Assembly (NCBI GenBank): GCA_963666055.2
Contig: CAXWPH010000015.1
Location: 1,376,001 to 1,440,000, forward strand
Source of the DNA: Acidobacteriota bacterium
Lineage (GTDB): Bacteria > Acidobacteriota > UBA890 > WLXD01
Length of the DNA stretch: 64,000 bases
Reading direction: 5' to 3'
Of the stretch, positions 1-64,000 are shown piece by piece. A model generated the notes under the pieces. The model was not told where the DNA came from, did no database searches, and worked only from the letters and a program-made list of their open reading frames with translations. Both the position numbers and the translations under genes were made by a program. Position 1 is the stretch's first letter. Each line of letters starts with the position of its first letter.

Positions 1-313
1 GAACGGCGGACTTGGTGCCGAATTCATAGCGAAGAGGATCGGTTCCGCCCCACGCCCAAGGTCGAATGACGTGGATCCACATGTCGATTGCTCTTTCACG
101 CATAACCCGTGGCAAAATCAGGTAGAAGCGTTCTCTACGGACGTGATTGAGCATGTCAACGGTGGCATAGGGATTGCCGTCATCGAAGGTGCCGTAGTTC
201 GCATCGTCGATGTTTGCCATGACATCGTCATACTGTTCGCCATATTGCGCAGTGGAGCCTTCAACAAACGAAAGTGTGAGCAAGAGTGTCAATACGGCTG
301 TGGCTTTACACAT
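1..313 (-). CDS. 5' part of an exported M24-family (Xaa-Pro aminopeptidase-like) protein, runs off the window edge
   Basis: Manual translation from ATG at 313: MCKATAVLTLLLTLSFVEGSTAQ (signal peptide) ... RRERFYLILPRVMRERAIDMWIHVIR ... DPLRYEFG, which resembles the N-terminus of M24 peptidases. Not in the ORF track because it is truncated. Confidence 0.55.
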   Translation of the reverse strand, partial: MCKATAVLTLLLTLSFVEGSTAQYGEQYDDVMANIDDANYGTFDDGNPYATVDMLNHVRRERFYLILPRVMRERAIDMWIHVIRPWAWGGTDPLRYEFGTKSAV

Positions 314-385
314 GGGTTGGTTTCCGTAGCGAATGACGCGAGCTCCTAGGACGGTTGGAGACAACTAGCTCGACACGGCGTTGGA

Positions 386-2119
386 CTAGTTCAGATCCAG
401 GTGCGAGTACTTCTCCAGATGGCGGGTCGGCAGCGTCATCGCGTCGCGGCGGAAGGGCGCCGCCAGCACGTTCTCGCCACCCTCGACGATCGCGTTGATG
501 ACACAAGGCTCGCCGGAAGCCATGGCGTCCCGCACCACGTCCTGGACATCCCGGTAGTCGTCGACGGCGTAGCCCTTGGCGCCCATCGCCTCGGCGAGCT
601 TGGCGTAGTCGGGATTGTCCGGCAGGTCGACGGCGACGAAGCGGTTGTCGTAGAAGTCGATCTGATTCTTCTTCTCGGCGCCCCACTCGTGGTTGTTCAT
701 GACGATCGCGACGACGGGGATGTTCTCCCGCACGGCGGTCATCACCTCTGAGAGGCCGCTGATCCCCCAAGCACCATCGCCCTGCATGGCGAAGACCGGC
801 GCCTGCGGCTTGCCGACCTTGGCGCCCATCGCGCAGCCGTAGGCGAATCCGCAATTGCCCCAGGTGAGCGCGGCGAGGTGCTGCTGGCCCCCCTTGAAGC
901 CGCGCAGGTACCCGTTGGTGATGGAGCAGGTGTTGCCTACGTCGGTGGCGACGAGGGCGTCGTCGGGGAGCGCGAGCTGCAGCTCCCAGAGGAAGCGCCT
1001 GGGGTGCATGAGCGCGTTGGTCGAAGACGACCGCTCCTCGAGCTCGCCGTCCCACTCGGCCTTCTCACGGGCCACGTCGGCGAGGCGGTCTTCGTCTCTC
1101 GGACGGGCGGGTGCCGCTTCCTTCAGCGCCCCGAGTAGCTCCGTGGTGTACTCCTTCACGTCCGCCATCGAGAAGAGATCCGGGATCTTGCTCAGCCCCC
1201 ACTGCTTCGCATCGCGGTCGACCTGGATCAGAACAGCGTCCTCGGGCCAGTACGCCATGTCGTACTGGGGGAGCAGCCCGAACACGCCGAGCCTCGTGCC
1301 GAGCGCCAACACGACGTCCGCCTTGGCGAGGGTGCGCATCGCGGCCTTCGACCCGAGGTAGCCGAGCGGCCCGCAGCCGAGCGGGTGGGTGTAGGGAAAC
1401 GTGTCGTTGTGCAGGTACGTGTTGACCACGGGCGCGCTAAGGTGCTCGGCGAGCGCCGAGACCTCGGCGAGCGCCTCTCCCTGACTGACGCCGCCGCCGG
1501 AGATGATCACGGGGTACGCGGCCCCCTCGAGGAGGCGCACCGCTTCCGCGATGTCCTCTCGGCGCGGACGGCCCGGGCCGAGCGTCGGGGTGGCGAAGAT
1601 CTCCTGCTCAGTATCCCCGAAGAAGTAATCGCGCGGGACGTTGAGCTGCGTCGGGCCGAGCTCGAGCTTGGCGCGATAGAAGCAGCGCCGGGTGAGCTCG
1701 GCCATGCGGTCGGGCCGGTTGACCCTGACCTGGTACACGGTCTGCTCGGCGAACATCGCCATCTGGTCGAGCTCCTGGAAGCCGCCCGTTCCGATTCCGC
1801 CGGAGCCGGCCTCAGGCGTGATGGCGACGACCGGGGAGTGCGCCCAGTACGCGGCGGCGATCGCGGAGACGAAGTTCGCGGCGCCCGGGCCGTTCTGGGC
1901 GAGACACGTCTGAGGCATGCCGGTGACCCTGGCGAGACCGTCGGCGGCGTGCGCCGCGGCCTGCTCGTGGGCCACCGGGATGAAGCGGATGCCCGCATCC
2001 GGAAAGAGGTCGAGCGCGTCCATGAACGCCGAGCCCACGAGCCCGAATACGTCGGTCACGCCCTCCGCGACGAGCGTTTCGACGAGCGCCTCTGAGGGGG
2101 TCATCCTTTGCTTCGGCAT
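386..2119 (-). CDS. xsc: Sulfoacetaldehyde acetyltransferase (ThDP-dependent)
   Basis: MTPSEALVETLVAEGV..GSAFMDALDLF..HEQ; GDGAWG..N ThDP motif; WGAEKKNQIDFY and PFRRDAM are Xsc-type signatures. Confidence 0.88.
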   Translation of the reverse strand: MPKQRMTPSEALVETLVAEGVTDVFGLVGSAFMDALDLFPDAGIRFIPVAHEQAAAHAADGLARVTGMPQTCLAQNGPGAANFVSAIAAAYWAHSPVVAITPEAGSGGIGTGGFQELDQMAMFAEQTVYQVRVNRPDRMAELTRRCFYRAKLELGPTQLNVPRDYFFGDTEQEIFATPTLGPGRPRREDIAEAVRLLEGAAYPVIISGGGVSQGEALAEVSALAEHLSAPVVNTYLHNDTFPYTHPLGCGPLGYLGSKAAMRTLAKADVVLALGTRLGVFGLLPQYDMAYWPEDAVLIQVDRDAKQWGLSKIPDLFSMADVKEYTTELLGALKEAAPARPRDEDRLADVAREKAEWDGELEERSSSTNALMHPRRFLWELQLALPDDALVATDVGNTCSITNGYLRGFKGGQQHLAALTWGNCGFAYGCAMGAKVGKPQAPVFAMQGDGAWGISGLSEVMTAVRENIPVVAIVMNNHEWGAEKKNQIDFYDNRFVAVDLPDNPDYAKLAEAMGAKGYAVDDYRDVQDVVRDAMASGEPCVINAIVEGGENVLAAPFRRDAMTLPTRHLEKYSHLDLN

Positions 2120-2194
2120 CTAGATCTCCATCTGCCAGGTCGTCCGATTCACTGCCATCTACTCTTTCCGCCGCGCCGTGCGGCGGCCATCGCC

Positions 2195-3904
2195 TCATCG
2201 CGTGTAGACCGACCGACCCCGCGAGAATGTCTCCATGATCGGGATGTTCTCGAGCTCGGCCGGATCTGACGTGAGCGGGTTCTGCCCCAGGATCACGAGA
2301 TCTGCCTGCTTCCCCACGGTGATCGAGCCCTTCCGGTCCTCCTCGAAGTACTGATACGCGGCGCCGAGCGTGACCGCGTGCAGCGCCTCCTGGATCGTGG
2401 CGCGCTGATGGGGTCCGAGCACGTGACTGCTGCGGGTCTTCCGGTTCACGGTGATCGAGATCAGGCGCATCATATTCGGCGGGACGACCGAGGCGTCGTT
2501 GTGCACGGTGAAGCTCACGCCCCGGTCGATCGCCCAGCGTACCGGGCTGATGTTGTTCCCGCGCTCCTCGCCGAAGCTGATCCGGTGCCAGTCGCCCCAG
2601 AAGAAGGCGTGCGCGGCGAAGAACGAGGGCACGACGCTCAGCTCGGCGGCGCGGTCGAGCTGGTCGGCGCGCATGAGCTGTGCGTGGATGATCACCGAGC
2701 GATGATCCGGCGCCGCGTCCATGCCGGAGACCGCCTCGTCGACGCCGTCGAGCATCAGGTCCATAGCGGCGTCGCCGTTGGCGTGGGCGAGGAAGGGCAC
2801 GCCCCGCTCGATCAGCGCCGCAGCCTGGGCCTTGTAGACGTCCGGATCCATCGTCCCGTACGCCCGGTAATCCGCCGGCGTCCCGGGCGGTCCTTCCTCG
2901 TAAGGCTCGGTGACCCACGCGGTGCGCCCTTGGGGCGACCCGTCGAGCACGAACTTGACGCCCGCGACGCGGAAGCCGTTTCGGTAGCTCGGCTCGTGCT
3001 GGAGCCGATCCTCCAGGATCGCGCCAGCGCTCGTGAAGACCGCGAGGTCGGCGAGCAGCGGCTCTCGCTCGGCGACCGCGCGGGTCGTCTCGACCATCTG
3101 CGGGCTCGTGCCGCCACCGTTCTGGATCGTGGTGGTGCCGTAGCCGAGATAGACGTCGATCGACGTGCGGATCAGCTCGTCGAATTCCTCGGGCGTCGGC
3201 GACGAGCCTCCGCCGACGAGAAGCCGGCCGGCGCGTTCCTCGAAGACACCGTTCGGCTCCCTCGAGCCCTCGACCCGCCTGATATGGCCGCCCTCGGGGT
3301 CGGGTGTGTCGGCCGTGATGTTGCTCGACGCGAGCGCTGCGGAGTTGGCCGCCCTGAGATGCCCCGACACGTGACCGAGCACGATCGGGTGCTCGGTCGA
3401 AGCGCGATCGAGATCGAAGCGCGTCGGATGGCGTTTCTCGTCGAGCAGCGAGTCGTCGTAGCCCCCTCCGGAGACGACCTCACCCGGCGGGATCTCCTTC
3501 TCCTCGATCCAGCGCCGAATCTTGGCGACGAGCCCGTCGATGTTCGTGACGTCCCCCACCGGCGGGGAGTGGAGCGACAGAGCATCGAGCGCGCGCCCCG
3601 CTCCGAGGAAGTGACCGTGTGCGTCGATGAAGCCGGGTAGCAGCGCACGCTCACCGAGGTCGACGACGCGCGTCGAGGCGCTTTGCAGCGCCATGATCTC
3701 GTCGAGTGTGCCGGCGGCCGTGATCGTCTCGCCGGTCACCGCCACCGCGTCCACGGACGGCTGGGCGGGGTCCATCGTGACGATGTTGTCGCCGAAGAAG
3801 ATTGTGTCGGCCGGCGGCCCCGAGTCGCCCCCGGGTGCGCATCCGCCGGAGCCGACGACGAGCGTGAGCGTGATTACGACGACCGCTCGTCTCGACCTGT
3901 TCAT
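2195..3904 (-). CDS. Amidohydrolase 3 (YtcJ-like), probable lipoprotein
   Basis: PGFIDAHGH, K-F-x-L-DGS-x-QGRTA, HANGD, IIHAQ, GSITVGKQAD; N-terminal hydrophobic stretch ending GGC. Confidence 0.85.
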   Translation of the reverse strand: MNRSRRAVVVITLTLVVGSGGCAPGGDSGPPADTIFFGDNIVTMDPAQPSVDAVAVTGETITAAGTLDEIMALQSASTRVVDLGERALLPGFIDAHGHFLGAGRALDALSLHSPPVGDVTNIDGLVAKIRRWIEEKEIPPGEVVSGGGYDDSLLDEKRHPTRFDLDRASTEHPIVLGHVSGHLRAANSAALASSNITADTPDPEGGHIRRVEGSREPNGVFEERAGRLLVGGGSSPTPEEFDELIRTSIDVYLGYGTTTIQNGGGTSPQMVETTRAVAEREPLLADLAVFTSAGAILEDRLQHEPSYRNGFRVAGVKFVLDGSPQGRTAWVTEPYEEGPPGTPADYRAYGTMDPDVYKAQAAALIERGVPFLAHANGDAAMDLMLDGVDEAVSGMDAAPDHRSVIIHAQLMRADQLDRAAELSVVPSFFAAHAFFWGDWHRISFGEERGNNISPVRWAIDRGVSFTVHNDASVVPPNMMRLISITVNRKTRSSHVLGPHQRATIQEALHAVTLGAAYQYFEEDRKGSITVGKQADLVILGQNPLTSDPAELENIPIMETFSRGRSVYTR

Positions 3905-4032
3905 ATAGCCACCCCGCGATCGGTTTGTCCCGACGGTTCGCCTCGGTGCTCGGCCAAGCGCTTCTCAGCGGACCTCGCATCGTTCGAGGCTCGTGATCGT
4001 ACTGTGCGGCCCGGTCGGGCACAAAAGAACGC

Positions 4033-5466
4033 TCAGTAGCGTCCGAGGCGCTCCCGATACGAGATCAGCTCCTCCTTCAAGACCGGGGCGAGAAGGTAGA
4101 GCCCGGCGAGATTCGGGATCGCCACCAGGAAGATCAGCGCGTCCGACAAGTCGATGAGCGCGCCGAGCTGGATGCTGCTGCCGAGGACGATGAAGAGGCA
4201 GAAGAAGAGCTTGAAGCCGATCTCGACGACCGGACGATGTCCTGCCAGGTAGGTGAACGACTTGAGGCCGTAGTAGCTCCAGGACAGCATCGTCGAGAAC
4301 GCGAAGAGCACGGCGGCGATCGACAGCGGAACCGGCGACCATGACAACGTGCTCGCGAACGCGTCCATCGTCAGCTCGATTCCGCTCACCTCGGTCGACG
4401 CCAGTGCCGGGTCGTAGACCGTCGTCACGATGACGAGCGCGGTCATCGTGCAGATGACGACGGTATCGATGAACGGCTCCAGCAGGGCGACGAAGCCTTC
4501 GGTGACGGGCTCGTCGGTACGCACCGCCGAGTGCGCGATCGCCGCGGAGCCGAGGCCGGCTTCGTTCGAGAAGACTGCACGCCGGAAGCCGACGATCATG
4601 ACGCCGATCAGGCCGCCGGCGATCGATTCCGGCGCGAACGCGCCCTGCCAGATCTGGCCCACCGCCCTGGGCAGCTGCTCGAAGTTGAGAACCAAGATGA
4701 GCAGCGCCGAGAGCAGGTACAGCACTGCCATGAACGGGACGAGCTTCGACGTGGTTCTGGCGATGCTCTGGATGCCACCGAAGATCACCAGCGCCACGAC
4801 GACCGCCATCGCGAGGCCCAGCAACCAGGCCCTGCCGAAGAAGAAGCTGTCCGCGCCTCCGGTGACGTCGATCACGATCGCCGCGGCCTGGTTGGACTGG
4901 AACATGTTGCCGATTCCGAGGCACCCGACGACCATCGCGGCTGCGTAGAAGATCCCGAGGGCGCGGCCCACACGGGGCAGCTGTCGCAACGCGAGCCCAC
5001 GTTCCAGGAAGTACATCGGTCCGCCGCTGACCGAGCGGTCCTCGTGCTCGTGCCTGAACTTCACCGCCAGGGTGCACTCGGCGAATTTGGTGCTCATCCC
5101 GAGCAGGCCGGCGATGATCATCCATAGTGTCGCGCCCGGCCCACCGACCGAGATCGCCACCGCAACGCCGGCGATGTTGCCGATGCCGACGGTGCCGGAC
5201 AGCGCGGTCGCCAACGCCTGGAAGTGCGTGACCTCCCCCGGGTGGAGCGGGTCGGCGTACCGGCCGCTGACCAGGTGTAGTGCGTGTCGGAACCCGCGGA
5301 TGTTGATGAAGCGCAGATAGAGCGTGAAGAAGAGCCCCCCGGCGATCAGCCACGCCACGATCAGCGGTAGCTCGGCACCGGCGACCGGCACGGCGTAGAA
5401 GACGAAGCCGTAGATCGCGTCCGCGAGCGGACGCATGAACTGGTCGATGGTTTGGTCGATGCCCAA
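4033..5466 (-). CDS. Alanine/glycine:cation symporter (AGCS family)
   Basis: FQALATALSGTVGIGNIAGVA, GGPMY, FSNEAGLGSAAIAH; likely TTG start at 5466 behind GAAGGAG. Confidence 0.92.
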   Translation of the reverse strand: MGIDQTIDQFMRPLADAIYGFVFYAVPVAGAELPLIVAWLIAGGLFFTLYLRFINIRGFRHALHLVSGRYADPLHPGEVTHFQALATALSGTVGIGNIAGVAVAISVGGPGATLWMIIAGLLGMSTKFAECTLAVKFRHEHEDRSVSGGPMYFLERGLALRQLPRVGRALGIFYAAAMVVGCLGIGNMFQSNQAAAIVIDVTGGADSFFFGRAWLLGLAMAVVVALVIFGGIQSIARTTSKLVPFMAVLYLLSALLILVLNFEQLPRAVGQIWQGAFAPESIAGGLIGVMIVGFRRAVFSNEAGLGSAAIAHSAVRTDEPVTEGFVALLEPFIDTVVICTMTALVIVTTVYDPALASTEVSGIELTMDAFASTLSWSPVPLSIAAVLFAFSTMLSWSYYGLKSFTYLAGHRPVVEIGFKLFFCLFIVLGSSIQLGALIDLSDALIFLVAIPNLAGLYLLAPVLKEELISYRERLGRY

Positions 5467-5584
5467 GAGCGAGCTCCTTCCCTGAGCTTGGTGGTGCTCC
5501 AGTCGCGACCGAGCGCTCCGTCCCACCGATCGAAGAGAAACGCGGCAAGGGAGCGCTTGCTGAGCTGCTCGAGGAGGTCAGGAA

Positions 5585-5712
5585 CAGTGACGCGTCCGGT
5601 GATCGTGGAGCGTATCGTCACGGACATCGATGCAATAGTCCGCGAGGTTCGGTTCGATGGGTGGCAGAACACGCACGCCGGCGAGCGCGCCGTGAATATC
5701 GCCCTCCGCTAC
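5585..5712 (+). pseudogene. C-terminal remnant of a type I restriction enzyme R subunit (HsdR-like)
   Basis: TRPVIVERIVTDIDAIVREVRFDGWQNTHAGERAVNIALR resembles HsdR C-termini; no start codon or rest of gene. Confidence 0.55.
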
Positions 5713-5972
5713 TCGTAGTGCGTCCACATCCGGAGCACCTTGATCACCTTCTCGTCTGCGACGATCTGGTAGACAAGCCTGTGCTGGATGTTGATCCTCC
5801 GGGAGTAAGCACCATCGAGGTCACCGACGAGCTTCTCGAAACGCGGTGGGGATTGATACGGGTTCTCTGAGAGGATCTCGAGAAGAGCCTGCGTCCTGGG
5901 TTTGAGGCCAGCCGCCGCGAGCTTCTTGGCGTCTTTCTTCGCTGCTTTCGTGTAGACGAGTCGCCAGCTCAC
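5709..5972 (-). CDS. yoeB: Txe/YoeB family toxin
   Basis: PPRFEKLVGDLDGAYSRRINIQHRLVY...RMWTHYE. Confidence 0.92.
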   Translation of the reverse strand: MSWRLVYTKAAKKDAKKLAAAGLKPRTQALLEILSENPYQSPPRFEKLVGDLDGAYSRRINIQHRLVYQIVADEKVIKVLRMWTHYE

Positions 5973-6211
5973 CAGTCGAGCTGTTCCTCGAGCTCGTCAA
6001 CGGGTGTGGCCATACCCTTGCGGATGGACTGGCGCATTCCCGGGATCGATACGAGGTATAGCGTCTCCTGTACCGCGTGCCAGTCGTCCTCGCTGATCAG
6101 TACGGCATTGCCGCGCTTGCCGGTGATCTGCACGGGATCGTGCGATTCCTGCACCTCGTCGATCAGGTTGTAGAGCTTCTTGCGCGCTTCCGTCGCTGTG
6201 ATCGTGGTCAT
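5969..6211 (-). CDS. yefM: Phd/YefM family antitoxin
   Basis: ITATEARKKLYNLIDEV..PVQITGKRGNAVLISEDDW..QETLYL; 4-nt overlap with the toxin gene. Confidence 0.92.
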   Translation of the reverse strand: MTTITATEARKKLYNLIDEVQESHDPVQITGKRGNAVLISEDDWHAVQETLYLVSIPGMRQSIRKGMATPVDELEEQLDW

Positions 6212-6226
6212 TGCGCACCTCTCTAT

Positions 6227-6267
6227 AACGTACGTATTAGCGTACGTTGAAGCTCCACGAATGTCAA
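6227..6267 (-). promoter_or_regulatory. Sigma70 promoter with overlapping palindromic autoregulatory operator of yefM-yoeB
   Basis: Minus strand TTGACA (6267-6262)-N17-TACGCT (6244-6239); inverted repeat AACGTACG-N6-CGTACGTT (6227-6248) covers the -10. Confidence 0.75.
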
Positions 6268-6277
6268 CTCATGAGGA

Positions 6278-6345
6278 TGAGCGGCAACACCAACTTCGGC
6301 GAATGCGCCTGCTTCAATGCGCGCCGGGCGGCCCGGATTCTCGGT
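6278..6345 (+). pseudogene. N-terminal remnant of a MarR-family regulator
   Basis: MSGNTNFGECACFNARRAARIL matches the CxC-x-N-x-RRAAR start of a MarR subfamily, then switches to unrelated sequence. Confidence 0.45.
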
Positions 6346-6469
6346 CAGGCCCACAAGAGCCCCGAGTGGCGGGCCTCGGCCGAGCGGCAGGAGCTGTTCC
6401 TGCTGGCTGGCGCAGCCGGGAAGGTCTGACCTCCGGTCCGCCCGCTCTCGCCTGTTGGCTCTCGTCCGG

Positions 6470-6537
6470 TCCGGCGATAGGCTGCAGGTGCCCAAGCACC
6501 TCTCTCTGGTAGCGCTGGAACCCGGTACTCGACTAGG
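6470..6537 (+). repeat. Remnant of a Ser/Thr kinase gene upstream region and first codons
   Basis: TGGAACCCGGTACTCGACTAGG (6516-6537) matches 27563-27584 at 21/22; preceded by CGATAGGCTGCAGG, similar to 21803-21816. Confidence 0.65.
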
Positions 6538-6558
6538 CCTGCCCTGGAGTCACCCCCC

Positions 6559-8367
6559 GTGAAGCATGTGAAACGGAGCCCGTATGGGTACGCGAAATCC
6601 CGAGCTCGGGTTCTGCTGATCAGCGGATCGCTCGCTGGTGTCCTGATCCTCGCCAGCAGTTGCAGCAACTCCGCCGACACCGTGCTTGAACCGACCGCCC
6701 TCCAGTACCAGGAAGTCGCCTCGGATCTCGAGGAGTCGTGGTACGAGGCATTCACCCTGTTGGATCACTACGCCCAGCAGCAGATCGATGAATGGGCCCT
6801 GCCGGGCATGGCGCTGGCGCTCACCGACGCGGATCGTCTCCTGGGGGTCTGGACCTACGGCTTTGCCAACCTCGATGCCCGCAGCCCGGTGCGGCCGGAC
6901 ACGCTGTTTCTGATGGGCTCGATCGGCAAGTCGTTTACCGGCATTGCCATCCTGCAGGAGCACGAGCGGGGAACGATCGATCTGCACGCCCCGGTGCACA
7001 CCTACCTTCCTTGGTTCGAGATCCAGTCCGATCGGCCACCGATTACCGTGCACGATCTGCTCACCCATACGGCGGGGATTATCGGCGGCTCGGACCTCGC
7101 ACCGCACGGGTACTACGAGGCGTGGGCCCTGCGCCACTCGCGGCTCTCCGCCGGACCGGGCGAGCGCTTCCACTACTCCAACGTCGGGTACAAGACCCTG
7201 GGGCTGTTGCTCGAAGCGGTACGCGGCGAGCCACTCGGTAAGATTCTCGAGGCTGGCATCTTGGAGCCGCTCGGCATGGCAGCGTCGCACGGGTCGATCA
7301 CCGCTGAGACGCGACAGCTGTCCGCCGTCGCCTACCGACCCCTGCACGACGATCGTCCGACCCTTCCCGGGGCGCCCCTTGTCCCGGCCGGCTGGCACGA
7401 ATACGGAGCCGGCGATGGCAGCGTCACGTCGACTCCGGCCGACATGGCCGCCTACCTGCGCATGCTGCTCAACGGCGGCCAGGGGCCCGCTGGCCGGATC
7501 CTGTCCGAGGGCAGCTTTCGGCTGCTTACCAGCCGGTGGACCGAGTTTGCGGAGAACGCCCATTACGGATATGGCCTTAACGTCTTGGAGGCAGACGGTC
7601 GTACGCTCCTGTCTCACGGCGGTGGTCATCTCTCGTTCGTGTCAAGCATCATCGCGGACCTGGATGCGGGGGTGGGTGCGGCGGTGATGATGAACGCCGG
7701 AGGCCCGGCCGGAGCCGTGGCGCGTTTCGCGCTCGACCTGGCCGTAGCGGTTCGCCGTGGCGAGAAGCTACCCGCGTTGCCGCAGGCGCAGGATCGCGAG
7801 CGCATCGAGGACACACAGGAGTACACCGGCATCTACCGATCCGACTCCAGACAGGTGGCGGTCGTAGCGGATGGAGGCAGGCTCTTCCTCGAGGTTGCCC
7901 CCAGCCGCGGCTCCGAGTCCAACTCGGCACCGGAGCGGATTCGCCTGTTGCGCTTGAGGAACGATGCGTTCGTCGTCGACTACCCGGAGTTCGCACGGTT
8001 CCCGCTTGTCGTCGGGCGTGAGGACGGCGCCGTGGTGGAGGCGTTCCACGGCGCCGAGTGGTTCCGCCACGAGCGCTACCGAGGACCTGAGAGCTTCGAG
8101 CTGCCGCAGTCGTGGCGCTCCTACGAGGGTCATTACCGCTCGCACAACCCCTGGATGAGCAACTTCCGCGTCCTGGCTCGCAAGGGGCGCCTCTACCTGG
8201 TCTATCCGCAGGGATCGGCGCAGCAACTCTTCCCCCTCGAGGACGGTGTTTTTGCCGTCGGGAATGAAGACGCCGCAGAACGGATCCGCTTTGGCGCCCT
8301 CGCGGTCGGCAGGGCCCTGTCCGCACGGTACGCGGGGGGCGACTACTACCGGGCGCTCAATCCGTAG
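6559..8367 (+). CDS. Serine hydrolase (beta-lactamase/AmpC-like) lipoprotein with C-terminal extension
   Basis: SxxK (SIGK), LLTHTAG, YSN, HGG motifs; lipobox LASSC. Confidence 0.88.
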   Translation: MKHVKRSPYGYAKSRARVLLISGSLAGVLILASSCSNSADTVLEPTALQYQEVASDLEESWYEAFTLLDHYAQQQIDEWALPGMALALTDADRLLGVWTYGFANLDARSPVRPDTLFLMGSIGKSFTGIAILQEHERGTIDLHAPVHTYLPWFEIQSDRPPITVHDLLTHTAGIIGGSDLAPHGYYEAWALRHSRLSAGPGERFHYSNVGYKTLGLLLEAVRGEPLGKILEAGILEPLGMAASHGSITAETRQLSAVAYRPLHDDRPTLPGAPLVPAGWHEYGAGDGSVTSTPADMAAYLRMLLNGGQGPAGRILSEGSFRLLTSRWTEFAENAHYGYGLNVLEADGRTLLSHGGGHLSFVSSIIADLDAGVGAAVMMNAGGPAGAVARFALDLAVAVRRGEKLPALPQAQDRERIEDTQEYTGIYRSDSRQVAVVADGGRLFLEVAPSRGSESNSAPERIRLLRLRNDAFVVDYPEFARFPLVVGREDGAVVEAFHGAEWFRHERYRGPESFELPQSWRSYEGHYRSHNPWMSNFRVLARKGRLYLVYPQGSAQQLFPLEDGVFAVGNEDAAERIRFGALAVGRALSARYAGGDYYRALNP

Positions 8368-8484
8368 CGGATCGACGAAGTGGGCAAGAAGGGTGCCTGT
8401 CTTCGGTGCCCGGGCTGCACCTTGCCAATTCTCCCGTCGTGGAACTCGAAGACCTGAGCGAAGCGCAAGCCATCCGAGCCTCGG

Positions 8485-9372
8485 TTAGCCCGGCTCCAAG
8501 CCAAGCGCCCACCGGATACCTCCCACCAGGTGAGCTCGAAAAACGGGGTCGCTGCTCCAAATATCGTCGCGGTGGCCAAGCGAAGTGTAGAACGATCGTC
8601 CCTCACCAAAGTCCTGATACCAGGCTTGGGGATAGTCGCCGCCCCGCTCCATATCGTCGAGCCCTTCGAGGTCGGTTCGCTCGGTGTCGATGCTGAGCAA
8701 TACATGCACACGCCCCCGTGACAACCCGAGTGGGATGCGGTTGTCGAAGAGCACGTCCACGTTCTCCTCCGGTCGGTCCGCCGTCCACGCCGCGGTGCCG
8801 TACTGGTAGAATTCGTCGACGATTGGCCAACTGTCTCCCAGCATTCTTGTTGCGGGATGGTCTGAATCCTCGACCTCGAGGACGACAACCCGGTTCTGGC
8901 CGACGGTGCGGCGGAAATAGCCGCCCAGCATCTCCCCAAACTCGGGGTAGTCGTACAGGGTCAGGGCGGCGCAGTGGACTCCGATGAAACCGCCGCCATC
9001 GCTCACGAAGTCCACCAGTGCACTTCTCTGCGAGTTCGTGAGAGGTAGGTTTCCGTTGGTCATCATCATGACCCCGTCGAACTGCGCCAGGTATTCGGCG
9101 TCGATCATCGAGAGATCCAGGCGTTCGGCGTCCTGCAAGTATCCCTTCAGCACAGTGACTTCGAAGCCCGCCTCCGGCCCCCAGGAGGTCACCGCGGTTT
9201 CAGCAGGCCCAAGGCTGCTGTGTTTGTAGTACCCGGCGTGCGTGAGGAAGAGCAGCTTCCTGGATTGTTGCTGAGCGGCCACTTGCTCGCCGAAAAGGGC
9301 AACTCCCGCCACCGCCAGGGCGCAGCAAATCCAGAGTCTTGAGACCGACCCGTGCTTTCGAATCGTGAGCAT
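8485..9372 (-). CDS. ThuA-like (class I glutamine amidotransferase fold) exported protein
   Basis: GGGFIGVHCA, DEFY, GRSFYTSLGH, HLVGGIRWALG; signal peptide. Confidence 0.85.
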   Translation of the reverse strand: MLTIRKHGSVSRLWICCALAVAGVALFGEQVAAQQQSRKLLFLTHAGYYKHSSLGPAETAVTSWGPEAGFEVTVLKGYLQDAERLDLSMIDAEYLAQFDGVMMMTNGNLPLTNSQRSALVDFVSDGGGFIGVHCAALTLYDYPEFGEMLGGYFRRTVGQNRVVVLEVEDSDHPATRMLGDSWPIVDEFYQYGTAAWTADRPEENVDVLFDNRIPLGLSRGRVHVLLSIDTERTDLEGLDDMERGGDYPQAWYQDFGEGRSFYTSLGHRDDIWSSDPVFRAHLVGGIRWALGLEPG

Positions 9373-9491
9373 TGTCGAGGTATCACCAGAAGCTGGAGAT
9401 CGGCAATTGTCAAAAAGGGCCGGCAGGATTGTAGTCGGCAGACGCGGGTGGCTTACAGGGGCAGGGAAAATGCTGGCGGGGCTGATGGGAC

Positions 9492-9685
9492 TTGAAACGG
9501 TTGCTTGCCGCGCTTGGCCAGCATCGAGTGCGGTACCTGATCATTGGTGGCCTCGCGTTCATCTATCACGCCAAGCCCCGCTATACGAGAGATCTCGACC
9601 TGTGGATCGACCCCGATCCGGAGAACGTCGAGCGAGCGAACGCCGCGCTCGCGGAATTCGGCAGTCCTCACCTCCTGTCCGGGCA
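9492..9685 (+). pseudogene. N-terminal remnant of a nucleotidyltransferase (DUF6036-like)
   Basis: VRYLIIGGLAFIYHAKPRYTRDLDLWI..N..ALAEFG; truncated after about 65 codons. Confidence 0.6.
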
Positions 9686-9699
9686 AGCTCCAATCGAGG

Positions 9700-9972
9700 T
9701 CACGTCGAGGCGGCGATGTCGAGCTGACCTGGGGTGACAGCTCCAACAACGAGTCCTACTTCGAAATGCGATGCAAGCCGAAAGGTGGTAAATGGAGCAC
9801 CGTCGCGCGCCCCTATCCGAACGTCGAGCGCGTGACCCTCGACGAGTTCACCGCGGGTACGCGATACAAATGTCGCGTTCGGGCTCGAAACGTGGTCGGG
9901 AATTCAGGGTGGCGCAAGACGAACTTCACGGCCCGACTCGGTGCTTCCCGCGGGTCGGCGAGTCGGAGCTGA
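9700..9972 (+). pseudogene. Isolated fibronectin type III domain remnant
   Basis: VELTWGDSSNNESYF...GTRYKCRVRARNVVGNSGW FN3 pattern, no proper start. Confidence 0.55.
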
Positions 9973-10324
9973 GCAGATCGGCCAGCATCACCTCACGGAT
10001 TTCGCGGGCTCGATCACGTTCTTCAGCGCTTGCGGGGTCGCGCTCGGTGCGAAGTGATCGCCGGGACTCCACCGATGCAAAGCAGCGGTGCTCCGGAAAC
10101 TATGGTCACGAACTGTTCAAGGAGCATTTCTGGGCCGGCTTTGAAGCTCCAGTTGAACGAGTTGTCAGCACCCGTGTGCGGGCCGAGCTCACCCAGATCG
10201 GGGGTTGGCGGTCGGTCGAACGCGCCGGCTGGCGCATCGACTACCGGACGAACACGTACGCCCAGGTCGTAAACGAGTCGCCCGCCTTTGTCCGCCGCCT
10301 GGATCAGCAACGTCAGCCCTACGA

Positions 10325-10443
10325 AGTGCCGGGCGACGCTGGATGACAACCGCTGAGATATCGATGGTCATGCCGAGCACAAGCAGCGTGATCGGAAAAT
10401 GGACCAGCAACGGATGAACATTTGGCAAGTAGTCAGGCAGCAT
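10325..10443 (-). pseudogene. N-terminal remnant of a DUF2231-like membrane protein
   Basis: MLPDYLPNVHPLLVHFPITLL motif, truncated after the first helix. Confidence 0.55.
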
Positions 10444-10539
10444 CGCGAACCCGCTCACTCCGATAAGCCGGTCTCGTTGATCGCTTCCACCTCGCGCACC
10501 GTACCGTTGACCACGCTCTCGTGAACGGGCCGATCGCGC

Positions 10540-12267
10540 TCAATAACCGGCCGCGATGCCGTCCTTGCGCGATTCAGTCGCGCCGTAGAAGACGCCGGTG
10601 GTGGGGTCACGGCGAATGCCTTGATAGCCACCGTACCCACCGGCGCGCACATCAACCGCATGTCCCATGGCCTCCAATTCGGCGATCGTCTGTTCGGAAA
10701 AACCGAACTCCAGATTCACCGAACCGCCGTCCGTCATTAACTGCCCGGTCGGCTGCGAAGAGCCCGAATGGCGCAAGCGCGGCGCGTCTCCCGCCTCCTG
10801 CACGTTCATGCCGAAGTCGATCATGTTTACCAGGATCTGCACGTGCCCTTGCGGCTGCATGGCGCCACCCATGACGCCAAAGCTGAAGAAGGGTTCGCCG
10901 TCCTTGGTAACCATGGCCGGAATGATGGTGTGGAAGGGTCGCTTGCCGGGCTCGTAGGTGTTGAGGTGGCCTTCCTCGAGGTTGAAGAGGGCCCCTCTGT
11001 TCTGCAGCTGAAAACCCAGGCCCAAGGGGGTCATTCCGGACCCGAGTCCCGAATAGTTGCTCTGGATCAACGACACCATGTTGCCGTCACCGTCGGCGAC
11101 CGTCAGGTAGATGGTGTCGCCGTCCTCGAGAATCGGGTCGCCAGCCTCGTACGAGGTGGCGCCATTGCTCAGGTCGATGAGCTTGCGCCTCTGCGCCCCG
11201 TACTCCTTTGAGATCAGCCAGTCGACGGGGATGTCGTTGAAGGCCGGATCGGCGTAGAACTTGGCGCGGTCTTCGTAGGCGAGCTTCTTGGCCTCGATCA
11301 GCAGGTGCAGATAGTCGGGGCTACCGAACCCCATCGATGCGATGTCGAAGCCCTCGAGTATGTTGAGCATCTGCAGCGTCGCGATCCCCTGGCCGTTGGG
11401 CGGCAGCTCCCACACCGTGTAGCCCCGATAGGAGGTCGACGTCGGCTCCACCCAGTTGCCCTCGTGCGCCGCCAGGTCGGCATAGGAAAGGAATCCGCCC
11501 ATCTCTTCCATGTACCGGTCGATGGTGCGAGCGATGTCGCCCTTGTAGAAAGCGTCGCGCCCTTCGCGGCCGATGGTCTCGAGCGTGTCGCCCAGGGAGG
11601 GGTTCTTGAAGATCTCCCCGGCATCCGGCGTCTTGCCGTTTGGCATGTAGATTTCCTTGAAGCCGGGATACTGCTCCCGCTGACGAGCGCCACCCCGCCA
11701 GCCGTTGGCGATTACCTCGGTAACGGCGAATCCGTGGCGCGCATAGTCGACCGCCGGTTGCAGCAGTTCGTTGATCGGCATCCGGCCGAAGCGCTCGTGG
11801 ATCTGAAACCAGCCGTCGACGGCGCCCGGGACCGATACGGCCAGGGGCCCGAGGTTCGGGATACGGTCGAGCTGCTGGCGTCGAAACTCCTCCAGTTTCA
11901 GCGACTTGGGTGATCGACCGCTGCCGTTGAAGCCGGCGATGCGCTTGTTCTCGTTGTCCCAGATGATGACGAACAGATCGCCGCCGATGCCGTTGCCGGT
12001 GGGCTCCACGAGACCGAGCACGGCGTTCGCCGCAATCGCTGCGTCGACGGCGTGGCCGCCGCGCTTGAGAATGTCGAGCGCGGTCATGGTGGCGAGGGGT
12101 TGGCTGGTAGCCGCCATCCCCCGCATTCCCATCGCCACGGAGCGCGTAGCGAAGTCTTTGCCAATACCGCGGTTCTGGGCGTAGTTGTCCTGCGCTGAGA
12201 GAAGACTCCCTGCAACAACCGCGAAGAGCGTCGTGGCGATCATGGATTTCCTAGCGGATTGGGTCAT
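10540..12267 (-). CDS. ggt: Gamma-glutamyltransferase, exported
   Basis: GGHAVDAAIA, PPNGQG, catalytic DTIY, SLIQSNY, PGKRPFHTIIP, GVMGG-x-MQPQGH. Confidence 0.93.
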   Translation of the reverse strand: MTQSARKSMIATTLFAVVAGSLLSAQDNYAQNRGIGKDFATRSVAMGMRGMAATSQPLATMTALDILKRGGHAVDAAIAANAVLGLVEPTGNGIGGDLFVIIWDNENKRIAGFNGSGRSPKSLKLEEFRRQQLDRIPNLGPLAVSVPGAVDGWFQIHERFGRMPINELLQPAVDYARHGFAVTEVIANGWRGGARQREQYPGFKEIYMPNGKTPDAGEIFKNPSLGDTLETIGREGRDAFYKGDIARTIDRYMEEMGGFLSYADLAAHEGNWVEPTSTSYRGYTVWELPPNGQGIATLQMLNILEGFDIASMGFGSPDYLHLLIEAKKLAYEDRAKFYADPAFNDIPVDWLISKEYGAQRRKLIDLSNGATSYEAGDPILEDGDTIYLTVADGDGNMVSLIQSNYSGLGSGMTPLGLGFQLQNRGALFNLEEGHLNTYEPGKRPFHTIIPAMVTKDGEPFFSFGVMGGAMQPQGHVQILVNMIDFGMNVQEAGDAPRLRHSGSSQPTGQLMTDGGSVNLEFGFSEQTIAELEAMGHAVDVRAGGYGGYQGIRRDPTTGVFYGATESRKDGIAAGY

Positions 12268-12345
12268 GCTGCCTCATTCAGGTGCGGGGACGGATCGAGA
12301 ACTACGAAACGGTAAGGGTATCAATCGAGTGTACGATTCGGGATC

Positions 12346-13011
12346 GTGAGAGCCGTATCCGGTCCGATCGTCGCGCTCCTTGTACTTGCCGTCGCCAGCA
12401 CGCTGTCGTGCCGCGGGGCCAGCACGGGAACCGGTCCGCCTATCGTGCAGCCCGGCGCGCCCGGCGAGCCGAGTCGCGTGATCAGCGCCGACACTGCAGT
12501 CGATCTGTCGAGGGTCCAGCACACGGCTGCCGACGTGCGGTTCATGCAGGGAATGATTGGCCATCACGCCCAGGCCCTAGAGATGACCGCGCTGGTGCCG
12601 ACGCGGAACAAGCGAGAAGACATGCGGATGTTGGCCCTGCGGATCGAGCTATCTCAGCAAGACGAGATCAAGATGATGGAGCGCTGGCTGGAGGTCCGCG
12701 GCGAGGAGGTCCCGAACGTGCAACACCACCACGAGCCCGGCGCCACGCTGATGCCCGGCATGCTCACGGCTGAGGAAATGAGCCGCCTCAGGGACGCGAC
12801 CAGGACGACGTTCGACCGGCTTTTTCTCGAGTTCATGGTCCAGCATCATGAGGGTGCCTTGATCATGGTCGATGAACTTCTTTCAACCGCCGGTGCCGGC
12901 CAGGAGTCGAACATCTCCGCGTTCGCCGCCGATGTCGTGGCCGACCAGCGCGCCGAAATGGATCGTATGGGCGCCATGCTCAACGCCATGCTCGAGGAGC
13001 AACAACGATGA
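12346..13011 (+). CDS. DUF305 family lipoprotein
   Basis: ADVRFMQGMIGHHAQA...FLEFMVQHHEGALIM twin HH motifs; lipobox TLSC. Confidence 0.88.
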   Translation: MRAVSGPIVALLVLAVASTLSCRGASTGTGPPIVQPGAPGEPSRVISADTAVDLSRVQHTAADVRFMQGMIGHHAQALEMTALVPTRNKREDMRMLALRIELSQQDEIKMMERWLEVRGEEVPNVQHHHEPGATLMPGMLTAEEMSRLRDATRTTFDRLFLEFMVQHHEGALIMVDELLSTAGAGQESNISAFAADVVADQRAEMDRMGAMLNAMLEEQQR

Positions 13012-14960
13012 AGATCATTCCCACAACAGTCCTGTGTCTGTCTGTCGCGATGCCTCTCCTCGGGGCGCCGAGCTTCCAACAGCGACCTGTCGCCGCGGTC
13101 CAGGCCGATCCGCGCGTCGGCCTGGCGCCCGGTTTCCGCGATGCCGGGGTGGCGGCGCGCAACATGGAGCTGGTCATCAACCTGCCGAAGCCGGAAGGCT
13201 TCTACGACCCCGAAGCTCCGGCCGGCCGGCCCAGGCCGCCGCGAGACTCGCCCGCGACACCGGCCGCCGAGCCTGGAGAACAGGCGCAGGCGGCGGCCGC
13301 GCCAGGTGAACCGGCAGCCGCGGCGTCGCCGCGGCCGGGAAGCGGATTGAGCTTTACGAACTCCGACCTCGCTTTCAGTGGCGAGCACCTGTTCATGGGC
13401 AACTACCACGGCTTCAACATTTACAGCATCGAGGACGCCGGCCGGGCCGAGCTCCTCGCTTCCGTGGTGTGTCCTGGCGGCCAGGGGGATTTGTCGGTCC
13501 ACGGCAACCTGCTCTTCATGTCGGTGCAAGATACGCGGGCTCGGCTCGATTGCGGCACCCAGGGCGTCGAGGAGCCAGTCAGCGCCGAGCGCTTCCGGGG
13601 CGTTCGGATCTTCGACATCAGCGATCTGAGGAATCCGCTTCAGGTAGCCGCGGTGCAAACCTGCCGAGGGTCGCACACCCACACGCTGGTGGTGGATCCC
13701 GACGACAACGACAACGTGTACGTGTATGGGTCGGGCACCGGCGCGATCCGGTCGGGCGATGAGCTAGCGGGTTGCTCGGGCGGCGACTCCGAAGACGATC
13801 CCGACAGCGACTCCGAAGACGATCCCGAGGGCGCTCCCGATCCCGACACAGCACTCTTTAGCATCGACGTCATCCAGGTACCTCTCGATGCGCCCGAGGA
13901 GGCGCGCATCGTCAACCGGCCGCGCATCTTTGCCGACCCGGAGACTGGTGCCATCTCGGGGCTCTGGCAGGGCGGCGACCACGGCCGCGGTACGCAGAGC
14001 TCTCGGGAGACCAGGCAGTGCCACGACATCACCGCCTACCCGGAGTTGGGCCTGGCCGCGGGAGCATGTTCGGGCAACGGCATCCTGCTCGACATCTCTG
14101 ACCCGGTGGAACCCGTTCGGCTCGACTATGTGGTCGACGAGAGCTTCGCGTTCTGGCATTCGGCCACGTTCAGCAACGACGGCACCAAGATTATCTTCAC
14201 CGACGAATGGGGCGGAGGGTCTCGCCCGCGCTGCCGGGCGACCGACCCGCCGACCTGGGGGGCGAACGCTATCTTCGACATCGTCGGTGGCAAGATGAGG
14301 TTCAGGGGGTACTACAAGCTACCGGCGCCGCAGACGGAGCAGGAGAATTGCGTCGCCCACAACGGCTCGCTCATCCCGGTGCCAGGCCGCGACATCATGG
14401 TCCAGGGCTGGTACCAGGGCGGTATCTCGGTGTTCGATTTCACCGACTCGGCGAACCCCGTCGAGATCGCGTTCTTCGACCGCGGTCCGGTCGACGCGGC
14501 GGATCTCATCTCGGGCGGTTACTGGTCAGCCTACTGGTACAACGGGTACATCTACGGTGCCGAGATCGCCCGCGGGCTCGACGTGTTCCGGCTCACACCG
14601 AGTGAGCACCTGTCGCAAAACGAGATCGACGCCGCCAGCCTGGCTTTGGCCGAAGAGACCAACGTGCAGCACCAGCAGCGGATCATCTGGCCGCCGAGCT
14701 CGGTGTTGGCGCGCGCCTACCTCGACCAGCTCAACCGAAGCAACGGCATCGAGGCACAACGCGTCGGAGCCGTCAACGAAGCGCTCGGCCGCGCCGACCA
14801 GCTTCGCTCCGCCGCCGGCGACGACGCGGCGGTCGTCGCAGAGCTCGAAGCGCTGGCGGTCGAATTGGAGGGCGACGCCGAAGAGGCCATCTACCACGAT
14901 GTCAGGCACCTGCAGTCGCTGGCTGACACCCTGAGGGGCATTGCGACGATGCTGCGTTGA
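13008..14960 (+). CDS. LVIVD-repeat exported beta-propeller protein
   Basis: NSDLAF, CPGGQGD, QTCRGSHTHT, CHDIT, WHSATF, CVAHNG; ATGA overlap with the DUF305 gene. Confidence 0.85.
   Translation: MKIIPTTVLCLSVAMPLLGAPSFQQRPVAAVQADPRVGLAPGFRDAGVAARNMELVINLPKPEGFYDPEAPAGRPRPPRDSPATPAAEPGEQAQAAAAPGEPAAAASPRPGSGLSFTNSDLAFSGEHLFMGNYHGFNIYSIEDAGRAELLASVVCPGGQGDLSVHGNLLFMSVQDTRARLDCGTQGVEEPVSAERFRGVRIFDISDLRNPLQVAAVQTCRGSHTHTLVVDPDDNDNVYVYGSGTGAIRSGDELAGCSGGDSEDDPDSDSEDDPEGAPDPDTALFSIDVIQVPLDAPEEARIVNRPRIFADPETGAISGLWQGGDHGRGTQSSRETRQCHDITAYPELGLAAGACSGNGILLDISDPVEPVRLDYVVDESFAFWHSATFSNDGTKIIFTDEWGGGSRPRCRATDPPTWGANAIFDIVGGKMRFRGYYKLPAPQTEQENCVAHNGSLIPVPGRDIMVQGWYQGGISVFDFTDSANPVEIAFFDRGPVDAADLISGGYWSAYWYNGYIYGAEIARGLDVFRLTPSEHLSQNEIDAASLALAEETNVQHQQRIIWPPSSVLARAYLDQLNRSNGIEAQRVGAVNEALGRADQLRSAAGDDAAVVAELEALAVELEGDAEEAIYHDVRHLQSLADTLRGIATMLR
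13783..13828 (+). repeat. In-frame 24-bp-period tandem duplication (DSEDDP x2)
   Basis: GCGACTCCGAAGACGATCCCGA occurs twice, 24 bp apart. Confidence 0.8.
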
Positions 14961-15018
14961 AGCTACGAAAATGCTGCGCGCCTGAGAGCCGGCATCAAGT
15001 CCGACAACAAGGAAAACA

Positions 15019-15813
15019 ATGAACCTCGACAAGAAGACCGCCATCGTAACGGGCGCCGCTCGTGGCATCGGCGCGGCCTGCGCGATGGCGTTCGCAGAGC
15101 ATGGCGCGGCCGTCGTGCTCGCTGACGTTGCTGAAGAGGCGTGCCGTGTCACCGCCGAAGAGATCGCCTCGACCGCTGACGCGCAAACCCTGGCGGTCAC
15201 GGCTGACATCAGCGAGCCGCAGCAGTGTCAGCGTCTGTTCGACGCCTGCATCGACCGCTTCGGCCAATGCGACATATTGCTCAACAACGCCGGCATCATC
15301 ATCGCCGGCTCGATCCTCGACGCCTCGATCGAGGATTTCGACCGGGTTCTGGCCGTCAACCTGCGCGGCGCGTTCCTGCTCAGCAGGTTGGTGGCGCGGC
15401 ACATGGTCGATCAGGGTATCGAGGGCGCAATCATCAACATGTCGTCGACCAGCGCGGTGGTAACGATCCCCGATCAGCTCCCCTACGCAGTGTCAAAAGG
15501 CGGCATCTCACAGCTGACGCGTGTCATGGCAATGGGGCTCGCGTCGCATCGGATCCGCGTCAACGCCATCGGCCCGGGCTCCATCGCCACGGACATGCTG
15601 AAGGAAGTGATGACCAACGACGAGGCGCGCCGGGCGATCCTGTCGCGCACGCCGCTGGGTCGCTTCGGCGAGCCCGACGAGGTCGCCAAGGTGGCGGTGT
15701 TCCTGGCCAGCGACTACGCCTCTTACGTCACCGGGCAAACGGTGTATCCCGACGGCGGTCGCCTGCCGCTCAACTACACGGTGCCAGTGAAAGAGGAGAG
15801 CTCCGACCCGTGA
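15019..15813 (+). CDS. SDR family oxidoreductase
   Basis: TGAARGIG, NNAG, YAVSK, IRVNAIGPG. Confidence 0.93.
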   Translation: MNLDKKTAIVTGAARGIGAACAMAFAEHGAAVVLADVAEEACRVTAEEIASTADAQTLAVTADISEPQQCQRLFDACIDRFGQCDILLNNAGIIIAGSILDASIEDFDRVLAVNLRGAFLLSRLVARHMVDQGIEGAIINMSSTSAVVTIPDQLPYAVSKGGISQLTRVMAMGLASHRIRVNAIGPGSIATDMLKEVMTNDEARRAILSRTPLGRFGEPDEVAKVAVFLASDYASYVTGQTVYPDGGRLPLNYTVPVKEESSDP

Positions 15814-15924
15814 AGAGCGGAACGCACCTCGGCCACTACGAGATCCTCGGGCCGCTCGGTGCGGGCAGTATGGGCGAGCGTGTAACGGGCGCGCGATACG
15901 AATCTTGATCGCGACGTTGCCATC
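15810..15924 (+). pseudogene. Ser/Thr kinase N-terminal remnant
   Basis: VKSGTHLGHYEILGPLGAGSMGE/V*RARDTNLDRDVAI, with a 1-nt frameshift and an in-frame stop. Confidence 0.8.
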
Positions 15925-16010
15925 GCTCCCAGAATCCAGGCCGCATAAGGTGCAGCCACACTGGTGCCGATCTCAACCACACGGATGCCGGATAGAGGCT
16001 GATGGGCGGG
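15920..16010 (-). pseudogene. CaiB/BaiF CoA-transferase N-terminal remnant
   Basis: PLSGIRVVEIGTSVAAPYAAWILG. Confidence 0.65.
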
Positions 16011-16167
16011 CTTTGGGTCAAGTGGGCCCACCTACTCCGCATCCGCCCCGCCACATTCCCGCCGATCTACGCTCCAACCAGATACAGTGGGATCGGTATC
16101 TTTTGATAGTGCTCTATCGATGTAGTCTATGCCAAAGATCACTCAGTTACTGGAAGGAGATACAAAC

Positions 16168-17049
16168 ATGAGGGGATTGTTCTTAGTGGCGATGTTGGGT
16201 ATCACAGTAACGGCGCTCGGCGTTAACGTCCAGACACCCCAAGCCCCTCCGGGCATGGTCCTGATTCCCGGCGGCTCGTTCATGATGGGTAACGCCGACG
16301 GCCAGGACATGGAGAAACCGGTTCATGAAGTGGAACTGGATGCGTTCTATATGGATACTCATGAGGTCACTTTAGAACAGTTTGGCAACTTCGTGGATAC
16401 GACAAGCTATGTCACTGATGCCGAGACCAATGATGGGTCCACTATTTGGAACGGAGAAGCCTGGGAGAAGACAGAAGGTATTAGCTGGAGGTTCGACGCC
16501 GCGGGCAATGTGCACAAAGCAGAAGACAAGAATCAACCCGTGACGCACCTGAGTTGGAATGACGCCAATACGTACGCCCAGTGGGCTGGAAAACGTTTGC
16601 CCACTGAGGCTGAATGGGAATACGCCGCCCGAGGCGGGGAAGAAGGGTATGAGTTCGCCTGGGGTAACGAGCCCCTGGGAAAGGAAGTGGTAGCCAATGT
16701 CTCTGATGAAACCTTTGTGAAAGCCGTAGCAATCTGGCCTTATACGAAAGGGTATGATGATGGATACACGTTCGGCGCTCCGGTGGGTTCATTCGCGCCC
16801 AACTCGTTCGGACTGTACGATATGTCCGGCAACGCCTGGGAATGGTGTGCCGACTACTTTGATGCAGAATACTACGGCCGGAGCTCGAAAAGGAATCCTA
16901 GAAACGATGACCCTAATGAACGAAGGGTGATGCGTGGCAACTCCTGGGACGGAAGACCAGGAATGATGCGTGCCTCAAGGCGCACCAGCGACCTCCAATC
17001 GAACAGTTATGCAGATACTGGTTTCCGACACGCGAAGGATATCGAGTAG
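16168..17049 (+). CDS. FGE-sulfatase (SUMF1/EgtB/PvdO) domain exported protein
   Basis: F-x-MG, PVHEV, RLPTEAEWEYAARGG, NSFGLYDMSGNAWEWC, TGFR; lacks the catalytic Cys pair of true FGE; RBS GAAGGAG. Confidence 0.88.
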   Translation: MRGLFLVAMLGITVTALGVNVQTPQAPPGMVLIPGGSFMMGNADGQDMEKPVHEVELDAFYMDTHEVTLEQFGNFVDTTSYVTDAETNDGSTIWNGEAWEKTEGISWRFDAAGNVHKAEDKNQPVTHLSWNDANTYAQWAGKRLPTEAEWEYAARGGEEGYEFAWGNEPLGKEVVANVSDETFVKAVAIWPYTKGYDDGYTFGAPVGSFAPNSFGLYDMSGNAWEWCADYFDAEYYGRSSKRNPRNDDPNERRVMRGNSWDGRPGMMRASRRTSDLQSNSYADTGFRHAKDIE

Positions 17050-17149
17050 GACATAACGTCCCGAGCCTTCCAGTGTAGCCGGATCTCCTCGATCACTCCG
17101 TTGTCGTGTGGCCGAATTACTGAGATAGGGCATGGTAGTCTCCGCCGAG

Positions 17150-17496
17150 TCAGGTCAGATCGGCCCACTGAATTGGGAGGCACCTACGTGGCCCAGGAGC
17201 CTACCTGGGTGGCGACGCTTCCGGTCGGGCATACGGACGGCTATCCACGCAAGGCCGTGGAGGGGGGTCGCGTCTTGATTGGTTCGAGGACCTACCCGGT
17301 GGTCGGAGCGGTGTCGGCGAGTCACACCATCGTGGAGGTGGGCTCGGACCCGACGGTAGCGGTTGGCGACGTGGCCACCCTACTGGGTCCCGATGCCTCG
17401 CAGATCGACCCGAATTGGCTGTCCGCCGAGGCCGGCGTTTCAATCTACGACATCTTCATGCACCTGAATCCGCAATTGCCGCGGGTGGTTGTTTAG
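17150..17496 (+). pseudogene. Alanine racemase C-terminal domain remnant
   Basis: TWVATLPVGHTDGYPR..VLIG..YPVVGAVS..GDVATLLG..LPR; PLP-binding N-terminal barrel is absent. Confidence 0.7.
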
Positions 17497-17539
17497 CAGG
17501 GTGGATCTCTTCGTGAATGGAACCGTCAGCGGCGAGACG

Positions 17540-18826
17540 TTAGCGAGAAAGCTCGGCTACCTCTGTCACAAAGCGCTCCACCTCATCCTCGCTGTTGTAG
17601 TAGTGCACCGAGGCGCGCACCATGGACTGTAAATTGCGGGCTTCCATGTCGATCCGGCTCGAGGAGCGCTCGGTGACGCTGACGTTCACGCCTCGCGCGC
17701 TCAACGCATTCTTCAGGTCGGATGGCTCCCGGCCGACTACAGTGAAGGTGACGATGCCGCACTTTTCACGCCCGATGTCACGAACCTGGACGCCGGGTGT
17801 CTCCGACAGGGCGCCGCGTAGCGTCGTAGCCAAATGAACCACGCGCTTCCGAATGGGCTCGATGCCCCATTCCAGCGCATAGTCGACGGCGGTGCCGAGC
17901 GCGATGTGCCCGGCCACGTAGGACTCCCAGTTCTCGAAGCGCCGCGCGGTGGGATGGATTTCGTACTCGTTTGGCGCCGTCCAGGAAGCGGCCCGCATGT
18001 CGAGGAAGGGCGGGTCCAACTGTTCGATCATCTCCTTCCGGACATAGAGAAAACCGGTGCCGCGCGGCCCTCGCAGGTACTTTCGCCCGGTGACCGAGAG
18101 CATGTCGCAGCCGAGCGCGTCGACATTGAGCGGCCACTGTCCGGCAGACTGACACGCGTCGAGCAGGAAGGGGACGCCGGCCTCTCGCGTGAGCTTGCCG
18201 ACCTCTTCCGCCGGGTTCACCAGACCGCCGTTCGTGGGCACGTGTGTGATGCCCACCATTGCGACCCTCCCACGCCGGAGCTCGGTGCGGAGCGCGTCTA
18301 GCGAGATCTGGCCGTCGTCGTCGCTGCGCACGACCTCGACCACCGCCCCCGTCTCTCTGGCAACGTGCAAGTACGCCAGGTAGTTGCTGACGTACACCGC
18401 TTCACCGGTGAGGATGCGATCGCCCGACTTGAAGGGCATCGCGTAGAAGGCCATGTCCCAGGCACGCGTGGCGTTCTCGACCAGGGCGATCTCCTCCGTT
18501 TCACAACCTAGGAGCGTTGCGATCGCCTCATAGGTTCGCTGACGCTGCTGCGAGGCCGCATCCGCCGCCTCATACCCGCCCATCTCCGCCTCGGCGCGCA
18601 AGTGCCCGTACAGAGCGTCAAGCACCGGCGTCGGGGTGAGTGAGGAGCCGGCGTTGTTGAAATGCAGTACGCGCTCGGCCCCCGGCGTCTCTCGGCGAGC
18701 CCGAATCACGTCGATCTCTGATCGGACGCGGGGCCATCCTCCCGCCGGGGGGGCCGCGCCGGCGGCGCCTTCCGACAAGGAGGCGGCGCGGAAGCGCGCG
18801 GACGCGACCTTCCGGAGTGGAGTCAA
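17540..18826 (-). CDS. Class V aminotransferase (cysteine desulfurase/EgtE-like); true start may be further downstream
   Basis: HFNNAG, DACQSAG, TGRKYLRGPRGTG, RASVHYYN. Confidence 0.88.
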   Translation of the reverse strand: MTPLRKVASARFRAASLSEGAAGAAPPAGGWPRVRSEIDVIRARRETPGAERVLHFNNAGSSLTPTPVLDALYGHLRAEAEMGGYEAADAASQQRQRTYEAIATLLGCETEEIALVENATRAWDMAFYAMPFKSGDRILTGEAVYVSNYLAYLHVARETGAVVEVVRSDDDGQISLDALRTELRRGRVAMVGITHVPTNGGLVNPAEEVGKLTREAGVPFLLDACQSAGQWPLNVDALGCDMLSVTGRKYLRGPRGTGFLYVRKEMIEQLDPPFLDMRAASWTAPNEYEIHPTARRFENWESYVAGHIALGTAVDYALEWGIEPIRKRVVHLATTLRGALSETPGVQVRDIGREKCGIVTFTVVGREPSDLKNALSARGVNVSVTERSSSRIDMEARNLQSMVRASVHYYNSEDEVERFVTEVAELSR

Positions 18827-21642
18827 CGACCTGGCGGCGAGGGCCGCAGGGTGAGGATGAGGGTGGGATCGAGGGGGTAGCGTCCAAAGTGGGCGCCGTA
18901 GAGGGCCAGCCCGCCGGGCAGCGCGGCGTCAACCTCGAGCCGGACCGTGAAGACCCCATCGGTCGCCGCCTGCGCCACGGCTGGGCGCGGAATCGGCACG
19001 TGGAGCCGCTCGCCATACGACCCCGCCTCCCGCAGCCGCCGGTCCCCGAGCTGGGCGTGCCAGGAGAGGATGCCGCGATGATCGGCGGGGTCGTCGGGCA
19101 GCTCGTAACGCCCGGCCACCGCCCCGTTTATGTGCACCGTGACAGCGCTCGGGAAGCGGGTTTCATCGGTCATCGGGTAGGAGTTGGGGTTGCGGCTGGG
19201 GTCGAGCGTACCTCCGCCCCGCATGTAGTCGTCCCCCAGGCGCTCGCTGTCGTCGCGGTCCTTGCCGAAAAGTTGTTTGGCCGAGGCCTCGAACACCAAG
19301 GCAGCGGCGTCCACCTCCTCCAGCAGTAGGTCATCCGGCCAGGGAATCTGATATTCGAAGTAACCCGCGCCGGCGCCGTTCACCTTCAGCCCATCGAGCA
19401 CCTGCCACTGTTTGAGCGACCAGTCGGCCTGCACGAAAGCGCCCGGCTCGAAGCGGAGCAAGCGGGCCGTTCTGCCGTTCGCAAGCCGCATTTCATCCGA
19501 TTTCGTGCCCTCGACGACGAAGGTCGTGAAGTTGCGGTGCTGCACCTTGCCCGTCGCATCTTCGAGCGTCAGCGCCAGCACGGCCACGGCAGGCGCGTCC
19601 GGCATCGGCACGGCGAGCGGCTCCAGTGCCCGGCTCATCCAGGGCTGGTAGGGGATCGTCCGAGCGGTCGTGTAGAAGTTCTGCTGCTGGCCCAGCGCAT
19701 CCCATCCGTAGAGGCGGACGCGGAGCGTCAGGGTGTCGCCGTAGGCGGGGCTGCCCGTCATGAAGGAAGCCCAGAGCGGTACCTCGACCGTCGTGCCCGC
19801 CGCCACGGCGCGGCTGAGGTCGCCGCCGGGGGCGATGTAGAGAGGGGCGTGCAGATCGGCCAGCGTCATGCCTTCGACGAGGGCGGCAAGGCCGGTTTCC
19901 TTCTCCGAGCGGTCGTAACGCCAGTAGCCGTTCCACTCGTTGACCACGTCGTGGTGTTCGGTATAGAGCCAGCCCGCAATGCGCGGATGCCGCCGGAAGG
20001 CGTTGACGGCGCGGTGATAGTCCCAACTCCAATCGACATCGCCGGTGCTGCCCTCGTAACCCCAGACGTTGCCGAATTCGCTGTTGATGTTCGGCTGACG
20101 AGCTTGCGTATAGCCTGACTCGAAGTTCCAGGTCGAGCCCGGAAACGTGTTCCGGGTGATCTCGTCGAGGTATTCCTCCCACTCCCAGCCGGGCCGGTAG
20201 GAATGCCACGAGTTGAGATCGGTCTCGGTGTGGCCGACTCCGCAGCAGGGTGAGTTGTCCTCCACCAGCCTCGTGGGGTCGAGGCCTCTGGCCAGATCGA
20301 CCATCGAGACGACCCATTTCTGCGTCTCTGGCAAGTACTGACGCTGTGGGCGTCCCCCCGTATAGAGCCCCCACGTTTCGTTGAAGAGCACCCAGGAGAA
20401 GATGGCGGGATGGTTGTAGTCGCGCCGGATCATCTGGCGGAGCGCGTATTCGACCTCGCCCCGCATCGCATCATCCGGCTCGCCCCAGCTGTTGGGCACA
20501 TCAGCCATGATGAGTAGGCCAAGCCGGTCGGCCCAGTAGAGCTTGCGCGGAATCCCGATCTTGACGTGGATGCGCTGCCCGTTCAGCCCGATCCGGCGCG
20601 ACCGCAAGATCTCGTCGCGCATGAAGTCATCACTCGGAAAGGTATAGAAGCCCTGTGGGTGATACGCCTGATCGAGCGCCAGCTGCAGATAGAGCGGCTC
20701 GCCGTTGAGCGCCACGTAGGGTATGTCGGCCCCCGGCAAATCGACCACCGAGATCTCGCGCATGCCGAAATACGTCTGCACCCGATCCGCGGCCAAGTTC
20801 GCCCCCTCGAGCCGGGCTTCGACTTCGTAGAGAAACGGATCTCCGAGCGACCACAGCCGCGCATCGGGGATGTGTACGTCGAATGTTACCGACTCGGTCC
20901 CAGCAGGCACCGGGTGGCTGACGGGTGCAACGCCGCCCGTTCGAAACGTCAGCCGCAGCGTCAAGTCGGCAGGTGCGGGCTCCAGGAGATACGCGGTCAC
21001 GGTGGCCTTGTCGGCAGCCAGGTCGGGGGTAAAGTGGACGGCGTCGAGGGGGGCGTCGCCGCGCGCTTCCAGGTAGGGCGTCTGCCAGATACCGCGTGCG
21101 GGGCCATAGCCCTGTTTGCCCTCCAACTTGAACGGATGCGGCGTGTCGTCGACGCGAAGCACAAGGCGTTGGGTCGCACCGGGACGTATGTGTGAGGTCA
21201 GCTCGAAGGCGAAAGGGGTGTAGCCGCCCTGATGGTCGCCCAGCTCGTGCCCATCGAGCCAGGCCGTCGTGCGCCAGTCGCTCGCCCCGACGACGAGGAA
21301 GACCCGCCGCCCGGCCCAGGCCACTGGGACTTCGACGCTGCGGGCGTACCAGCCGATGTCAGCTTCGTCGGTCACCCCAGAGAGCGGCGCGCCCCACGAG
21401 AACGGCACGAGGATCTCTTGCTCGAACGTTGCCGAGCCCCGCTCCCACGCCCTCTGCATGCCGTCATCCTGCGGATCAAAGCGAAACGACCACGGCCCGT
21501 TGAGGTTGCGCCATTGCGGGCGTTCGAAGTCGGGGCGAGGGTGTTCCGGCAGCGGGATGTCTTGCGCGGCTGCCGTGAGAGGCACAACGAGCACCAGCAG
21601 CGCGAGAGTGGCCCGCCGCAAACGGTTTTCGAAGCTCGTCAT
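18823..21642 (-). CDS. Glycoside hydrolase family 2, exported
   Basis: PEHPRPDF, LNGPW, GIWQT, LDQ, NHPAIFSWVLFNE (acid/base Glu), SEFG. Confidence 0.88.
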   Translation of the reverse strand: MTSFENRLRRATLALLVLVVPLTAAAQDIPLPEHPRPDFERPQWRNLNGPWSFRFDPQDDGMQRAWERGSATFEQEILVPFSWGAPLSGVTDEADIGWYARSVEVPVAWAGRRVFLVVGASDWRTTAWLDGHELGDHQGGYTPFAFELTSHIRPGATQRLVLRVDDTPHPFKLEGKQGYGPARGIWQTPYLEARGDAPLDAVHFTPDLAADKATVTAYLLEPAPADLTLRLTFRTGGVAPVSHPVPAGTESVTFDVHIPDARLWSLGDPFLYEVEARLEGANLAADRVQTYFGMREISVVDLPGADIPYVALNGEPLYLQLALDQAYHPQGFYTFPSDDFMRDEILRSRRIGLNGQRIHVKIGIPRKLYWADRLGLLIMADVPNSWGEPDDAMRGEVEYALRQMIRRDYNHPAIFSWVLFNETWGLYTGGRPQRQYLPETQKWVVSMVDLARGLDPTRLVEDNSPCCGVGHTETDLNSWHSYRPGWEWEEYLDEITRNTFPGSTWNFESGYTQARQPNINSEFGNVWGYEGSTGDVDWSWDYHRAVNAFRRHPRIAGWLYTEHHDVVNEWNGYWRYDRSEKETGLAALVEGMTLADLHAPLYIAPGGDLSRAVAAGTTVEVPLWASFMTGSPAYGDTLTLRVRLYGWDALGQQQNFYTTARTIPYQPWMSRALEPLAVPMPDAPAVAVLALTLEDATGKVQHRNFTTFVVEGTKSDEMRLANGRTARLLRFEPGAFVQADWSLKQWQVLDGLKVNGAGAGYFEYQIPWPDDLLLEEVDAAALVFEASAKQLFGKDRDDSERLGDDYMRGGGTLDPSRNPNSYPMTDETRFPSAVTVHINGAVAGRYELPDDPADHRGILSWHAQLGDRRLREAGSYGERLHVPIPRPAVAQAATDGVFTVRLEVDAALPGGLALYGAHFGRYPLDPTLILTLRPSPPGR

Positions 21643-21699
21643 GATGTGGAATCCGGGGCCGAGGTCGTGCCAAGTCCGCCGAGCTCATCTTACTGGGCG

Positions 21700-21869
21700 C
21701 TAGCAGGCCGTGGTGGAAGTGTCGTGGGTGGGTGACAGCCGAGCAGCGGTACTCTCCGCCAGAGGCCTCCCGTCAACCTCCGTTGGATCTCGCACGCGCT
21801 GACGATAGGCTTCAGGCGCTCATCCAAACCGCTTTGTTAGCGCACCACACTTTCACCACGGCCTGTTAG
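21700..21869. mobile_element. 170-bp MITE-like element with IS5/IS1182-type terminal inverted repeats
   Basis: CTAGCAGGCCGTGGTGGAAGTGT (21700-21722) matches the reverse complement of ACACTTTCACCACGGCCTGTTAG (21847-21869) at 21/23; YTAG at both ends; no transposase. Confidence 0.75.
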
Positions 21870-21892
21870 GGGCGGCGCCCCGATCGAGCGAA

Positions 21893-22681
21893 ATGACTAT
21901 GCGCCGATTCATCCGTCTATCATCCTTGTGGCTCTGTGCCTTTTCGCTGTTCGCTCCCTACGAAGAGGGCGTGGCGCAAGGCCTTGGAGATCATCAGTAC
22001 ACCAGCGCCGATATCGAAGCGGGCTCCCGGCTTTACGCGGCGGAGTGCGCGTTGTGCCATGCACCGACCGGCGACGGTGTGGACGGCGTAAATCTCAGAC
22101 TCGGACAGTTCCGCCAGCCGCTGTCGGATTTCGCTCTCCGCCAGCTGATCACAACAGGGCTGGCCGAGGCGCGCATGCCTGGTTTCGATTTTGACCCGAC
22201 CGAGCTCGACGCAATCGTGGCGTTCATCCGGTCGGGGTTCGATCCTGAGGGCACGGCGGTCAAGGTCGGTGAGGCGACTCGCGGGCGGGTGCTCTTCGAA
22301 GCGGAAGACGGTTGCGCTTCGTGCCATCGCGTCAACGGACGGGGCCCCCGGACCGCGCCGGATCTCAGTGACATTGGCTCCGTTCGCACGCCCGCCGCAC
22401 TGCAGCGGGCCCTGCTCGATCCGGCCGCCGCCCTCTTGCCGATCAACCGACCCGTGCGAGCCGTGACACGCGTTGGCGAGACCATCAGCGGTAGGCGGTT
22501 GAACGAGGACACGTACACGGTGCAACTGATCGATTCGGAGGGGCGACTACGTTCGCTCCTGAAGGCCGATCTGGTGGAGTTCGAGGTGAGTCGATCACCG
22601 ACGATGGAGCCGACGACGCTCTCCAGCGACGAGGTCGCGGATGTCATCGGGTACCTGCTCTCGCTGAGAGGCCTCCAATGA
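21893..22681 (+). CDS. Di-heme cytochrome c with putative heme-binding domain
   Basis: CALCH and CASCH motifs, PDLSDIG, signal peptide; ATGA-coupled to the quinoprotein gene. Confidence 0.88.
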   Translation: MTMRRFIRLSSLWLCAFSLFAPYEEGVAQGLGDHQYTSADIEAGSRLYAAECALCHAPTGDGVDGVNLRLGQFRQPLSDFALRQLITTGLAEARMPGFDFDPTELDAIVAFIRSGFDPEGTAVKVGEATRGRVLFEAEDGCASCHRVNGRGPRTAPDLSDIGSVRTPAALQRALLDPAAALLPINRPVRAVTRVGETISGRRLNEDTYTVQLIDSEGRLRSLLKADLVEFEVSRSPTMEPTTLSSDEVADVIGYLLSLRGLQ

Positions 22682-24336
22682 ACACCGTCCAACGCACGAT
22701 GCTGTTGGGGCTCGTCGTCGGAGGTCTGGTGGCGCCCCATCAGCTACTGGCGCAGGTATCGTACGAGCAGATCCTGAGCGCAGCCGACGAGCCGGACAAC
22801 TGGCTCACCTACAACGGCACATACGCGAGTCAGCGCTACAGTCGTCTCGACCAGATCACGGCGTCGAACGTCGACGACTTGGAGCTGAAGTGGATGCTCC
22901 AGAATCAGGCATTCGGGGCCTGGCAGTCGAACCCGATCGTCGTCGACGGAATCATGTACGTCACCGAGCGACCCAACGATGTCATGGCCGTCGATGCCGT
23001 CACCGGGCGGGTCTTCTGGATGTACCGGTACACCAACGCCCCGAACGCTACCGTGTGCTGCGGCGCCAACAACCGCGGCGTGGCGGTGCTCGACGACAAG
23101 GTGTTCATGGGCACCTTGGATGCGCATCTCATCGCCCTCGATGCGATCAATGGTCAACCGCTGTGGAAGGTCGAAGTCGGGGACGTGAATCTCGCCTACT
23201 CGATCACCATGGCGCCCCTGGTCGTGAAGGACAAAGTGATCGTCGGCGTTGGGGGAGGTGAGTTCGGGATACGAGGCTACATCGCGGCGTACGACGCCGA
23301 CACCGGCGAGGAGGCATGGCGCTTCTACACGATTCCCGGTCCCGGCGAGCCTGGCCACGAGACCTGGGAGGGTGACGACTGGGAGCACGGTGGTGCGCCC
23401 GTGTGGATCACGGGCTCGTACGACCCCGAGCTCAACCTGACGTACTGGGGCGTGGGCAACCCGGGTCCCGATTGGAACGCCGACCAGCGTCCGGGCGACA
23501 ACCTCTACTCGGACACGGTGGTGGCCCTCGACGCCGACACCGGTGAGCTGAAGTGGCACTTCCAGTTCACCCCGAACGATGGTTACGACTACGACTCGGT
23601 TCAGGTCCCCGTGCTGGTCGACATGGACTGGAACGGGGTGCCTCGGAACTTGATGTTGTGGGCGAATCGCAACGGTTACTTCTACGTGCTCGATCGCGTC
23701 ACCGGCGAGTTCCTATTGGGGGAGCCGTTCGTCAAGGTGAACTGGTCGAGCGGTCTGGACGACACCGGAAGGCCGATGCCGACGCCTCAGCCGGAGGGCT
23801 CTCCCACGTGGCCGGGCAACCAAGGTGGCACCAACTGGTATCCGCCCTCCTACAGCCCGCGGACGGGGCTGTTCTACTTTGCCGCCTGGGAGGACTACGC
23901 GACGATCTATCGGAAGGAAGTTTCCGAGTATGAACCGGGCCGCCCCTACCTTGGCGGTGGCTTCAGGGTGCTCGCACCGGCGCCTGGCGCGCCGACGATC
24001 GGTATCGGACGATCCTCCCCGATCAACAACTGGACCGACGAGGTCGGACACGGTGCGGTGATCGCCATGGACCCGCTCACCGGCGAGCCGCGGTGGAAGT
24101 TCGATCAATTCGACGTCAGCGACAGCGGCATGCTGACTACGGCGTCGGACTTGCTGTTCACCGGTGGCCGTGAGGGCTACTTCTACGCGATCGACGCGCG
24201 TAGCGGGGAGCTGCTGTGGAAAGCGAGCCTCGGCGGGCAGATCGTGATGGCACCGATCACGTTCATGGTCGATGGACAGCAATACGTCTCGGTGATCTCC
24301 GGGCACACGCTGGTGACGTTCGGTCTGCCCGACTAA
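22678..24336 (+). CDS. PQQ-dependent dehydrogenase, methanol/ethanol family
   Basis: RYSRLDQI, vicinal CC, GGEFG, GNPGPD, YDYDSVQ, W-docking repeats. Confidence 0.9.
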   Translation: MNTVQRTMLLGLVVGGLVAPHQLLAQVSYEQILSAADEPDNWLTYNGTYASQRYSRLDQITASNVDDLELKWMLQNQAFGAWQSNPIVVDGIMYVTERPNDVMAVDAVTGRVFWMYRYTNAPNATVCCGANNRGVAVLDDKVFMGTLDAHLIALDAINGQPLWKVEVGDVNLAYSITMAPLVVKDKVIVGVGGGEFGIRGYIAAYDADTGEEAWRFYTIPGPGEPGHETWEGDDWEHGGAPVWITGSYDPELNLTYWGVGNPGPDWNADQRPGDNLYSDTVVALDADTGELKWHFQFTPNDGYDYDSVQVPVLVDMDWNGVPRNLMLWANRNGYFYVLDRVTGEFLLGEPFVKVNWSSGLDDTGRPMPTPQPEGSPTWPGNQGGTNWYPPSYSPRTGLFYFAAWEDYATIYRKEVSEYEPGRPYLGGGFRVLAPAPGAPTIGIGRSSPINNWTDEVGHGAVIAMDPLTGEPRWKFDQFDVSDSGMLTTASDLLFTGGREGYFYAIDARSGELLWKASLGGQIVMAPITFMVDGQQYVSVISGHTLVTFGLPD

Positions 24337-24401
24337 GCGGCCCGAGAAAGATAACCGTTCGAGACATGATGCCCGTCGAATCCAAGAGAAGGAGATCGTC
24401 G

Positions 24402-26642
24402 ATGACCAAGAGCGACTACTCGCCTCGGGTTCCCGATCTCTTTTTGGCGTTGGCCATCGCGTGCCTGCCGGTTTGGAGCACTGTCGCTGCCGCCGGCGCT
24501 GTTCCCACGTCGTTGTCGGCGCTGACCCAGGCGCCGCCCGTGCAGAGGCCGACGTTCCGATCGTCGGTCACCCGCGTGCGCGTCGATACCATCGTTACCG
24601 ACAGCGACGGGAACTTCATAGACGACCTGAGAGCAGAGGATTTCCGGGTCTTCGAGGACGGCGTCGAGCAGGAGATCGTCGATGTCCAGCTCACCAGCCT
24701 CAGGAGTGGGCAGATTACCAACGTCGGCTCGCGCGGCGACATGAACACAGACTCGCTGTCCATTCCGCCAAACCCCGCAAGTCTGGGCGCCATCGTTTAC
24801 TTCATTGACCTACCCAGCTTGGATCGGACAAGCCAGCCGCAGCTCGTGCAGACATTTCAGGACTTCTTCGAAGGAGAGGGCGACCTGGACGTCCCGCAGG
24901 GCGTGTTCATGCTCGACAACACCGGCAGGATTCATGAGCTGGCGCCGCTTACGACCGATCGGGAAGCACTCCGCAACGCGGCGGAGATGGTGTCCAACGC
25001 GGGGGCGTCGACCAGCTCGATCTTCAGCCGGATGACGCGCGAGTACGCGCCGATAATGAAGACGGCGATCGACGCGTTGAATTCTGCGGGCACCGTGACC
25101 TCGGCGAACGAGTCGATTTCTATCCCCGTGCGCGAAGTCATCCTGAGCTTGGAGCGCAAGGCACAGAGAGATGGCGAGATTGAGCGTAAGCGCGCCGAGC
25201 AGACGCTCAAGAGACTCATCGAGCTCACCCACGCTCTGTCGGCGATGGAGGGTCGCAGCGCTCTGGTGTGGATCTCCTCGGGTGCGATGATCACCGAGGG
25301 CGGGCCCTACGCGGCCTTCGCAGCGGCAGTGCGCGAGGCCGTCGGTGCGGAGGTAAGAGCCTCGGCGTTGACCAGGTCATCGCCCGATCGTCGGATCCTC
25401 GGCCTGATGGAGCAGCTCTACGAAGTCGCGAATACCGGCAACGTCAGCATCTACACCATCGATCCCCGACCGATCTCGGAGCTCGGCACCCTCGGCACTA
25501 GAGCAGGAGTCGGCAACAACCAGGTCTCCATCGCGCTGCGGCGAAACGTGCGCCCGGCGTACGGCGACCTAACGGCACCACTCGTTGAGGTGGCCACCAA
25601 GACTGGCGGGTGCGCCTTTATCGGGTGGGCTGATCTCGATCGAGCCTTCGAGGAGCAGTACAACGACTCGACCCAGTTCTACCTGATCTTCTACGAGCCG
25701 CCAGCGCCGCACGAAGACGGGGAGTACCACCAGATCGAGGTACGGGTGGATTCCCCGGATGCCGAGGTACGGGCTCGTCCAGGCTACCGGGAGCTTCCAG
25801 ATTCGGTAACCAAGACCCGCAAGGTAGCCGCTGCGCTGGCTCTGCCCGGCTCGGTGATCGGCCGACCCTTGCCGACCAAGGCTTTCCATCGATTCGCCCC
25901 CGACGGCTCGTCCAAGATCCTCGTAATAGCAGGATTGCCGCGACCCGCGGAAACGGTCACCGGTAGTTGGGCGCCGGCGTTCGGGCGAGTCGATCCGGAA
26001 GAGGACCTTCCCGAGGAGATGATCGAGAGACTCGGCATCTCGCTTTTCAGCGTGCATGCGATCGCCTTGAACCGTGTCAGCGGGGTGAGTGGCGAGACCC
26101 ACGAGGCGGTGCGGCCCGGTGGAGATCTGGGAACGCAGGCGCTGGGCGCGTCGTCACGGTACTTCCACTACACGACGGAATGGTCGGTCGGCCCCGGCAC
26201 CTACGAAGTTCGCATGTTGGTGGCCGAAGAAGTCGGTGATCGCCTGGGTACCTCCAGGCTAGAGGTCGATGTTCCGCCGAGCGAGAATCAATGGCTGATG
26301 GCGGATCCGATGCTCGTGGCGGTGGATACGGGCGCCGGGCTGCTCAGACCCTTGCTGACCGAGAGCGTGCCGGTTGGTACCCGGGTTGCTGTAAGCGTTC
26401 AAGTCAGCGGGGCGGTCGGCCCGCATGTTGCGGCTACGATCCGGTATACAACTACGCAGCAGACCATCGTCGAAGTATCGGCCAAGGCGCTACCGCTCGA
26501 GAGCCCGAGCGTGCACGGCGGTGTTCTTCCTCTGCCGTATCTCGACCCCGGTGAGTACCTGGTCGAGTTGCAGATCGTAGATGCGACAGCTGAAGAGCAG
26601 GCGGTTCGGATGTTACCGCTGCACATAGTGGAGGCCAACTAG
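24402..26642 (+). CDS. Acidobacteria-type VWFA domain protein
   Basis: PTFRSSVTRVRVDTIVTD..DFRVFEDG..Q; SALVWISSG; IYTIDPR; Y-x-I-x-Y; DGEYHQIEVRV..RARPGY; RBS AAGGAG. Confidence 0.8.
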   Translation: MTKSDYSPRVPDLFLALAIACLPVWSTVAAAGAVPTSLSALTQAPPVQRPTFRSSVTRVRVDTIVTDSDGNFIDDLRAEDFRVFEDGVEQEIVDVQLTSLRSGQITNVGSRGDMNTDSLSIPPNPASLGAIVYFIDLPSLDRTSQPQLVQTFQDFFEGEGDLDVPQGVFMLDNTGRIHELAPLTTDREALRNAAEMVSNAGASTSSIFSRMTREYAPIMKTAIDALNSAGTVTSANESISIPVREVILSLERKAQRDGEIERKRAEQTLKRLIELTHALSAMEGRSALVWISSGAMITEGGPYAAFAAAVREAVGAEVRASALTRSSPDRRILGLMEQLYEVANTGNVSIYTIDPRPISELGTLGTRAGVGNNQVSIALRRNVRPAYGDLTAPLVEVATKTGGCAFIGWADLDRAFEEQYNDSTQFYLIFYEPPAPHEDGEYHQIEVRVDSPDAEVRARPGYRELPDSVTKTRKVAAALALPGSVIGRPLPTKAFHRFAPDGSSKILVIAGLPRPAETVTGSWAPAFGRVDPEEDLPEEMIERLGISLFSVHAIALNRVSGVSGETHEAVRPGGDLGTQALGASSRYFHYTTEWSVGPGTYEVRMLVAEEVGDRLGTSRLEVDVPPSENQWLMADPMLVAVDTGAGLLRPLLTESVPVGTRVAVSVQVSGAVGPHVAATIRYTTTQQTIVEVSAKALPLESPSVHGGVLPLPYLDPGEYLVELQIVDATAEEQAVRMLPLHIVEAN

Positions 26643-26666
26643 CGGGCGCCGGCGCATGGTTGCCTG

Positions 26667-26927
26667 CTAGGCGGCGGACTGCCGTGTGATCCACTCTGCC
26701 AGAACGATCTTCATCAGCGATTGGTAAGGGACGTCGCGCCGATTAGCCTCTCGTTTGAGCTCGTCCAGCAACCAACTTGGCATGCGCATGGTGACTCGCG
26801 AGGTGGACGGCTTCAGAGCCGGAAACACCGCAGGACGTGGGCTGCTGAAGTCCACGAACTGCTCGAGACGATCGGCCTGGCTCTCGAGGTAGGCTGCCTC
26901 GTCGCGGTTCTTCTTCATCGTACCCAT
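26667..26927 (-). CDS. BrnA/CopG-like antitoxin
   Basis: FPALKPST..MRMP..LLDELKREANRRDVPYQSLMK ribbon-helix-helix pattern. Confidence 0.8.
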   Translation of the reverse strand: MGTMKKNRDEAAYLESQADRLEQFVDFSSPRPAVFPALKPSTSRVTMRMPSWLLDELKREANRRDVPYQSLMKIVLAEWITRQSAA

Positions 26928-27180
26928 CTCCTGTACTTGCGCTTAGTCGTCCACGCGGTAATCGGCCGGATCCGATCCTCACGAACAGTGAATGGCACGG
27001 TAATGTGCCGACCGTCGTCGGTGAGGCCAATGAGCCAGAAGCGTGGCTCGGAGTCTGAATGCTGCTGGTCCGGAAAGTAGGTTCCGCGACCATTCAGGAA
27101 CGCGCTCTCGACATCGGCAACGGCGAACCTTCGAGACTTTATCTTGCTGAGGTTGGCTGCATCCCAATCTGGATTCCGCC
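26915..27180 (-). CDS. BrnT family toxin; start unclear, possibly 5'-damaged
   Basis: DWDAANLSK..ESAF..DQQHSDSEPRFWLIGLTDDGR..FTVREDRIRPITA. Confidence 0.7.
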
Positions 27181-27195
27181 CTGGCGCGGCCGATT

Positions 27196-27447
27196 GTGGA
27201 CATAGATCACGAGAGGAGAACACACGTGGTTGTCTCAAAGGGTGACAAGAACAGAGCGAAGGGCGTGGAATGGGTGGGCATCGGCGTTGCACTCGGCGTG
27301 GCGCTGGGGGCGGCCATGGACAATATCGGCGCCGGTATCGCGATTGGCGTCGCCATTGGTGCGGCCCTGGCTGCAGGTCAGCGCGGCAGAAAGTCGAGCG
27401 CCGGACAGGCAGACGAAGATGAGACAGGCGGAAAGCCACCGGAGTAA
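27196..27447 (+). CDS. Small glycine-zipper membrane protein
   Basis: GIGVALGVALGAAMDNIGAGIAIGVAIGAAL. Confidence 0.6.
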   Translation: MDIDHERRTHVVVSKGDKNRAKGVEWVGIGVALGVALGAAMDNIGAGIAIGVAIGAALAAGQRGRKSSAGQADEDETGGKPPE

Positions 27448-27561
27448 CCGAACCCGTGGCACCCTCGGCCGTATCTGGCGAGCTCACGCGGTTCCCTCCA
27501 TTGGATCTCGCACGCTCCGACGATACGCTTAGGCGCTTACCCACACCGCTTTGGTACCGAC

Positions 27562-30189
27562 ATGGAACCCGGCACTCGACTAGGTCACTACGAAATCCTC
27601 GCACCGCTCGGTGAAGGCGGGATGGGGGCCGTGTATCGAGCCCGCGACACCACGTTGGAGCGTGATGTCGCCATCAAGGTTCTTCCGGAGGGCTGGGCCA
27701 GCGACCCGGACCGGCTGGCTCGGTTCGAACGTGAAGCGAAGCTACTCGCCTCGGTGAATCACCCCAACATCGCCACCATCCACGGGTTCGAGGAATTCGA
27801 CGGCGTGCGCTTCATCGCCATGGAGGTCGCCGAAGGCAAGAGCCTTGCTGACCGGATCACGGCAGACGGCCGCATCCGACCCGACGAGGCTCTCGACATT
27901 GCCCGCCAGATAGCCCTGGCGCTCGAGGCAGCTCACGCGGCGGGCGTCATCCATCGCGACATGAAGCCGGCCAATGTCCACGTTGCAGCCGACGGCACGG
28001 TGAAGGTGCTGGATCTGGGGCTTGCCAAGGCCTACGAAGAGGATGGATCAGCCTCTGAGGCCTCGCAGAAGTTGAGCGAGTCACCCACGATGATGGAGGC
28101 TACGCGAGCCGGCGTGATCATGGGTACGGCTCCTTACATGAGCCGGAGCAGGCGCGCGGCAAGCCAGTAGACAAGCGCACCGACATCTGGTCGTTCGGCT
28201 GCGTGCTTCTCGAGATGCTGACCGGACAGCCGACGTTCGCCGGCGAGACGGTGAGCGACGTGATCGCGGCGATTCTCGAGCGCGAGCCCGACTGGGACGC
28301 GGTGCCCGACGATGTTCCTTGGAGGATCGTCGACCTGCTTCGACAGTGCTTGGTGAAGAACGCTGATGGACGGTTGCACGACATCGCCGACGCACGCATC
28401 GGCATCGTCACTGCCATCGCGGATCCGGAAGGCGGTGATGCCCCGCCCGCCCGATCTGATCAGGCCGCAAAGCTCTCATGGCGACGGGCGATTCCGACGC
28501 CGGTGGCAGCTGCAATGGTGGTGGTCGCTGCCGTCGCGGTGTGGGTTGCGACGCTGGGATCCAGCGGATCGCCTGCACCACCGATGACCACCAAGTTGAC
28601 CGTCGAGCTGCCCTCGTACGTGCAGCTGCAGGCCGGCGGGGCCCCCTCACCCCTGGCGATCTCGCCGGACGGCAGGCACCTGGTTTACGGAGCCCAAGAG
28701 GCGGGCGTGTACCGGCTCTATCTGAGGCGGCTGGATGAGCTGTCCGCCACGCCGTTGACCGGCTCCGAAGGTGGCTACAATCCCTTCTTCTCGCCGGATG
28801 GCCAGTGGATCGGAGCTGCGCGGGGCGAGCTGGGCTCCGGACGACACCATCATCCTGTCGCCGGGTCTCCAGACCGGTCTGGCGCGAGTGCCTGCGGCCG
28901 GGGGAGAGCCTGAAGCCCTGACGACGGTGGATTTCGACGACGGGCAGGATTCGCACCGCTGGCCAGAGGTGTTGCCGGACGGCAAAACGGTGGTATTCAA
29001 CATCATCGTCAGTTCGCAATACGACGAGGCAGAGATCGCGCTGCTTTCCCTGGAGACCGGGGAGATCACCGTGCTGCCGGTGGTCGGAGCGGACCCCAAT
29101 TACGTCTCCTCCGGCCATCTGATCATGGGGCGGGGAGAATCGTTGGTAGCGGTGCCCTTCGACCTGCAGCGGCTCGAGGTAACGGGCTCTGCCGTTGTCG
29201 TGGTGGAGGACGTATTCGTCACCGCCGGCGGGCCCGGGTCAGCGTTCTTTGCGGCCTCCGCCAGCGGAACGCTCGCCTACACGCCTATTCGTCCGAACGA
29301 TCGCAGGTTGGTGCTGGTTGATCGGCGTGGTCAACAGCGGCCAATACAACTGGAGCCAGGACCGTTCCTTACGCCGCGCTTCTCGCCTGATGGTCAACAG
29401 ATCGCCTACGAAATCGACGATGACATCTGGATCTACGACCTGACTCGGGAAACGTCCGACCGGTTCACTACGGATCCTGCGATCGACAACACCCCGTTAT
29501 GGGCAGCAGACGGTGAGAGTCTCGTGTTCAGCTCCCATCGGGTCGGGTTTTCGGACCTTTTTCAGAAGCCAACGACGGGGCGTGCTCCGGCTGAGCTCTT
29601 GGCAGCGAGCGTGAACTACCAATATGCCGGCTCTTTTTCTGCCGATGGACGCTTCCTCTTGTACGCCGAGCAGGGACTTACTACTGACTGGGACATCTGG
29701 GTGCTGCCCATGGCGGAACCCGACAAGCCCCGACCGTTGATACAAACGGAGTTTGCCGAGGTCCAACCAAACTTTTCAACGGACGGGCAGTGGATTGCAT
29801 ACCAGTCTGACGAATCCGGTGGCGATGAGATCTACGTCGCGCCGTTTTCCGGCGAGGGTAGACGGGTTCGGATCTCGGGCGACGGTGGGCACTCGCCGTT
29901 CTGGGGACCCGATGGAAGCGAGCTCTTCTTCTGGAGCCAGACCACCAACAGGTTGATGGCCGTTCCGATCTCGTTTGAGCCGGAATTTCAGGCGGGGACG
30001 GCGCAATCGCTGTTGGCCGGCGACTACCTCGTGACAAGCATTACCGGTCGTCTCCAACGAGACTTCGACATTGCGCCGAACGGTGAGGAGTTCGTGATGA
30101 TCCGGGAGAGCCAGCAGGAGGCCCCGGACATCGTCATCGTCCTCAATTGGTTCGACGAGCTGAAGCGGCTCGTGCCGACGGACCCTTAG
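27562..30189 (+). pseudogene. Ser/Thr protein kinase with TM segment and TolB/PD40 propeller, frameshifted twice
   Basis: GEGGMG, VAIK, HRDMKPAN, DLGLAK, GTAPYMS; 1-nt loss near 28143 (AGCCGGAG for AGC-CCG-GAG); apparent deletion/frameshift near 28812; ends NWFDELKRLVPTDP. Confidence 0.88.
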
Positions 30190-30279
30190 TGTCCCCAGCC
30201 GAGTCTGGCGACGCCGGCTATGCGCCTGGATCCAACGAGATCTCCAGATACCTGAAGACACGAAATCAACAAGGAGCTC

Positions 30280-31011
30280 ATGTCCATGCCTCGTCGATAC
30301 GTCCTCGCCGGTGCGCTCCTGGCGGCGGGTTTGGCCATGTTGGCGCCGGTCAGGCTACAAGCGCAGGCTGACCCGGATCCGAACCGCTTTGCCGACGAGA
30401 TCAACGCCTTCGAGCAATGGGACCGTAAGAACGCCGTACCTCGACAGCCGGTCTTGTTCGTCGGCAGTTCGAGCATCCGCTACTGGCTCACGGCCGCGTC
30501 TTTTCCGGATGTCTCGGTCATCAATCGTGGGTTCGGCGGGGCTCACATCTCCGACGTGCACCATTTCGCCGAGCGCATCGTGTTGAAGTATGCGCCGAGC
30601 GCCGTCATTTTCTACGCTGGCGACAACGACGTCGCAGGTGGGAAGAGTCCAGAGCAGGTGTTCGAGGATTACCGTGCCTTCGTCCGCCTGGTGCATGATG
30701 CGTTGCCGGCGACGCCGATCCTCTTTTTGCCCATCAAGCCCAGCCTGAGCCGCTGGGCTCTGTGGCCTCGAATGGAGCAGGCCAACAAACTGATTCGCGA
30801 TTACTCGGACAAGGAACCGCTACTGTTCTACGCTGACATTGCCACGCCAATGCTCGGTCGCGACGGCAACCCTCGCCCGGCGCTGTTTGTCGAAGACGGG
30901 CTGCACCTGAGCGAGACGGGCTACCAGCTGTGGACACGTATCGTGGCGCCGTACCTCGACCGTATGCGATCCGCCGCAGATCAATCGACGAGCACCTCTA
31001 GCGGATCGTGA
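30280..31011 (+). CDS. SGNH/GDSL lipase/esterase, exported
   Basis: FVGSSS, NRGFGG, YAGDND, DGLH. Confidence 0.9.
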   Translation: MSMPRRYVLAGALLAAGLAMLAPVRLQAQADPDPNRFADEINAFEQWDRKNAVPRQPVLFVGSSSIRYWLTAASFPDVSVINRGFGGAHISDVHHFAERIVLKYAPSAVIFYAGDNDVAGGKSPEQVFEDYRAFVRLVHDALPATPILFLPIKPSLSRWALWPRMEQANKLIRDYSDKEPLLFYADIATPMLGRDGNPRPALFVEDGLHLSETGYQLWTRIVAPYLDRMRSAADQSTSTSSGS

Positions 31012-31099
31012 CACGAGCTCTGGCTGAGGCGAACGACAGCTAGGCTTCCCGCCACAACGTGGTTGGCGTTGCGCATGTGTTGCGGTCCTTTACTCCATG

Positions 31100-31128
31100 T
31101 TGACGTTAGACCGAACGTTCGATACAGT
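31100..31128 (+). promoter_or_regulatory. Sigma70 promoter with TetR operator; probable leaderless transcript
   Basis: TTGACG (31100-31105)-N17-TACAGT (31123-31128); palindrome CGAACGTTCG in the spacer; ATG at 31135. Confidence 0.75.
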
Positions 31129-31134
31129 AGCCAC

Positions 31135-31701
31135 ATGCCAAGAACCAAATTGCGTCGTGACGAAGTCATCGAACGGATCGCGGAAGAGTTCCGCAGCCAC
31201 GGGTACGCGGCGACCAGCCTGAGCCGAATCGCCGAAGCTACCGGGCTCGGGCGGGCAAGCCTCTACCACCATTTCCCCGGCGGGAAGGACGAGATGGTCC
31301 GAGAGGTGTTCCGGAAAGTCGGCGAGGAGGTGGGCGAGATTCTGGCTCAATTGGAGGGGCCGGGGGATCCGCGTGAGCGAATCACCGGCTCGATGAAGGC
31401 TGTCGAGCGCTTCTACGCCGGCGGCGCCAAGAACTGCCTGCTCGGGTCGATGGTGTTGAGTGGTGGATCCGAGCGCTTCGCAGACGAGCTGGCGGGCGCT
31501 TTCACCGCCTGGGTCGATGCGCTGAGCGCGGTGATCGAAGACGCGAACGTGCCCCGTCGGATTGCGCGATGCCGGGCAGAGGATGCGGTGATGAAACTGC
31601 AGGGAGCGCTCGTGGTTGCGCGGGGTCTGAACGACACCGAACCGTTCCGTCGGATGATGGCGGAGCTCCCAGATGAGCTGCTCGAGGAGAACTCGTCATG
31701 A
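31135..31701 (+). CDS. TetR/AcrR family regulator
   Basis: F..HGYAATSLSRIAEATGLGRASLYHHFPGGK HTH. Confidence 0.92.
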   Translation: MPRTKLRRDEVIERIAEEFRSHGYAATSLSRIAEATGLGRASLYHHFPGGKDEMVREVFRKVGEEVGEILAQLEGPGDPRERITGSMKAVERFYAGGAKNCLLGSMVLSGGSERFADELAGAFTAWVDALSAVIEDANVPRRIARCRAEDAVMKLQGALVVARGLNDTEPFRRMMAELPDELLEENSS

Positions 31702-31726
31702 TCACCATTTTTTGTAAAGGTAGTAA

Positions 31727-31745
31727 ACCGAACGTTCGGTATAAA
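31727..31745 (+). promoter_or_regulatory. Second TetR operator upstream of the flavoprotein gene
   Basis: Perfect 14-bp palindrome ACCGAACGTTCGGT (31727-31740) with the same core as 31112-31121, adjoining TATAAA. Confidence 0.75.
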
Positions 31746-31760
31746 GCCTCGAAGGAGCAC

Positions 31761-32348
31761 ATGAAGATGACATGCCCGACCAGCGACATCGCTTTCACCT
31801 CTTCAGTGAAGGCGGCACAGCAGCAACGCGGATCCAGAGCTGGATACGCCCGCATGGAGCAAAAGGGTGGATGGAGCGACGAGATTACTCCCGAGCTCGC
31901 CGACTTCATCAGCCAGCGCGACTCCCTCTATCTCGGAACGGCCAGCGCTGACGGTCAACCGTATATCCAACATCGCGGTGGTCCGAAGGGGTTCATCAGG
32001 GTCCTCGACAACAAGACGCTGGCGCTAGCCGATTTCTCCGGGAACCGCCAGTACCTATCGGTCGGCAACCTCGATGAGAACAATCGCGCTTTCATCTTCT
32101 TGATGGACTACCCCAATCGGCGACGCATCAAGATCTGGGGATACGCAGAGTTTGTCGAGGATGCGCCGGCACTCCTCGAGCGCCTGGTCGACCCAGCCTA
32201 TGGAGCAAGCGTCGAGCGCGCGCTGGTGTTTCACGTCGAGGCGTGGGACGTGAACTGCCCCCAGCACATCAACCCGAGATTCACCGAGGAGGAGATCTCA
32301 GCTCGGCGAACCTCGGAGCCGCGGCGAGCCCTCGCAGACACCGGGTAG
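31761..32348 (+). CDS. Pyridoxamine 5'-phosphate oxidase-like FMN-binding protein
   Basis: PYIQHRGGPKGF, DFSGNRQYLSVGNL, WDVNCPQHI; RBS GAAGGAG before ATG 31761. Confidence 0.88.
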   Translation: MKMTCPTSDIAFTSSVKAAQQQRGSRAGYARMEQKGGWSDEITPELADFISQRDSLYLGTASADGQPYIQHRGGPKGFIRVLDNKTLALADFSGNRQYLSVGNLDENNRAFIFLMDYPNRRRIKIWGYAEFVEDAPALLERLVDPAYGASVERALVFHVEAWDVNCPQHINPRFTEEEISARRTSEPRRALADTG

Positions 32349-32360
32349 AGAACATCACCG

Positions 32361-33860
32361 TCACGCTCTTCGAGGTTGCCTCACGGCCGGCCTTCCGCTC
32401 CCCGGCTGGCCTGTAACGCGTCCTTCTTCGTAGACGACCTCGCCTCGGCGGATGGTGATGACCGGCCAGCCCGTAACGACCCATCCCTCGAAGGGGGTGT
32501 AATCCGAGCGCGAGGGGTCGTCGGCAGCACCGGCGATCCGTTCGAGCTCCGGGTCGAAGATCACCAGGTCGGCGATCGAGCCCTCACGAACGGTGCCACG
32601 CTCCGGGTAAAGTCCAAAGGTCCTGGCCGCTGCGGTCGAGGTGGCCTCGACGAACCGCTCTTCGGAGATCCCCCCCTTGCGAACGCCCTCGGAGAAGAGC
32701 ACGGGGCGCATGAAGCGGAGATCGCTGACGCCCGGCCGGAGCCGCCCCACATCGAGCTCCGGGTCCAGCTTCTGCTCTCGTGTCCAAGGCGCATGGTCGG
32801 TGGCAAGGAAGTCGATGCGCCCGTCTACAAGACCCCGCCACATGGCATCGACGTCAGCCGCCGACCGCAGCGGTGGCTGGCCGATATAGAGGGGGCCGTT
32901 GTCTCCCCGCAGCCACTCCTCGGTGAAGTAGAGGTAGAGGGGTCTGGTCTCGATGCTGAGCGGCAAGCGCACGGCGTGTGGGTTACGCGCCGCCGCCAGC
33001 GCCCGCGACAACGAAAGATGCACCAAGTGCATCGGCGCCCTGGTGAGCTCGCACAAAGCGACGGCTTCCTGGGTTGCGGCGACCTCGGCGATCTCGGGTC
33101 GGCTCTCGGCGTAGTGGCGGAGCGAGGTTCGACCCTCCCGGCGGAGCCGCCGGAGCGCAGCGTCCAGCATCGCACCGTCCTCGCAGTGCATGAGCGTGAC
33201 GACTCCGGCATCGCGCGCCGCCTCGAGCACATCGATCAAGGCGCTCCGATGCTGCCCGAAATCCGACTGCGTCATGAAGATCTTGTGGCTCGGCTGCCCC
33301 CGCGCCGCAAGCTCGGGCATCAGCGCCGCAAACTCAGCGCTTGGCGGCCAGGTGAAGGCATGGAAGAAAACGTCACCGATGGCGCTCACGCTGACCTCGG
33401 CAAGGCACCGGTCCATCGCCTCCACCGCGGTTTCGCCGTCACGCGGATACGCGAACGTCCCCACCGTCGTGATGCCGCCCGCCAGCGCCGGGGAGGTGCC
33501 GGTGGTGAGATCATCAACGAAGGCCCCTTGCATGTGTGTGTGCGGGTCGATGCCGCCGGGGATGACCAGGTGGCCGGTTGCGTTGATGACGCGCGCCTCA
33601 GTGCCGGCGGCGAGATCCGGCGCGACCTCGGCGATAACATCTCCCAGGATGCGCACATCGGCCGTCTGGCTGCTGTCGGCGTTGATGATCCGACCACCGC
33701 GAATCAGGGTTTCGGGCGCCTGCTGCTGTGCCCCGGGTTGCGCCGGGCCCGAAGTTCCACCTTGCCGCACGAGTGAGCCGTCGGCCTGGGCGAGGCGCGC
33801 CGTCGCACCCAGTCCGACTGCGGCCGCGGCCAGATTGTGGATTGCTTCTCGGCGGTTCAT
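32361..33860 (-). CDS. Dihydropyrimidinase/hydantoinase-like amidohydrolase with Tat signal
   Basis: PGGIDPHTH, KIFM, HCED, VHLS, ATDHAP; N-terminal NRRE. Confidence 0.85.
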   Translation of the reverse strand: MNRREAIHNLAAAAVGLGATARLAQADGSLVRQGGTSGPAQPGAQQQAPETLIRGGRIINADSSQTADVRILGDVIAEVAPDLAAGTEARVINATGHLVIPGGIDPHTHMQGAFVDDLTTGTSPALAGGITTVGTFAYPRDGETAVEAMDRCLAEVSVSAIGDVFFHAFTWPPSAEFAALMPELAARGQPSHKIFMTQSDFGQHRSALIDVLEAARDAGVVTLMHCEDGAMLDAALRRLRREGRTSLRHYAESRPEIAEVAATQEAVALCELTRAPMHLVHLSLSRALAAARNPHAVRLPLSIETRPLYLYFTEEWLRGDNGPLYIGQPPLRSAADVDAMWRGLVDGRIDFLATDHAPWTREQKLDPELDVGRLRPGVSDLRFMRPVLFSEGVRKGGISEERFVEATSTAAARTFGLYPERGTVREGSIADLVIFDPELERIAGAADDPSRSDYTPFEGWVVTGWPVITIRRGEVVYEEGRVTGQPGSGRPAVRQPRRA

Positions 33861-33939
33861 ATCGGCGTGCGTATCAACGCGGTAGCGCCATGCTCCCCCG
33901 GCACCGGCTCCGATCGCGCCACGCCCATCAGCGGCTCCC

Positions 33940-35928
33940 TTACGGCAAGCCCAGCGCGACCCATTCGGCCGGGTAGTCGCGGCCGCCGATGGCCACCACG
34001 ACGTACTGTTTGCCGTCGTGCAGGTAGGTCATCGGCGCGCTTGTCGTGCCTGCCGGCAGCTCCATCTCCCAGATCGTCTCGCCGGTGCTCTTGTCCAACG
34101 CGCGGAACATGGTTCCCCAGTGACCGCGGGCGACGCCTGGCATGGCGTCACTCCCCTCGCCGATGAACAGTATTGTCTTGGTGACGAGCGGTGCCGCCCG
34201 GTTGGCGATGCCGAGCGGCGGAAGGTCGAGATCTTGCAACATGGGGTGATTGCGTGGGCCATCACCAACCGGGACCATCCACATGTGCTCACCCTCGTTC
34301 ATGTCGATGGCGGTGAGTCGCCCGTAGGGCGGTTTGGTGAGTGGGAGGCCGAACGGAGTGGCCAGTTCCTGATGCCGCTGTCGCCAGCCGCGACCGGCTG
34401 CCCCTGCTGGTGCCCTCTTGATCACGTAGTCCATCGTCGCGTCGCCGGTGGCTGCGACCATGTCGTTGATGTACGGGAGCGTGTGCGACGCGGCGTAGAA
34501 CACGCCGGTCTCCGGATCGAACGCCGGAGTGTGCCAGTTCGCCGCACCCCAGGTTCCCGGTACCACGATCGTGCCGTTGGCCGCCTCGTCCGCCAACGAC
34601 GGCGGCGTGAAGATCGGACCGGTGACGTACTGATTCATGATCCTGAGCGCCTCGGCCCTGAGCTCGGGCGTGAAGTCGATCAGGTCGTCCTCGGTCAAGC
34701 CCTGGCGGTCGAACGGTGGCGGCTTGGTCGGAAACGGCTGCGTCGGCGAGGTCTGCTCGCCGGGAACCGTCGATTGCGGTACCGGCCGCTCTTCGATGGG
34801 CCACACCGGCTCGCCCGACTCCCGATCAAAGACGTAAACAAACCCGGTCTTGTTGGGCTGCATCACCGCCTTGATCCGCTTGCCATCGACCGTGATGTCA
34901 CCGAGAACAGGGGCGCCGATGTTGTCGTAGTCCCAGAGATCGTGATGAACCATCTGGAAATGCCACACGCGCTTGCCGGTCTTGGCGTCGATGGCCACAA
35001 GGCTGTCGGCGTACAGGTTGTCCCCGGGCCGGTGGCCTCCGTAGAGGCTGTTGCTGGGAGCGGTCAGCGGCACATACACGTAGCCGAGCTCTTCGTCGGC
35101 GCTGAGCCCGCACCAGGCACCCATGGCGCCCCCGTACCACCACGAGTCACCCCAGGTGTCCTCGCCGAACTCGCCCGGCCGTGGCCTCACGTGGAACGTC
35201 CACATGAGCTCGCCGGTACGCACGTCGTAACCCCGTACATCCTCCGGAGCGGCTTCTTTCTTGTTTCCGAAGTCGCCACCGCCACCGCCGTTCCCGGCAA
35301 CGACCACAACGTCGCCGACGACAACCGGGCCGCCGCTCGACCAGAAGTTCCCTGCCCACGGCAAGTCGCGGTCGAGGTCGACGCGCCCGTCTTTGCCGAA
35401 GTCAGGGTAGTACGTGCCGGTTCTGGCGTTCAGGGCGTAGAGGTACCCGGCTCTCGCCACGAAGACGCGCCGGTCGGTGCCGCTCTCCCAGTAGTCGAGG
35501 CCGCGGGAGCTCGAGCCCCTCATGCCTTCCGGGGTGCTGTCGAACGGCTCCTGTCCCCAGACCGTCTTGCCGGTTCCGGCGTCGAAGGCCTCCACCAGCC
35601 CGACGCCGTTGGGGGCGTAGAGCACCCCACCGACCATGATCGGCGTCGACCGCAGGTTGTCGTTGACGTTGAGATCGGGGAACGCCTGTTTCAGCTGGGC
35701 GGTTACCTTGGGGCGACGCCAGAGGATCTCGAGATCGCCGACGTTGTCGAGATTGATCTGATCAAGAGGCGAGTACCTGGTGAACCCCTTGTCCCCGCCG
35801 TAGTAGTGCCACTCGCCCACCCGCTCCGGCGCGCTCTCCTGGGCCCGAGCTATCAGGCCCGTCGCCATGACAAGGCCCACACACAGGGCCGTCCTGATCG
35901 ATCGTTGGATCCCCAGCATCCCCGACAC
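33940..35928 (-). CDS. PQQ-dependent dehydrogenase (glucose/quinate type, soluble)
   Basis: RYSPLDQI, WHFQMVHHDLWDYD, WPIEERPVPQS, PPYG. Confidence 0.9.
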   Translation of the reverse strand: MSGMLGIQRSIRTALCVGLVMATGLIARAQESAPERVGEWHYYGGDKGFTRYSPLDQINLDNVGDLEILWRRPKVTAQLKQAFPDLNVNDNLRSTPIMVGGVLYAPNGVGLVEAFDAGTGKTVWGQEPFDSTPEGMRGSSSRGLDYWESGTDRRVFVARAGYLYALNARTGTYYPDFGKDGRVDLDRDLPWAGNFWSSGGPVVVGDVVVVAGNGGGGGDFGNKKEAAPEDVRGYDVRTGELMWTFHVRPRPGEFGEDTWGDSWWYGGAMGAWCGLSADEELGYVYVPLTAPSNSLYGGHRPGDNLYADSLVAIDAKTGKRVWHFQMVHHDLWDYDNIGAPVLGDITVDGKRIKAVMQPNKTGFVYVFDRESGEPVWPIEERPVPQSTVPGEQTSPTQPFPTKPPPFDRQGLTEDDLIDFTPELRAEALRIMNQYVTGPIFTPPSLADEAANGTIVVPGTWGAANWHTPAFDPETGVFYAASHTLPYINDMVAATGDATMDYVIKRAPAGAAGRGWRQRHQELATPFGLPLTKPPYGRLTAIDMNEGEHMWMVPVGDGPRNHPMLQDLDLPPLGIANRAAPLVTKTILFIGEGSDAMPGVARGHWGTMFRALDKSTGETIWEMELPAGTTSAPMTYLHDGKQYVVVAIGGRDYPAEWVALGLP

Positions 35929-36104
35929 CTCCTGGTTACGGATTCCCTAGGTCGTTGAAAGTCGGTGCCCTGAGCGCCCGAGCCTTCCGCGCAACACTCT
36001 ATTCGCGCCACAGCGCCCAAGCGAACCCTCTGGGAGGTGCCGCAGGCAAAACAGTTGCCAGGGTGCCGAAGAACTCTGGCCCACTAGCGTTGTTCAACAC
36101 CCTG

Positions 36105-37073
36105 CTAGAAGGTGGCGATCGGATTCAGTGGGGATCCCGTTCCGCCGGGAACGCGCAGGGGCGCCGCCGTCAGCAGAAACTCCCAACGGTTCTGCCGTGC
36201 TGCCTCCGCCGCAACGTCTTCGAGATCGAGGTTGTCGAAGATCGGCATACCCAACGCCACCAGCGCCGGGACGTGGACCGGATGGGTCTCGCCTTCGACA
36301 CCCGATGGGAACACGTCGGCGGCCGAGTCGCTCCCGAGAATCGCGACGCCGCGCTCCTTGAGCCACTTGATCGTCGAGGCATGGAGTCCCGCCTCTTGTT
36401 CTTCGACGACCCATGGGCCGCTCTCGTCTCGCAAAGCCCACCGCCCGGTGCGGATCAGTACGACGTCTCCCGCGCCCACCGTGACCTGCGCTTGCCGCTC
36501 CCAGGCCTCCAGATCTTCGATGTAGATCGGCGTGCCGCTGGCGAGGTAGGGAACGTTCTTGAGCCGTGGGATATCCATCAGAATGCCGCGCGTAAAGATG
36601 CCGTGGCGAGCCGCCGTCACCGCCAGCTGCCCGCATCCGGCCTCGGTCACGCTGCTGCGAGCATAGCCGTTGTACGTCTTCCCATCGTGAAAGCGATGGC
36701 AGAGCGCATCCATGTGGCTGTGAGCATATCCGTGGAAGACCACGCCGATATCGTCGACCGCCCACGGCCCCTCAGTGGCGCCATGCAGCAGCATCTGGTG
36801 GCGATAGGGATTGCCGTTGTCGGGACTGCTCTCGGTGAGAGTGTCATGCGCCATCGATACCGAGATGCCCTTCGTTACCAGGGCTGCGGCTGCTTTGCGC
36901 TGCTGCTGCGTGATCAGATTCAGGGTGCCGAGCTGGTCGTTGTCTCCCCAGCGTCCCCAGTTGGAGAGCTCCGTCATCCAACGGTCATAGGTGGCGCGAT
37001 CCACCGGCCTTGGTCCCTGTGCCGAAAGCGGCGTCGCCAAGAGTAGAACCAAGCCAGCCGTCCAAATCTTCAT
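36105..37073 (-). CDS. Cyclase family (kynurenine formamidase-like) exported protein
   Basis: SNWGRWG..DQLGTLNLI, HG-x-x-HSHMDALCH, IRTG, GGTGSPLNPIATF. Confidence 0.88.
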   Translation of the reverse strand: MKIWTAGLVLLLATPLSAQGPRPVDRATYDRWMTELSNWGRWGDNDQLGTLNLITQQQRKAAAALVTKGISVSMAHDTLTESSPDNGNPYRHQMLLHGATEGPWAVDDIGVVFHGYAHSHMDALCHRFHDGKTYNGYARSSVTEAGCGQLAVTAARHGIFTRGILMDIPRLKNVPYLASGTPIYIEDLEAWERQAQVTVGAGDVVLIRTGRWALRDESGPWVVEEQEAGLHASTIKWLKERGVAILGSDSAADVFPSGVEGETHPVHVPALVALGMPIFDNLDLEDVAAEAARQNRWEFLLTAAPLRVPGGTGSPLNPIATF

Positions 37074-37279
37074 CGTGTGCACCAGACCTCCCGACGGATT
37101 CGATGCTGAGCGCAGACTCTGCGCGACCGAGTGTGTGCTTTCTCCATATCGAAGACAGCACACTAGCAGAGAGCAAGCCTGCATCGCCCGAGCTTCGGGT
37201 ATGCTCACCATGGCGTCGGTGTTGAGCCCCGGCGGCTCGCACAGCCGCCTGCCAGCCACGGATCGTCGGAGTCTGTCCC

Positions 37280-38431
37280 ATGAGCATCGCCGCGGAACGC
37301 CTCGACGCGTTCGCCCTGGCCCGACCGACCGCCGTTCCATGGTTCCTGTGGGCCGTAGCGTTCGCGTCCACGTCGGTGTTGGTCGGGGTGGTCTGGGACA
37401 TCTCCTGGCACTCGACGATCGGGCGCGACACTTTCTGGACCCCGGCGCATCTGGCGATCTACCTGGGCGGCGTTGTGGCCGGTCTCGCTTGTGGGGGCCA
37501 CGTCTTGTGGCTGTCGTTCATCGCCCCGGCCGAGAAGCGGGCGTCGTCCGTTTGCTTTTGGCGCTGGTTCTACGGTCCGATGGGCGCCTGGCTGTGCATC
37601 TGGGGGGCGTTGGCGATGATTACCTCGGCGCCATTCGACGACTGGTGGCACAACGCCTACGGTCTAGATGTCGAGATTCTGAGCCCGCCGCACATCGTCC
37701 TCCTGTTCGGAATCATGGCGATCCAGGTCGGGGCGCTGGTCATGGCGCTGGCGCGGCAGAACCGCTTCCCCGAGGATCGCGCACTGCCCTGGATCTATGC
37801 CTACACCGCCGGCCTGTTGATCCTCGGACTCGACACCGCGGCGTCGGAGTACCTGGCGCGGCCCAACCAGTGGCACAGCCAGGAGTTCTTCACCGTCAGC
37901 GCGCTGCTGTTTCCGCTGCTACTGGTGGGTGCTGCCAAGGGCGGTGGCCTGCGATGGCCGGCGACCGCAGCCGCCGGCGTCTACATGACCTTCAAGGTCG
38001 GCATGATCCTGGTCCTACAGTTGTTCCCCGCCACACCGATGCTGGCGCCGATCTATAACCCGGTGGACCGTATGGTCCCGCCGAGCTTCCCGCTCTTGCT
38101 GGTAGTAGCGGCAGTCGCCATCGACCTGTTGTTGGGGTGGCTCGATAGGCGCTGGCGTTGGTTGCAGGCACTGGTGATCGGCGTCGTCTTCCTGGCGGTT
38201 CACTTTGTGGTTCAGTGGCTGATGGGCGATCTGCTGCTGACACCGCTGGGGCGCAACGCCCTCTTCGTAGCCGACCGGTTCTCCTACATGGCGCAGCCCG
38301 GCGACTGGTGGTTCTCGTTCTGGGGGCGCACTGCGAACGCCGGAGGTATGGCCATTGCCGCCGTCATCGCGGTGTTTTCCGCCCGCGTGGGGCTGAGCTG
38401 GGGCGTCTGGATGGAGCGCGTGCAGCGGTGA
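37280..38431 (+). CDS. Polytopic membrane protein with PmoC/AmoC-like D-x3-H-x12-H and D-x3-H-x13-H motifs
   Basis: DISWHSTIGRDTFWTPAH (D40,H44,H57) and DDWWHNAYGLDVEILSPPH (D120,H124,H138); about 9 hydrophobic helices. Confidence 0.75.
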   Translation: MSIAAERLDAFALARPTAVPWFLWAVAFASTSVLVGVVWDISWHSTIGRDTFWTPAHLAIYLGGVVAGLACGGHVLWLSFIAPAEKRASSVCFWRWFYGPMGAWLCIWGALAMITSAPFDDWWHNAYGLDVEILSPPHIVLLFGIMAIQVGALVMALARQNRFPEDRALPWIYAYTAGLLILGLDTAASEYLARPNQWHSQEFFTVSALLFPLLLVGAAKGGGLRWPATAAAGVYMTFKVGMILVLQLFPATPMLAPIYNPVDRMVPPSFPLLLVVAAVAIDLLLGWLDRRWRWLQALVIGVVFLAVHFVVQWLMGDLLLTPLGRNALFVADRFSYMAQPGDWWFSFWGRTANAGGMAIAAVIAVFSARVGLSWGVWMERVQR

Positions 38432-39887
38432 ACGCCCTCCGCACCGTGGGGGCAACTGCGGCTCCGGCGACGGTGGCACTCGCCCTGTTTGTTGCCCTGC
38501 TCGGCCCGCCCCGTGCCGACGCTCATGTGGGTAGCCCGAATGTCTTCTTCGAGGGAATGGCGGGGCCCTATCCAGTGCGGGTCATTATTCGTCCGCCGGG
38601 TGTCGTGCCCGGCCTCGCCGAGATCGCGGTCCGGCTACAGGCGCCAGTAGACGCGGTCAGCATTCGCTTGTTTCGCTGGGATGTCGGCGAGCAGGGCGCG
38701 CCGCCGAGCTCTACTCGGCCGCGCTCTGGTTGATGACCACTGGGGCACACAGCGTCGAGGTAACGGTGCAAGGTCCCGAGGGCGAGGGTCGTGCGCTGGT
38801 GCCTTTCGAGTCGATCCGCCGCGAGATATTGGAAATGGAGCGCGGGGTTGCGGCCATGCTCGTCGGCATGGGGCTGTTCCTGTTCGTCGGCGCCGTCACC
38901 ATCCTCGCTGTCAGCGTGCGCGAGAGCACGCTCGCTCCAGGAGAGAACGCGGACGCCAGGCGCCGCTGGCGTGGGGCGGTCGCGGCCGCTGTTGCCACCA
39001 TCCTGTTTGCCGCCATGCTCTGGTTTGGCTGGTATTGGTGGAGTGACATCGATGCGGCCTACCGGTTGGCTATCTTCGAGCCCATGCCGACCACGGCGAC
39101 GGTCGAGACCATTGCCGGGGCAGCAGTGCTCGATCTGGCGATCACCGACCAGCGTTGGATCGATGGTGGTTGGTCGCCGCTGATCCCCGACCACGGGAAG
39201 CTCATGCACATGTTCCTGGTGCGCGACGACCTCGGCGCCTTCGCCCACGTGCATCCGGTACCCGCCGACGATTCCAGCTTCCGGCTGCGGATGCCGCCTC
39301 TACCGGAGGGTAACTATCGACTCTATGCCGACATCGTGCACGAGAGTGGCTTCAGCCAGACCTTGGTCAACCAGATCGAGCTGCTGTCGCCGGCTGCCGA
39401 GGTAGCTGAGCCAGGTGCTACACCCGTGCCGGGGGAGCTGCCTGCGGTCGATCCCGACGACTCATGGACGGTAGGCCTCCACAGCGGTGACGCCGTGCTG
39501 TTCGATGACGGCACGGAGGTTGAATGGGTGCGTCCCGCTGGCCCCATCGTGGTAGGCGACGACCTCACGCTCGAGTTCCAGGTACGCGATGGAACCGGGC
39601 AGCCGGTCGCGCTCGAGCCCTACATGGGCATGCTGTCGCACAGCGCCATCACACGTGAGGACGGCGCCGTATTCGTTCACCTGCATCCGACCGGCAGCAT
39701 CTCGATGGGGGCCCTCATGGTGGCAAGCGAGCGCCTCAATGTGGCAACCGACCACATGGCCCCCCGCGTGCCGGGCCGCGTCGCCTTTCCCTACGCCTTT
39801 CCTCGGGCAGGGACCTATCGTGTCTGGGTGCAGGTAAAGAACGAAGGCCGTGTCTACACAGCCGACTTCGAGATGACGGTCCAATAG
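38428..39887 (+). pseudogene. Exported His-rich, two-TM putative copper-binding protein, frameshifted near 38706
   Basis: GTG start overlaps the upstream stop (GTGA); signal peptide ADA|HVGSP; frame change GAPP/ELYSAALWLM; two TM helices; DHGKLMH, HVHP, PYMGMLSH, HLHP. Confidence 0.75.
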
Positions 39888-39945
39888 CAGGCCGTCGCGT
39901 GCCCCTGCGCGATACGTCTCATGCCAGACGTCCCCTTGGGGGCAT

Positions 39946-39967
39946 GGGGGGGGGGGGGGGGGGGGGG
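39946..39967 (+). repeat. 22-nt poly-G tract
   Basis: Direct count; possible sequencing artefact. Confidence 0.85.
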
Positions 39968-40047
39968 CGCTGCTAGGTTTCCGGCGCAACGCGACGTCGT
40001 GACGTGAGGATCACGGGTCGCGTGATTCCAACCTAGAGGAGATCCGC

Positions 40048-40792
40048 ATGCGTCATGCTGTGCCCCCCAAGCCGCTCGTGTTTGCAGTTTTCGCCTTGAC
40101 GCCGCTGTCGATAGCCGCCGGTCTCGCCTCGCTTTCGGGTGCGGCCGTTGCTGAACCACAGACGAGCTCCAGCCTTCGCCGGGAAGGCACGACTGTCCAC
40201 CAGCAAGCTCGCAATGCTGTGATGCCGCAGCTGTTGCGCAGCCAGCGCGCCACGGCGGGGCCGAGGACACCGGAGAACGAAACTGTCTCCACGGCCTACG
40301 GGGAAATTCGGCGATTTGACACGGTTCGTTCCAAGGACGTGAATCAGATCAGCTTCGGGCTCAAACACACCGCCGTCGGGTGGCGAGGCGGACCTGTGGA
40401 GCTGCGGCCACATCGGCAACAAGGAGCGCGACGGTGACCATTTCTCGCTCGTCGGACCCGGCTTCAAGGCGCCGGTGAAGATCACCGTTCAGTCCGTTGA
40501 CTTCATCACTGGCCAGGTCACCACGGTCGACGAAACCAAGGTCAAGGCCGACAAGAAGACTGGGCTGTGGTTCTACAAGTGGTCAGGCGACCTTCCCCCC
40601 GGCACAGAATCCTTCCTGGTCATCTCCGCCAAGCCCATGGGCGGACGCATGCTCGACGCTGGCACCCATTTCAGCAGCGCCGCCATCGTCCACAAGCCGA
40701 TCGACGACTGGCTCGCCGACTCTTCCGTTTCCATGCCGCTGTTACTGCAGACAGTGGCACGTGCGCTGAACGGCCCAGGGGTCGGGCGTTGA
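40048..40792 (+). pseudogene. Unknown exported protein split by a frameshift near 40385
   Basis: RBS AGGAGA plus signal peptide; the reading continues in another frame as DLWSCGHIGNKERDGDHFSLVGPGFKAPVKITVQ. Confidence 0.5.
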
Positions 40793-40943
40793 GCACCGCT
40801 GCCGGGCATCATCAGCGCTGGGTACGAATCGTCAGGTCCACCCAGTAGTCGTCCGTTGCACCGAGGGCGTGCCGTTCTTGACGAAGGAGCACGGCGCCTG
40901 GAAGCGGGGACGAGGTCGCCAGTGGCGTACCAGCCGCGGTGGA

Positions 40944-41309
40944 TCAACGCCGGTGCGGGCCGGTGAGCTGTTCGTAGGCTTCCTGAACCTCTTTGAACTT
41001 CTCGGCGGTCAGCTCCACCAGCTCCGGTCCGAGGTGTGTGACGCGGTCTGGATGGTACTTGCTGGCAAGATTGAGGTAGGAGGCACGGACCTCATCGTCG
41101 TCGGCGCTCGGGTCCAACGCGAGGATCTTCAACGCCTTGCTGCGCTCACCTCGTTGCCTCGGGCGTGCGCTCCGATGGCCGGCGCCCTGTTGGCCTGGGG
41201 GCGAGAAAGGACCATCGCCGGCGCGCCGCGAGCCGAACCCGAAGATTCGGTCGAGGATCCGGAAGAACATCCAGACGAAGACGAGCGAGATGATTGCTCG
41301 TAAGAACAT
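40944..41309 (-). CDS. Membrane-anchored J-domain protein (DjlA-like C-terminus)
   Basis: YHPDRV..EKFKEVQEAYE; N-terminal TM helix. Confidence 0.82.
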   Translation of the reverse strand: MFLRAIISLVFVWMFFRILDRIFGFGSRRAGDGPFSPPGQQGAGHRSARPRQRGERSKALKILALDPSADDDEVRASYLNLASKYHPDRVTHLGPELVELTAEKFKEVQEAYEQLTGPHRR

Positions 41310-41376
41310 CGGTCAACAATATCCTTGCTTGAAACTAGCCGTTCGCATCAGTAGCAAGAGGCGAATGGTCATCGGC

Positions 41377-43107
41377 TCAACGGTTGATCTCGTAAGCGTG
41401 CCCGGTCAGTTGCCAGCGCACCATCGACACCGGGATCACCCCCACCGCGGCGAACTCGTCCATGAAGCCTCTTAGCGAGAATTCGTCGCCGCGCTGGATT
41501 GCACGCTCTGCCAGGAGCCGCTCGATCTCGATCTTGCCGATCAAGTAGCTGGTGCCGTAGCCGGGTTGCGTGAGGTAGAAGTGCTCCTCGCCCTGGATCG
41601 TATCGCCGTCGGCCGGTAGCCAGCCACGCGGCACCCACTCAGAGGCGAAGTCGCAGGCCTCCTGATGGGTCCATTCCTGCCCGTGCTGCATCAGGCCGCC
41701 GAGGGCCCGGGCGGCGCGTTGGGCCAGCAAGATCCAGATCAGCTCACGGGCACGAGGCTTATCGTCGAAGGCGCCGGCGTGCATCATCATTTCCTCGACG
41801 CCCGTGGCCATTCCCTCCGAACGTCCGTCGTAGATGTTGAACAGCGACGGGACGCGTCGAATCGGGCTCTCGTGCGGCTCCTCTCGCATCCTCGCCAGGT
41901 CGAACCAATGGTAGCCGTGCGTGCGCATGACCTCACCGTTTCGATATTCCACCTCAGAGAAGAAGCCGCGCAGGCCATCCGGCCTCGTGGGCGGCGCGAA
42001 TCTGCCGATCCGCTCGCGCAGCGCGCCATCCATGTAGTCACGGATCGTCAGGATCTCCTCCTCTTGAAGGAAATCCATGTATTCGGTGACCGCCGCGTTG
42101 AGCGCGGCGTCGTATTCCTCGGCGTTCTGCATACGCGTCAGCTGTGGCAGGTGGCGATTGCGGTTCTCCACCAGTCGCAGGCTGGCGTGGGCGCGCCACA
42201 GCTCGCGCCGCATCAGCGTCACTTCTTCTTCCCAGGTATACGGAACGAGGTGCACGTTGTTCAGGTACCAGGTGTAGTGGTCTTTGCCGACACCCGATAT
42301 TCCAGTTTTCGACGGAAGCTCCCCCTCGAGCCACTGAGCGAAGCGATCGGTCGCGGCAATCGCGCCCAGCACCGTCGTGTCGAGCGCCGCGCTGGTGCCA
42401 GCCACGTCTTGTCCGAAGCTCGCCAGATCGCCACTCTGGCCGCGCACCGAGCGGATGCCCAGACGCCACAGGTCGTGGCCCGCACCCACGAGGTTGCCGC
42501 GCGCCTGTTCCAGCAGGGGCGGGATCACGCGGATTCGCTCGGTGAGCTCGGCGGCGGCGGATGCCGAAAGCGGATACTCGTAGGTCCAGGTGTCGATCCA
42601 GCCGTGGATAACCGGCCCCTCGTGCGCCGGCACGTCGGACTCCTCCGGGAAGAGCATCACGTAAAACGCCGGGTTGTTGGCCCACGGTCGGCGCACCCGG
42701 TGGTCGAAGTCGAGGCCGTTCAGCTCCGCCTTCACCAGTCGCCAGTCGATCTGTTGCTCGACCGGCCAGCCGGCGGGCTCGATGGCGTCGAGGCGCTCGT
42801 GGTAGGCGCGCAGCTCGCTCTGCTGCTCGGCCATGGCTGCCGCCGTGTAGTCGGGAACACCGTCGTCGAGCCGCGGCGCCGCGAACTGTCTCCACTCTTC
42901 AAACAGCGTCAGCAGGGCTCCGTAGTCGTCCTGGGCGCCGGCCGCGGCCGGCATGGCTGCACCGGCCGCCGGCATGGCTGCGCCGAGCACGAGCGTGCCG
43001 ATGAGGACGGCGGGCGCGAAACCCGCACGCGCAGAACGGAGCTCAGCTCTCACGGTTGCCTCCAGGATCGTGTCTCGGATCGCTCGCAACGGAGCTGTGT
43101 GTCTCAT
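41377..43107 (-). CDS. DUF885 family exported protein
   Basis: DW..AELNGLDF..RPW, PGYGTSYLIGK, FMDEF..GVIP; ATGA-coupled to the upstream paralog. Confidence 0.78.
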   Translation of the reverse strand: MRHTAPLRAIRDTILEATVRAELRSARAGFAPAVLIGTLVLGAAMPAAGAAMPAAAGAQDDYGALLTLFEEWRQFAAPRLDDGVPDYTAAAMAEQQSELRAYHERLDAIEPAGWPVEQQIDWRLVKAELNGLDFDHRVRRPWANNPAFYVMLFPEESDVPAHEGPVIHGWIDTWTYEYPLSASAAAELTERIRVIPPLLEQARGNLVGAGHDLWRLGIRSVRGQSGDLASFGQDVAGTSAALDTTVLGAIAATDRFAQWLEGELPSKTGISGVGKDHYTWYLNNVHLVPYTWEEEVTLMRRELWRAHASLRLVENRNRHLPQLTRMQNAEEYDAALNAAVTEYMDFLQEEEILTIRDYMDGALRERIGRFAPPTRPDGLRGFFSEVEYRNGEVMRTHGYHWFDLARMREEPHESPIRRVPSLFNIYDGRSEGMATGVEEMMMHAGAFDDKPRARELIWILLAQRAARALGGLMQHGQEWTHQEACDFASEWVPRGWLPADGDTIQGEEHFYLTQPGYGTSYLIGKIEIERLLAERAIQRGDEFSLRGFMDEFAAVGVIPVSMVRWQLTGHAYEINR

Positions 43108-44738
43108 CGAGAAGATTCCGGCCATAGCTCGTTGATCTCGTCGTCATGCCCGGTCATCTCCCAGCGGATCAGCGACATGGGGATCACCCCTGCGGCATAG
43201 AACTCGTCCATGAACTGTTTGACGGTGAAGTCGTCGCCCAAGTGTTGCGCTCGGTCGCGTAACAGCTTCATGAAGTGGACCTTGCCGACCACCATTTGCG
43301 CATGCCAGCCGACATGCACCAGGGTAGTCTGCATCTCACCCCACAAATGAGGGCTGTCATCGAGCAATTCTCCGTGCGGCGCATTCGCCACGGCATACTC
43401 CATCGCCTCCGTCAGGCTCCAATCCCGACTGTGCATATACACGTCTGCGAGCGCCCGGACGGTGCGAAACGCCGCCTGCTCGTAGGCGACTTCTCGTGCT
43501 CTGCGCGGCCGCTCGTCGAGATAGCCTGCGTGCATGAGTAGCTCCTCGAAGGCGAACGCCAGTCCCTCCAGACGGGCGACCGCCATGTCATAGGGCCCCT
43601 CGTGCTCTCTGGCGCCCCGAATAGGCCGGTCGTCGTGTCCGGCTCTGAGCAAGTCGAAGTGGTGCCCCACCATCTCGTGGGTCTCTTCCATGAGCGATTC
43701 GCGGTGCGAAAAATTGAAGAAGTAGTCGTGCCTTTCGGGCCATGGGCGGCGGGTGGCTCGCAATCGACCCTGCCGATAATCGTCCACCACGATGTAATCC
43801 TGAACCGTGAAGATCTCGTCGTCGCGGATGAAGCTCATGACACGTTCGAGGGAGCTCAGGACGCTGCGGCGACGCTCCTCCTGCGACGCCACGGGGGTGA
43901 GCGGCGGAAGATTGCGATTGCGGTTTTCCTCGAGCTTCTGGAACGTGATGACGCGATTGTCCTCAAGCTCCACGATTGTCCGAATCTCATCCCAGGTATA
44001 GGGAAACAGATAGACGTTCTTCATCATCCAGTTGTAGTTTTCGATTCCGAGCCCGGCTGAGGCGGTCATCTCGCTCCGGTTTTCCTCGAGCCAGCCGAGG
44101 TAGCCGTCGATGGCGGCCCTAGCTGCCTGGGCATCGGGTAGGAGATCGGGATGGTATTCGCCTAGCTGGACGATGAATTCCGCCAAGCGATCATCGCCTT
44201 GCTCGAGCTCATGAATCGCGAGGATCGCCAGGTCACCGGGTATTCGGGATAGGTCGCCGCCACCGAGATTGCCTTTCGCCTGCTCGTAGTATTCCGGGAC
44301 TGCCCGCAGCCTCGATTGAAACTCGGCAATGCGCTCACCCTCGATAGGCAGGCCGGGGAGCCTACCCAGGCCGCCCCTGCCGCCGGCGTAGAAAGCGGGA
44401 TCACGCACCCATGGACGCAGAACCCGAAGCTCGAACTCGAGCCCGTTCATCTCGGCACGGACCAGGTGGTAGTCGACCTGATCGGCAACCGACCAGCTGC
44501 CTATGTCGATCGCCGCCAGGCGACGCTGAAAATCCTCTAGGTTGGCAAACCGGGTCTCCATGGCCGAACCGTAGCCGGATAGATCACCGCGGTACTCGTT
44601 CTGCGAGAAGCTGCGAAACTCCTCGAAGAGGCCTGAGAGATCTGCGTAACCAGCACCCTCTTGCCCGGAGACGTCGGAGTTGAGCCCGGCGAGGAGGAAG
44701 GACAGAAGAACAACTCCGGGAACCGATACGCGTTTCAT
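43104..44738 (-). CDS. DUF885 family exported protein (tandem paralog)
   Basis: DYHLVRAEMNGLEF..RPW, HEMVGHH, FMDEF..GVIPMSL. Confidence 0.78.
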   Translation of the reverse strand: MKRVSVPGVVLLSFLLAGLNSDVSGQEGAGYADLSGLFEEFRSFSQNEYRGDLSGYGSAMETRFANLEDFQRRLAAIDIGSWSVADQVDYHLVRAEMNGLEFELRVLRPWVRDPAFYAGGRGGLGRLPGLPIEGERIAEFQSRLRAVPEYYEQAKGNLGGGDLSRIPGDLAILAIHELEQGDDRLAEFIVQLGEYHPDLLPDAQAARAAIDGYLGWLEENRSEMTASAGLGIENYNWMMKNVYLFPYTWDEIRTIVELEDNRVITFQKLEENRNRNLPPLTPVASQEERRRSVLSSLERVMSFIRDDEIFTVQDYIVVDDYRQGRLRATRRPWPERHDYFFNFSHRESLMEETHEMVGHHFDLLRAGHDDRPIRGAREHEGPYDMAVARLEGLAFAFEELLMHAGYLDERPRRAREVAYEQAAFRTVRALADVYMHSRDWSLTEAMEYAVANAPHGELLDDSPHLWGEMQTTLVHVGWHAQMVVGKVHFMKLLRDRAQHLGDDFTVKQFMDEFYAAGVIPMSLIRWEMTGHDDEINELWPESSR

Positions 44739-44763
44739 AACCACCTCCAGCGCCTTTCGATGA

Positions 44764-44871
44764 CCGCCTCGGTGCCGGCGGGATTGCGAGACAGTGTATC
44801 GAGCCAAGGACACCAGGCTGAGGCGCGAGGTGGCGCTCGAGCTGAAGCGCCTCGTGCCGGCGGACCCTTAA
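44764..44871 (+). pseudogene. Collapsed Ser/Thr kinase gene with 5' and 3' ends joined
   Basis: LGAGG..VYRAKDTRLRREVAL fused to ELKRLVPADP*; last 33 nt match 30157-30189 at 30/33. Confidence 0.8.
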
Positions 44872-44969
44872 CGAATGGCGCCAGTCGGCGGGGCTGTTAG
44901 TTTCTTTCTGTTGACAACCTGGTTCGCAATAGGGACGCTCCCGCTTGTACACAACGAGGGAGGTTGCCG

Positions 44970-45371
44970 ATGAAGAAGCTCGTTCCCGCTTGGCTCGCCG
45001 CAACGATCACGGCGTTTGCCCTGTCTCTCGTCTGGCACTTGCTGCTGATGGCAGATTTCTACGCCGACCATGCTCAGGCCGTGGCCAGGGCAGAGCCCGA
45101 CTTCAGATTCATCATCTTGGGCTACATCGTCCTCGGCCTTCTCATGGCGATCGCCTACCCAATTGGCTACAAGGGCGGGTCTCCGATCGCCGAGGGGTTT
45201 CGCTTCGGTGCCCTCTTCGGCCTCATTTGGATCCTGCCCTGGTCCTTGATCATCGTCGGGATCTGGAACGTGTCGTTTGCGGGAGTCGCAGTCGACGCTG
45301 TCTGGCACGTCGTCGAAGAGGGAATCGCCGGGATCGCCGTTGCATACGCCTACGGGAAGTCAGGATCCTGA
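44970..45371 (+). CDS. Small four-TM membrane protein (DUF1761-like)
   Basis: Four hydrophobic helices, WH, EGFRFG; RBS GGAGG. Confidence 0.6.
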   Translation: MKKLVPAWLAATITAFALSLVWHLLLMADFYADHAQAVARAEPDFRFIILGYIVLGLLMAIAYPIGYKGGSPIAEGFRFGALFGLIWILPWSLIIVGIWNVSFAGVAVDAVWHVVEEGIAGIAVAYAYGKSGS

Positions 45372-45443
45372 GATCCGGCTGGCCGATAGCCTAACGAGCG
45401 GACGTGAGCCGGAACACCACGGCCAGCTAGCCTAGGAGGAGCC

Positions 45444-48400
45444 ATGCGTCGCCCAGTTGCCGGTGGCCGAGGGGTGGCTCGAAGCGTCGCGATACCGGCT
45501 CTGATCCTTCTTGCGTCGCTGTCCTTCGCCGCCGACAGCGACTGGGATGTGACCGATACAGGACAGCCCTATATCGACGCTGAATTCACCGTCACGGAGG
45601 GCACATGGATGAGCGTCGACGTCCATCCCGACGGCGGGAGGATTCTGTTCGACCTGCTGGGTGATATCTACAGCATCCCTGAGGCAGGCGGTGAGGCGAC
45701 GCTGTTGCATGGTGGGCCCGCCATGCAGATCATGCCGAGCTTCAGCCCGGATGGCGGCAAGATTCTCTACCTGAGCGATGCAAGTGGTAGCGACAATATC
45801 TGGGTGTCCGATGCAGATGGCTCCGCGGCGCGCCAAATCACCAACGAGACCATCGACGTGCTCGCCGGGCCCGCCTGGGATCCTGGCGGCGAATATGTTG
45901 CTGCCGCGAAGCGATATGGGGCATTTCCGATGGTACGAGCATCGGAAATACGACTGTTTCATCTCGATGGCGGCAGCGGGCGGCTACTGGTCGAGACCCC
46001 GGCGAACCAGAGAGATGTGCACGAGGCCGAGTTCTCGAGTGACGGGCGTTTCTTTTACTACACCGAGCGGGTCGGAAGCCCGAGTATTTTCGTCGATGCG
46101 AATCACGCGGGCTTCGCGATAAAGCGTAGAAATCTAGCCAGCGGGGCGACGGAGGAGATTCTGCGTGGCCTTGGTGGAGCAACGACTCCGCAGGTGTCGC
46201 CGGACGGCACGCGAGTGGCGTTCATTCGGCGAGTCAAAGCGAAGACCGTGCTGTTCGAGCTCGATACAGAGACCCGGCAGCAGCGACCGATCTACGATGA
46301 TCTCGACCGCGACGCCCGCGCCGACTTCATGCAGCAGAGTGCGTACTATCCGCAATTCGACTGGTTTCCCGACGGCCGTCATGTAGCGATCTGGGGCAAG
46401 GGCAAGCTTCTGAAGATCAACATGGATACGGCGGCAACCGAGGAGATTCCGTTCCGCGTTACCGCCCGCCACCGTATTACCAAGACGGCTCGCTTCGAGA
46501 TCGAGCTGGCGCCGGAGCAGACCATCGTGCGGGCAGTTCGTCACCTGGCGCCGGCGCCAGATGGCAGCGCCATTGTGTTCAATGCCCTGGGACACTTGTG
46601 GCAACAGACGCTGCCTGAAGGAAAGCCGAGTCGGCTGACCGATACCGCCGCGTTCGAGGCGGAACCGGTCTATTCGCCGGATGGCGGCTCGATTGCTTAC
46701 GTCGAGTGGGACGACGAGCGCGGCAGCTCGCTGAAGGTGATTGCCTCTGGCGGCGGGAGCCCCAGGACCGTCGAAAGCAGCAGCGGCGTGATCCGGCAGC
46801 CGGCATTTTCGCCGCATGGGGAGCGACTCGTCTATCGAGTCGAGGCTGCCACCAAGCATATGGGCGGCTATCGCGCCAAACCCGGGATCTATTGGGTCTC
46901 CGTTGCCGACGGCGAGAGCCATTTCGTTGCCGAACGGGGCTTCGCGCCGACCTTCTCGCCGGACGGCCAGCGCATCTTCTATTCCTATATCAGCTCTGAC
47001 GGCGCCGGCGGCTTCTACTCCACGGCGACTCGTGTGGGCAAGTTGGAGAGCAGCAACCTGGACGGTTTCGATGTGCGCCAACATGCCTTCGGCACAGACG
47101 TTCTGGAGCTCACGTTGAGCCCGGATCTGGCTTGGCTCGCCTTCAGCTACCACAAGCAGTACTACGTGATTCCCTATCGGGAAACGGGCGTTCCTCTGGA
47201 GGTCAGTATGCACAGCAACGCCATGCCGGTAGCAACGCTGACCGAGTACGGCGGCTACGACCTCGTCTGGAGCGCCGACTCACAGACCGTTCAATGGACG
47301 CTGGGATCGTCCTTGTATCGTGCTTCGGTTGCCGAGCAGTTCGCGGCCCCAGCGGCACCGGCCGCGTCAATCGACCTGGTCGTACCGACCGATGTGCCGG
47401 AAGGTGTGCTGGCCTTCACCAACGCCCGCCTCATAACGATGAACGGCGACGAGGTTATCGAGGACGGCACCGTTGTCGTCGAGGGGAATCGCCTCCGGGC
47501 GATCGGCGACAGCGATGAGATCGCGATCCCCGAAGGGGCGACGGTCATCGATGCGAGCGGCAAGACAATCATGCCGGGCCTGGTCGACATGCACGGCCAT
47601 ATCGATTGCTGCTATGCGCCCGCCGATCTCATGCCGCAGAAGCAACCGCGCCGCTATGCGGCGCTCGCCTACGGCGTGACGACCAACTTCGATCCGTATT
47701 CGACCGACATGCCTGCCTACGCCATTCACGAAACGAACTTGGCGGGCATTACGGTCGGGCCGCGAGCGGTTAACGTGGGAAGCGTCGTATACGGGCGCTC
47801 ACAGAAACCCGACTTCGTGTACGCACCCATCAACGGCTTTGCCGATGCGCAGGCAGTCATGGTTCGCAAGACTGCTCTAGGGGGCGTGATCGTCAAGAGC
47901 TATAAGCAGCCGATGCGCAGCCAGCGTCAGCAGCTTGTCAAAGCCGGCCGCGACGCCGGGATCATGGTCGACGTCGAAGGCGAAAGCCACTTCTACAACA
48001 ACGTGTCGATGGTGCTGGACGGTCATGTTGCTGTGGAGCACAACTTTCCGGTCGCCAACTACTACGACGATCTTGTCCAGCTGTTCGCCCATAGCGAGGT
48101 TGCCCACACGCCGACCCTGGTCGTTGCCTTTGGCGAGCTGTTTGGCGAGAACTTCATCTATCAGACCGAGCGCGTGTGGGATGACCCCAAGGCAAGGACG
48201 TACGTCCAGAGGGTAACCGCGGGTTACAGCCCCATAGCCACTCCCGCCGGGGCCCCGCCTCATGTCCGGGGAATGACCACCATTCACGTGGCGGACGAGC
48301 TCTGGGACATCGGTTTCAGGGCGGTGTCCCGCTCGATGAAGAAGCTCGATGATGCCGGCGTGTTGATCAACGCGGGCTCGCATGGGCAGACCGCCGGATT

Positions 48401-48737
48401 GGCGCTGCACTGGGAAATGTGGCTGCTGGCGCAGGGCGGGATGTCCAATCACCGTGTGCTGCGCGCCGCGACGCTCAACGGGGCGATGACAATCGGTCTG
48501 GACAAGCAGATAGGCAGTCTCGAGGAAGGGAAGCTAGCTGATCTGATCGTGCTTGACGAAAACCCGCTGGAAGACATCGAGCACACCAACACGGTTCGGT
48601 ATTCGATGGTCAATGGCCGCCTTTACGACTCGCTCAGCATGAACGAGATCGGCAACTACGATCGGCCCCGCAGCAAGTTTTACTGGGAGCTCGAAGACGA
48701 CAACGGTATCGACTGGAACGAAGCCTGGGCGCAATAG
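45444..48737 (+). CDS. TolB/PD40-propeller plus amidohydrolase fusion, exported
   Basis: EGTWMSVDVHPDG..FDLLGDIY, SPDG repeats, PGLVDMHGH, GSHGQ, GKLADL. Confidence 0.88.
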   Translation: MRRPVAGGRGVARSVAIPALILLASLSFAADSDWDVTDTGQPYIDAEFTVTEGTWMSVDVHPDGGRILFDLLGDIYSIPEAGGEATLLHGGPAMQIMPSFSPDGGKILYLSDASGSDNIWVSDADGSAARQITNETIDVLAGPAWDPGGEYVAAAKRYGAFPMVRASEIRLFHLDGGSGRLLVETPANQRDVHEAEFSSDGRFFYYTERVGSPSIFVDANHAGFAIKRRNLASGATEEILRGLGGATTPQVSPDGTRVAFIRRVKAKTVLFELDTETRQQRPIYDDLDRDARADFMQQSAYYPQFDWFPDGRHVAIWGKGKLLKINMDTAATEEIPFRVTARHRITKTARFEIELAPEQTIVRAVRHLAPAPDGSAIVFNALGHLWQQTLPEGKPSRLTDTAAFEAEPVYSPDGGSIAYVEWDDERGSSLKVIASGGGSPRTVESSSGVIRQPAFSPHGERLVYRVEAATKHMGGYRAKPGIYWVSVADGESHFVAERGFAPTFSPDGQRIFYSYISSDGAGGFYSTATRVGKLESSNLDGFDVRQHAFGTDVLELTLSPDLAWLAFSYHKQYYVIPYRETGVPLEVSMHSNAMPVATLTEYGGYDLVWSADSQTVQWTLGSSLYRASVAEQFAAPAAPAASIDLVVPTDVPEGVLAFTNARLITMNGDEVIEDGTVVVEGNRLRAIGDSDEIAIPEGATVIDASGKTIMPGLVDMHGHIDCCYAPADLMPQKQPRRYAALAYGVTTNFDPYSTDMPAYAIHETNLAGITVGPRAVNVGSVVYGRSQKPDFVYAPINGFADAQAVMVRKTALGGVIVKSYKQPMRSQRQQLVKAGRDAGIMVDVEGESHFYNNVSMVLDGHVAVEHNFPVANYYDDLVQLFAHSEVAHTPTLVVAFGELFGENFIYQTERVWDDPKARTYVQRVTAGYSPIATPAGAPPHVRGMTTIHVADELWDIGFRAVSRSMKKLDDAGVLINAGSHGQTAGLALHWEMWLLAQGGMSNHRVLRAATLNGAMTIGLDKQIGSLEEGKLADLIVLDENPLEDIEHTNTVRYSMVNGRLYDSLSMNEIGNYDRPRSKFYWELEDDNGIDWNEAWAQ

Positions 48738-48760
48738 AGCACGGAGGAGGGATCGGAGAG

Positions 48761-49537
48761 ATGGGTGTCATCGGAACGGTGGACAGCCTCTGGCGCTATC
48801 CAGTGAAGAGCATGCGAGGCGAGGAGCTGCACCAGGCGTTCATAGGGTTTTCCGGGGTCTACGGCGATCGTCTGTTCGCCTTTCGCAGCTCCGCTGGCGT
48901 CCCGGGCTTCCCCTACCTGACGGGTCGAGAGCTCGGAGAGATGCTCCGCTATCGTCCACGTTTCCGTCACCCGGACAAGGCGGTGTGCCCGCCGAATCTG
49001 GCCGAAGCTGAGAGCATCGCGCCCGGCCTGAGCCCCGTCTTCCCCAGCCCGGCGGAACTGATGGTCGATGTCGAGGCTCCCTCGGGAGACCTGTTCGCCA
49101 TTGACCAGTCCGAGCTATTGGACATGCTCGGCAACGACACACGTACGCTGACGTTGCTTCGATCGGAGCGGGCGATGACGGACTGTCGTCCGGTATCGCT
49201 CTTCGGTCTGCAGACCGTAGGCCAGCTCGGCGAGGAGATCGGCTCAGCCGTCGACAAGCGATGCTTTCGAGCCAATATCTACGTCGATTTCGAAGGTGCC
49301 CAGGGATTCTCTGAAGACGCGCTTGTCGGCCAGTCGCTGCAAATCGGATCCAAGACCGTGATCTCGATTCTGGAGCGCGATCCGCGCTGCAAGATGATCA
49401 GTCTGGATCCCGACACCGGCGAGTCGAATCCGGAGATCCTACGAAAGGTCGCCCGCTCGCACGATGGCATGGCCGGAGTCTATGGGGCGGTGCTCGTTGA
49501 AGGCATGATCCAGAAGGGCGATGTAGTTGTCACCTGA
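48761..49537 (+). CDS. MOSC domain protein
   Basis: LWRYPVKSM, GDR, FRAN, RCKM, GVYG. Confidence 0.88.
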   Translation: MGVIGTVDSLWRYPVKSMRGEELHQAFIGFSGVYGDRLFAFRSSAGVPGFPYLTGRELGEMLRYRPRFRHPDKAVCPPNLAEAESIAPGLSPVFPSPAELMVDVEAPSGDLFAIDQSELLDMLGNDTRTLTLLRSERAMTDCRPVSLFGLQTVGQLGEEIGSAVDKRCFRANIYVDFEGAQGFSEDALVGQSLQIGSKTVISILERDPRCKMISLDPDTGESNPEILRKVARSHDGMAGVYGAVLVEGMIQKGDVVVT

Positions 49538-49568
49538 TCGCTCTGCCACCGATCCTGAGGAGACATCT

Positions 49569-52334
49569 ATGCGCTCGCAGTTCACGCCGCTCCGATGCGC
49601 CGTGACATGCGCCACGTTGCTGCTGACCGTTTCCGTCGCCGGCGACGCAGCTGCACAGCAACTATCGGGGCAGTTCCTGGAGCATGTCCACTACCGCGAG
49701 ATCGGCCCGACGCGTCAAGGTGGCCGCGTCGTCGACCTGGCGGTACCTGACCGCGCCAAGCAGCCCTATACGTTCTACGTCGCGACGGCGAACGGCGGTC
49801 TATGGAAGACCACCAACAACGGGCAAACTTTCGCGCCCATCTTCGACGATCAGAACGTCATCGCCATGGGCGCCGTTGCGGTGGCTCCTTCGGAGCCGGA
49901 TGTTGTCTGGGTCGGCACCGGCGAGGCCAACAACAGCATCACGGATCCGTATGCCTCGTACTGGGGCGACGGTGTCTACAAGTCGACGGACAGCGGTGCG
50001 AGCTGGGCGAACATGGGTCTGGGCGACACGCACCAGATCGGCCGCATCGTCGTTCATCCGCAAGATGCGGACGTCGTCTACGTGGCGGCGCTTGGTCACC
50101 TGTACTCCGACAATGCCGAGCGGGGCGTGTTCAAGACCGACGACGGAGGCGTTACCTGGGCCCAGGTATTGAAAATCACCGAGGGTGATCGGCACATCAG
50201 CGTGGTCGACCTGGTCATGAGCCCGCAGAACCCGGAAGTGCTCTACGCCGCTGCGTACGACCGCGCCGCCACCCCGTGGATGTTCCGCCAGGGTGGTCCG
50301 GCGGCCGGTATCTACAAGACCACCGACGGGGGCGCGACCTGGGCCAGGCTGGATGGCCTGCCGCCAGGCGACATCGGCCGGATCGGCCTGACGATCTCGC
50401 CGCAGCACCCCGAGATTCTCTACGCCAGCGTCCTGTTGCCGGGTCAGTCGGAGGAGCCGGAGCGCCAGTACGAGAACTGGGTCTACCGTACCAACGATGC
50501 CGGTGAAACATGGCTGCGGACGCACTCCGAGCCGCTCGTGGGTGGCTCCTATTTCGGCCAGATCCGCATTGATCCGAACGACCCGGAGCACGTCTACTTG
50601 CTCGCCTTCGGCAATCAGCACTCCGTTGACGGGGGCCGCACCTGGAGCCTCGCCTTCCGCTGGGGCGGCGACAACCATGCGCTGTGGATCGATCCGAGCG
50701 ATTCTCGGCACATGCTGCTCGGATACGACTACGGCATGGCGATCACCTACGACTCCGGCGACAACTGGTACCACCCCGACGAGCTGCCCTTGGCGCAGTT
50801 CTACGGTATCTGCACCGACATGGCGTATCCGTACAACGTTTACGGCGGAACACAGGACTTCGGGACGTGGAAGGGCCCGAGCACCAAGAAAGGTCGCTTC
50901 CCGATTCGCTTCGAGGACTGGGAGCACATGCTCGGGGGCGATGGGTACTTCTGCCAGGTCGGTCCGACGAACAACCGATGGCTATACGCCGAGTCCCAGA
51001 ACGGCTCGTTGTCGAAGGTCGACATGCGGACGGGACGGCGCAAGCGCATTCAGTATCGAGGGTCCGATCTGCGCTTCAACTTCGATGCGCCGCTGCTTAT
51101 CTCGCCGCACAACAGCGATGTCATTTATCACGGTGCCAACGTGTTGCTGCGCTCCGCCTTCCGGGGCGAGAACTGGGAGGCCATCAGCCCGGATTTGACC
51201 ACCAACGACCCGCAGCGCCGCGCTGTCGGACCGCTCGCCTACAGCACCCTCACCACGCTGGACGAGTCGCCGGTGCAACAGGGAGTGATCTGGGTCGGTA
51301 CCGACGACGGCAACGTGCAGCTCACCCGAGACGGCGGCGAGACCTGAGCGTTGCTCAACGACAGCATCGTCGGCAACCCTGGGTACTGGGTCTCGAGCGT
51401 CGAGGCGTCGCACCACGATGCCGGCACGGCCTACGTGGCCTACTTCGGTCGGCGGCGCGACGATTTCCGGCCGTTCCTGTATAAGACGACCGATTTCGGC
51501 GCTACCTGGACGGAGATCGTCGACGGCCTGGCCATCGATGAGCCGATCAACGTCGTGGTCGAGGATCACAAGAATCCGAACTTGCTGTTCGCCGGCAGCG
51601 AGAAGGCGGTCTATGTGAGCATCGATGGCGGCACTCACTGGACGCGAATGCAGAACAACATGCCCAGCGTCGGCGTCCACGACCTGGTGATTCACCCACG
51701 CGAGAACGATCTCGTCGTCGGCACGCACGGACGTGGCTTCTTCATCGCCGACATCTCGCCGCTCCAGGAGCTCGCGCCTGAGGTGATGGCGCGAGACGCG
51801 TACCTGTTCAACATAGAGCCCGAGGTTCAGTGGGTCATGCCGTCGCAGCGTACGGTTGGCGCCCAGAACTTCGCCGGCGAAAACGAGCCCTACGGGGTGG
51901 TCATCAACTATTACCTCCACGAGGCCGTCGCCGGCGGAGTGAGGGTGCGAATCTACGACGGCATCCGGCTGATCAATGAGCTCAGTGCCACTGCAGACGC
52001 CGGGCTGAACCGTGCCATCTGGCCAATGACGTGGCGGCAGCCACGGTCGCCCGAAGCGATCGCCCGGTGGGATCGGCGGCAGGAGTTTGGCGCCCGGGAT
52101 CCGCAGTTCTTCGACTACTACGACACCGTGGATTTCTACGGCGACCCGAATGAGGAGGTCACCGCCGACGGCATGTCGATGCGCACCAGGGTGGACGATG
52201 CGGGGCCAATCGAGCGCGATTACAGGTATTTTCGTGTCCAGCCAGGCACCTACCGGATCGTTCTCGAGGTCGGTGGAGAACAGCTACAGGGACAGGCCGA
52301 GATCCTCGTGGACCACTGGTTCGAGCGACGTTGA
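49569..52334 (+). pseudogene. VPS10/BNR-repeat glycosyl hydrolase-like exported protein with an internal TGA
   Basis: Repeated (S/T)xDGGxTW boxes; in-frame TGA at 51345-51347 in DGGET*; the ORF continues in the same frame to 52334. Confidence 0.85.
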
Positions 52335-52388
52335 ATGTCGGTCGTGCGCTATTAACGGAGCGCCACATGAGACAGCGGCCCGTGAGGA

Positions 52389-54176
52389 TCAGTGGCCAGT
52401 GTCCGTCGTCTCGCCGGTTTGCAGTCGCCAGAGCGCCGCATACAACCCGTCGTGCCCGACGAGCTCCTCGTGCGTTCCACTCTCGACGATGCGGCCCTGA
52501 TCCAGGACATGAATGGCGTCGGCGTGGCGCACGGTCGACAGGCGGTGCGCCACGATCAGCGTCGTCCGGCCTCGAGCGGCGTGGGCCAGGGAACGCTGGA
52601 TGGCCGCCTCGGTCTCGTTGTCGACGGCCGAGGTCGCCTCGTCGAGCACCAGGATCGCCGGGTCGCGATAGAACGCTCGCGCCAGAGCGATGCGCTGCCG
52701 CTGGCCGCTGGACAACTGGGTGCCGCGCTCGCCCACCGGGCTCAGGTATCCGTGTGGCAGCGTGCGGATGAAGTCGTGGACCTCGGTGGCGCGTGCGGCG
52801 GTCTCGACGGCGGCCATGTCGGGGATGGGCTCACCATAGGCGATGTTCTCGGCGACGGTGCCGTCGGTGAGAAAGGGATCTTGCGCGACATAGCCGATCG
52901 CCTCGCGCAGCGACCGTGGATCGTAGCCGGTGATGTCCTTGCCGTCGAGCAGGATGCTGCCGTGTGCCGCGTCTAGGAAGCGCATTAGCAGCTTGAGCAC
53001 CGTAGTCTTGCCGCCCCCGGTTGCCCCGACGAGGGCCACGGTGGCACCGGCGGGGACATCGAAATCGACTCCGTTGATCGCCGGTTTGCCTTCGTACGCG
53101 AAGTGCAGGTTCTCGAAGCGGAGCTTGGCGGTGGCACCAGCGGGCACCGGCGTGTCGGGCCGGGACGGAACGGGTGTGTCCAGGAGGTTCATGATGCGAG
53201 TCACCGAGGCCATGGCGCGGTTGTACAGATCGGTCAACTGGGCAAGGTCGGTAAGCGGCCAGAGCAGGCGCTGCGTCAGGTACACGAGAGCCGAGTAGCT
53301 GCCTACGCCGATGTCGCCGCGCAACGCCAGCATGCCGCCGTACAGCAGGGTGGCGATGAAGCCCGACAGCACCGCCATGCGGATCACCGGATTGATGGCG
53401 GCGGCGAACCGAATAGCGTCGGCGTTGCGGGCGCGGTACGCGTCGGAGGCGGAGCGCAAGTGTTCGGCTTCGAATTCCTCGGCCGTATACGCCTGGATGG
53501 TGGCCATGCCGAACAGATTGTTGTTGAGGCGCGCCGACAGCGCCCCGGCGGCGTCACGTGCTGCCGCGTAGCGCGGCGCCAGGCGTCGCTGAAACCAGAA
53601 AGCCCCGAAGATGATCAAGGGAATCGGCAGGAGCGCCATCATCGCCAGATCGGCCGTGATCACGAAGAACACCGCGCCCACCATGATGGACGAGAAGAAC
53701 ACTTGGATCAGGCTGTTGGCACCCGTGTTGAGGAAGCGCTCGACCTGGTTCACGTCCTCGTTGAGTAACGCCATCAGGCGGCCGCTGCGCTGGCGCTCGA
53801 TGAACCCCGGAGGCAACTGCTGGATGTGAGAGTAGGCGGCCTGGCGCAGCTCGTGCTGGAGGTCCTGGGCCAGGCCGCGCCACTTGAGTGCGTAGAGGTA
53901 CTCGAAGAACGACTCCAGGGCCCACACCACCACCGTGAGCGCGGCGAGTACCCACAGTTGCTCGACCGGGTCGGCAATGCCTTGGCGCGCCAGGAACGAG
54001 TCGCGCTGGTTCACCACCACGTCGACGGCCACCCCGATCAACAGCTCGGGCAGCACATCGAAGAACTTGTTGAGTATCGAGAACGCGGTGGCCAGATACG
54101 CGTCGCGTCGATAGGGTCGGGCAAAGCCGACAAGCCGGCGAAGCGGGCTGACCGCAGGCGCGTGGGGTTCGGACAT
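52389..54176 (-). CDS. ABC transporter, fused permease/ATPase (exporter type)
   Basis: [28 protein letters not shown]; N-terminal TMD. Confidence 0.92.
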
Positions 54177-54505
54177 GCTCGCGCGCCTTGATCTCACCCG
54201 CAAATCCCGTCTGCGATATGCAACGATTATCTGGTGTTGCGGCAGCAGGCTGCCCCTCTACGTACCGACCCGGAAGAAGCCGGCAGGAGCACGGTGGTGC
54301 GGCACGGTATCGGCTGTCAAACCGTACGTCTACAGGCGTATGTGGGCGGCCCGTCTGACGCTCATCGATCGTACGCTTTTTGACGCTCCAGACTGGGTCG
54401 TTGTTGCCAGCAGCGTTTACCATGCCGCAGACTCATCGCCCATGCGATCGTCCGCCGGAGGGCGACCTCGTTGCCCGGTGCACCGCCGCAAGCAGGACCA
54501 ACTTC

Positions 54506-56758
54506 ATGAGATCGACCGCTCTGCTCCCTCGCGTTGCGACGCTGCCGCTCGTCGTGGCGCTCGCGTTTGTCGCCTGCGCCCCCCAGCAAGCCCCGGATCC
54601 GGAGGTCCAAGCCTGGCAGGAGCGCGCCGCCGGCATCACCGTCATCCGCGATGACTGGGGCATCGCCCACATCTACGGCTCCACCGACGCCGACGCCGTC
54701 TTCGGGATGATCTACGCCCAGGCCGAGGACGACTTCAATCGCATCGAGGTGAACTACCTCAACTCGATGGGCCGCCTGGCCGAGGCCGAGGGCGAGGCGG
54801 AGATCTACCGCGATCTGCGCATGAAGCTGTTCATCGTCCCCGAAGAAATGGAGGCTCAGTACGAGGCTAGCCCGGACTGGCTCAAGGCGCTCATGGACGC
54901 CTGGGCGGACGGCCTCAACTACTACTTGTACACGCATCCACAGGTGCAGCCGCGGGTCATCGGGTGCTTCGAGCCCTGGATGGCGCTGACCTTCAGCGAG
55001 GGCAGCATCGGTGGCGACATCGAGCGGGTCTCGCTGCGCGACCTCGAAGGCCTTTACGGGTCGTCGCCCGAAGCCACGATGGGTGCTGCGCCCTCGACAA
55101 ATCTCCGGACGTCGTCGCAGCTCGCGGCGGCCAGCGACAATGAGCTCTACGCGGAGCTGTTCGCCGAGCCCACCGGTTCCAACGGCTTTGCTATCGCCCC
55201 CGCCAACACGGTCAGTGGCAACGCTCTGCTGCTGATCAACCCCCATACGTCGTTCTACTTCCGCTCCGAGCTACACATGGTGAGCGACGAGGGATTGAAT
55301 GCCTACGGGGCAGTCACCTGGGGGCAGTTCTTCGTCTACCAGGGCTTCAACGAGAGCGCCGGTTGGATGCATACATCCACCACTGCCGACAACATCGACG
55401 AGTACAGCTACGAGGTGAGCGTCCGCGACAATGGCGTCTATTACCCATACGGCGACGAGGAGCGGCGCATGCGCGAAGCGATCATCGCGGTGCCCTACAG
55501 GGACGCCGACGGCGTGGCCGAGCGGCAGTTCACCGTCTACTACAGTCACCATGGGCCGATCGTCCGGACGCTGGACGGACGCTGGGTCGCGGTGAAGCTG
55601 ATGAACGAGCCGGTGAGCGCGTTGACCCAGTCGTATACGCGCACCAAGGCAGCCAACTACGCACAGTACAGACAGATCATGGAGCTGCACACCAACTCCT
55701 CGAACAACACGGTCTTCGCCGACGGCGAGGGCAACATCGCCTACTTCCACTCCAACTTCGTGCCGATCCGCGACACGCGCTTCGACTGGAGCGAGCCGGT
55801 CGATGGAAGTGATCCAGCCACCGAGTGGCAGGGCTTGACCCCGGTCGACGAGTCGCCGAACGCTCTCAACCCGCCTGGAGGCTGGATCCAGAACACCAAC
55901 AACTGGCCCTATTCGGTTAGCGGCGACAGCAGCCCTAGGCAGCAGGACTACCCCTCCTACATGGACACGCGCGGCGAGAACGCCCGCGGCCTGCACGCCA
56001 TGCGCGTGCTCGACGGCAAGACCGATTTCACGCTCACCAGCCTCATCGAGGCTGCCTACGACAGCTACCTCACCGCCTTCGAGCCGTTGATTCCGGCGCT
56101 GCTGAGCGCCTACGACCAGACACCCGCTGCCGAGCCGCTCAGGGCCGAGCTGGCCGAGCAGATCGAGATTCTGCGCGGTTGGGATCTGCGCTTCAGCGTC
56201 GACTCGGTGGCCACCTCCCTGGCCGTCTTCTGGGGCGACGAAGCCATGCGCGATGCGGCGCCCTCGGCTCGCGCTGCGGGTATGTCGGTGTCTGACTACA
56301 TCGCCACCCGAGCACCCGCCCGGCAGCTCCTCGAAGCGCTTGCCGCGGCGTCGGATCGCCTCACCGAGGACTTCGGCTCCTGGCAGACTCCCTGGGGCGA
56401 GATCAATCGCTTCCAGCGCATCACCGGCGACATCGTCCAGCCGCACGACGACAACGCTCCCAGCATCCCGGTCGCCTTCGCGTCATCACGCTGGGGGTCG
56501 CTGGCCTCCTTCGGCGCCGGTCGCTTCAACACCAAGCGGCTCTACGGCACTGGCGGTAACAGCTTCGTCGCCGTCGTCGAGTTCGGTGACCGCTTGCAGG
56601 CGCGCGCCGTCACCGCAGGCGGCGAGAGCGGGGACCCGGCGTCACCGCACTTCGACGACCAGGCAACCCGGTATGCTACCGGGGATCTGCGGCCGGTGTA
56701 CTTCTACCGGGAGGACGTCGACGCGAGTCGGGAGCGCGAGTACCACCCGGGGGAGTGA
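54506..56758 (+). CDS. Penicillin acylase family (S45) Ntn-hydrolase, lipoprotein
   Basis: RDDWGIAHIYG, YAQAED, GSNGFAIAP (Ser nucleophile), INPH, HGPIV. Confidence 0.9.
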   Translation: MRSTALLPRVATLPLVVALAFVACAPQQAPDPEVQAWQERAAGITVIRDDWGIAHIYGSTDADAVFGMIYAQAEDDFNRIEVNYLNSMGRLAEAEGEAEIYRDLRMKLFIVPEEMEAQYEASPDWLKALMDAWADGLNYYLYTHPQVQPRVIGCFEPWMALTFSEGSIGGDIERVSLRDLEGLYGSSPEATMGAAPSTNLRTSSQLAAASDNELYAELFAEPTGSNGFAIAPANTVSGNALLLINPHTSFYFRSELHMVSDEGLNAYGAVTWGQFFVYQGFNESAGWMHTSTTADNIDEYSYEVSVRDNGVYYPYGDEERRMREAIIAVPYRDADGVAERQFTVYYSHHGPIVRTLDGRWVAVKLMNEPVSALTQSYTRTKAANYAQYRQIMELHTNSSNNTVFADGEGNIAYFHSNFVPIRDTRFDWSEPVDGSDPATEWQGLTPVDESPNALNPPGGWIQNTNNWPYSVSGDSSPRQQDYPSYMDTRGENARGLHAMRVLDGKTDFTLTSLIEAAYDSYLTAFEPLIPALLSAYDQTPAAEPLRAELAEQIEILRGWDLRFSVDSVATSLAVFWGDEAMRDAAPSARAAGMSVSDYIATRAPARQLLEALAAASDRLTEDFGSWQTPWGEINRFQRITGDIVQPHDDNAPSIPVAFASSRWGSLASFGAGRFNTKRLYGTGGNSFVAVVEFGDRLQARAVTAGGESGDPASPHFDDQATRYATGDLRPVYFYREDVDASREREYHPGE

Positions 56759-56950
56759 CTGATCAGTCATGCTGCGCAGTTCGATATCAGCCGCCCATCG
56801 AGCGGAACCTCGGCTGGCTTTGCGGGCCTGTATTGATCGCGTACCGAACGCCGTCTAGAGTCGCTCTGCGATCCTGAGCCGTTCGTTGTCGGGAGTCTCC
56901 TTTGCTCGGCGTGTCTCCTTTCCCTTGTGGGGCCATCGGTCCAGACCCCC

Positions 56951-58078
56951 ATGTCGTCGATGTCCGCTAGCTCCTCGACCGACGGTATGGCCTGGAGGGG
57001 CGCGGCGCAGCTGTTGGCGTTGCTGGTCCTGCTCTACGGCTTCTTCGTCGGGCTCGACCTCATGGGGCTCGCCTTCAAGCTGTTCGGGCGAGGCTTCGCC
57101 GAGACGCTCATCGCGCAGACCGCCAATCCGCTGGTCGGCCTGTTCGTCGGCGTCCTGGCCACGAGCCTGGTGCAGAGCTCGTCGACGACCACGTCGATGA
57201 CCGTCGGACTGGTAGCCGCCGGAGCGCTCACTGTCGAGGGGGCCATCCCCATCGTCATGGGAGCCAACATCGGCACCTCGATCACCAACACACTGGTCTC
57301 GCTGGCCCACGTGACGCGGCGTGAGGAGTTCGAGCGCGCCTTCGCCGGAGCCACCGTGCACGACTTCTTCAATTTGCTTGCCGTGGCGATTCTTTTGCCG
57401 TTGGAAATCGCCACCGGCTACCTGGCCCGTGTAGCTGCCGCGCTCGAGCATGGGCTCGAAGGCACTGCCGGGATCGAGCTGTTCGATCCGCTGCGCGCCG
57501 TTGTCCGGCCGTTTGCCGAAGGCGTCGTCAGCCTGGTCGGCGAGTCGGGGATTATCGCTCTGATCGTCGGTATTCTGCTGCTCATGACGTGCTTGAAATT
57601 CCTCGTCGATCTCTTGAAGGCGCTGATGTCGTCGCGCGCCGAGCGCGTCCTGCATGCGACGCTTCTGCGCTCGACCACTGCCGCCGTCGCCGCCGGGATG
57701 GTGATGACGGTGATGGTGCAGAGCAGCTCGATCACCACGTCGGCGATGATTCCACTCGTCGGGGCGGGTATCGTGACGCTGGAGCAGATGTTCCCGCTTA
57801 CCATCGGCGCCAACCTCGGTACGACGATCACCGCCATGCTGGCGGCGCTGGCCACCGGTAACCCGGCTGCGGTGACGGTGGCGTTCGCGCATGTGATATT
57901 CAACGTGACTGCGACTCTGTTGGTTTTCTTGCCGCCACCCATGCGGCGAATACCGCTCAGACTGGCGCGCTGGATGGGGCGCGTGGGGAGTCGCAATCGG
58001 CTGTTGGCAGCCGCCTACATCATCGTGGTTTTCTTCCTGATACCGCTCTCGCTGCTGTTGATCAGCGGCACCCTGTAG
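56951..58078 (+). CDS. Na+/phosphate symporter (NptA/SLC34)
   Basis: Two QSSS motifs, MGANIGT, GATVHDFFN. Confidence 0.9.
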   Translation: MSSMSASSSTDGMAWRGAAQLLALLVLLYGFFVGLDLMGLAFKLFGRGFAETLIAQTANPLVGLFVGVLATSLVQSSSTTTSMTVGLVAAGALTVEGAIPIVMGANIGTSITNTLVSLAHVTRREEFERAFAGATVHDFFNLLAVAILLPLEIATGYLARVAAALEHGLEGTAGIELFDPLRAVVRPFAEGVVSLVGESGIIALIVGILLLMTCLKFLVDLLKALMSSRAERVLHATLLRSTTAAVAAGMVMTVMVQSSSITTSAMIPLVGAGIVTLEQMFPLTIGANLGTTITAMLAALATGNPAAVTVAFAHVIFNVTATLLVFLPPPMRRIPLRLARWMGRVGSRNRLLAAAYIIVVFFLIPLSLLLISGTL

Positions 58079-58091
58079 CTGGAGAGCTGAG

Positions 58092-58745
58092 ATGTTCAAG
58101 CGCCTGTTCGGAGCGCGAGCCCAATCAACGCTGATCGACGAAGGCTTCGAGACGATCTCGGGGATGCTCACCCACGCCGCCGAGATGTATGACATCGCCA
58201 TCGAGATGCTCCTCGACAACCGGCCCGCGGACGTCGATCTTGATGCGCTCGACGACCGTATCGATGACGGGGAGCGCCAGGTACGTCGGACGGTTCTGCA
58301 GCACCTCGCCGTCGATCCACGGCACGACCTCGTAGCGAGCCTGATCCTGGTGTCGATCGTGCAGGACGCCGAGCGCATCGGCGACTTCGCGCGTGGTCTC
58401 GGCGATCTCGTCGAGCTCAAGCAGGGCCGTCTCGAGGGTGAGTTCGCCGATGGCCTGCGCCAGATCGCCGAGCGGATCCGACCGAGCTTCGAGGTGTGTG
58501 CTGCCGCCTTTGGTGACGATGACGCCGAGGGCGCCAGCCAGCTGATCGGGCACCATGTCGAGACCAAGGTCATCGTTGCAGAGTACATGTCTCGGCTGGC
58601 AGCCAGCGATCTGTCGGCCGACCCGGCAGTGGTCTACTCGAGCGCCGTGCGTATCCTCGCACGGGTGAGCGCCCACCTCAGCAATATCGCCTCCTCGGTT
58701 GTGCAGCCGTACGACCGAATACGACACGGCGACGAGGAGGTCTGA
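58092..58745 (+). CDS. PhoU domain protein
   Basis: DDRID..E..R, DAERIGD; helical; follows the Na/Pi symporter. Confidence 0.8.
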   Translation: MFKRLFGARAQSTLIDEGFETISGMLTHAAEMYDIAIEMLLDNRPADVDLDALDDRIDDGERQVRRTVLQHLAVDPRHDLVASLILVSIVQDAERIGDFARGLGDLVELKQGRLEGEFADGLRQIAERIRPSFEVCAAAFGDDDAEGASQLIGHHVETKVIVAEYMSRLAASDLSADPAVVYSSAVRILARVSAHLSNIASSVVQPYDRIRHGDEEV

Positions 58746-58756
58746 CGCCAGAGTTT

Positions 58757-58781
58757 TTAGTGTCCTGAGTCAGGACACTAA
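58757..58781. repeat. Perfect 25-bp palindrome, possible IS-end scar
   Basis: TTAGTGTCCTGA-G-TCAGGACACTAA between convergent genes. Confidence 0.75.
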
Positions 58782-58821
58782 GGCCAGGGGCGGAGGGGCA
58801 CCTTGCCAAAATGACGGCCCG

Positions 58822-60771
58822 CTAATCCAGACCGAAAGCCAGTAGCACGTTTCCTGGCGCGTTGCCGAGAATCGCGTAGCCGGAGCCGACGTAGAGCATG
58901 CCGTCGACGATCGATGGTCCCGCCCCGCCGAAGCCGCCGCCGAAGCCGGCCACGCCGTTCACGGTGTTGAACTCACGCGCGGTATTGAACTCCCACTGGA
59001 TGGTGCCGTCCTCGGTGGAGTACGAGCGCAGCACCCCGTCGCGCGAGCCGGTCAACACAGCGCCGCTGATGGCGGTGGCCGCAGCCCAGTTGCCCGAGTG
59101 GCAGGTCATCTCTTCTTCCGGGTCGGGGCAGTCGCTCGGCTTGGGCAGCTTGGTGTTCCAGACCCGCGATCCGTCCTCTACGCGCAGGGCGGCGATGCTG
59201 CCGGTACCGTCTGACTGCGGCACTGGCTTGAAGTAGTACTCCCCGTCGAAGGCGCCGCCGAAGCCTGCGTCGGTCGGTGCCATTTCATCTCCCGCCTGAG
59301 CTACCCACAGAACGGCGCCGCGGTTGTCCGGATCGAGCGCGGTGACACGGCCGCTCTCCTGACCTTGAATGAGGATTCGACTTCCATCGGCCAGCCTGTG
59401 CAGCACCGGCGATCCCGACGGGTCGTCGTCGGGGGTGTTGACGAAGCCAGGGCAGTTCAGGCGCCGCTCTTCGGTAGTGCTTCCGCAGCCACCGTCGTGT
59501 CGGTCGTTGGGTACCAGCTGAGTCCACCAGAGGCGCGCGCCGGTATCCATGTTGAACGCCATCACCGACACGCAGGTACCGTCGTCGAATCCGACGGGGT
59601 CGTCGAAGAACTCCGAGATGTAGCAAGTCCCCGTTGTCGAGTAGAGCTTGCGGTGCTCCAGATCCAGTGTCGGCGCGTTCCACACGGCGGCGCCGGATGG
59701 GCCATACAACTGTGTGCCGGCTGAGTTTGTGCGTAGCGGCCGTGGGCGCTCCGACATCGTGTAGGTCTTCCAGACTCGGCGCCCCGAGCTCATGTCGAGC
59801 GCGCTGACGCTGCCTTGGAAGGTGCAGCACTCGTAGCTGATCTGTCGTGCCGGAATCTGTGCCCACGACGAAACGCCTACGTACAGGTACCCGCCGGGCG
59901 AAGGATCAAGCACCGGCGGACCGGTGATCTTCGCTGCCGGATGGTCGTCGGGGCGCATCGACCAGAGCTCCTCGCCGGTCTCGGCGTTGACTGCAGTGAC
60001 GTAGCCCATGTAGTCGCCGAACGCCGCGGCGTAGCGCACCCCGGGCACGTCGCTCACTGCGCCGATGCTGACCGCTGTGCGCACCTGACCCGGTGCCTCG
60101 TACGACCAGTGCACGCAGCCGCTCTTGGCGTCGAGCGCGTAGACGAAGTTGTTGTCGCTGCCGATGAACAGCGCCCCGCCAACGATTGTTGGCTGTGCCC
60201 ACGATGCCGAGGCAGCACCCGGTAGGGCAAAGGCCCATTTCAGCTTCAGCCGTGGCACCTGCGAACCGGTGAGGCCGGCGTCGGCGCGCTCTTGAAAGCG
60301 GTGCGAACGAGTCGGATCCGGAGTCCAGCCGTTCCATTGTGGCCCCTCGAAGGGATCGTTCAACGACAGCGGACTGGCGCAGGGATTGGTCATCGCCGTG
60401 GCAGCGCGATCGGCGGTCCCGCCGAACGGCTTGCCGGTGACCAGCTCTGCCAGCGCTGCCAGCTGCTCGTCCCTGAGTCCGAGCACGAACTCGACCATCG
60501 GGCCGGTGGTAACAGCGGCGAGCACCCGCTCGGGCGCCAGCTGCCGCAGGGTGTCGCGGCTTGGGGCACGGTTGTCGGGGCTTCTGTTGTCGTGGCAGCT
60601 GGCGCACCGCATCTCGTAGTCGAGCACCATGCTGGCCGGAGTCGCGGGTCCCGCTGGGCTCCATCCCTGCTGCGCGGGTTCGCCCGATGCTTCAAGAGGC
60701 CGTATGGGCCAGAGGACGGCGAGAATAGTGAGCGCTACCAGGGCGCTTGGCAGGAACGCGAGTCGTTTCAT
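58822..60771 (-). CDS. Quinohemoprotein, polyvinyl-alcohol-dehydrogenase-like (cytochrome c + PQQ propeller)
   Basis: CASCH, LKLKWAF, YECCTFQGS, GAAVW, SGY..GNVLLAF. Confidence 0.88.
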   Translation of the reverse strand: MKRLAFLPSALVALTILAVLWPIRPLEASGEPAQQGWSPAGPATPASMVLDYEMRCASCHDNRSPDNRAPSRDTLRQLAPERVLAAVTTGPMVEFVLGLRDEQLAALAELVTGKPFGGTADRAATAMTNPCASPLSLNDPFEGPQWNGWTPDPTRSHRFQERADAGLTGSQVPRLKLKWAFALPGAASASWAQPTIVGGALFIGSDNNFVYALDAKSGCVHWSYEAPGQVRTAVSIGAVSDVPGVRYAAAFGDYMGYVTAVNAETGEELWSMRPDDHPAAKITGPPVLDPSPGGYLYVGVSSWAQIPARQISYECCTFQGSVSALDMSSGRRVWKTYTMSERPRPLRTNSAGTQLYGPSGAAVWNAPTLDLEHRKLYSTTGTCYISEFFDDPVGFDDGTCVSVMAFNMDTGARLWWTQLVPNDRHDGGCGSTTEERRLNCPGFVNTPDDDPSGSPVLHRLADGSRILIQGQESGRVTALDPDNRGAVLWVAQAGDEMAPTDAGFGGAFDGEYYFKPVPQSDGTGSIAALRVEDGSRVWNTKLPKPSDCPDPEEEMTCHSGNWAAATAISGAVLTGSRDGVLRSYSTEDGTIQWEFNTAREFNTVNGVAGFGGGFGGAGPSIVDGMLYVGSGYAILGNAPGNVLLAFGLD

Positions 60772-60886
60772 CGACGCTTACTCCAGGTGGAGGGGTTGCT
60801 CATTCTCGGCACCTCAGGCAGGGTCGTCAACCGACGCGGCCAAGTGCCAGCGCGCCAACATCGTTTCTTCGAACCCGGACGCGAAC

Positions 60887-62014
60887 ATGCCAGGCTTACT
60901 TCCTCACGTTGACCCAGACGGTCTACTGGAATACTCGGTGGTCTTCACCGACCGTTCGCTGAACCACATGTCGCGGACGTTCCAGGGGGTGATGAACGAT
61001 ATCTCCACGACCCTGAAGGTGGCCTACGGTGCCGACGCGGTGGTCGTAGTTCCCGGGGGAGGGACCTTCGGAATGGAGGCGGTGGCACGACAGTTCGCCA
61101 CCGGTAAGCGGTGCCTGGTGATCCGAAACGGCTGGTTCAGCTTTCGCTGGTCCCAGATCTTCGAAATGGGCGACATTCCGTCCGCCTGCACGGTGTTGAA
61201 GGCGCGAGCTCTCGATGGCGGTGCGCAGCCGGCGTTCGCGCCCGCGCCGATCGACGAGGTGGTGGCGACGATTGCGGAGCAACAGCCCGACCTGGTCTTC
61301 GCTCCGCATGTCGAGACCTCGTCGGGAATGATCCTACCCGACGATTACCTCGGCGCGGTGGCCGAGGCAGTGCATTCGGCGGGGGGCATGTTGGTGCTCG
61401 ATTGCATCGCCTCGGGCGCCATATGGGTCGACATGAAGACCTCGGGCGTCGACGTGCTGATCAGCGCGCCGCAGAAAGGCTGGAGTGGCTCTCCTTGTGC
61501 CGGCCTGGTGATGATGAGCGAGCTGGCGCAACAGCGTATCGGAGCCACCACCAGCAGCAGCTTTGCCGCCGACCTACGCAAGTGGCTCGAGATCATGCAG
61601 GCCTACGAGGGTGGCGGGCACGCTTACCACGCCACCTTGCCGACCGATTCGTTGACGCGTTTTCGCGACGCCATGCGGGAGACCGAGGCGTACGGGTTCG
61701 ACAGGGTCCGGATGGAGCAACAGGAGCTCGGCGACAAGGTGCGCGCGCTGCTGGTCGGCAAGAACTTCAAGAGCGTGGCGGCCGAAGGGTTCCAGGCCCC
61801 CGGGGTGGTGGTGAGCTACACCGACGATGTGGACATCCAGAACGGCAAGAAGTTCGCCGGGGTAGGTCTGCAGATCGCCGCCGGCGTTCCCCTGCGCTGC
61901 GACGAGCCGGAGCCCTTCAGTACGTTTCGCCTCGGGCTATTCGGTCTGGACAAGTTGCACAACGTTGATCGTTCGGTGGAGGCGCTCGAGCGTGCGCTGA
62001 GCCAGATTCTCTAG
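60887..62014 (+). CDS. Class V aminotransferase (serine/alanine-glyoxylate type)
   Basis: LLEYSVVFTDRSLNHMS, HVETSSG, DCIASG, SAPQKGW. Confidence 0.9.
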   Translation: MPGLLPHVDPDGLLEYSVVFTDRSLNHMSRTFQGVMNDISTTLKVAYGADAVVVVPGGGTFGMEAVARQFATGKRCLVIRNGWFSFRWSQIFEMGDIPSACTVLKARALDGGAQPAFAPAPIDEVVATIAEQQPDLVFAPHVETSSGMILPDDYLGAVAEAVHSAGGMLVLDCIASGAIWVDMKTSGVDVLISAPQKGWSGSPCAGLVMMSELAQQRIGATTSSSFAADLRKWLEIMQAYEGGGHAYHATLPTDSLTRFRDAMRETEAYGFDRVRMEQQELGDKVRALLVGKNFKSVAAEGFQAPGVVVSYTDDVDIQNGKKFAGVGLQIAAGVPLRCDEPEPFSTFRLGLFGLDKLHNVDRSVEALERALSQIL

Positions 62015-62034
62015 CGAATCGGACATCCAGGCTC

Positions 62035-62970
62035 GTGATCACCGTCCTCGGAGTCGTCGCCCCTGTCTTCAGCCTCGTCCTGCTGGGCTTTGCGGCTGCC
62101 AAGCTGCGGATGCTCGATGCGGCGGCCGTAATCGGGCTGGTGGTGTTCGTCTTCCACTTCGCCATACCGGCGATGCTGTTTCGCAACCTGGCCCGGGCCG
62201 AGCTGCCGGCTGATATCGAGTGGAGCTTCCTGCTGTCGTATTACGGGGGCACGTTGGTGGTCTACGTGCTCGGCATGGGTGTGGGTCGGTATTCCTTCCG
62301 CCGACCCCTCGCGATCCAGGCGACCTGCGGCATGGCGGCGGGGTTCTCCAACACCGTGTTGCTGGGGATTCCCCTGCTACTGACGGTCTTGGGACCGGAA
62401 GCGGTGCTCGCCATCTTCTTGCTGGTGTTGCTGCATTCGCCAACGCTCATGACGCTGACGATGGTGCTCATCCGGCTCGGGCGCGGCCGCGAGGTTTCAG
62501 TGGGCGCACAGCTGCGAGTTGTCCTCGCCGAGCTGATTCGTAACCCGATCATTCTGGCCCTGGTGGCGGGCTTGACCGCGAACCTGTCTGAGCTCGTTCT
62601 ACCGGGGCCGATTGAGACCGCCGTGCAGATGCTGGCAGCAGCCGCGGTGCCCTGCGCTCTGTTCGCCATGGGCGCTTCCCTGGCAGCGTACCCGCTGAGG
62701 GGCAATGTTCTCTCGACGCTCCCGCTGGTGGCGCTGAAGCTTGTGGTGCATCCGCTGCTGGTCTGGGTGCTGGCGGTGCCGGTTCTGGGGCTGGAAGGGG
62801 TGTGGGTGCCGGTCGCCGTGCTGATGGCCACCATGCCGACCGGTATCAACGTCTACCTGGTGGCGACGCGCTATGAAGCCGGCACGACCGTGGCCGCCCG
62901 AACCATCTTTCTGAGTACGGCAATCTCGGTGCTGACGATCTCGGCCGCGCTGTACGTGTTTCGAAGCTGA
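62035..62970 (+). CDS. AEC (auxin efflux carrier) family transporter
   Basis: PAMLF, FSNT..LGIP, NPII, KL..HP, MPTG-x-N. Confidence 0.88.
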   Translation: MITVLGVVAPVFSLVLLGFAAAKLRMLDAAAVIGLVVFVFHFAIPAMLFRNLARAELPADIEWSFLLSYYGGTLVVYVLGMGVGRYSFRRPLAIQATCGMAAGFSNTVLLGIPLLLTVLGPEAVLAIFLLVLLHSPTLMTLTMVLIRLGRGREVSVGAQLRVVLAELIRNPIILALVAGLTANLSELVLPGPIETAVQMLAAAAVPCALFAMGASLAAYPLRGNVLSTLPLVALKLVVHPLLVWVLAVPVLGLEGVWVPVAVLMATMPTGINVYLVATRYEAGTTVAARTIFLSTAISVLTISAALYVFRS

Positions 62971-63015
62971 GCTCTGCTGCCTCGGGCCCAACTCGCCGTA
63001 ACCAGGCCCGCTACG

Positions 63016-63035
63016 CTTCCACCACGGCCTGCTAG
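63016..63035 (-). mobile_element. Solo MITE/IS terminal repeat
   Basis: Reverse complement CTAGCAGGCCGTGGTGGAAG is identical (20/20) to 21700-21719. Confidence 0.7.
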
Positions 63036-64000
63036 CTAGCGGGCGCCAGCCGGCAAGTTCTCGGTCAGGTAGCGGGTCAACAACCCATACAGGTGCCGCG
63101 TCGTTCCTCCGCCCTCGGAGATGCTGTGCGTTCGGTTCGGGTAGGCCATCATGGTGAAGTGCTTGCCGGCGGATACGAGGCGGTTGATCAACGCCTCCGT
63201 GCCCTGGTAGTGGACGTTGTCGTCGCCCGTCCCGTGCACGATCAGCAAGTTACCCACGAGCCCATGGGCGTGGGTGATCGGTGAGCCCCTGCGGTAGCCC
63301 TCCGGGTTGCCCTGCGGCGTCCCCATGTAGCGCTCCTGATAGATGGTGTCGTAGTAGCGCTGGTCGGGCACCGGTGCCACCGACATCCCGGTGCTGTAAA
63401 TCTCCGGATAGCGAAACATCGCGTTCAGCGTCATGGAGCCGCCGCCACTCCATCCCCAGATGCCGATGCGGTCCGGATCGACGTAGGGGCGGGTAGCGAT
63501 AATCTGCCGCACCGCGTCGGCCTGATCCTGTGAGGCCAGCGTGCCGACCTCGCCGTAGACGATCTTGCGCCAGTCGCGGCCGCGCGGCGCCGGCGTGCCG
63601 CGGTTGTCGACGCTCACTACCAGGTAGCCGAGCTGGGCGACGTAACGGTGCCAAAGCATCCGAGATCCAGCCCACCGGTCTAACACCGTCTGCCCGGCGG
63701 GTTCACCGTAGACGAAGAAGAGCACCGGGTACCTGCGGGCGGGGTCGAAGTCGGGCGGGTACAGCACCCAGGCGTCGAGCTCGAGCTCGGGCTTGGCCTG
63801 GACTCGGAAGAACTCCACCGGAGGCAGGTCGAGAGCCTCGATTCGCTGGCGCACGACGGCGTTGTCGACCAACACACGCGCCGAGGCGTGCTCCGGCAAT
63901 GAGACCAGCTCGACCTGCGGCGGTGTGGAGAAGCTGGACCAAGTGTGGAATGCCCAACGGCCTCCTGGCGCGACGTCGTAGGTATGGTCGCCGCCGGTGT
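63036..64000 (-). CDS. S9B dipeptidyl peptidase IV, 3' part (starts beyond the window)
   Basis: YPVLFFVYGEP, DNRGT, GWSGGG, HGTGDDNVH, HSI. Confidence 0.9.
   Translation of the reverse strand, partial: TGGDHTYDVAPGGRWAFHTWSSFSTPPQVELVSLPEHASARVLVDNAVVRQRIEALDLPPVEFFRVQAKPELELDAWVLYPPDFDPARRYPVLFFVYGEPAGQTVLDRWAGSRMLWHRYVAQLGYLVVSVDNRGTPAPRGRDWRKIVYGEVGTLASQDQADAVRQIIATRPYVDPDRIGIWGWSGGGSMTLNAMFRYPEIYSTGMSVAPVPDQRYYDTIYQERYMGTPQGNPEGYRRGSPITHAHGLVGNLLIVHGTGDDNVHYQGTEALINRLVSAGKHFTMMAYPNRTHSISEGGGTTRHLYGLLTRYLTENLPAGAR

Follow-up and report, generated by a model that had tools for sequence, protein, structure and literature searches.

The gene at positions 37280..38431 of the window analysed here, a stretch of 64,000 nucleotides from an Acidobacteriota genome given on its forward strand, encodes a polytopic membrane protein of 383 aa in which a PmoC-type core and a PmoA-like domain appear to be joined in one chain. 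The single-chain architecture and the spacing and conservation of the metal ligands in the core are established here. The C-terminal half is very probably homologous to PmoA and the fused protein is likely a distant branch related to the CuMMOs; the chances are even, in our judgement, that together with the product of the partner gene directly downstream it forms a copper-dependent membrane redox enzyme, as we predict.

Results

The fused gene, located on the forward strand from its open reading frame, its relatives and dN/dS, evolves under purifying selection, with dN/dS of 0.10-0.11 in comparisons with three same-genus copies, and belongs to a large family without a name. Among 7996 scored candidates 7277 were found to be relatives at E 0.001, and those passing this threshold form 2523 clusters at 50% identity; the named ones come mostly from Gemmatimonadota and Acidobacteriota, with some Verrucomicrobiota, one Eisenbacteria and one Marivirga. 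Within the phylum the gene is carried by 17 of 301 genomes at least 85% complete, a tally that takes in one genome from unpublished data (G046), of which all other claims made here are independent. Seventeen of 18 loci match the fused profile end to end as a single stretch, with one fused ORF and one partner gene, in contrast with the CuMMOs, in which xmoC, xmoA and xmoB are three separate genes. At one locus (G123:C1:2131810-2132954) the main gene was found in two pieces, the junction of which, at profile positions 203-210 and off the domain border, is likely a frameshift. Longer fused forms were not detected by a database search at E<=0.001, which is weak evidence.

Searches of Pfam, NCBIfam and PDB sequences with the protein and its profile gave nothing above cut-off, and family searches returned only weak AmoC matches, to 17 of the 80 members at E<=1 and with 6e-4 as the best value. 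In the ESM Atlas the whole protein led to unnamed clusters (0.97) and the C-terminal half to an unnamed lead (0.79), a scan of viral contigs for HmoC gave no match, and a full-text search, whose coverage leaves out most subscription journals, found no paper on the family. Two alignments were built: A1, with 80 rows (the query and 79 of 120 listed close proteins), and A2, with 148 rows (the query, 59 close matches and 88 of 150 listed representatives, chosen by length), from which the conservation counts below are taken.

An AlphaFold2 model computed on A2 (pLDDT 95.1, pTM 0.93) places four long helices before residue 162 (21-46, 55-80, 101-127 and 136-162) and a separate helical domain from residue 168. 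The four helices make up the PmoC-like core, residues 21-162 (37340..37765, forward strand), delimited by the model, HHalign and VIA-align: residues 15-165 align with 64 XmoC sequences at an HHalign probability of 91.8 (P 7.6e-7), and PmoC 7s4m_C superposes on this half with VIA-align at Z 5.0 and rmsd 4.1 over 145 residues. The accessible text of PMC13058606 gives the AmoC ligands as D136, H140, D146 and H153 for CuC and as N207, H211, E218 and H225 for CuD. The CuC-type set of the fused protein, D40, H44, (D50) and H57 (37397..37450, forward strand), reproduces the first of these exactly, with His at +4 and +17 from the Asp and a further Asp at +10. The CuD-type set, D120, H124, (D130) and H138 (37637..37693, forward strand), has the spacing of N207/H211/H225, with His at +4 and +18, which is also that of N212/H216/H230 in HmoC; here Asp120 replaces an Asn kept in 63/63 XmoC rows, and the middle acid D130 stands one place earlier than E218 of AmoC.

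Conservation of both sets is high (D40 132/132, H44 122/134, D50 125/133 and H57 132/134; D120 144/146, H124 138/146, D130 134/146 and H138 140/147), and 119 of the 132 rows that cover both sites have the full set of six core ligands. In a minority branch of A2 (P0180, P0191, P0199, P0203, P0208, P0217, P0222, P0240, P0245, P0260 and others) several of the His ligands are replaced, for example by Gln or Glu, with D40 and D282 still present; these are possibly metal-free or other-metal paralogues.

The C-terminal half, residues 166-383 (37775..38428, forward strand), is predicted from VIA-align and profile alignment to be a PmoA/AmoA-like helical domain, with a fold common to the ECF S-components. 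With the whole-protein model, no Foldseek row reached E<=0.001 (0.18 for the best of PmoA/AmoA), the top probabilities being those of PmoA/AmoA rows (0.85-0.99; 3rfr_B 0.99, TM 0.55). When 996 Foldseek candidate chains were re-aligned with VIA-align, 12 PmoA/AmoA chains came out at Z 12.2-13.3 (rmsd 4.1-5.0, 191-208 residues, 11-13% identity), followed by 3chx_B at Z 8.8 and then by the top non-CuMMO row at 6.6, scores that are to be read with the aligner's own warning that Z below about 13 can stem from an arrangement of helices that is widespread. In most PmoA rows the match starts at model residue 8-24 and therefore borrows some residues of the N-terminal half, but AmoA 9leg_A covers model residues 168-382 only, on chain residues 28-244 (Z 12.7, rmsd 4.1, 191 aligned).

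A wide search over 48161 representatives gave a different order. ThiT 5edl_A matched over residues ~165-383 at Z 10.0 (rmsd 3.5, 155 aligned), followed by FolT at 8.8 and PanT at 8.2, with at least six S-components at Z 7.7-10.0 over model residues ~162-383; the one PmoA representative among the rows listed, 3chx_B at Z 8.8, stood below or level with these (10.0, 8.8). PmoC was absent from the top 50 of this search, an absence that does not exclude it. The predicted fold of the C-terminal half thus appears common to PmoA/AmoA and the ECF S-components: in the model the subunit A fold is recognisable, more weakly in Foldseek and in the wide search, and so is the six-helix S-component fold, at scores below those of PmoA/AmoA, which on the models is the closer and longer match once better PmoA structures are compared.

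The first-pass annotation had proposed that a PmoC-like N-terminal half is fused to a trimmed PmoA-like C-terminal half. The fusion is supported by profiles and by predicted fold: on splitting the protein at about residue 165, as had been suggested, the N-terminal half goes to XmoC and the C-terminal half to XmoA at nearly full length, and the top structural matches covering the latter are PmoA/AmoA chains, so that the proposed resemblance to that fold stands. Trimming is only light, since the match takes in almost the entire PmoA core (XmoA 43-263).

In sequence the kinship is far fainter. The XmoA set (127 sequences: HmoA from plasmid NC_018022.1, 47 relatives and 79 from metagenome loci) is biased to actinobacterial HmoA relatives. 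In local mode, HHalign of the C-terminal half (148 rows) against this set gave a probability of 4.0% and P 0.01, over 198 collinear columns covering XmoA 43-263; against 48 XmoA sequences the probability was 1.7%. As many as 6 of 60 block shuffles scored as high as the real half, as did 25 of 100 helix-order shuffles, which retain whole homologous segments and of which one also aligned at least 150 columns. Global mode gave a score of 16.3 (P 0.0037, 203 columns), and 8 of the 17 columns conserved in both sets were identical. In 100 shuffles the top score was 14.1, and the number of identical columns never exceeded 4. The residues in common are spread over several helices: A228, T229, the family W at 244, P271, D282, L319, G371 and G375. 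Cross-controls were null (N-terminal half against XmoA, P 0.24; C-terminal half against XmoC, P 0.6).

PF02461 did not match the protein and is not one of the 25 families listed for 80 members. By single-sequence HMM scores the family could not be told apart from other membrane proteins of the genome, and the reverse search, with the C-terminal half of the family against XmoA, was likewise without separation; with the XmoA HMM the top 10 rows were all C-terminal halves of family members, though the groups were not separated. The XmoA invariants G70/D71/W72/W75/D77/W78/D80 and P218/E219/Y220/R222/E225 (the PEY-R motif) are not kept as such. In place of the acidic Trp-rich motif of PmoA, the alignment has a family-specific polar cluster, E190/N196/H199 (37847..37876, forward strand; E190 115/147, N196 97/148, H199 123/148). 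Against the best-scoring 30 BioY sequences, or against nine PF12822-type S-components (the best 9 of 38 matches), the C-terminal half showed no profile likeness (P 0.18-0.76), a weak test, because these two sets barely detect each other (P ~0.2). Taken alone, the sequence profiles speak only weakly for the A-like half (HHalign probability ~4%).

The helix motif that had first drawn attention to this half, FPLLLVVAAVAIDLLL, starts at 38087 and was located as described, in the 383-aa ORF at 38087..38125 (forward strand; F270 at 38087, P271 at 38090-92, D282 at 38123-25), part of it lying in a predicted helix (274-287) of the AlphaFold model. Its F-P-x10-D pattern proved conserved among homologs, in 136/144 non-gap rows for F270, 142/144 for P271 and 141/147 for D282. 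The counterpart in XmoA, W144-P145-x10-D156 in HmoA numbering, has the same x10 spacing and is W in 121, Y in 4 and F in 2 sequences at the first position, with P in 125/127 and D in 127/127; HHalign, from which the register is taken, pairs P271 with P145 and D282 with D156. The strict pattern of F or W, P, ten hydrophobic residues and D is found in 2 of the genome's 419 multi-helix ORFs, this protein being one of them. With a 13-position XmoA matrix, residues 270-282 are the top window of the protein, and 19 of the 419 ORFs (itself counted) score at least as high, so that the 13-mer on its own is suggestive only, at about 1 in 20. The caveat of chance similarity attached to the motif when it was first described holds for the 13-mer by itself; as an account of the PmoA likeness at large, mere chance is largely refuted. 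Of the eight site residues, at least one is changed in 15 A2 rows, all of which retain D282; this would point to a structural role, and D282 as a metal ligand was rejected on the same grounds. The Pro...Asp helix would most likely be a structural signature from a common ancestor with PmoA, with no part in metal ligation.

The partner gene is broken in this genome. Its 5' piece (38428..38733, forward strand), identified by ORF and same-genus comparison, begins with a GTG overlapping the stop of the fused gene and encodes a signal-like leader and a predicted mature N-terminal His at 38524; the 3' piece (38733..39887, forward strand) encodes the last part of the first Ig-like domain, followed by two membrane helices and two His-rich Ig-like domains. 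By comparison with three same-genus copies, the frame is lost within the first domain, at a 34-base deletion near 38705. The deleted form is present without differences in contigs of 4/4 sequencing runs examined, from two studies, which makes an assembly slip unlikely; any of these runs may be the source of this assembly. The stop of the 5' piece, at 38731-33, shares bases with the ATG that encodes a conserved Met and begins the 3' piece, and the latter could restart there without leader or His1. In a genus-mate (G001; L005:1259-1261, minus strand) this N-terminal domain of the partner is interrupted independently by an in-frame TAG, seen from the assembly alone, and for the main gene no match was found in another (G002). 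The partner is broken in its N-terminal domain in two of four genus copies compared, and either the module is decaying in the genus or the cell can do without the His1 domain. Both pieces still have low dN/dS (0.07-0.21), and the breaks are therefore likely recent.

Main gene and partner are tightly paired across the family, a partner with a leader and His-Val/Ile-Gly lying directly downstream in 76 of the 82 loci, out of 84 examined, where at least 350 bases were available. Eight His are invariant in 61 aligned partner copies (of 64 long ones), including His1 in 61/61 rows, which were themselves selected by that motif. In the model of an intact relative's partner (468 aa, pLDDT 94), a beta domain is followed by two membrane helices and then by a further two beta domains. 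With the leader and His1 in front, this order of parts corresponds to the layout of PmoB. The first domain matches CrdA 9ll2_A (Z 9.3, rmsd 2.6, 99/108) and CopC 5icu_A (Z 8.0), scores that tie with those of unrelated Ig folds (CBM56 Z 9.9), and sequence matches are weak (CrdA E 0.15; CopC Pfam in 3 of 61, best E 0.026). Profile likeness to PmoB extends over only 25 columns (probability 4.9), and PmoB was not among the fold matches listed for the 468-aa model, searched whole, an absence that does not exclude PmoB.

As regards genomic context, PF02461 and PF04896 have no match in this genome, which is 95.7% complete, and PF02461 was found in 0 of 301 phylum genomes by a search that did match the HMO plasmid. 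EcfT (PF02361) was not found in this genome either, with controls detected in 11 of 14, and no EcfT/EcfA module was seen among 22 neighbour clusters scanned; a BioY gene without a detected EcfT does occur here, so solitary S-components exist. No third gene is conserved beside the pair: the largest other neighbour clusters, a two-component system and thioredoxin, reach at most 7 of 80 loci, and no copper genes were found among the 22 clusters. In some Gemmatimonadota (L025, L039, L054, L066, L069, L070 and L072; upstream), thioredoxin/redoxin genes lie near the pair in 7/80 loci and DsbD/CcdA-type genes in 5/80, and could possibly provide electron supply, perhaps in one lineage only. In 3/80 loci (L049, L078, L086) the pair is immediately preceded, on the opposite strand, by a gene for a NicO-like metal transporter.

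Within the window itself, a PQQ-dependent dehydrogenase gene and a kynurenine-formamidase-like cyclase gene (33940-37340, minus strand) are divergent from the pair; related loci do not have them among their conserved neighbours. A tandem pair of DUF885 genes, encoding 582 and 569 aa, lies at 41377-44813 on the minus strand. At 27562-30189, a Ser/Thr kinase and beta-propeller gene is present as three overlapping ORFs (27562-28170, 28203-28913 and 28771-30189), which suggests frameshifts.

Discussion

The nearest known proteins resemble the two halves of the fused protein separately. PmoA/AmoA (PF02461; 4phz_B, 3rfr_B, 9leg_A) is like residues 166-383 in predicted fold (Z 12.2-13.3) and in having an aromatic-Pro-x10-Asp helix, an A-T helix start and a terminal G-x3-G helix, but identity is 11-13% without a Pfam match, the acidic Trp-rich and PEY-R motifs of PmoA are replaced, and PmoA is the product of a separate gene, whereas the A-like domain here is fused behind a PmoC-type core. 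PmoC/AmoC (PF04896, NF041641, TIGR03078; 7s4m_C) is like the N-terminal half in the D-x3-H-x12-H of CuC and the x3/x13 spacing of CuD; the N-terminal half differs from it in being the four-helix core only, with a beta-hairpin inserted, the CuD Asn changed to Asp and the acid between the CuD His pair shifted by one, and it scores 15 bits against a curated cut-off of 319. Since neither the gene structure nor the sequence family of subunit A is that of a CuMMO, the fused protein is not filed as one: a CuMMO proper was rejected, and at best the protein acts as part of a CuMMO would. Oxidation of methane or ammonia was likewise rejected as its role, no match to PF02461 or PF04896 having been found in this 95.7%-complete genome, nor to PF02461 in any of the 301 phylum genomes.

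Two other groups are similar in part. The ECF S-components (ThiT 5edl_A, FolT 5d0y_A, PanT 6zg3_H, BioY 4dve_A) share the helical fold of the C-terminal half (Z 7.7-10.0) but differ in the shorter match, in null profile results with two sets and in that the C-terminal half is fused to a metal-site core. S-components have an Ala-x3-Ala motif in helix 1; residues 166-191 here hold no strongly conserved Ala pair, the conserved small residue being G178. CopC/CopD and CrdA-type copper proteins (5icu_A, 9ll2_A) are comparable in the mature N-terminal His and Ig-like first domain of the partner and in the pairing of a membrane protein with an outer copper-type protein. The fused protein is, however, not CopD, no match to the CopD family having been found for it or among the 25 families listed for 80 members, and the partner is anchored by two central helices and has two extra His-rich Ig-like domains. 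CrdA, according to the accessible part of PMC9182242, binds via Met and without His.

The main competing explanation accepts the same ancestry but assigns another job, in which the pair, in the manner of CopC/CopD or YcnI/YcnJ, would take up copper at the outer face and transport it or pass it on, with the PmoC-type sites as a relay. We consider this explanation possible, at clearly less than even probability. It accords with the first domain of the partner, which matches CrdA (Z 9.3, with a weak sequence match) and CopC (Z 8.0), though these matches tie with many unrelated Ig folds (CBM56 Z 9.9), and with the mature His1 and seven further invariant His; the fold of the C-terminal half is that of the substrate-capturing S-components, pathway genes do not travel with the pair, and NicO is nearby in 3/80 loci. 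Set against this are the lack of a match to CopD or to a transporter family, the absence of copper genes from the 22 neighbour clusters and the presence of both catalytic-type sites at exact spacing, which a simple relay would not need. It is improbable, in turn, that the C-terminal half is a ligand-binding domain of S-component fold without special kinship to PmoA, only the N-terminal half being related to the CuMMOs. Nine S-component or related chains do match residues ~162-383 in the wide search (Z 6.5-10.0, ThiT top), sequence support for PmoA kinship is weak, and the fold recurs in unrelated functions according to the part of PMC11109136 available. PmoA/AmoA nevertheless scores 2-3 Z units higher, over 191-208 rather than 148-177 residues (two runs of one aligner), and its identity is 11-13% against 6% for ThiT, yet 10-15% for other S-components; the profile test, though weak, favours XmoA over two S-component sets, and EcfT was not found in the 95.7%-complete genome.

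That the PmoA likeness arose by chance among hydrophobic helical bundles is already largely refuted and now hardly credible. The 13-mer is matched by 19/419 membrane ORFs, and there was no significant Foldseek, Pfam or PDB sequence match; but the VIA-align scores drop from Z 12.2 to 6.6 for non-CuMMO rows and the alignment with XmoA is collinear end to end. The strongest argument against chance is that the two halves independently match neighbouring subunits, in the order C then A.

For the preferred reading, a copper-dependent membrane redox enzyme, the mechanism would run as follows. Two metal ions, probably copper, would be held near the outer face at D40/H44/H57 and D120/H124/H138, the A-like domain would pack on the core as PmoA does on PmoC and may offer a pocket near E190/N196/H199, and the outer His sites of the partner would either replace PmoB or deliver copper. 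The redox substrate would likely be something other than methane or ammonia. A bolder proposal, which we regard as rather unlikely, is that of a widespread single-chain PmoC-PmoA copper oxygenase in ordinary heterotrophs, sister to all known CuMMOs, where an Ig-fold partner replaces PmoB and where PmoA and the ECF S-components are of common descent.

The likeness of the C-terminal half to both PmoA and the ECF S-components hints, on predicted structure, at a fold link absent from the main text of the S-component survey PMC11109136, which, as far as that text goes, has 0 mentions of pMMO, PmoA, AmoA, monooxygenase, methane or copper. As residues 165-383 of the model match both groups, there is also a hint that PmoA itself may have an S-component-like fold. 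If the bolder proposal is true, PmoA descends from the ECF S-component fold or has a common ancestor with it, and methane and ammonia oxidation would be linked to a vitamin-capture scaffold. CuMMO trees have been rooted on other CuMMOs, with archaeal AMO as the outgroup in PMC6215863, in the accessible text of which neither 'fusion' nor 'fused' was found; a family of thousands in which a two-metal core of PmoC type is joined to a domain of PmoA type would be an outside relative for the study of CuMMO origins. Whether the active site is at CuC, CuD or both is still debated, judging by the available text of PMC12801151 and PMC13058606, and a one-chain protein with both ligand sets could offer a simpler system in which to study metal occupancy and the effects of mutations.
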